Below are positions 1 to 20,000 of a DNA stretch of 20,000 nt, in pieces. The notes beneath the pieces were generated by a model that worked only from the letters and a program-made list of their open reading frames with translations, was not told the origin of the DNA and ran no database searches. The translations under genes and the position numbers were made by a program. Positions within the stretch are counted from its first letter, which is position 1, and every line of letters begins with the position of its first letter. This stretch comes from an uncultured virus (IMG/VR IMGVR_UViG_3300011712_000002) (Duplodnaviria; Heunggongvirae; Uroviricota; Caudoviricetes), in IMG/VR virus record IMGVR_UViG_3300011712_000002. The stretch is one strand, 5' to 3'.

Positions 1-558
1 GTTATGAGCACGCCATACCAAAAGGCGTACCAACTAGGCATCGTTTATAACCTAAACCGTAATGCAGCGATTGTTCGTGCCGCTGTAATGTATAGGTCAC
101 ACAAGTTAAACTGTATGACGTTGGTAAAGCACAAAAGGCATGGTCAGATCTTAATGGAGATGATGCAGGCAGAGGGGTTGCGGGTTGACTTCATTTACGG
201 TGAATCATCCCAGAAAGTACGACAAGCAAAATTGCAGAGCCTGGCTGCAGGCAAAATAGACATTCTCATTGGCTCCACCATACTCGATGTAGGCGTTGAT
301 GTCCCAAGTGTGGGCGCGGTGATCCTGGCTGGTGGTGGAAAGGCAGAAGTCGAGATGCGTCAGCGTGTCGGACGCGGTCTACGTGCTAAAAAGAATCAGG
401 CAAATGTTTGTTTTATCTCTGACTTTATTGATAGTTCCAATAAGTACCTGATGTCTCATTCCTACGAGCGCAAAAACATCATTGACACTACACCCGGCTT
501 CGCTGAAGGCGTGTTACCGGTCGATGGGAAGTTTGATTTTAATGTTCTGGGCAACTGA
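1..558 (+). CDS. Superfamily 2 (DEAD/DEAH-like) helicase, C-terminal part; gene starts upstream of the window
   Basis: Helicase_C motifs: 'IDILIGSTILDVGVDVPSV' (motif V) and 'QRVGRGLR' (motif VI); frame open from base 1. Confidence 0.9.
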   Translation, partial: VMSTPYQKAYQLGIVYNLNRNAAIVRAAVMYRSHKLNCMTLVKHKRHGQILMEMMQAEGLRVDFIYGESSQKVRQAKLQSLAAGKIDILIGSTILDVGVDVPSVGAVILAGGGKAEVEMRQRVGRGLRAKKNQANVCFISDFIDSSNKYLMSHSYERKNIIDTTPGFAEGVLPVDGKFDFNVLGN

Positions 559-561
559 TAC

Positions 562-867
562 ATGGAAAAACCAAAACCTGTTTTTTGCCAGGTCGCTTTG
601 AGTCCTCGCGCTAACGACAAAGTCGAAGCGTTCAAAGACAAACTCAAAGAATCTGGCGTCAAGATGACCAAGTCTGAGGTAATCGACATGATCATCGCAG
701 AAGTAAATATGGCCGACTTCGCGCGGTACTCGAAAAGGGCAATGGCCACCAGTAAAGCCGCACAAAGGATTATTGAACTGTACAACACCACCGACATGAC
801 CGAAGAAGATCGGGATATTCTGCTCGCTGGTTTGGAACACTCAAACACCCCAGAACCGAAGCCTTAA
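562..867 (+). CDS. Small putative DNA-binding protein (ribbon-helix-helix-like N-terminus)
   Basis: Starts 3 nt after the helicase stop; 'FCQVALSPRANDKVEAF...MTKSEVIDMII' fits a strand-helix-helix pattern. Confidence 0.55.
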   Translation: MEKPKPVFCQVALSPRANDKVEAFKDKLKESGVKMTKSEVIDMIIAEVNMADFARYSKRAMATSKAAQRIIELYNTTDMTEEDRDILLAGLEHSNTPEPKP

Positions 868-876
868 CTTCACAAT

Positions 877-896
877 GGGCTGGTCTCGACCAGCCC
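877..896 (+). terminator. GC-rich hairpin after the 562-867 gene (no U tract)
   Basis: GGGCTGGTC-TC-GACCAGCCC inverted repeat. Confidence 0.45.
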
Positions 897-967
897 GCTA
901 CCTCGGCATCTCCCCACCTCAATTAGATTGCGTGTTACCCTACTCAAAACACTTATTCGGACACTAG

Positions 968-1504
968 ATGACTATCACCGACATTACATATGGCATACCT
1001 GCTGAGGTCTGGCCGCGAGATTACAAAGATGTTGAGCGCTCGCTTCAGTATTACCGCGCTAAGCGTGTTCCTGTAAAAGTGTCTTTAGAGGATGGCCAGG
1101 TATTCTCTCTCTTCGTATATGGACTGCTGTCAGCGCGCAACAAACTTGACCTGACACCGAGATTCGACGCCAATGATCATCGCGTTCGTGTGCCGCTAGA
1201 GCGTGTGGCGACGATTGAGACAATTAAGCAAGAAGAGGTGCAGACGAACTTTGAAGGCAGAATGACGATCAATGCTGATGATCACCAAAATCAGCCATCA
1301 AAGCGCGACTTCTTTAAAATTTGTCGCCAGGCGCATCAAAGCGAAAAGCTGATTCGCGTGTACATGGCCGATGGCAGAGAATTAGAAGGCGAATCAGCGG
1401 GTGTCACTGCCTGCCAAGTGAATATCCGACAAGAAGGCGGCAAGCAGGTGGTGGTGCTATTCGATTGGGTTGACCGCATCATTCCATTTGAGACAAATCA
1501 GTAA
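968..1504 (+). CDS. Protein with two tandem Sm/Hfq-like domains
   Basis: Repeat 1 'LQYYRAKRVPVKVSLEDGQVF...VRVPLERVATIE' and repeat 2 'FFKICRQAHQSEKLIRVYMADGRELEG...VVVLFDWVDRIIP' both resemble Hfq '[24 protein letters not shown]...MVYKHAISTVVP'. Confidence 0.6.
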   Translation: MTITDITYGIPAEVWPRDYKDVERSLQYYRAKRVPVKVSLEDGQVFSLFVYGLLSARNKLDLTPRFDANDHRVRVPLERVATIETIKQEEVQTNFEGRMTINADDHQNQPSKRDFFKICRQAHQSEKLIRVYMADGRELEGESAGVTACQVNIRQEGGKQVVVLFDWVDRIIPFETNQ

Positions 1505-1544
1505 CCTTCATTACGATGTCTTACGCAAAAGGAATCTAAAGCAA

Positions 1545-2591
1545 ATGAGTGAATATTCAATTGATGAATCTGGGTATACCGGACGAGATCTTCTACAAAA
1601 ATCTCAGCCTTGGCAAGGCGCAAGTGCTATAAACATTTCCAATGATGATGCTCGGTATCTAATTAAACAGCATTTCCCGAAACTCCAAGCTCCAGAATTA
1701 AAATTTAGCTCTCTCAAAAGACGGGTTACAAACCAAAAACCTCTCTATCTGTTGCAAAAGGATATTTTAGAGAATTTTAAAAGCGTCACTTGTGTTGCTG
1801 ATAAGCGGTTTCTACTTGTCCAAATGTTCATTGAGTATGCTGTTGAGCCCTTTTACTACGCCAATGATATAAATCTGTATGAAAATGGCGGCAATGTCAC
1901 TCTGGCTTCTATGGCTTACTATGTCTGTCAGAGTTATTACGGTAGAGATTTTGACAATATACTTTTGGCATTTCAGAATGCGATGTTTGAGAAAACGCCC
2001 ACTTCAATCGAGACCTTAATTTCTAGTATCCAAAGTATAAATTGGAATCGACTGCCAGAATTTTTCGGTCCATTAGCGCTTGAACACCCGGATTGTATAG
2101 ATGCAATTGTGAACCCAAGCATTTCAACCGACGCTGCATTTGTCATTCTCCAAGCATTGATTTCACGCACTGAACTAATGGCAGACGAGCCATATAGTAT
2201 AAAACATGATCGTTCAGACAACCTTTTGCAATACAACAATTACCTATCCATGCTAATCAATTGCAAAAGCCCTGCTGAGTTTAAAATGTCTGAAATCGCA
2301 GGCATTAAATATCCGTTAAAAGTCAAACAAGTAAATCAAGTCGATTCGAAGCTACACCCATCCGTTCAACTTTGTGACATTTTAATTGGAGGCGCAATTA
2401 ATGGCGTCCGAGAGTTGATTGAAACTAAGGAAATGTCTTTTTACTCGCCACTGAAACTTTATGAAGGCAATCAAATCATTCACTTTACTCCAAACATAGA
2501 CTTTGAAAGTGAAATGAAATTCAGAAATGGATCTCAAGGTAATGAAATGATCAATTTTATAGCCAAACAATTAAAAACTTCAGGTTATTAA
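1545..2591 (+). CDS. DUF3800-family protein (RNase H-like fold, putative nuclease)
   Basis: N-terminal 'IDESG' and C-terminal 'DSK..SVQLCD' motifs; ATG 1545 after AAGGA; AT-rich relative to flanks. Confidence 0.75.
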   Translation: MSEYSIDESGYTGRDLLQKSQPWQGASAINISNDDARYLIKQHFPKLQAPELKFSSLKRRVTNQKPLYLLQKDILENFKSVTCVADKRFLLVQMFIEYAVEPFYYANDINLYENGGNVTLASMAYYVCQSYYGRDFDNILLAFQNAMFEKTPTSIETLISSIQSINWNRLPEFFGPLALEHPDCIDAIVNPSISTDAAFVILQALISRTELMADEPYSIKHDRSDNLLQYNNYLSMLINCKSPAEFKMSEIAGIKYPLKVKQVNQVDSKLHPSVQLCDILIGGAINGVRELIETKEMSFYSPLKLYEGNQIIHFTPNIDFESEMKFRNGSQGNEMINFIAKQLKTSGY

Positions 2592-2601
2592 TTTCATGAT
2601 T

Positions 2602-2625
2602 AATGACGCCCGTTAGGGCGTCATT
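2602..2625. terminator. Bidirectional terminator between convergent genes
   Basis: AATGACGCCC-GTTA-GGGCGTCATT perfect stem. Confidence 0.8.
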
Positions 2626-2627
2626 TA

Positions 2628-3056
2628 TTACCAAGCAGTTTTGTTCAGATAGAAGTCACCACCGGCATTGCTGCCAAATCTGTAAGCGGCCTCCGATTTC
2701 ACATTCACTGTTGTCTCTACGTTCTCACCGGCACAGAACGGCATAGCTCTGGAAAGTCGAGCACCGATAATGTGTTCCCCGGGCGCAAGGTAAAGGCTTA
2801 CCTTCTCAGACATCCCCACTTCGGCCACGTCTTTGCCATCAACAGCAACCATCGCGGTGCAGAATGCCCCCTTAGTCCCAGAATCGCGTTTAACGACCGT
2901 CAGCACCGTGCCGGTGGCGGATTGTGTAAGGGTGCGATCGATGATCTGCTTCGATGGTACTTCTTTTGCTTCACCGGTCGCTACTGGTTGGTTGGAGCAA
3001 GCGGAGAGAAGGAGTGCAGCAGCTGTTGCAGCGAAATAGGCAATTTTCATATTCAT
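2628..3056 (-). CDS. Lipoprotein of unknown function
   Basis: Signal peptide with lipobox LSAC; beta-rich mature domain with two further Cys. Confidence 0.8.
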   Translation of the reverse strand: MNMKIAYFAATAAALLLSACSNQPVATGEAKEVPSKQIIDRTLTQSATGTVLTVVKRDSGTKGAFCTAMVAVDGKDVAEVGMSEKVSLYLAPGEHIIGARLSRAMPFCAGENVETTVNVKSEAAYRFGSNAGGDFYLNKTAW

Positions 3057-3156
3057 CCCGAATCTATAAGGGCAATCTAATTTAAGTTATGTAGTGCAGG
3101 CGTGTTATTCACCGTTGCATCATATCAGCAAGCTATAAGGTTATCCATGCGGCAGC

Positions 3157-3273
3157 GGTCAAGTGGTTAATTGTTGAGTCGGTCAATTATATATAAGGTC
3201 AATATAGTCAATGCTGTAATATTTTTTGGTCGACATGGTCTACCGGTTAATTATATATATAAGGGGAGCGACC
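3157..3273. repeat. Cluster of GGTYAA-like hexamers and two CGGTYAATTATATA(TA)TAAGG direct repeats
   Basis: Hexamers at 3157, 3165, 3181, 3197, 3206, 3228, 3237, 3245; longer repeats at about 3180-3198 and 3244-3264. Confidence 0.6.
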
Positions 3274-3371
3274 GAAATAGGGTATTTATTGAGGGAACAC
3301 CTTCCTTCCTTATACGCTTATTTCTAGGACTTTGCTTTTTTCATCTTTTTTAAAAAAATCACAAAAAGGAC

Positions 3372-3399
3372 TTGCACGGTTTTTTAACTCATCCATAAT
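3372..3399 (+). promoter_or_regulatory. Putative sigma70 promoter with upstream A tracts
   Basis: TTGCAC-N16-CATAAT upstream of the 3477 gene. Confidence 0.6.
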
Positions 3400-3476
3400 G
3401 CAACACATCGAAAGCAAACACGCTAACGATAAACAAAACTTTCAGCGCTTTGCGCAAATATATAGGATTAAAAATT

Positions 3477-4130
3477 ATGTCTAATATCATCTCAAAAAAA
3501 TCTGTTCTTGAAGCTGCTACCACTGTTGCAACTGAATTAGCTGAAACTGTTGCAAGCGTCGAACAAAATTACACTACTCGCTATAATGCTGGACAAGATA
3601 CCAAAGCAGATAAAAAAGCTATGCAAGCTGCTAAAACTAAACTTGCATACTTCACTAACAACGTTTGCAAGCCACTGACAGACGATAAAGCAAATAGCGT
3701 GTTTTATTATGCGATTAAAGCAAGCAAGCAAACGCCAGAGCAGTTTTTCCGCGAAGCAATGGAGAATAGCTATAGCTTAGAAAAACTGGTCTACTTGATT
3801 AATTCTATCCGCGCTAAACGTTGCGAATACTCATTAGCGGATCAATCTGGTTCACGCGTTTTTGCAATTGTTGAAATTATCAAAGATGAAATGGAAATTT
3901 TCACCAATGGCGCAATTAAAACGCTGATGGATGAAGCGAAGAAAGAAAACGAGAAGCAAGCGGATCAAACGTATACGCAAGCAAATCAGTTAATCGCTAT
4001 GTGTGAACGTTTGGGCTTGATTGAGAAGATCAAAGGAGCTGGCGCAGCCAAAAACGGATCACAACAATATAAACTGTTAGATAATGATTTTGTGTCTTAT
4101 ATCCGTGATGCTTTCGCAGTAGCTCAATAA
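3477..4130 (+). CDS. Hypothetical protein, possible C-terminal winged helix
   Basis: AGGA RBS then ATG 3477; C-terminal 'QANQLIAMCERLGLIEKIKG...YKLL' resembles a wHTH wing. Confidence 0.8.
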   Translation: MSNIISKKSVLEAATTVATELAETVASVEQNYTTRYNAGQDTKADKKAMQAAKTKLAYFTNNVCKPLTDDKANSVFYYAIKASKQTPEQFFREAMENSYSLEKLVYLINSIRAKRCEYSLADQSGSRVFAIVEIIKDEMEIFTNGAIKTLMDEAKKENEKQADQTYTQANQLIAMCERLGLIEKIKGAGAAKNGSQQYKLLDNDFVSYIRDAFAVAQ

Positions 4131-4138
4131 AGGAATAT

Positions 4139-4457
4139 AGCGCCCACTATGGGCGCTTTTAAATGGACACAAAAGAATGACTAAGCAAGAATATTTAAAG
4201 CGTCAGAATAAAGCATATTTGAAATTTAAAGCGGAACTTTGCGAGGAACTACAAGCGGAAGTTGACGCAATGAATTTAAATTTTTTCGATGTCGTTAATG
4301 GTTATATGACGGAAAGAAAAAAGCGTTATATGTTTTTAGTCGATACAATCGGAAAATTAAAACGCGATCTTTACTGCTAATTTTAAGCGCCCACTATGGG
4401 CGCTTTTTTTGCTTTCCAGATCCGCACCACTTCAGCGCCCACTATGGGCGCTTTTTT
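4139..4457 (+). repeat. Three identical terminator-like hairpins AGCGCCCACTATGGGCGCT(T)n
   Basis: Exact 19-bp copies at 4139-4157, 4386-4404 and 4434-4452, each followed by a T run. Confidence 0.9.
4177..4380 (+). CDS. Hypothetical 67-aa protein between hairpin repeats
   Basis: ORF fills the gap between hairpin copies 1 and 2; GGA upstream. Confidence 0.65.
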   Translation: MTKQEYLKRQNKAYLKFKAELCEELQAEVDAMNLNFFDVVNGYMTERKKRYMFLVDTIGKLKRDLYC

Positions 4458-4860
4458 CGTTGTGTCGCAGCAAACGAGACAAGCCACAAAATCGACGCTA
4501 TGAGACGATCACAGAGACGCGTTTTAACGTTGGGCAATGCGTTACCACGCGCTATAGATTCAAGCGCTTAGAATGCTTTACAGCACGTTTAAATCACCAT
4601 GTTTAAATTGTGATCGCTGTCTGGTGTAACGTTGCCAATATGGGCGCGCTGCTATGTGTCGGTATGGTGCGGCATTGTGCGCTGGCATCGCGTGGCGCTG
4701 GTACAATGTGCGCTTATTGGCTGGCGTGTCTGGCTGGCTATCCAGTGGTAAAGCAGTCAAGGCGTAAAGCCATTCAGGTGGATGCTCGGCAAATGGCTTG
4801 GGTCGATTCTGGGGTGTCCCTGACCACCGCCCTACCCCACTCCTAAAGCCAAACCTGCTG

Positions 4861-5004
4861 TATACCGAAATCCCTATACCGAAAGCTGGCCGTTTCCCGA
4901 AAAATTCCCCTACCCGTTTCCCTGCGGCTACCCTTCGAGGGTTATGGCCGTTTTCAAAAATTTACCTGCGGCCAGGGTTCCCATCAAAAAGAGCGCCGTT
5001 TCCG
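4861..5004 (+). repeat. CCGTTTCC / TATACCG repeat cluster 1
   Basis: TATACCGAAA at 4861 and 4875; CCGTTT(C/T)C at 4890, 4914, 4948, 4996. Confidence 0.7.
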
Positions 5005-5020
5005 ACGCCCTAAACAAAGT

Positions 5021-5836
5021 TTATAAATTTGCTCCGGTCTTACTCATCGAGGTCACTGCATACACTACAAAAGCATTAGTTACGCGAATATCAGGCCCTG
5101 TCTCGTAAACGTCATCCCCCTGAATCATACCGTTCAGATACATTTCATCGCCTTCAACGTGGAAGATAAATCCTGTGTATGGCTGTCCTGATATTTTTAG
5201 TCTGAAACCAAAATAATTTCCTGTATCCACCTTCGATATGCTTTTGAATCCATCGACATCGTGTAATAGAGCAAGGTAATTAGCTAAGGAGATGTAGTTT
5301 GAGTACGGTGACCCAGGACCTCGTGAGATGTAGAGTCCTGAAGCAAGCTGAGCCTCTGAGAAGCCTAAGTCGCTAACTTCTTCTTTATGTTTTTCGTATG
5401 AGTCTTGTATGGCTTGTGCAGCTGTTTTTACATGTGATTTATCATACTCTTCTTTTTTAATATCTTGTATTGCGAAGCTTGTAGAAATGCAGTTTGAAGG
5501 GCCTTTTGATTTATTCAGCATCGTCTCACAAATAGCATTATTGCGGGCTATGTATTCATCTCGCACACATGCGTCATTACTACATTCATTTCTTGTCTGG
5601 AGCCAAGCCTTCTGCTCAATTTTTGCATTTGAAATTACATCCGCGTCTACCGGAGCCTTCAATAGGCTCTTGTAGTTTGTAGATAGAACATCATCAAGCC
5701 GACTTATCTCGTAGTTTTTGCAGATAATATTCTCAACCTGGGTTGAAGCTTTGGCACAGTCAAAGGAGGCCGCGTTAGCTTGTAATCCAGCCAGCAGACC
5801 GATAGCTGCCATACCGATGTGTTTAATCATTTTCAT
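5021..5836 (-). CDS. Exported LprI (DUF1311, lysozyme-inhibitor-like) domain protein
   Basis: Signal peptide then 'ASFDCAKASTQVENIIC...LD..L..Y...EQKAWLQTRNEC..DAC...Y..R', the LprI pattern. Confidence 0.8.
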   Translation of the reverse strand: MKMIKHIGMAAIGLLAGLQANAASFDCAKASTQVENIICKNYEISRLDDVLSTNYKSLLKAPVDADVISNAKIEQKAWLQTRNECSNDACVRDEYIARNNAICETMLNKSKGPSNCISTSFAIQDIKKEEYDKSHVKTAAQAIQDSYEKHKEEVSDLGFSEAQLASGLYISRGPGSPYSNYISLANYLALLHDVDGFKSISKVDTGNYFGFRLKISGQPYTGFIFHVEGDEMYLNGMIQGDDVYETGPDIRVTNAFVVYAVTSMSKTGANL

Positions 5837-5874
5837 TCCATTGTCCCCTTGAAGTAACACCCAAAGTTATCGTC

Positions 5875-6125
5875 TCAAATACAAATATCTTTAGAGTATT
5901 CAATCAGGGAACTGATGCGATCATACATGGCGATGACTTCCCAGCGCACGAGGGAACGCTGCTGTAGCCACACATCGACTTTGGCCTTCCATACCCCATA
6001 TGCTTGGGCATAAATGGTGCTCCCGCGCTGGTGGGGCTGAACCTGAGCGATATACTCCTTTGCTATTTCTGGCAGAAGGCTTCCGTCTCCGGGTTCTGGA
6101 TTGCTGGCGTTGGTTTGAATTTCAT
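5875..6125 (-). pseudogene. Frameshifted ~83-aa gene (one base missing in an A run near 6066-6068)
   Basis: GAGG RBS and ATG 6125 give MKFKPTPAIQNPETEAFCQK*; adding one A continues IAKEYIAQVQ...EYSKDICI* to 5875. Confidence 0.7.
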
Positions 6126-6134
6126 GGTGACCTC

Positions 6135-6416
6135 TCAGTGCATCAAGCCGATGTCTACGCTCTCGCCACCTTCAGTGAGGCGGATCATCAACATTGCGAA
6201 GGCATTGAGTGGATAACCGGCGTGCCATTCAGGAGCACGGTCATCAATCATGAAGTCGGCCACATCGAAGAGTGCGCCTTCGTGGTGGAAGAAGCGGGTG
6301 CTGCCCTGGTCGTCATATTCGACGTGATCCATTTCGTTCTGCTCGACTTCGTTCAGGTCAAGCCAGGAAAGCAGGTGGACGTTTTCTGCTTTGGGTGTAA
6401 CGTTAAATTCGGTCAT
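6135..6416 (-). CDS. Acidic hypothetical protein
   Basis: 93-aa ORF directly downstream of a repeated promoter cassette. Confidence 0.8.
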   Translation of the reverse strand: MTEFNVTPKAENVHLLSWLDLNEVEQNEMDHVEYDDQGSTRFFHHEGALFDVADFMIDDRAPEWHAGYPLNAFAMLMIRLTEGGESVDIGLMH

Positions 6417-6439
6417 GTGCTTTTCTCTTGTTTTGTTGT

Positions 6440-6483
6440 TGGACTAATTATCGCAAGTGACACACGGCAGAAAACAAATTGTT
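6440..6483 (-). promoter_or_regulatory. Class-A promoter/operator cassette
   Basis: Minus strand AACAATTTGTTTTCT-GCC-N13-GATAAT. Confidence 0.7.
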
Positions 6484-6497
6484 ATCGGGCATAAGAA

Positions 6498-6521
6498 AAT
6501 GGCGCGGGTTAGCGCGCCATT
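6498..6521 (-). terminator. Intrinsic terminator
   Basis: AATGGCGCG/CGCGCCATT stem with U tract on the minus strand. Confidence 0.75.
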
Positions 6522-6526
6522 GTGGT

Positions 6527-6949
6527 TTAAGCAGTCTGGCCTGCGGCCAGCACATCAGCAGGTAGATAATTGTCCAGCGTTACGCCGGAGGTAATTTTCA
6601 TGCCATATGCGCCGATCCAGGTGCTGGTGTTGTCGATGCCTGTCTCAATGAAGTCGGTAACCTCATCCATCAGGGTCTCGAACAGGTCTTTACCTGATGC
6701 ACGGTAATGACCTTCAATTGCCACCAGCAGTGGGTCACTGCCGTCCATAACAGTTTGCGCACCGATGGAGTACACCGCAGGTTGCGCTTTGTCTTTCGGG
6801 GTTGTTCGAACCAGGGTACTGATCTGCTTCTCAAGCCCTACGGACGTATCACGGATCTGGACAGTAATCTTTGCCACCTTGCCACCGTCTTCGGTGCGCT
6901 CAGAGGCGTAATACATGTCGTAAACCAGTTCTGTTGCCTTGTATGTCAT
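6527..6949 (-). CDS. Hypothetical protein
   Basis: 140-aa ORF with GGAGG RBS, own promoter and terminator. Confidence 0.85.
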   Translation of the reverse strand: MTYKATELVYDMYYASERTEDGGKVAKITVQIRDTSVGLEKQISTLVRTTPKDKAQPAVYSIGAQTVMDGSDPLLVAIEGHYRASGKDLFETLMDEVTDFIETGIDNTSTWIGAYGMKITSGVTLDNYLPADVLAAGQTA

Positions 6950-6979
6950 ATGACCTCCATGTCATGTTTAGTCGCGGCC

Positions 6980-7008
6980 ATTGTAGATAGGTGGTTACCT
7001 ACTTACAA
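6980..7008 (-). promoter_or_regulatory. Sigma70 promoter containing a class-B operator
   Basis: TTGTAA-N17-TACAAT on the minus strand; TAGGTGGTTACCTACTTA at 6988-7005. Confidence 0.75.
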
Positions 7009-7030
7009 GCCGAAGGGCGCTAACCAATGC

Positions 7031-7051
7031 AAAAAGCCCCAGATGGGGCTT
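7031..7051 (-). terminator. Intrinsic terminator
   Basis: AAAAAGCCCC-AGAT-GGGGCTT. Confidence 0.75.
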
Positions 7052-7394
7052 AGTCGAATGACTTGAGGAATGCTTCTACATCACGATGAGCAACGAGGTC
7101 GAGATAAGTTGTCCAGATCGCGTCAGTCGCCTGGCATCCGGTGAAATAGCGACATTTTAGAGTTTTGTAATATTCGCCACTAGCATGACTCATATCGAAC
7201 AACGAGCCAATTTCATCATTATCGCCATTATTCCAATCTGCAATGACCAAGGTTGGCTCATCATCGCGCATGTCGATGCTCACCACCCAACGCGCATCAA
7301 TGACAGTAAAGTTACCATCCACCAGCTCTTCATAATCGTTGTACTCTTCTTTGGTGATCTCGCGGAAATCAGACATTGATTCGTTCATGTGCAT
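7050..7394 (-). CDS. Acidic hypothetical protein
   Basis: 114-aa ORF with AAGGA RBS, downstream of a class-A cassette. Confidence 0.8.
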   Translation of the reverse strand: MHMNESMSDFREITKEEYNDYEELVDGNFTVIDARWVVSIDMRDDEPTLVIADWNNGDNDEIGSLFDMSHASGEYYKTLKCRYFTGCQATDAIWTTYLDLVAHRDVEAFLKSFD

Positions 7395-7402
7395 ATCCTT
7401 TT

Positions 7403-7463
7403 AAACAATTTGTTTTCTTATGTGTCTTATTATCGCATGTGATTAAAGGCAGTAAACAAAATG
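7403..7463 (-). promoter_or_regulatory. Class-A promoter/operator cassette
   Basis: AAACAATTTGTTTTCTTAT at 7403-7421; GCC-N13-GATAAT on the minus strand; partial second site at 7454. Confidence 0.8.
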
Positions 7464-7492
7464 AGTCAGGGGAGATGCGGGGTGAACGAACC

Positions 7493-7525
7493 AAAAAAAA
7501 GCCCACCAAGGATTAGAGGTGGGCT
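7493..7525 (-). terminator. Intrinsic terminator
   Basis: A8 followed by GCCCACC...GGTGGGC stem. Confidence 0.7.
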
Positions 7526-7550
7526 GACTGAATTAGTCAAAGGCACATGA

Positions 7551-7889
7551 TTATACTGCTACGGCGATCGTCGCTCGCTGAATCTCCATCTGGGCAATCT
7601 GGTTAACAAGAACCAGCACCCGCTCAAGTTGGTCTTTAGGGAAGTGCTGAATATTTGCGAATCTGTACTTTCGATTTGAGCGCATAACAGAGATGGACAG
7701 GCGCTCACCCACTTTGTAGCGCTTGCACTCGCCGCTCTCTAACGACTTATGCTCAAAAATCTTCTCACGAAACACACCGATGATTACTCCGTTCGCAGTT
7801 ATGTCCACCAGATTCACGCGGGAGATTGAGCGCTTGATCGGATTGAACGTGCTGCGATGGTAGTTAGCGATAGCTTGCATCAGATTCAT
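7551..7889 (-). CDS. Basic hypothetical protein
   Basis: Start MNLMQ at 7889, just downstream of a class-A operator. Confidence 0.75.
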   Translation of the reverse strand: MNLMQAIANYHRSTFNPIKRSISRVNLVDITANGVIIGVFREKIFEHKSLESGECKRYKVGERLSISVMRSNRKYRFANIQHFPKDQLERVLVLVNQIAQMEIQRATIAVAV

Positions 7890-7902
7890 ATTCACACCAT
7901 GT

Positions 7903-7960
7903 AAACAATTTGTTTTCTCGTTGGTGTAAATAATACAGTGTCTCAATAGGGCACAAAGCA
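7903..7960 (-). promoter_or_regulatory. Class-A promoter/operator cassette
   Basis: AAACAATTTGTTTTCTCG at 7903; GCC-N14-TATTAT on the minus strand. Confidence 0.75.
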
Positions 7961-8017
7961 TAACGTATCGGGTGCTTGTAGATGATCGGCAGCTGGTGGC
8001 CGCAGGTGGAAGTGGGC

Positions 8018-8043
8018 AAAAGAAAAGCCACCTCGCTGGTGGC
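8018..8043 (-). terminator. Intrinsic terminator
   Basis: GCCACC-TCGCT-GGTGGC preceded by AAAAGAAAA. Confidence 0.7.
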
Positions 8044-8050
8044 CTGTTGA

Positions 8051-8284
8051 CTACAGTGAATCTTCGTCTCTGTCTTCCGGGAACTCTTTGTAGACTGCCT
8101 CTGCAAGCTCCTGCTGCTGCTCAGGGGAAAGCTGCTCCCACACATCAACCCCTTTCGGGCCATCTCCTTTTGCGGGAATGTATGACCATAATTTAGCGTA
8201 AAGCTCTTTGCCGACACCATCCAAACACTCGGCCAGCTCGTCAACGCTCCAGTATTTAAGCAACTCGGGCATTTTCACAGACAT
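8051..8284 (-). CDS. Acidic 77-aa hypothetical protein
   Basis: AAGGGGG RBS then ATG 8284 (MSVKMPELL...). Confidence 0.8.
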   Translation of the reverse strand: MSVKMPELLKYWSVDELAECLDGVGKELYAKLWSYIPAKGDGPKGVDVWEQLSPEQQQELAEAVYKEFPEDRDEDSL

Positions 8285-8294
8285 TGTTTCCCCC

Positions 8295-8502
8295 TTAATT
8301 AGAATCAGAAGTAGTGCAGTTCCAGGCGACTGACATTTGCTGAACACCCATCGACAATGGGAATGACCCTTCTCTGTAACCTTCCCCAATTAGTGCGCCC
8401 ACGCGACCGGCTACATCCTCAGAGCGGATAACGTCATCCAGTGATGATCTCGTCAGTGTCCACACCCTCAAGCGTAATGCTGATATTTAAATGTTTATAC
8501 AT
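8295..8502 (-). pseudogene. Frameshifted ~68-aa gene (one extra base near 8445)
   Basis: MYKHLNISITLEGVDTDEI then stop after ITG; removing one base gives SLDDVIRSEDVAGRVG...TSDSN*, whose TAA abuts the next gene's RBS. Confidence 0.75.
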
Positions 8503-8515
8503 ATGCGTTATTCCG

Positions 8516-8565
8516 TTGTTTTCTTATGTCTCTTATTATGCCAACAACGGACAGGCGTTAAAGCT
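8516..8565 (-). promoter_or_regulatory. Class-A promoter cassette (half operator)
   Basis: TTGTTTTCTTAT at 8516-8527; GCC-N13-CATAAT on the minus strand. Confidence 0.7.
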
Positions 8566-8631
8566 CATTGATTAGGGTTAGCAAGGGGCAAGGGTGCTAA
8601 GATTAGGCCAAACTAACGCCGGAGGTATTTG

Positions 8632-8820
8632 ATGGATTGGCTTTATGAACACGGCTTTTTGTCATGGGGCGGGGTGCTGGCGATCATAATTATCGTTTAC
8701 CTCATATGGGCAGAACGCAAACATGCCAAAACATCGATGGGTAAGCGACACGCCGAATTTAACGCTGAGATGAAGGAACGAGCGCGCACCCTGCGGGAAG
8801 AAAAGAAGTCACGCAGGTAG
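8632..8820 (+). CDS. Small single-pass membrane protein
   Basis: GGAGG RBS; hydrophobic 'WGGVLAIIIIVYLIW' followed by a basic tail. Confidence 0.8.
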   Translation: MDWLYEHGFLSWGGVLAIIIIVYLIWAERKHAKTSMGKRHAEFNAEMKERARTLREEKKSRR

Positions 8821-8854
8821 ATTCAGCATCTCCCCACCCTCAACCCTTACAATA

Positions 8855-8990
8855 GGACTTGCACCCCTTGAGAGTGTGTCCAACAATATCCACTGGTCAT
8901 GGATGACCACAGGCTCAGAACCGAAATCCAACTATAGGGATATGAGCCTGACCCTTACTCTGGGCGAGCCACCACTCGCCTTCTTTTTCT
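8855..8990 (+). ncRNA. Candidate small structured RNA (or structured 3' UTR) ending in a terminator
   Basis: Four consecutive stems at 8855-8881, 8894-8909, 8911-8949 and 8963-8980 plus U tract; TACAAT at 8848. Confidence 0.35.
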
Positions 8991-9060
8991 ATACCGGCAT
9001 CCACCCGTTTCCCGAAAATTTCCTCTGACCGTTTCTATACCGGCTCCGCGCCGCTTCCCG
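8990..9060 (+). repeat. CCGTTTCC / TATACCG repeat cluster 2
   Basis: 9005-9035 matches 4890-4920 at 27 of 31 positions; TATACCGGC at 8990 and 9036. Confidence 0.75.
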
Positions 9061-9456
9061 GAGGCTGGTGTCATTCGTCGGTGTGCTCAGGTGACGATCG
9101 GCGAATTGAGGGATTGGGGCGGCGGTGACATTCTCCCTGCGGGTGTATCGAGCGAAGGGGACTATGTGAAGGCGACGGAAATTTAGGGGTTGAATAAATA
9201 CGGTGATTGAAGCGCGCCCTCCACCATTTCACTCCCTTACAGTTCCCCCCATTCCCTATTAGTAAACATACCCATATCGACTGACCACTATAGTGAGAAA
9301 CCCCTACGTGTTTCTCTCCTTCAACGCTTAATAGCGCTATCTCTTCCTCTCTGGAATTTGCTTTCTTCCTTCTGGTGTATTCGTTACTCCCTATAACGGT
9401 TAGTGGTGAATTGCTAGTTGTGGTGTCTGGGTGTTTCTCTTCTGATAATTGTGGAG

Positions 9457-9817
9457 GTGTGGGTAATGGCATGTCTCCTTTTCCTGTATTCGCCTCTCCA
9501 GTTTCCTCTTGGGGATTTCGCATCTCGGTGGCTCGGTGCGAATCGCGGATGTGAAAGTAATGGCAGTTCCCCCTATAGCTTATTCTCTCTGTAGCTTATG
9601 CGGTTTGCTTCTTCCTCCAGTGTTGGTGCTGGATTGTCTGTGATTGCTGAATCTTCCGGGCATATGGGTAATGGCGTGTCTCCCTTTCCATTTTCCGCTG
9701 CTGTCTATGGTGATTGGGGTTCTGGGTTGCCTGCAGTAAGTCGGAGGGTTGTTCTCAGATAGCCTTACGAAAGTGAGGTGGGTGTTTGTGGTTATGGGAG
9801 TGTGGGTAATGGCAGTT
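9457..9817 (+). repeat. Four dispersed GTAATGGC-core repeats in a long non-coding block
   Basis: Cores at 9463, 9557, 9668, 9806; 3' extensions alternate RTGTCTCCYTTTCC / AGTT. Confidence 0.75.
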
Positions 9818-9837
9818 GTGCCAGCTCTTTATTGCCA

Positions 9838-9875
9838 AAACAATTTGTTTTCTTATGTGGTGAAACAAATTGTTT
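9838..9875. promoter_or_regulatory. Tandem pair of perfect class-A operator palindromes
   Basis: AAACAATTTGTTT 9838-9850 (followed by TCTTAT) and AAACAAATTGTTT 9863-9875. Confidence 0.75.
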
Positions 9876-10075
9876 TGCTATCGCATATAACGCAACGGGA
9901 GCCATTCTCAGTGTATCTATCTTGTATGTGGCAAATGGTATTGCTTTGAAGAGATATCTCTTCCCTGGCGTGGTTCTGGCGATTCCTTGGCGGGTATAAG
10001 TGGGGTGGCTGCAACAGATCAACTTTTGGGGCAAAAAGAGGGGGTGGCGTTGACTTTTTGTTGATCGGTTATTTA

Positions 10076-10120
10076 TTTGTTTTCTTATGGGTGAATATGC
10101 CCACAATCCCAGGTGGTTAC
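10076..10120 (-). promoter_or_regulatory. Class-A-like cassette pointing into non-coding DNA
   Basis: TTTGTTTTCTTAT 10076-10088 with CATATT -10-like element upstream on the minus strand. Confidence 0.5.
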
Positions 10121-10194
10121 TGGTGTGGGCTTATCAATTTAGTGTAAAATAGCCAGGTCAACTTGCTCTTATAGAAAAGGTCAATTATTGACTT

Positions 10195-11385
10195 TCATCG
10201 CCCTTCAGCCAAGCCTAAAATTCTCTTCTCAAACGCAAGGTCTTCGAGATGCTTTTGAATGTATAAGTCCGGACCAAGTGGCGGCAAAGGGGGGGTATGG
10301 CTTCGGCTGAACTGCTCATAGCTGTCACGCATGTTTGTCTCAACCTCCCAAAGCTCAATCTCCTTGAAAGCTACGCCACCATTTTTCTGAAGTTTACTTA
10401 CCGTATCAGCAATAGAAAATTTAAGATAAGGATTTAGGCCAATGAAATTGCCTGCGAGCATATCATCTACTTGTTTCACATTTGCTATGACTGCAAATTT
10501 CTCGATTGCAGTATCAATGCTCCAACCGGAAACAAAAAGTAAAAGCGCAGCAAAAGCTAACAACTTTTCTTCACCGTCAGCTCTGTCACGCACAGCTTTG
10601 CTTTTGAATTCTGCGAAATTGTTGACTATGAATGACGTCAGTTGAAGGGTTTTTTTGTACTCATCTCGAAGCAGGGCCGGGTCGATAAGTAATTTTTGTT
10701 TGCCGTTCTGTAGATATTTTTGTAAATCGATAATGTGTTTTGGCCAAATTTTTAGCTCATCTAGCACTATCAACGTGGGCTGATGAATCCTTACGGCTTC
10801 TCGTTGAATGGCCTCCTCCCAGGAAAAGCCAGGGACGGTTGCTTGTACTGGAGTAAATGGCAACAATGTGTCCCTTCCGTTAGCATATGGGTATCTCTGG
10901 AGGCGAATGATAAATTCTAACCAATTCAGATCATCTTCAGTGATATCAATAACAAACGTTGAAGACGTGCGTTTTTCAAAAAACCACTGACGCATTAGCC
11001 TCATAGTCTCTTGTGAAAAGATACCTTCTTGGATACCAGCGCATACTAACTTCCTGATGACATGTGTGATTTTCGTCCTATCTGTAGTATAGCGAACCAG
11101 ATGTTGGCCTACTTCGTGCGACAAACGATCGCCATAAAAATCACATGATGGATGATGAGCACTTTCTCCGTTGGCACCTATGAAGCGAAAATGAGCTTTT
11201 TTATGATAAATGCCAGTTTGTGTTGCTCTTACATAGGTGCCTCCACTAGCCTCACAGACCGGACAAATTATATCTTGATGTGCAAACTCATGTATTTGGC
11301 TTTTTTCAATACCTAAAAGCTCAACGTACTGCTCAGGGTCTACTTCTTTCATAAGATGTTTCGAAAACGCTGTGTCAGTCATCAA
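10195..11385 (-). CDS. Hypothetical protein with N-terminal Zn-ribbon (CoiA N-terminus-like)
   Basis: 'ICPVC...KAHFRF...HHPSC' motif; 396-aa ORF; GGGAG RBS; AT-richer than neighbours. Confidence 0.75.
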   Translation of the reverse strand: MMTDTAFSKHLMKEVDPEQYVELLGIEKSQIHEFAHQDIICPVCEASGGTYVRATQTGIYHKKAHFRFIGANGESAHHPSCDFYGDRLSHEVGQHLVRYTTDRTKITHVIRKLVCAGIQEGIFSQETMRLMRQWFFEKRTSSTFVIDITEDDLNWLEFIIRLQRYPYANGRDTLLPFTPVQATVPGFSWEEAIQREAVRIHQPTLIVLDELKIWPKHIIDLQKYLQNGKQKLLIDPALLRDEYKKTLQLTSFIVNNFAEFKSKAVRDRADGEEKLLAFAALLLFVSGWSIDTAIEKFAVIANVKQVDDMLAGNFIGLNPYLKFSIADTVSKLQKNGGVAFKEIELWEVETNMRDSYEQFSRSHTPPLPPLGPDLYIQKHLEDLAFEKRILGLAEGR

Positions 11386-11518
11386 TCAGCTCCCATATGT
11401 TTATAGTTACTGCAACCTTGCAATACTATCACTCGAACAACTATTCATGGCATCTAAGGTTTAAGAACACACAAATTTAAACAGATATATTATTTACTTA
11501 TTTGTTTAAACAAATCAT

Positions 11519-13204
11519 TCACTTTAGACATTTGAAAATGCAGACGGTGACAGTAACGCCGGTGTCCTCGAACTCTCGTTCAAATGTTTTCCCGATCGCA
11601 CATGCAAATCGGCGGTCGTCAATCCACTCACTTAGGTTTGGCAAACCAGGGAGAACAGCCACCAGCCGGCCGCCAACATTCAAATGTTCCAGAGCGGCGA
11701 GAGTATGTGTTTTGGCACGACCTTCGGAGTAAGGCGGGTTCATGGCTATCTTGTCGAACTTCATCTTGGAGTAGTCTTTTGTCCAGGCCATGAAATCGAG
11801 GTTATGCACATCAGTGAAGCCTTTCTCCTTCAGGATCTCCGCAAATAGCGGCGCCACCTCAACGCAGGTCGCAAACTCATGTGCCAGCGGAACCGCCGCA
11901 AGCAAGTCACCTCGCCCAGCAGAAGGCTCAAGCAGGCTTTCACCCGGCTGCATATTCAATGCGGCCGCAACGTACTCGGCGATTGGTAGAGGGGTTGGAT
12001 AGAATTGGTGAGCAACGACATCTGGTATCTGGCCGGTGGCCATGATCATGCTGATAATGTTCCCAGGCTCATATGGGAATATAAAGCAATGGCTGCTGGT
12101 TTGAACGCCGCCGATCCGCTTAATGACAGCGTCAGCCTTCTCTATCTCTGATTTGGACAAACCATGATGACTATACGACCAGCTGCCGTAACGATTACTC
12201 ATCGTTGATAACGCTCTTCTCGCCTGGCTGCTCACTTCCGTGTGAACATGCCCAAACTCTTTCGGCGGGGCGCTCTTTGCAGGTGGCTTACGAAGCTCTG
12301 ACGGGATCGAGGCTGGCATTGCCACCGCCAGAACTTCATTGAGTTTCCAGGCTACGTCCGGGTGAACCTGAATGTGCAGGTTGCCGTTCTTGAACATCTT
12401 CACTCGCATCAAGTTACCGTCGATGCTGTACCAAGTGTTCATTGCCTTGTTGTCACGGTAAAGCGCGCTGAACACATGACGTGACGGTGCCACCTCTGTA
12501 ATTTCCTGATGCGCGAAGAAGTGAAGCATCACACGCAGGTCGTCGAGCACGTCCTCTTTGCGGTAGTTGATTGAAATACTGTCATTCCAATAGTCGGTAA
12601 AGACATAGGAGATGATCATCTTTTCTGAGAAGCCAAAAACCTTGTTCGTTTTGTGGTTCGGACTCAGCGCCTTGAATAGCCCATGCACACGTTCAACCAG
12701 ATATTTGTGTCGGTCGTTGAGCAATGACACCATGGTTGGCACAACAGTGTTAAGGGTGAACTCTGGAACGCCCACATATTTCTTGGCACGGTAAGTGTCC
12801 TTGAACATTCCCGTTTTACGCTCCTCGGTTACTTCCATCTTCCCGTAGATGAATTGCTCACGCCATTCCTCACGGCGCGCAGCTGGCATGATCATCAGAA
12901 CGTTCGTCATTTCCGTCACCCGCTGCCAATAACGGGCGTGAATGTTTTCCTTCACATGCTGCAAGTTAACTTTGGAAAGGGTGCTTCCGGGGCGCGCGCT
13001 GCAATCTGGCTGGTGGTTCAGCTCCAACAGTCGATTAATCATCTGATACCGGTCATCACCATAAACGTAGTCGTGCACCTCGTGCATCAGGGCAATCTCT
13101 CGATCGCACTCTGCTACGATGTTATTGATTATCGCCAGCTCTTCGCGGAATGCCACGCTGCTGCCAGGGGATGATGCTTCGATGATTGAAAGTGCTGTGC
13201 TCAT
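11519..13204 (-). CDS. DUF4942-type protein with C-terminal amino (N6-adenine-type) DNA methyltransferase domain
   Basis: 'QFYPTP', SAM motif 'LLEPSAGRGDL', catalytic 'MNPPY'; central 'VKMFKNGNLHI' typical of DUF4942. Confidence 0.85.
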   Translation of the reverse strand: MSTALSIIEASSPGSSVAFREELAIINNIVAECDREIALMHEVHDYVYGDDRYQMINRLLELNHQPDCSARPGSTLSKVNLQHVKENIHARYWQRVTEMTNVLMIMPAARREEWREQFIYGKMEVTEERKTGMFKDTYRAKKYVGVPEFTLNTVVPTMVSLLNDRHKYLVERVHGLFKALSPNHKTNKVFGFSEKMIISYVFTDYWNDSISINYRKEDVLDDLRVMLHFFAHQEITEVAPSRHVFSALYRDNKAMNTWYSIDGNLMRVKMFKNGNLHIQVHPDVAWKLNEVLAVAMPASIPSELRKPPAKSAPPKEFGHVHTEVSSQARRALSTMSNRYGSWSYSHHGLSKSEIEKADAVIKRIGGVQTSSHCFIFPYEPGNIISMIMATGQIPDVVAHQFYPTPLPIAEYVAAALNMQPGESLLEPSAGRGDLLAAVPLAHEFATCVEVAPLFAEILKEKGFTDVHNLDFMAWTKDYSKMKFDKIAMNPPYSEGRAKTHTLAALEHLNVGGRLVAVLPGLPNLSEWIDDRRFACAIGKTFEREFEDTGVTVTVCIFKCLK

Positions 13205-13216
13205 TTGCTCACCATT

Positions 13217-13280
13217 AAACAAAATGTTTTCTTATTGGTGTTATTATTCCATATAAGACAAGGCATAAAACAATTTGTTT
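13217..13280 (-). promoter_or_regulatory. Class-A cassette with two operators between divergent genes
   Basis: AAACAAAATGTTTTCTTAT 13217-13235; GCC-N13-AATAAT; AAACAATTTGTTT 13268-13280. Confidence 0.8.
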
Positions 13281-13339
13281 ACGGCGTTATGCTAATTGTA
13301 AAATGTCAAGACTTTCAACGGTTGAAAAGGATTTTAACC

Positions 13340-13636
13340 ATGGCTTTCGGGCTTCAGTGCTGGGATGGGAGCGGCAGGCTTGTCGTCGATCTTAGCGATT
13401 ACAATTGTCGTTTTATTGGCACATACACTGCGAAAATGGCATCAGGAGCTAAATCGTTTACCCAATCTGTACCAGGGATCAATGCTTCAAATTCATTCGC
13501 CATCATCACGCACAACTCATTCGGAGGGTTCGTCGATTGTTATTGTGTTACAGGCACAAACAGTTTCACTTTGTACCAGATGAACGGCTACTACTCATCC
13601 GAGACGTTCACGGTTGAAGTGTACCGGTACGCATAA
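13340..13636 (+). CDS. Siphophage tail-tip-associated small protein-like (98 aa)
   Basis: 'MAFGLQCWDGSGRLVVD' N-terminus resembles the small gene following central fibre J in T1/phi80-like phages; AAGGA RBS. Confidence 0.6.
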   Translation: MAFGLQCWDGSGRLVVDLSDYNCRFIGTYTAKMASGAKSFTQSVPGINASNSFAIITHNSFGGFVDCYCVTGTNSFTLYQMNGYYSSETFTVEVYRYA

Positions 13637-13645
13637 GGAGGTTAC

Positions 13646-14296
13646 ATGTCATATGGATTTGAGTTATTCAACAATGCTGGGGCGGTCATGGTCGATTCTG
13701 ACAATCGAACCACGCTTTTTTCAGACATCAGAAATATTACTGGCCTAACTGACATAGGCTATTACCAAGTCAAAAACCCATTTGGCGGCGACTATCCTTT
13801 TGGCTTTTTGCCAAGTAACAGTTGGCCACAACCTGGTTATCTCTACTGGTATCAGCTAAATCCCGGTGCGTTCGCGATGCCTGGCGCCTGGTGCTTTCAA
13901 AACAATAGTGGTCGCATTATTAGAACCAGCCGAAACGTTGCGATCCAGAGTGGTTATCTTGATGTATTGAACGCCAGCGGCCAGCTGGTTTGGAGTGCTA
14001 AAAGCGCGGAGCTTGCGCCGCGCATCAGAGGTTTTATTGACCTTCCTACCAACTCGCCGGTGGATTCATCTACTGTGTCCTTTAACGTCAACTTTAACCC
14101 ATGGATTTTAATGAATGCGTTGCCTGGGAACATATCTGACGATGGCGAGGTTGTAGGTTACTCTGGGCTTATTACCAAGTGGACAGGCACTCAAATTCAA
14201 TGCCGATACGTCAGCAAAAAGCAGCCAACATATGCGCAGTCTTTTGGCGTTCGCGGTGGGCTTAGAGTTCCCTATGCTCAATTCACCAACTACTAA
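13646..14296 (+). CDS. Siphophage tail-tip/receptor-binding-like protein
   Basis: Repeated 'YGFELFNNAGAVMVDS' / 'GYLDVLNASGQLVWSA' motif typical of post-J tail-tip proteins; GGAGG RBS. Confidence 0.6.
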   Translation: MSYGFELFNNAGAVMVDSDNRTTLFSDIRNITGLTDIGYYQVKNPFGGDYPFGFLPSNSWPQPGYLYWYQLNPGAFAMPGAWCFQNNSGRIIRTSRNVAIQSGYLDVLNASGQLVWSAKSAELAPRIRGFIDLPTNSPVDSSTVSFNVNFNPWILMNALPGNISDDGEVVGYSGLITKWTGTQIQCRYVSKKQPTYAQSFGVRGGLRVPYAQFTNY

Positions 14297-14298
14297 TT

Positions 14299-14317
14299 AA
14301 GGGGCGGATTGCCCCTT
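14299..14317 (+). terminator. Hairpin closing the tail-like operon
   Basis: AAGGGGC-GGATT-GCCCCTT. Confidence 0.65.
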
Positions 14318-14321
14318 CCAT

Positions 14322-14369
14322 TTGGCTAATCGCAAAAGTCGATCTATTATACTGTATATACGTACAGTT
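14322..14369 (+). promoter_or_regulatory. SOS promoter with LexA box
   Basis: TTGGCT-N17-TATTAT followed by CTG-TATATACGTA-CAG at 14352-14367. Confidence 0.9.
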
Positions 14370-14387
14370 ATTTCGAGAGATAGCCGA

Positions 14388-15653
14388 ATGTTTGCCCTCG
14401 TCGATGCTAATTCATTTTATGCCTCTTGTGAGGCAATTTTCCGACCTGATCTGCGCGGGAAGCCAGTTGTGGTCTGCTCTAACAACGACGGCTGCATCGT
14501 TGCTCGATCTGCCGAAGCAAAGAAATTAGGCATAAAAATGGGTGATCCACTATTCAAAAACGAGCGTTTCTTTGAAGAGAAGGGCGTAGTCGTCTTTTCC
14601 AGCAATTATGCTCTCTATGCCGACATGAGCAAGCGTATGATGACCATAATGGGTGAGATGGCTCCAGGCCAAGAGATTTACAGTATTGACGAAAGTTTCC
14701 TTGATGTATCAGGCATTTCCAGATGTATACCTCTTGAAGATTTTGGGCATCAGCTTCGAAATCGCATCAAAAAAGAAACGTTTCTAACCGTAGGTGTGGG
14801 GTTTGCGCAAAGTAAAACTTTGGCAAAGCTGGCAAATCACGCTGCCAAAAAATGGTCCAAAACAAACGGGGTGCTGGACTTATCCAGTCCGGTGCGACAG
14901 CGCAAACTGATGGCTCTCGTCGATGTAAGTGATGTCTGGGGTGTTGGGAGCCGATTAACTAAGAGGCTCAACCAGATGGGCATTGAAACGGCGCTACAGC
15001 TGGCACAGGCCAACACGACGATGATCCACAAACATTTCGGCGTAGTGCTTGAGCGCACCGTCCGTGAGCTGAATGGTGAATCGTGCATCCCACTTGAAGA
15101 GCAGCCGCCACCAAAGCAGCAGATCGTCACCTCCAAATCCTTTGGGCAGCGCGTTGAGCGCCTGGAAGACATGGAACATGCCGTTTGCACTTATGCCGTT
15201 CGTGCGTCAGAGAAATTGAGAGAACAAAAATCACGTTGCCGGCTTATTACTGTTTTCATTGCAACGAGCCGCTACGCCAATGAGCCTCAATATGGCAACA
15301 GCTCTTCGATCACCTGCGAATACCCGACTGCCGACACGCGTGACATTGTAGCGTTTGCCATGCAGTGTCTGAAAAGGATATGGCGTGATGGCTATCGTTA
15401 CGCGCGCGCGGGTATCATGCTCGGCGACTTCTTCCAGGGCGGTGTCGCTCAATTGGATATGTTCAGCGAGCACCAGCCACGAGCCAAAGCAGATGAGCTA
15501 ATGTGTGTCATCGACAAGATTAATAAAACAGGGTTGGGGAAGGTTTGGTTCGCAGGGCAGGGGGTTGATAACCAATGGCAGATGAAGCGCGAGATGCTTT
15601 CCCCGCGCTACACCACATGTCTGAAGGAATTACCGATCGCTTACTGTAAGTGA
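14388..15653 (+). CDS. umuC: Y-family DNA polymerase V catalytic subunit
   Basis: 'MFALVDANSFYASCE', 'SNNDGC', 'YSIDESF', C-terminal 'WQMKREMLSPRYTT'. Confidence 0.97.
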   Translation: MFALVDANSFYASCEAIFRPDLRGKPVVVCSNNDGCIVARSAEAKKLGIKMGDPLFKNERFFEEKGVVVFSSNYALYADMSKRMMTIMGEMAPGQEIYSIDESFLDVSGISRCIPLEDFGHQLRNRIKKETFLTVGVGFAQSKTLAKLANHAAKKWSKTNGVLDLSSPVRQRKLMALVDVSDVWGVGSRLTKRLNQMGIETALQLAQANTTMIHKHFGVVLERTVRELNGESCIPLEEQPPPKQQIVTSKSFGQRVERLEDMEHAVCTYAVRASEKLREQKSRCRLITVFIATSRYANEPQYGNSSSITCEYPTADTRDIVAFAMQCLKRIWRDGYRYARAGIMLGDFFQGGVAQLDMFSEHQPRAKADELMCVIDKINKTGLGKVWFAGQGVDNQWQMKREMLSPRYTTCLKELPIAYCK

Positions 15654-16370
15654 CGCATCTCCCAAACCGGTCGCGGCCAGAATAAGACGTGACATCTTGC
15701 CCTTAGCCACTGAGTTTAGATCGCGCCCATCGGCTGGGTATTTCGCCCACTCCATCAGCTCGAAGAGGTCTGGCAAATCGACACCCTCGCCAGAAATAAC
15801 TTCCGTGTATAGGAACTGGTCGAATGGTGTGACGCAGTCAGTGCCGTCCTTTGGGTCATTCTCATCGAGCCACACCTTGCGCGCCGCTCTCACTGCCTCG
15901 CGGAATGATCGTGACATCGATTGTAGAGATGACAGCTGCCAGCTCTGCTTGTACAAATCACGCGCCTGAATCACCTGAGCGTGTGATTCTTCGAGCATGG
16001 CAATACGGTCTTTGGCTGCGGCCAGTTGAAGAGCTGGCGTCTCTCCATCATTACGCTGGATAGTGACCGTAAAAGCCCCCATTTCAGGCAATTGATATAC
16101 CAGCTCATAATAGTTTGTGGCCGGTGTGTCCTTAAACTCCCTGGCGAACATCATTGCTGCCATACCTGACATCGGCCCACTACTTAGGAATTTCAAAAGT
16201 CCACCAGCGGGTGAGTCCATTTCATCGCGCATTTCCTCGGCTTGCTCTTGCGCTTTGTGAGCATACCAACTGTTAATATCGTGGTTGAGAAGCTCTTCGG
16301 TTGGCACACCCTTTAGAAACGTCTCCATCAATGCCTGGCGATCGAGGGTGCTGGTGGTCTCATGCTGCAT
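15630..16370 (-). CDS. Hypothetical phage protein with central coiled coil
   Basis: GGAG RBS before ATG 16370; start overlaps the HD gene end; 3' end overlaps umuC by 24 bp. Confidence 0.75.
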   Translation of the reverse strand: MQHETTSTLDRQALMETFLKGVPTEELLNHDINSWYAHKAQEQAEEMRDEMDSPAGGLLKFLSSGPMSGMAAMMFAREFKDTPATNYYELVYQLPEMGAFTVTIQRNDGETPALQLAAAKDRIAMLEESHAQVIQARDLYKQSWQLSSLQSMSRSFREAVRAARKVWLDENDPKDGTDCVTPFDQFLYTEVISGEGVDLPDLFELMEWAKYPADGRDLNSVAKGKMSRLILAATGLGDASLTVSDR

Positions 16371-16962
16371 CTTGTTCACTCCACGCTGTCTGGATGGTGC
16401 GCAGATGCTTCAAATGGCGCGCCTTGAAGCTGGTGCTCAACTGTTCATAGCCCCACACTAATTTTGCACGGACAATGTCGGCCAGACCGCCTTCCATCAG
16501 GCCGAAGATTTCATCCATCATGAACTCTTTTTCAGCGAGGTAGATCGCTGCAAATCCGTGGTCATGCTCAACGATGGAAGAGGTGTTATGCAGCAGATCG
16601 CACAGCTTAATCACCATCGTTTCTTCATCGAGGCTATTAATCAGCGCGCGGCAGTTGATAACGAAACGCTGTACGCGGTTGCCATCTTCTTTGCCGGCTT
16701 TATTGGTCAACGCGTCAACCTTCCAGGCAATACTCTCGCCAAACGCCTCTTTCAGATCGTCAAAGGTCAACTGAGTGTCTTCAATGACATCGTGAAGATA
16801 CGCGGCCGCAATCATATCTCTGGTGCCGCCATGCGCACGAACCAGCTCGGCAACAGCGGTTGGGTGGGTGATGTACGGCTCGTTAGTGTACTTGCGGCGT
16901 TGACCAACAGCGCCGTGAGCAGCGGTCGCATAAGTGCGAGCTTTGTCGATGATGATGTCCAT
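16360..16962 (-). CDS. Stand-alone RelA/SpoT-type HD hydrolase (small alarmone hydrolase/Mesh1-like)
   Basis: 'AH..Q.RK...EPYITHP..VA', 'AAYLHDVIEDT', 'IKLCDLLHN'. Confidence 0.85.
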   Translation of the reverse strand: MDIIIDKARTYATAAHGAVGQRRKYTNEPYITHPTAVAELVRAHGGTRDMIAAAYLHDVIEDTQLTFDDLKEAFGESIAWKVDALTNKAGKEDGNRVQRFVINCRALINSLDEETMVIKLCDLLHNTSSIVEHDHGFAAIYLAEKEFMMDEIFGLMEGGLADIVRAKLVWGYEQLSTSFKARHLKHLRTIQTAWSEQDAA

Positions 16963-16978
16963 GATTTACCTAAATGAG

Positions 16979-16998
16979 ATGGGCGCCGTAGCGCCCAT
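16979..16998. terminator. Hairpin between genes
   Basis: ATGGGCGC-CGTA-GCGCCCAT. Confidence 0.55.
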
Positions 16999-17004
16999 TT
17001 TAAA

Positions 17005-17544
17005 TTAATGAGAGGCCGTTTTGTTCAGATCGTAGCGGTTGGTGATTTCACGCATCCAGAACTCGATGCCTGCTTTATGGCTTTCGAGTTTGTCAGCCAC
17101 ATTAGACAAGGCTTTGACGGTAGAGCGTGGGTTTGACCCATCCAAAACCGGCAGCTCGATATTCATGCTGGCGCTTAACGATGCCAGAGCGTCACCCATG
17201 GCCTTTCCATTGGTGGCCTGCAGATTGATCTGGGAATTAAGGCGTGCGATTTCTTTTTCCAGCTCTTCAACACGTTGGTTCGAGCCTACAGAGCTATCAC
17301 CAGTGCGCGGCGCTTTGTTCGCCTGCATTTCATCGTCAGCTTTAACAAGCAGCTCCAGCATCATCTCCGGGTCTTTCATTACCGGCATCAGGAATTGCAG
17401 TGCGTAAATGGCCTCAACAGGATGCAGGTTCTCTTTAGCGATCAGAGCACGAGCATGTTTGGCCACTTCTGAGAGGCTGACTTCAGAGGTGCGCTCTTCA
17501 GATTGCTTGGCGGCGGCTTTTTTCAATTCGCATAAAATACACAT
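17005..17544 (-). CDS. Hypothetical coiled-coil protein with N-terminal CxxC
   Basis: 179-aa ORF 'MCILCELKK'; AAGGA RBS. Confidence 0.8.
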   Translation of the reverse strand: MCILCELKKAAAKQSEERTSEVSLSEVAKHARALIAKENLHPVEAIYALQFLMPVMKDPEMMLELLVKADDEMQANKAPRTGDSSVGSNQRVEELEKEIARLNSQINLQATNGKAMGDALASLSASMNIELPVLDGSNPRSTVKALSNVADKLESHKAGIEFWMREITNRYDLNKTASH

Positions 17545-17554
17545 GTGCTTTTCC

Positions 17555-17638
17555 TTGTTTTCTTATTTGTGATAACAATTTGTTTTCTCGATGGGTGTAT
17601 ATTGCCACCATCGGAAAAGGCCACTAAGCAATTTGGTT
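17555..17638 (-). promoter_or_regulatory. Class-A promoter/operator cassette
   Basis: TTGTTTTCTTAT 17555, AACAATTTGTTTTCTCG 17574-17590, degenerate site AAGCAATTTGGTT 17626. Confidence 0.75.
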
Positions 17639-17665
17639 CGGCTTGGGCAGGGGAGTGGAGCGAAT

Positions 17666-17689
17666 AAAAAGGCGTCCGAAGACGCCTTT
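17666..17689 (-). terminator. Intrinsic terminator
   Basis: AAAAAGGCGTC-CGAA-GACGCCTTT (UUCG loop on the minus strand). Confidence 0.8.
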
Positions 17690-17691
17690 GG

Positions 17692-17844
17692 TTACTGCTT
17701 TTTCAGTAGCGGTAGAAGAATGACAACTGCGACCGCAAGCAATGCGCCATCGGTGAGCACTGACATCAACCGGCTGGCAAAATCCACCATAACTGCAAGC
17801 AGTGCAAAGAACCCGGCAGCGCCGAGGCGAATGTTTCGGATCAT
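17692..17844 (-). CDS. 50-aa two-helix membrane protein (not in ORF track)
   Basis: MIRNIRLGAAGFFALLAVMVDFASRLMSVLTDGALLAVAVVILLPLLKKQ; ATG overlaps the TerB-like stop (TGATG). Confidence 0.8.
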   Translation of the reverse strand: MIRNIRLGAAGFFALLAVMVDFASRLMSVLTDGALLAVAVVILLPLLKKQ

Positions 17845-18269
17845 CAGATGTACGGATCGAGTGAAAGCTGGAGTGCCTGAGCAATCTTCTTAAGGGCTTT
17901 CATTTCGTCTTCGCCAATGCCATCGTTGTCAGCAATGTCGATACACAGGCACAGAACGTCCACTGCATCAGTGGTGCCTGCAATATCTTCTAACTCACGA
18001 AGAGCCTGGGCAGCTGCGCGGCGTGCGCTTGCTTCGAACTGCTGACGCACGTTAGAGCTGAGCTGAGCGATCTCACCAGCGAAAGGCGCAAATGAAGGAG
18101 TTGCGGCCATGGTCTTTTCAAGCACAGCGACTTCTGCTGGTGAGCAGTCGCCATCGAAATATGAAATGTAGTAACCGCCCCAGACAGTCGCTTCAACCGC
18201 GTCGCGGTTCTCCATTTTTTTAACTTCGATTACTGCTTTACGGGTTTTCTTTTTCAGCAAACCAAACAT
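17844..18269 (-). CDS. Phage-type TerB-like protein
   Basis: 'ISYFDGDCSPAE' and 'IADNDGIGEDEMKALKKIAQALQL' are the two TerB 'DG..E' half-motifs. Confidence 0.8.
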   Translation of the reverse strand: MFGLLKKKTRKAVIEVKKMENRDAVEATVWGGYYISYFDGDCSPAEVAVLEKTMAATPSFAPFAGEIAQLSSNVRQQFEASARRAAAQALRELEDIAGTTDAVDVLCLCIDIADNDGIGEDEMKALKKIAQALQLSLDPYI

Positions 18270-18290
18270 GCGTTTTTCCTTTGTTTATTT

Positions 18291-18345
18291 AACAACTTGT
18301 TTTCTAAGTGGTCATATCGTAGCGCGCCCAAAACGGGGTAAAAGC
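18291..18345 (-). promoter_or_regulatory. Class-A cassette (degenerate)
   Basis: AACAACTTGTTTTCTAAG 18291-18308 with TACGAT -10-like element upstream on the minus strand. Confidence 0.6.
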
Positions 18346-18358
18346 ACTACGTTACGGG

Positions 18359-18532
18359 CTAAAAGAATCCGAGCGCTGCACCCAGGGGCGGAATGAAAAT
18401 GCCGATTACTCTGGCAATCTCTTTGCCACCCCAGAGGGGCACCGGGATGTCAGTCGTGAAAACCTTCACGAGATTGGTGATCCACGAAACAATCACCACA
18501 AAACCAAAAAGCACTAAGCCTTTTAACCACAT
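18359..18532 (-). CDS. 57-aa membrane protein (not in ORF track)
   Basis: AAGGAG RBS; MWLKGLVLFGFVVIVSWITNLVKVFTTDIPVPLWGGKEIARVIGIFIPPLGAALGFF. Confidence 0.8.
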   Translation of the reverse strand: MWLKGLVLFGFVVIVSWITNLVKVFTTDIPVPLWGGKEIARVIGIFIPPLGAALGFF

Positions 18533-18544
18533 CAGGCGTCTCCT

Positions 18545-19063
18545 TTAATCGAAGCCAATCGTTCCACCTGAATCGAAGGAACTGCCTGAGTCATAGCTTC
18601 CACAGCCATGGTCGAATCCACTATGGCTCCCGTGGGAAGAATGGTGGCTGGTGTGGCTGGAACTGCTGCTGACGGAGCAACTGCTTGCGGGGCTGCTATG
18701 GTGCGAACTGCTGGCACTCTGAGAGACGCTGGCGCGAGTTGGAACATCGTCGTTATCGATGTACACAAAAGGCACATGGTTAACATCACTAACAGGGGCT
18801 GAGCTGCGCGCCGAAGTCGTTGAAGCTGGTACTGCTGCATGAGATTTTTCCTTCCCTAGAAAAACTGGCGGATCGGACAACCCCCACAACTCCACTTCAG
18901 AACGGCCACGTTGCTTCTCGACATGCTTTACACCGGCTGCGGTGCCGAACGTAACCAAAGCATCGGAAAGGCGATCGCAACGTGACTCAAGTTCACGGAT
19001 GCGGATTTCCATCTGCCGAAGCTGGCGCTCGAAGCGGCTCTTGAAGAACAAATAGCTGATCAT
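18545..19063 (-). CDS. Hypothetical protein with Ser/His/Gly-rich low-complexity tail
   Basis: ATGA overlap with the upstream gene; N-terminal coiled coil; 'SSSSSHTSHHSSHGSHSGFDHGCGSYDSGSS'. Confidence 0.75.
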   Translation of the reverse strand: MISYLFFKSRFERQLRQMEIRIRELESRCDRLSDALVTFGTAAGVKHVEKQRGRSEVELWGLSDPPVFLGKEKSHAAVPASTTSARSSAPVSDVNHVPFVYIDNDDVPTRASVSQSASSSHHSSPASSCSVSSSSSHTSHHSSHGSHSGFDHGCGSYDSGSSFDSGGTIGFD

Positions 19064-19371
19064 TTAGTTTCCACTCGTTTCCAATCGCAGGCGAGCTGGT
19101 CAATCATCGAAGCCAGGTAATCAACCACCTTGCCATTTGGAAGAACCATCTCTAAACCAGGAAATACGGTGTAACCGTCTGGCTGGTGGACTTCAAAAAG
19201 GTTGAGCGGAAGGCCGAAGAACACTTTGCCTTCAGTTTTCTGGTATTCGCTTGAGCTGATCACCCCGGTGCGGAGTCGTATGGATGTGTCGGCAGGCCAT
19301 TTCTGGCGTGCGAAGGAGGCGCCGGTTTTAATGCCGGTCAAAACGTCTGCGTAAGACAACAACATATTCAC
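19060..19371 (-). CDS. DUF2829 family protein (Tad2-like)
   Basis: 'SYADVLTGIKTGASFARQKW' and 'PGLEM..NGKVVDYLASMIDQLACDW' match the family pattern F.EAL..LK.G..VAR.GW ... W.ASQTD.LA.DW. Confidence 0.7.
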   Translation of the reverse strand: MNMLLSYADVLTGIKTGASFARQKWPADTSIRLRTGVISSSEYQKTEGKVFFGLPLNLFEVHQPDGYTVFPGLEMVLPNGKVVDYLASMIDQLACDWKRVETK

Positions 19372-19485
19372 AAACGAATCCCTTCTTGAGACACAAAGAG
19401 TTACGGCTGGGAGAACCCAGCCGTGTTTGCGCTCCGTCCATGGAGCAAGCGCTAAACCAGCGCCGTCGTCGTCCTGACGGGGGTC

Positions 19486-19521
19486 AATTTAATATTTTGA
19501 ATGTAGGTAGTCAACTACTTA
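19486..19521 (-). promoter_or_regulatory. Sigma70 promoter containing a class-B operator
   Basis: TTGACT-N17-TAAATT on the minus strand; TAGGTAGTCAACTACTTA at 19504-19521. Confidence 0.75.
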
Positions 19522-19569
19522 TTTTCGCCTCGCGCGGGTGAATAAGTTTTATTGGATTTTTATGATTAA

Positions 19570-20000
19570 ATAATACCCAGAATGGGTTTAGAAGTGTGAA
19601 ACCGAACGAATGTGAGGTTTCCCTCGAACGGAGTGAGAGGTTGTGTGTTCTGGATATAATTCACCCAGGGAAGCAGGGTTAAAAAACCCACGCCAACCTG
19701 AGCAAATCATAGCCAGAAACTATGACCGAGATCTAATGCCAGTCCCGGTTAGGAAGGTTGTGGGCAGCAATACCCCAGAATCGAGATCCTTCCTCACTGT
19801 AGGAGGGGAACACCAGACACCAACCTCTTGGAACTCGTCTGTTTTCGACAACCTACAGTGACTCCTTTTCTCTCCTGCTTTGATTCTCCCTCTCCCCGAG
19901 CGGCTTTCGCGTCCCGGTTCGATCGCTGGTAACAGGTTCCTTTAAGCAGACGCCAGCGCCATAATCCTCCACCCATCTGCCGAGCCATTCCGAAAAATGA
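19570..20000 (-). ncRNA. Candidate large structured non-coding RNA (may extend past the window)
   Basis: At least eight stems, with GAAA tetraloops and G-U pairs that only work on the minus strand; no convincing ORF. Confidence 0.45.

What the first reader, a model, noticed from the sequence alone, without database searches (positions are those of the whole stretch)
19570..20000. Candidate large ornate ncRNA on the minus strand
Seen: more than 430 nt with no credible gene but dense pairing. Stems: TCACTGTAGG/CCTACAGTGA (19794-19803 with 19852-19861, enclosing inner stems), AGGAAGG/CCTTCCT (19751/19788), TCATAG/CTATGA (19707-19725), GGGTT/AACCC (19676-19689), ACCCA/TGGGT (19575-19587). On the minus strand: GAGG-GAAA-CCUC (19614-19625), GC-GAAA-GC (~19903-19910) and GCAGAUG/CGUCUGC (19946-19980). 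GNRA loops and G-U wobbles favour the minus strand. Inference: a phage-type large structured RNA, analogous to but not identified as GOLLD/ROOL.
Basis: partly seen in the sequence, partly recalled or inferred. Interest (0 to 1): 0.72.

Follow-up and report, generated by a model that had tools for sequence, protein, structure and literature searches.

The report
Large structured RNA of SSU5-type phage-plasmids
The last 430 bases of the window encode an unannotated, elaborately folded RNA of about 435 nucleotides that is carried by hundreds of phage-plasmids of E. coli, Klebsiella and relatives, and whose tail contains a hairpin otherwise found at phage replication origins.

Summary
Window 19568-20000, read on the minus strand, is a conserved non-coding element of about 435 nt.

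- **Distribution:** it occurs in 687 plasmids, 12 phage records and 232 of 5426 complete E. coli genomes, all SSU5-type phage-plasmids. None of the annotations shown under the matches marks it as an RNA.
- **Structure:** on 45 sequences from 5 lineages, a consensus fold of 100 pairs in 18 helices is 99.7% paired. 35 pairs show compensatory double changes, against 15.7±2.5 in shuffles (0 of 500 reach it) and 2-6 in slid controls.
- **Gene signals:** no ORF is conserved and Rfam has no match. A conserved sigma-70 promoter lies just beyond base 20000, and a weak terminator-like hairpin sits at 19575-19587.
- **Link to origins:** the 3' domain carries two hairpins with the loop UCACUNCGUUC. In unrelated phages the same 19-nt hairpin lies just after iteron-like repeats. 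In 4 of 4 phage genes tested it lies inside a replication-initiator gene, where lambda has its origin.
- **Neighbours:** in 43 of 48 loci an RNase HI gene follows the RNA directly, though not in this window's lineage.

My best reading (about 0.35) is an origin RNA that opens or primes the lytic origin. A trans-acting RNA is nearly as likely. Expression as a discrete transcript is not shown.

The parts
19568..20000 (-). Structured non-coding RNA gene, about 435 nt. The 5' end lies at or 1-2 nt beyond the window end. The promoter is outside the window.
   Evidence: Conserved block in alignment A2. Fold with 100 pairs in 18 helices, 99.7% paired, 35 compensatory pairs. Rfam: no family. No conserved ORF. 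In G001 (97% identical) the sequence upstream reads TTTACC-17 nt-TAACAT with TG before the -10 box, 7 nt before the first conserved base (read from the alignment).
19989..19997 (-). 5' hairpin P1 (helix 1), very variable in sequence between lineages
   Evidence: 4 of 4 pairs have compensatory changes (helix 1). In the window lineage it is a different small hairpin, CAUUU-UUCG-GAAUG.
19945..19981 (-). Long helix P2 (helix 2)
   Evidence: 13 pairs, 4 with changes on both sides, 100% paired; coordinates.
19874..19936 (-). Domain closed by helix 3, with helices 4-6 and a conserved G-rich single strand
   Evidence: Helix 3 has 3 of 5 pairs compensatory. The 5' half of the RNA is G-rich, with GC skew +0.2 to +0.5.
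19652..19865 (-). Multi-branch core closed by helix 7, holding helices 8-15
   Evidence: Helices 7, 8, 9, 11, 12, 13, 14 and 15 each have 1-5 compensatory pairs and are 98-100% paired; coordinates.
19622..19640 (-). Origin-type hairpin A: CCUC-UCACUCCGUUC-GAGG
   Evidence: The 4 stem pairs never vary across the 43 distinct sequences (helix 16). The same 19-mer pattern (18 fixed bases) occurs in 51 loci of other phages in 13 flank classes, in several of them with covarying lower stems. In 4 of 4 tested cases it lies inside a replication-initiator gene, after iteron-like repeats.
19598..19621 (-). Hairpin B: GAAACC-UCACAUUCGUUC-GGUUUC, with a loop like that of hairpin A
   Evidence: Helix 17 has 3 of 6 pairs compensatory. 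The SSU5 type carries the exact loop UCACUUCGUUC here, seen as the 13-mer repeated 25 nt apart.
19575..19587 (-). Terminal hairpin ACCCA-UUC-UGGGU followed by an A/U-rich tail: a weak terminator-like site, the likely 3' end
   Evidence: Flagged as terminator-like at the matching place in G001. Helix 18 is kept through C-G to U-G changes.
19520..19574 (-). A/T-rich spacer, then a CGCGCGAG box downstream of the RNA. This is the candidate unwinding region under the origin reading.
   Evidence: Read from alignments A1 and A2. An A/T-rich stretch and a CGCGCGAG-like box are present in the window, G001 and the SSU5 type. The role is inferred, not tested.

Best explanation
The element is an independent gene for a structured RNA of about 435 nt on the minus strand. 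A conserved sigma-70 promoter just beyond base 20000 drives it, and it ends at a weak terminator-like hairpin at 19575-19587. That part I hold at about 0.9.

I propose that it works in cis as the RNA component of the phage-plasmid's lytic replication origin.
1. Transcription into the 3' domain and the A/T-rich tract behind it opens the duplex, probably as a persistent RNA-DNA hybrid.
2. The hybrid is trimmed by RNase HI, which most lineages encode immediately downstream.
3. The displaced sense strand, or the RNA itself, then presents the two UCACUNCGUUC hairpins. These are the same hairpin that sits at the edge of the unwound region in iteron-type phage origins.
4. The element's own replisome (Pol III alpha, DnaB-like helicase, DnaG-like primase, gp32-like SSB) is loaded there.

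What is shown: the structure, its conservation, the promoter sequence, the sharing of the hairpin with origins, and the RNase HI neighbourhood. What is inferred: the hybrid, the priming, the loading step, and that this is an origin at all.
For: **Structure.** 100 pairs, 99.7% paired, 35 compensatory pairs against 15.7±2.5 in shuffles (0 of 500) and 2-6 in slid controls. The sense strand folds better than the antisense strand.

**Gene signals.** A -35/-10 pair (TTTACN or TTTAAA, 17 nt, TAnnAT, mostly with TG) is conserved in 5 lineages (read from the alignment). There is a terminator-like hairpin at the 3' end.

**Link to origins.**
- The 19-nt hairpin occurs in 51 loci of other phages, in 13 flank classes.
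- 7 of the 13 classes have a 7-mer repeated at least 3 times within 300 nt upstream.
- One class has 10 iteron-like copies, mostly at 11-bp spacing, followed by a purine tract.
- 4 of 4 ORFs tested that contain the hairpin are replication initiators. One of them has Phage_rep_O at E 2.5e-27 and is followed by a DnaC/IstB-like loader gene.
- In those four initiator genes and in the SSU5 RNA the hairpin lies on the transcribed sense strand. In several classes a purine- or A-rich tract precedes it.

**Neighbours.** RNase HI (PF00075, E 8e-44) follows the RNA in 43 of 48 loci.

**Replication genes.** The genome encodes its own replisome. Its plasmid initiator Rep3 lies 18 kb away, so a separate lytic origin is needed and none is assigned.

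**Composition.** The 5' half of the RNA is G-rich, which favours RNA-DNA hybrids.

**A second RNA at the same place.** A distant Klebsiella phage-plasmid group keeps the order small protein, promoter, about 470-nt structured RNA. RNase HI follows in pFF979_1 by similarity and in two of the five other annotated records. Its RNA sequence is unrelated.

**Precedents.** RNA-based origins are known in ColE1 and in extrachromosomal mycobacteriophage prophages (PMC7157519; abstract, section 7 and passages read).
Against: - No experiment or read-level data show a discrete transcript, a hybrid or initiation here.
- An R-loop origin needs no elaborate fold of 18 helices. Such conservation of structure fits a trans-acting RNA at least as well.
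- There are no iterons, and only a near-consensus DnaA box read by eye (alignment).
- No conserved antisense promoter of the ColE1 RNA I type was found. The one promoter-like site on the plus strand is not kept in the SSU5 type.
- The window's own lineage and G001 have no RNase HI gene at all, and the RNase HI adjacency may be a single inherited event.
- GC skew gives no origin signal.
- Six of the 13 hairpin classes show no repeats upstream. Near-copies of the hairpin in Aeromonas phage CC2 sit in promoter-plus-stem-loop repeats that are not origins.
- Three more distant phage-plasmids lack both the RNA and the hairpin.
Confidence: 0.35

Rival explanations
1. A trans-acting structured RNA: a stable, protein-binding or scaffold RNA in the way of other large bacterial and phage RNAs. 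It might titrate or recruit a host or phage protein through the repeated UCACUNCGUUC hairpins. Its position next to replication genes would then be incidental.
For: The fold of 18 helices, kept through about 30% sequence divergence, is more than a primer needs. It has its own promoter and a terminator-like end. It sits at the head of a variable accessory region that includes a Tad2-like anti-defence gene. The downstream gene varies while the RNA stays. The hairpin module is present in 2-3 copies, as binding sites often are.
Against: No partner is known. The conserved small protein encoded upstream has no recognisable fold or family. The rest of the G001 or SSU5 genomes holds no complementarity of 15 nt or more. 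This reading does not explain why the same hairpin sits inside initiator genes after iterons.
Confidence: 0.3
2. A cis-regulatory leader of the downstream operon, for example an antitermination or attenuation RNA that controls early or accessory genes.
For: It is promoter-proximal and on the same strand as all downstream genes. The 3' hairpin is only a weak terminator, so read-through is likely. The 3' domain can form an alternative hairpin, GAGG-GNAA-CYUC, that excludes hairpins A and B (read from the alignment).
Against: The first downstream gene differs between lineages: RNase HI, a DUF7557 gene, or a Tad2-like gene. No ligand- or protein-responsive element is recognisable and Rfam gives no match. 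435 nt is very long for a leader.
Confidence: 0.12
3. The folded form that matters is single-stranded DNA, not RNA: a priming or helicase-loading signal of the kind used by single-strand initiation sites.
For: The hairpin is shared with DNA replication origins. G-T wobbles are tolerated in DNA hairpins.
Against: A conserved promoter sits exactly at the 5' edge of the conserved block. About ten of the pairs are G-U in most sequences, and the long-range helix 7 spans 210 nt. Both fit RNA better than transient single-stranded DNA.
Confidence: 0.1
4. Not a functional element: conserved by chance or by linkage, or a short protein-coding gene.
For: ORFs of 40-72 aa exist in every lineage. SSU5 and some RefSeq records extend the RNase H CDS into the region.
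Against: ORF positions and frames are not conserved, and indels are not multiples of 3. The compensatory changes cannot be explained by coding.
Confidence: 0.03

Closest known systems
ColE1 RNA II (primer RNA of ColE1-type plasmid origins)
   Same: A structured RNA several hundred nt long with its own promoter, read towards an origin-like region. RNase H is involved in ColE1, and an RNase HI gene lies next to this RNA in 43 of 48 loci. A G-rich segment could anchor a hybrid.
   Different: There is no sequence or Rfam similarity. No conserved antisense RNA I promoter was found (and alignment). The host element is a 110-kb phage-plasmid with its own Pol III-type replisome and a separate Rep3 plasmid replicon. 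Hybrid formation is untested.
RNA-based origins of extrachromosomal mycobacteriophage prophages (Wetzel et al. 2020, PMC7157519)
   Same: A 400-500 bp non-coding, transcribed region of a plasmid-like prophage that is required for replication (abstract and passages read).
   Different: The host phylum is different and nothing ties the sequences together. Those elements replace RepA for prophage maintenance, whereas this phage-plasmid has a Rep3 initiator elsewhere. Any origin here would therefore be the lytic one.
Lambda-type origin inside the O gene (iterons, A/T-rich region)
   Same: The 19-nt hairpin of the RNA's 3' domain is found in O-like initiator genes right after iteron-like repeats, and in several classes after a purine-rich tract.
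   Different: The SSU5-type element has no iterons and lies in no initiator gene. In their place stands a promoter with about 360 nt of structured RNA. The papers on ori-lambda that I read in passages (PMC6022878, PMC7466680) do not mention this hairpin.
Large structured bacterial and phage RNAs GOLLD and ROOL (names and character recalled, not from a call)
   Same: The size class (over 400 nt), the many helices, and carriage by a phage-type genome.
   Different: No match to any Rfam model at gathering score or at E up to 1-10. The host range is Enterobacteriaceae phage-plasmids.
Immunity RNAs of phage-plasmids and satellites (P1 c4, P4 CI; recalled)
   Same: A non-coding RNA at the head of an operon of a phage-plasmid. 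In SSU5 the operon includes an antirepressor gene.
   Different: Those RNAs are about 70-80 nt (recalled) and act by pairing with sites in their own operon. Here there is no Rfam C4 match and no complementarity of 15 nt or more. The antirepressor is absent from the other lineages.

Membership tests
Any Rfam 15 family (including GOLLD, ROOL, C4, RNAI) | Match to the family covariance model at its gathering score | tested here: not met
   0 matches on the whole window. The 4 sub-threshold matches are to miRNA and snoRNA models at E 0.011-5.6. Seven full-length representatives gave 1 match, at E 0.8, to a hepatitis C virus stem-loop model.
Structured non-coding RNA gene (generic) | Base pairs kept by compensatory changes beyond controls | tested here: met
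   35 of 100 pairs have double changes, against 15.7±2.5 in shuffles (0 of 500) and 2-6 in slid controls. 99.7% of cells are paired.
Structured non-coding RNA gene (generic) | Own promoter and terminator | tested here: inconclusive
   The -35/-10 pair is conserved in 5 lineages. In G001 it scores 8 of 12 and was not flagged by the scan. A weak terminator-like hairpin was flagged.
Structured non-coding RNA gene (generic) | A discrete transcript | tested here: inconclusive
   15 runs on record as RNA hold the Klebsiella-type stretch. The 3 contig runs laid carry it inside contigs of 1.3-28 kb, and the raw-read run had 0 reads.
Structured non-coding RNA gene (generic) | No conserved ORF | tested here: met
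   ORFs differ in columns and frame between lineages.
ColE1-type RNA-primed origin | Antisense regulator RNA I opposite the 5' part | tested here: not met
   There is no Rfam RNAI match. The only promoter-like site on the plus strand is not conserved in the SSU5 type (alignment).
ColE1-type RNA-primed origin | Persistent RNA-DNA hybrid cut by RNase H to give the primer | not testable with these tools
   The only evidence is circumstantial: an RNase HI gene directly downstream in 43 of 48 loci, and none in G001 or the window.
Lambda-type (O/iteron) origin | Iterons bound by an initiator encoded around them | tested here: not met
   No direct-repeat family was found in L001 or L003 apart from the duplicated 13-mer of the hairpin loops. 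The element is intergenic.
Lambda-type (O/iteron) origin | A/T- or purine-rich tract followed by the conserved hairpin | tested here: met
   GAAAAGACAA (SSU5 type) or GAACACACAA (window) precedes CCUCUCACU. The same arrangement is seen in the O-like genes of L005, L019 and L072 and in the iteron class of L011/L132.

The most novel reading that the evidence does not exclude
SSU5-type phage-plasmids start lytic replication from an origin in which a dedicated, highly structured RNA has taken the place of the initiator protein and its iterons. The UCACUNCGUUC hairpin would then be a general, so far undescribed replisome-loading or priming signal, shared by this RNA origin and by O-type origins of many unrelated phages. 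The conserved trio of small helical protein, RNA and RNase HI would form the origin module. A second, unrelated RNA occupies the same slot in another Klebsiella lineage, which suggests that the RNA diversifies as incompatibility determinants do.
Probability: 0.3. Interest if true: 0.88.

Novelty: new variant of a known kind. Interest (0 to 1): 0.74.

Why it matters
Structured bacterial RNAs longer than 400 nt are few, and most lack a function and a tractable host. This one sits in E. coli, Klebsiella, Enterobacter and Salmonella phage-plasmids: 687 PLSDB plasmids and 232 of 5426 complete E. coli genomes. Some of these elements can be grown as phages, such as SSU5 and Cyrano.

If it is the lytic origin, it gives a first handle on how this widespread group switches from plasmid to phage replication. 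Members of this group are known to carry resistance genes (PMC9600943, search listing only). It would also give a function to a hairpin conserved at many phage origins.

If it is a trans-acting RNA, it is a new large RNA class with a repeated, sharply defined hairpin module that invites a search for its protein partner.

Tried and rejected
- **GC skew of the 110-kb relative G001.** It follows gene orientation, since nearly all genes are on one strand, so it gives no origin signal.
- **RNA-seq.** 15 RNA-labelled runs hold the Klebsiella-type stretch. The three contig runs laid carry it inside contigs of 27.8, 10.6 and 1.27 kb, which cannot show a discrete transcript. The one raw-read run had 0 reads, so it is no test.
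- **Target search by duplex energy.** Meaningless, because the program allows huge internal loops.
- **Target search by short BLAST.** The longest complementarity or identity to the rest of the G001 or SSU5 genomes was 13-14 nt at E 0.14 or worse. The 19-nt hit is the RNA's own hairpin.
- **Strand test on the isolated hairpin.** Sense and antisense MFE differ by little, and mostly in favour of the antisense, so it is uninformative.
- **The 77-aa upstream protein.** No Pfam family; PHROG 5343 is of unknown function. It has 17 homologues, the named ones in Enterobacteriaceae. The model is three helices at pLDDT 73. No PDB match reached E 0.001.
- **Other flanking genes.** PHROGs and Pfam on ORFs around the hairpin in four further phage contigs gave no replication gene next to it.
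- **Named relatives of the O-type and iteron-type loci.** None in the phage collection. One chance-level hit to a microvirus.
- **Genome-contig scan with a 16-base core.** Badly chosen: by my own rough estimate (2 strands of 596 billion bases divided by 4^16) about 280 chance matches are expected, so its counts prove little.
- **Earlier findings of this scan.** Nothing on this sequence or genome.
- **Literature.** Searches for SSU5 or phage-plasmid together with noncoding or structured RNA terms found no paper combining them. A pHCM2 search was too loose to be useful. Supplements of large ncRNA catalogues were not opened, so the RNA may be listed there without a name.
- **A pseudoknot** between the G-rich strand and CUCCCCUUC. 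It is complementary in the SSU5 type but not clearly in the window lineage, so I dropped it.

Full report
**What is there.** The last 430 bases of the window hold no credible gene. ORFs of 40-72 aa exist on both strands but are not conserved.

The minus strand folds to -156.4 kcal/mol (z -2.83; 0 of 100 shuffles as good). The plus strand reaches only -125.6 (z -1.23; 12 of 100).

Rfam 15 has no match at gathering score anywhere in the 20-kb window. At E up to 10 the region gives four sub-threshold hits to miRNA and snoRNA models. Seven full-length relatives gave a single hit, at E 0.8.

**Where it belongs.** The window's assembly is not held. The nearest record, G001, is a 110,224-bp virus contig with terminal repeats. 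It carries the element at 97% identity.

blastn finds it at about 69% identity in 12 phage records, among them Salmonella phage SSU5 and Escherichia phage Cyrano. With an E. coli-type copy as query it is found in 687 plasmids, 686 of them over at least 80% of its length:

| Genus | Plasmids with the RNA |
|---|---|
| Klebsiella | 310 |
| Escherichia | 195 |
| Enterobacter | 88 |
| Salmonella | 49 |
| Citrobacter | 24 |
| Cronobacter | 10 |
| Shigella | 7 |

It is also in 232 of 5426 complete E. coli genomes. None of the annotations shown under the matches marks an RNA there. Some records stretch the neighbouring rnhA CDS into it.

By the Pol III alpha gene, 821 plasmids belong to this group at 60% identity or more. 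The 63 Yersinia pMT plasmids among them lack the RNA. In the one I inspected, the whole block from the accessory region to the SbcCD-like genes is missing.

**Structure.** I aligned the window with 44 distinct copies from IMG/VR, SSU5 and Cyrano, which fall into 5 clusters at 90% identity.
- RNAalifold predicts 103 pairs, 36 of them with compensatory double changes.
- After I dropped one spurious outer helix, 100 pairs in 18 helices are 99.7% paired.
- 35 pairs have changes on both sides, against 15.7±2.5 in 500 shuffles (none reaches 35) and 2-6 when partners are slid by 1-3 columns.
- About ten pairs are G-U in most sequences, and the sense alignment folds better than its reverse complement. 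The folding strand is therefore the window's minus strand.
- No ORF keeps its place or frame across lineages.

The two GNRA mini-hairpins are not.

**Gene signals.** Upstream of the first conserved base, five lineages keep TTTACN or TTTAAA, then 17 nt, then TAnnAT, mostly with TG before it (read from the alignment). In G001 the -10 box ends 7 nt before the base that matches window 20000, so the promoter lies just outside the window. The consensus scan did not flag this promoter, which scores 8 of 12. It did flag the hairpin ACCCATTCTGGGT plus A/T tail at the 3' end as terminator-like (window 19575-19587). The RNA is thus about 435 nt, running from 20000 to about 19568.

**The 3' domain and replication origins.** The invariant hairpin CCUC-UCACUNCGUUC-GAGG (window 19622-19640) was used as a pattern on IMG/VR.
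- 69 loci are the SSU5-type RNA. The other 51 fall into 13 classes by their flanks.
- In several of these other phages the 19-mer caps hairpins whose lower stems differ in sequence but stay complementary.
- In 7 of the 13 classes a 7-mer is repeated at least 3 times within 300 nt upstream.
- The largest class (35 loci) has 10 iteron-like copies, mostly at 11-bp spacing, then a purine tract, then the hairpin.
- In five classes the hairpin lies in a sense ORF of at least 206 aa. All 4 such ORFs that I tested are replication initiation proteins by PHROGs. One has Phage_rep_O at E 2.5e-27 and is followed by a DnaC/IstB-like loader gene. In each, the hairpin comes just after the repeats. That is the place of ori-lambda inside gene O.
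- The second 3' hairpin of the RNA (19598-19621) has nearly the same loop. The SSU5 type carries the exact loop twice.
- The papers on ori-lambda that I read in passages do not mention such a hairpin.

**Neighbourhood.** In 48 oriented loci, a 77-aa gene (PHROG 5343, function unknown) lies upstream in 48 of 48. An RNase HI gene (PF00075, E 8e-44) follows directly in 43 of 48, a DUF7557 gene in 3, and none of these three genes in 2. The window has none of these next to the RNA; its next gene is Tad2-like (19060-19371). G001 and the window encode no RNase HI.

The relative's genome encodes Pol III alpha, a DnaB-like helicase, a DnaG-like primase, a ligase, a gp32-like SSB, a RecA-like protein and a 5'-3' exonuclease. 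Its plasmid initiator (Rep3) is 18 kb from the RNA.

**A second RNA in the same slot.** Three more distant phage-plasmids have neither the hairpin nor any blastn or nhmmer match. Yet Klebsiella pFF979_1 keeps the order 77-aa gene, about 650-nt gap, RNase HI.
- The gap starts with TTTACT, 17 nt, TATCAT.
- It folds with z -7.73.
- It occurs in 30 Klebsiella plasmids.
- It shows 16 compensatory pairs among 143 in only six sequences.

The slot, not the sequence, is conserved.

**Reading.** That this is a real structured RNA gene I hold at about 0.9. For its function I commit, at about 0.35, to an origin RNA. Transcription from the dedicated promoter opens the 3' domain and the A/T-rich tract. RNase HI trims the hybrid. 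The origin-type hairpins on the displaced strand or on the RNA then recruit the element's own replisome. ColE1 RNA II and the RNA-based origins of mycobacteriophage prophages are the precedents (PMC7157519; abstract, section 7 and passages).

Against this reading:
- no transcript, hybrid or initiation is shown;
- the fold is far richer than priming needs;
- there is no antisense partner;
- this lineage has no RNase HI;
- GC skew is silent;
- 6 of the 13 hairpin classes show no repeats upstream;
- near-copies of the hairpin in Aeromonas phage CC2 lie in promoter-plus-stem-loop repeats.

A trans-acting protein-binding RNA (0.3) is the main rival. A leader of the downstream operon (0.12) and a single-stranded-DNA signal (0.1) follow.

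**Novelty.** I found no Rfam family, no RNA annotation in the records shown, and no paper in the searches. Supplements of large ncRNA catalogues were not opened. I file it as a new variant of a known kind: a large structured RNA of a mobile element, possibly an RNA-type origin.

Noticed in passing
L133:3880-4030; L072, L039, L091 (motif at 701 or 301 of each locus); L132:3500-4020: A 19-nt hairpin, CCTC-TCACTNCGTTC-GAGG, sits just after iteron-like repeats in several unrelated phages. In four cases it lies inside O-like or other replication-initiator genes. It looks like an undescribed conserved component of phage origins.
   Followed up: partly
L135 onward (genome contigs), e.g. L146, L202, L223: 79 of 132 instances of the 17-nt core share the flanks GAT...ATGACA. 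They belong to a widespread bacterial repeat that often comes paired with an inverted, variant copy (TGTCATTYCGAGCGNAGCGAGRAATC). G:C to A:U differences at loop positions 3 and 9 suggest the 'loop' is really a UC/UC internal loop, then 2 bp, then a UNC triloop. Some copies lie right after tRNA genes, also in haloarchaea. About 280 chance matches are expected for this pattern by my own estimate, so the counts are weak.
   Followed up: partly
Aeromonas phage CC2, NC_019538.1: 81113, 122057, 147731, 189861 (L264-L267): Four copies of a repeat of about 90 nt. Each has a TATAAT-type promoter-like site followed by a stem-loop that ends in a near-copy of the hairpin core (GTCTCACTACGTTCGAG). One copy lies beside a homing endonuclease gene.
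   Followed up: partly
L293:16740-17290 (Klebsiella pFF979_1) and L302-L306: A second, unrelated structured RNA of about 470 nt lies between the 77-aa gene homologue and RNase HI. It folds with z -7.73, shows 16 compensatory pairs in 6 sequences, and occurs in 30 Klebsiella plasmids.
   Followed up: partly
window 19372-19567 versus G001 71899-72617 (L001 806-1429): Between the RNA and the Tad2-like gene, G001 carries an extra segment of about 0.7 kb with a 207-aa DUF7557-like gene, which the window lacks. In SSU5 an RNase HI gene sits there. The 3' edge of the RNA is a junction where cargo is swapped.
   Followed up: partly
window 19060-19371 (-): The 103-aa ORF matches the Tad2-like Thoeris anti-defence domain (PF11195, E 2.5e-7). 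The genes behind it include TerB-like, HD-domain, UmuC-like and DUF4942 methyltransferase-like ORFs, so this is an accessory or anti-defence island.
   Followed up: no
L098 versus L011-type loci: In one of 36 loci of the iteron-type phage class, the flanks are the reverse complement of the usual ones while the 19-nt hairpin top keeps its orientation. The apex is flipped relative to its stem, either by inversion within the palindrome or by an assembly artefact.
   Followed up: no
SSU5 NC_018843.1 79147-79911 (L003 3259-4023): The annotated RNase H CDS of SSU5 (254 aa) starts inside the RNA's 3' domain, at the last base of the hairpin. Cyrano's homologue is 197 aa. The SSU5 start is probably set too far upstream.
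   Followed up: partly
L003 about 3880-3920; L072 downstream of the motif; L054 downstream of the motif: Alternating purine-pyrimidine, CG/TG-rich tracts (for example CACGCACGCGTGCGCAC, CGTGCGCGCACG, CGCGTGCGTGCGC) lie 10-110 nt downstream of the hairpin in three unrelated contexts.
   Followed up: no
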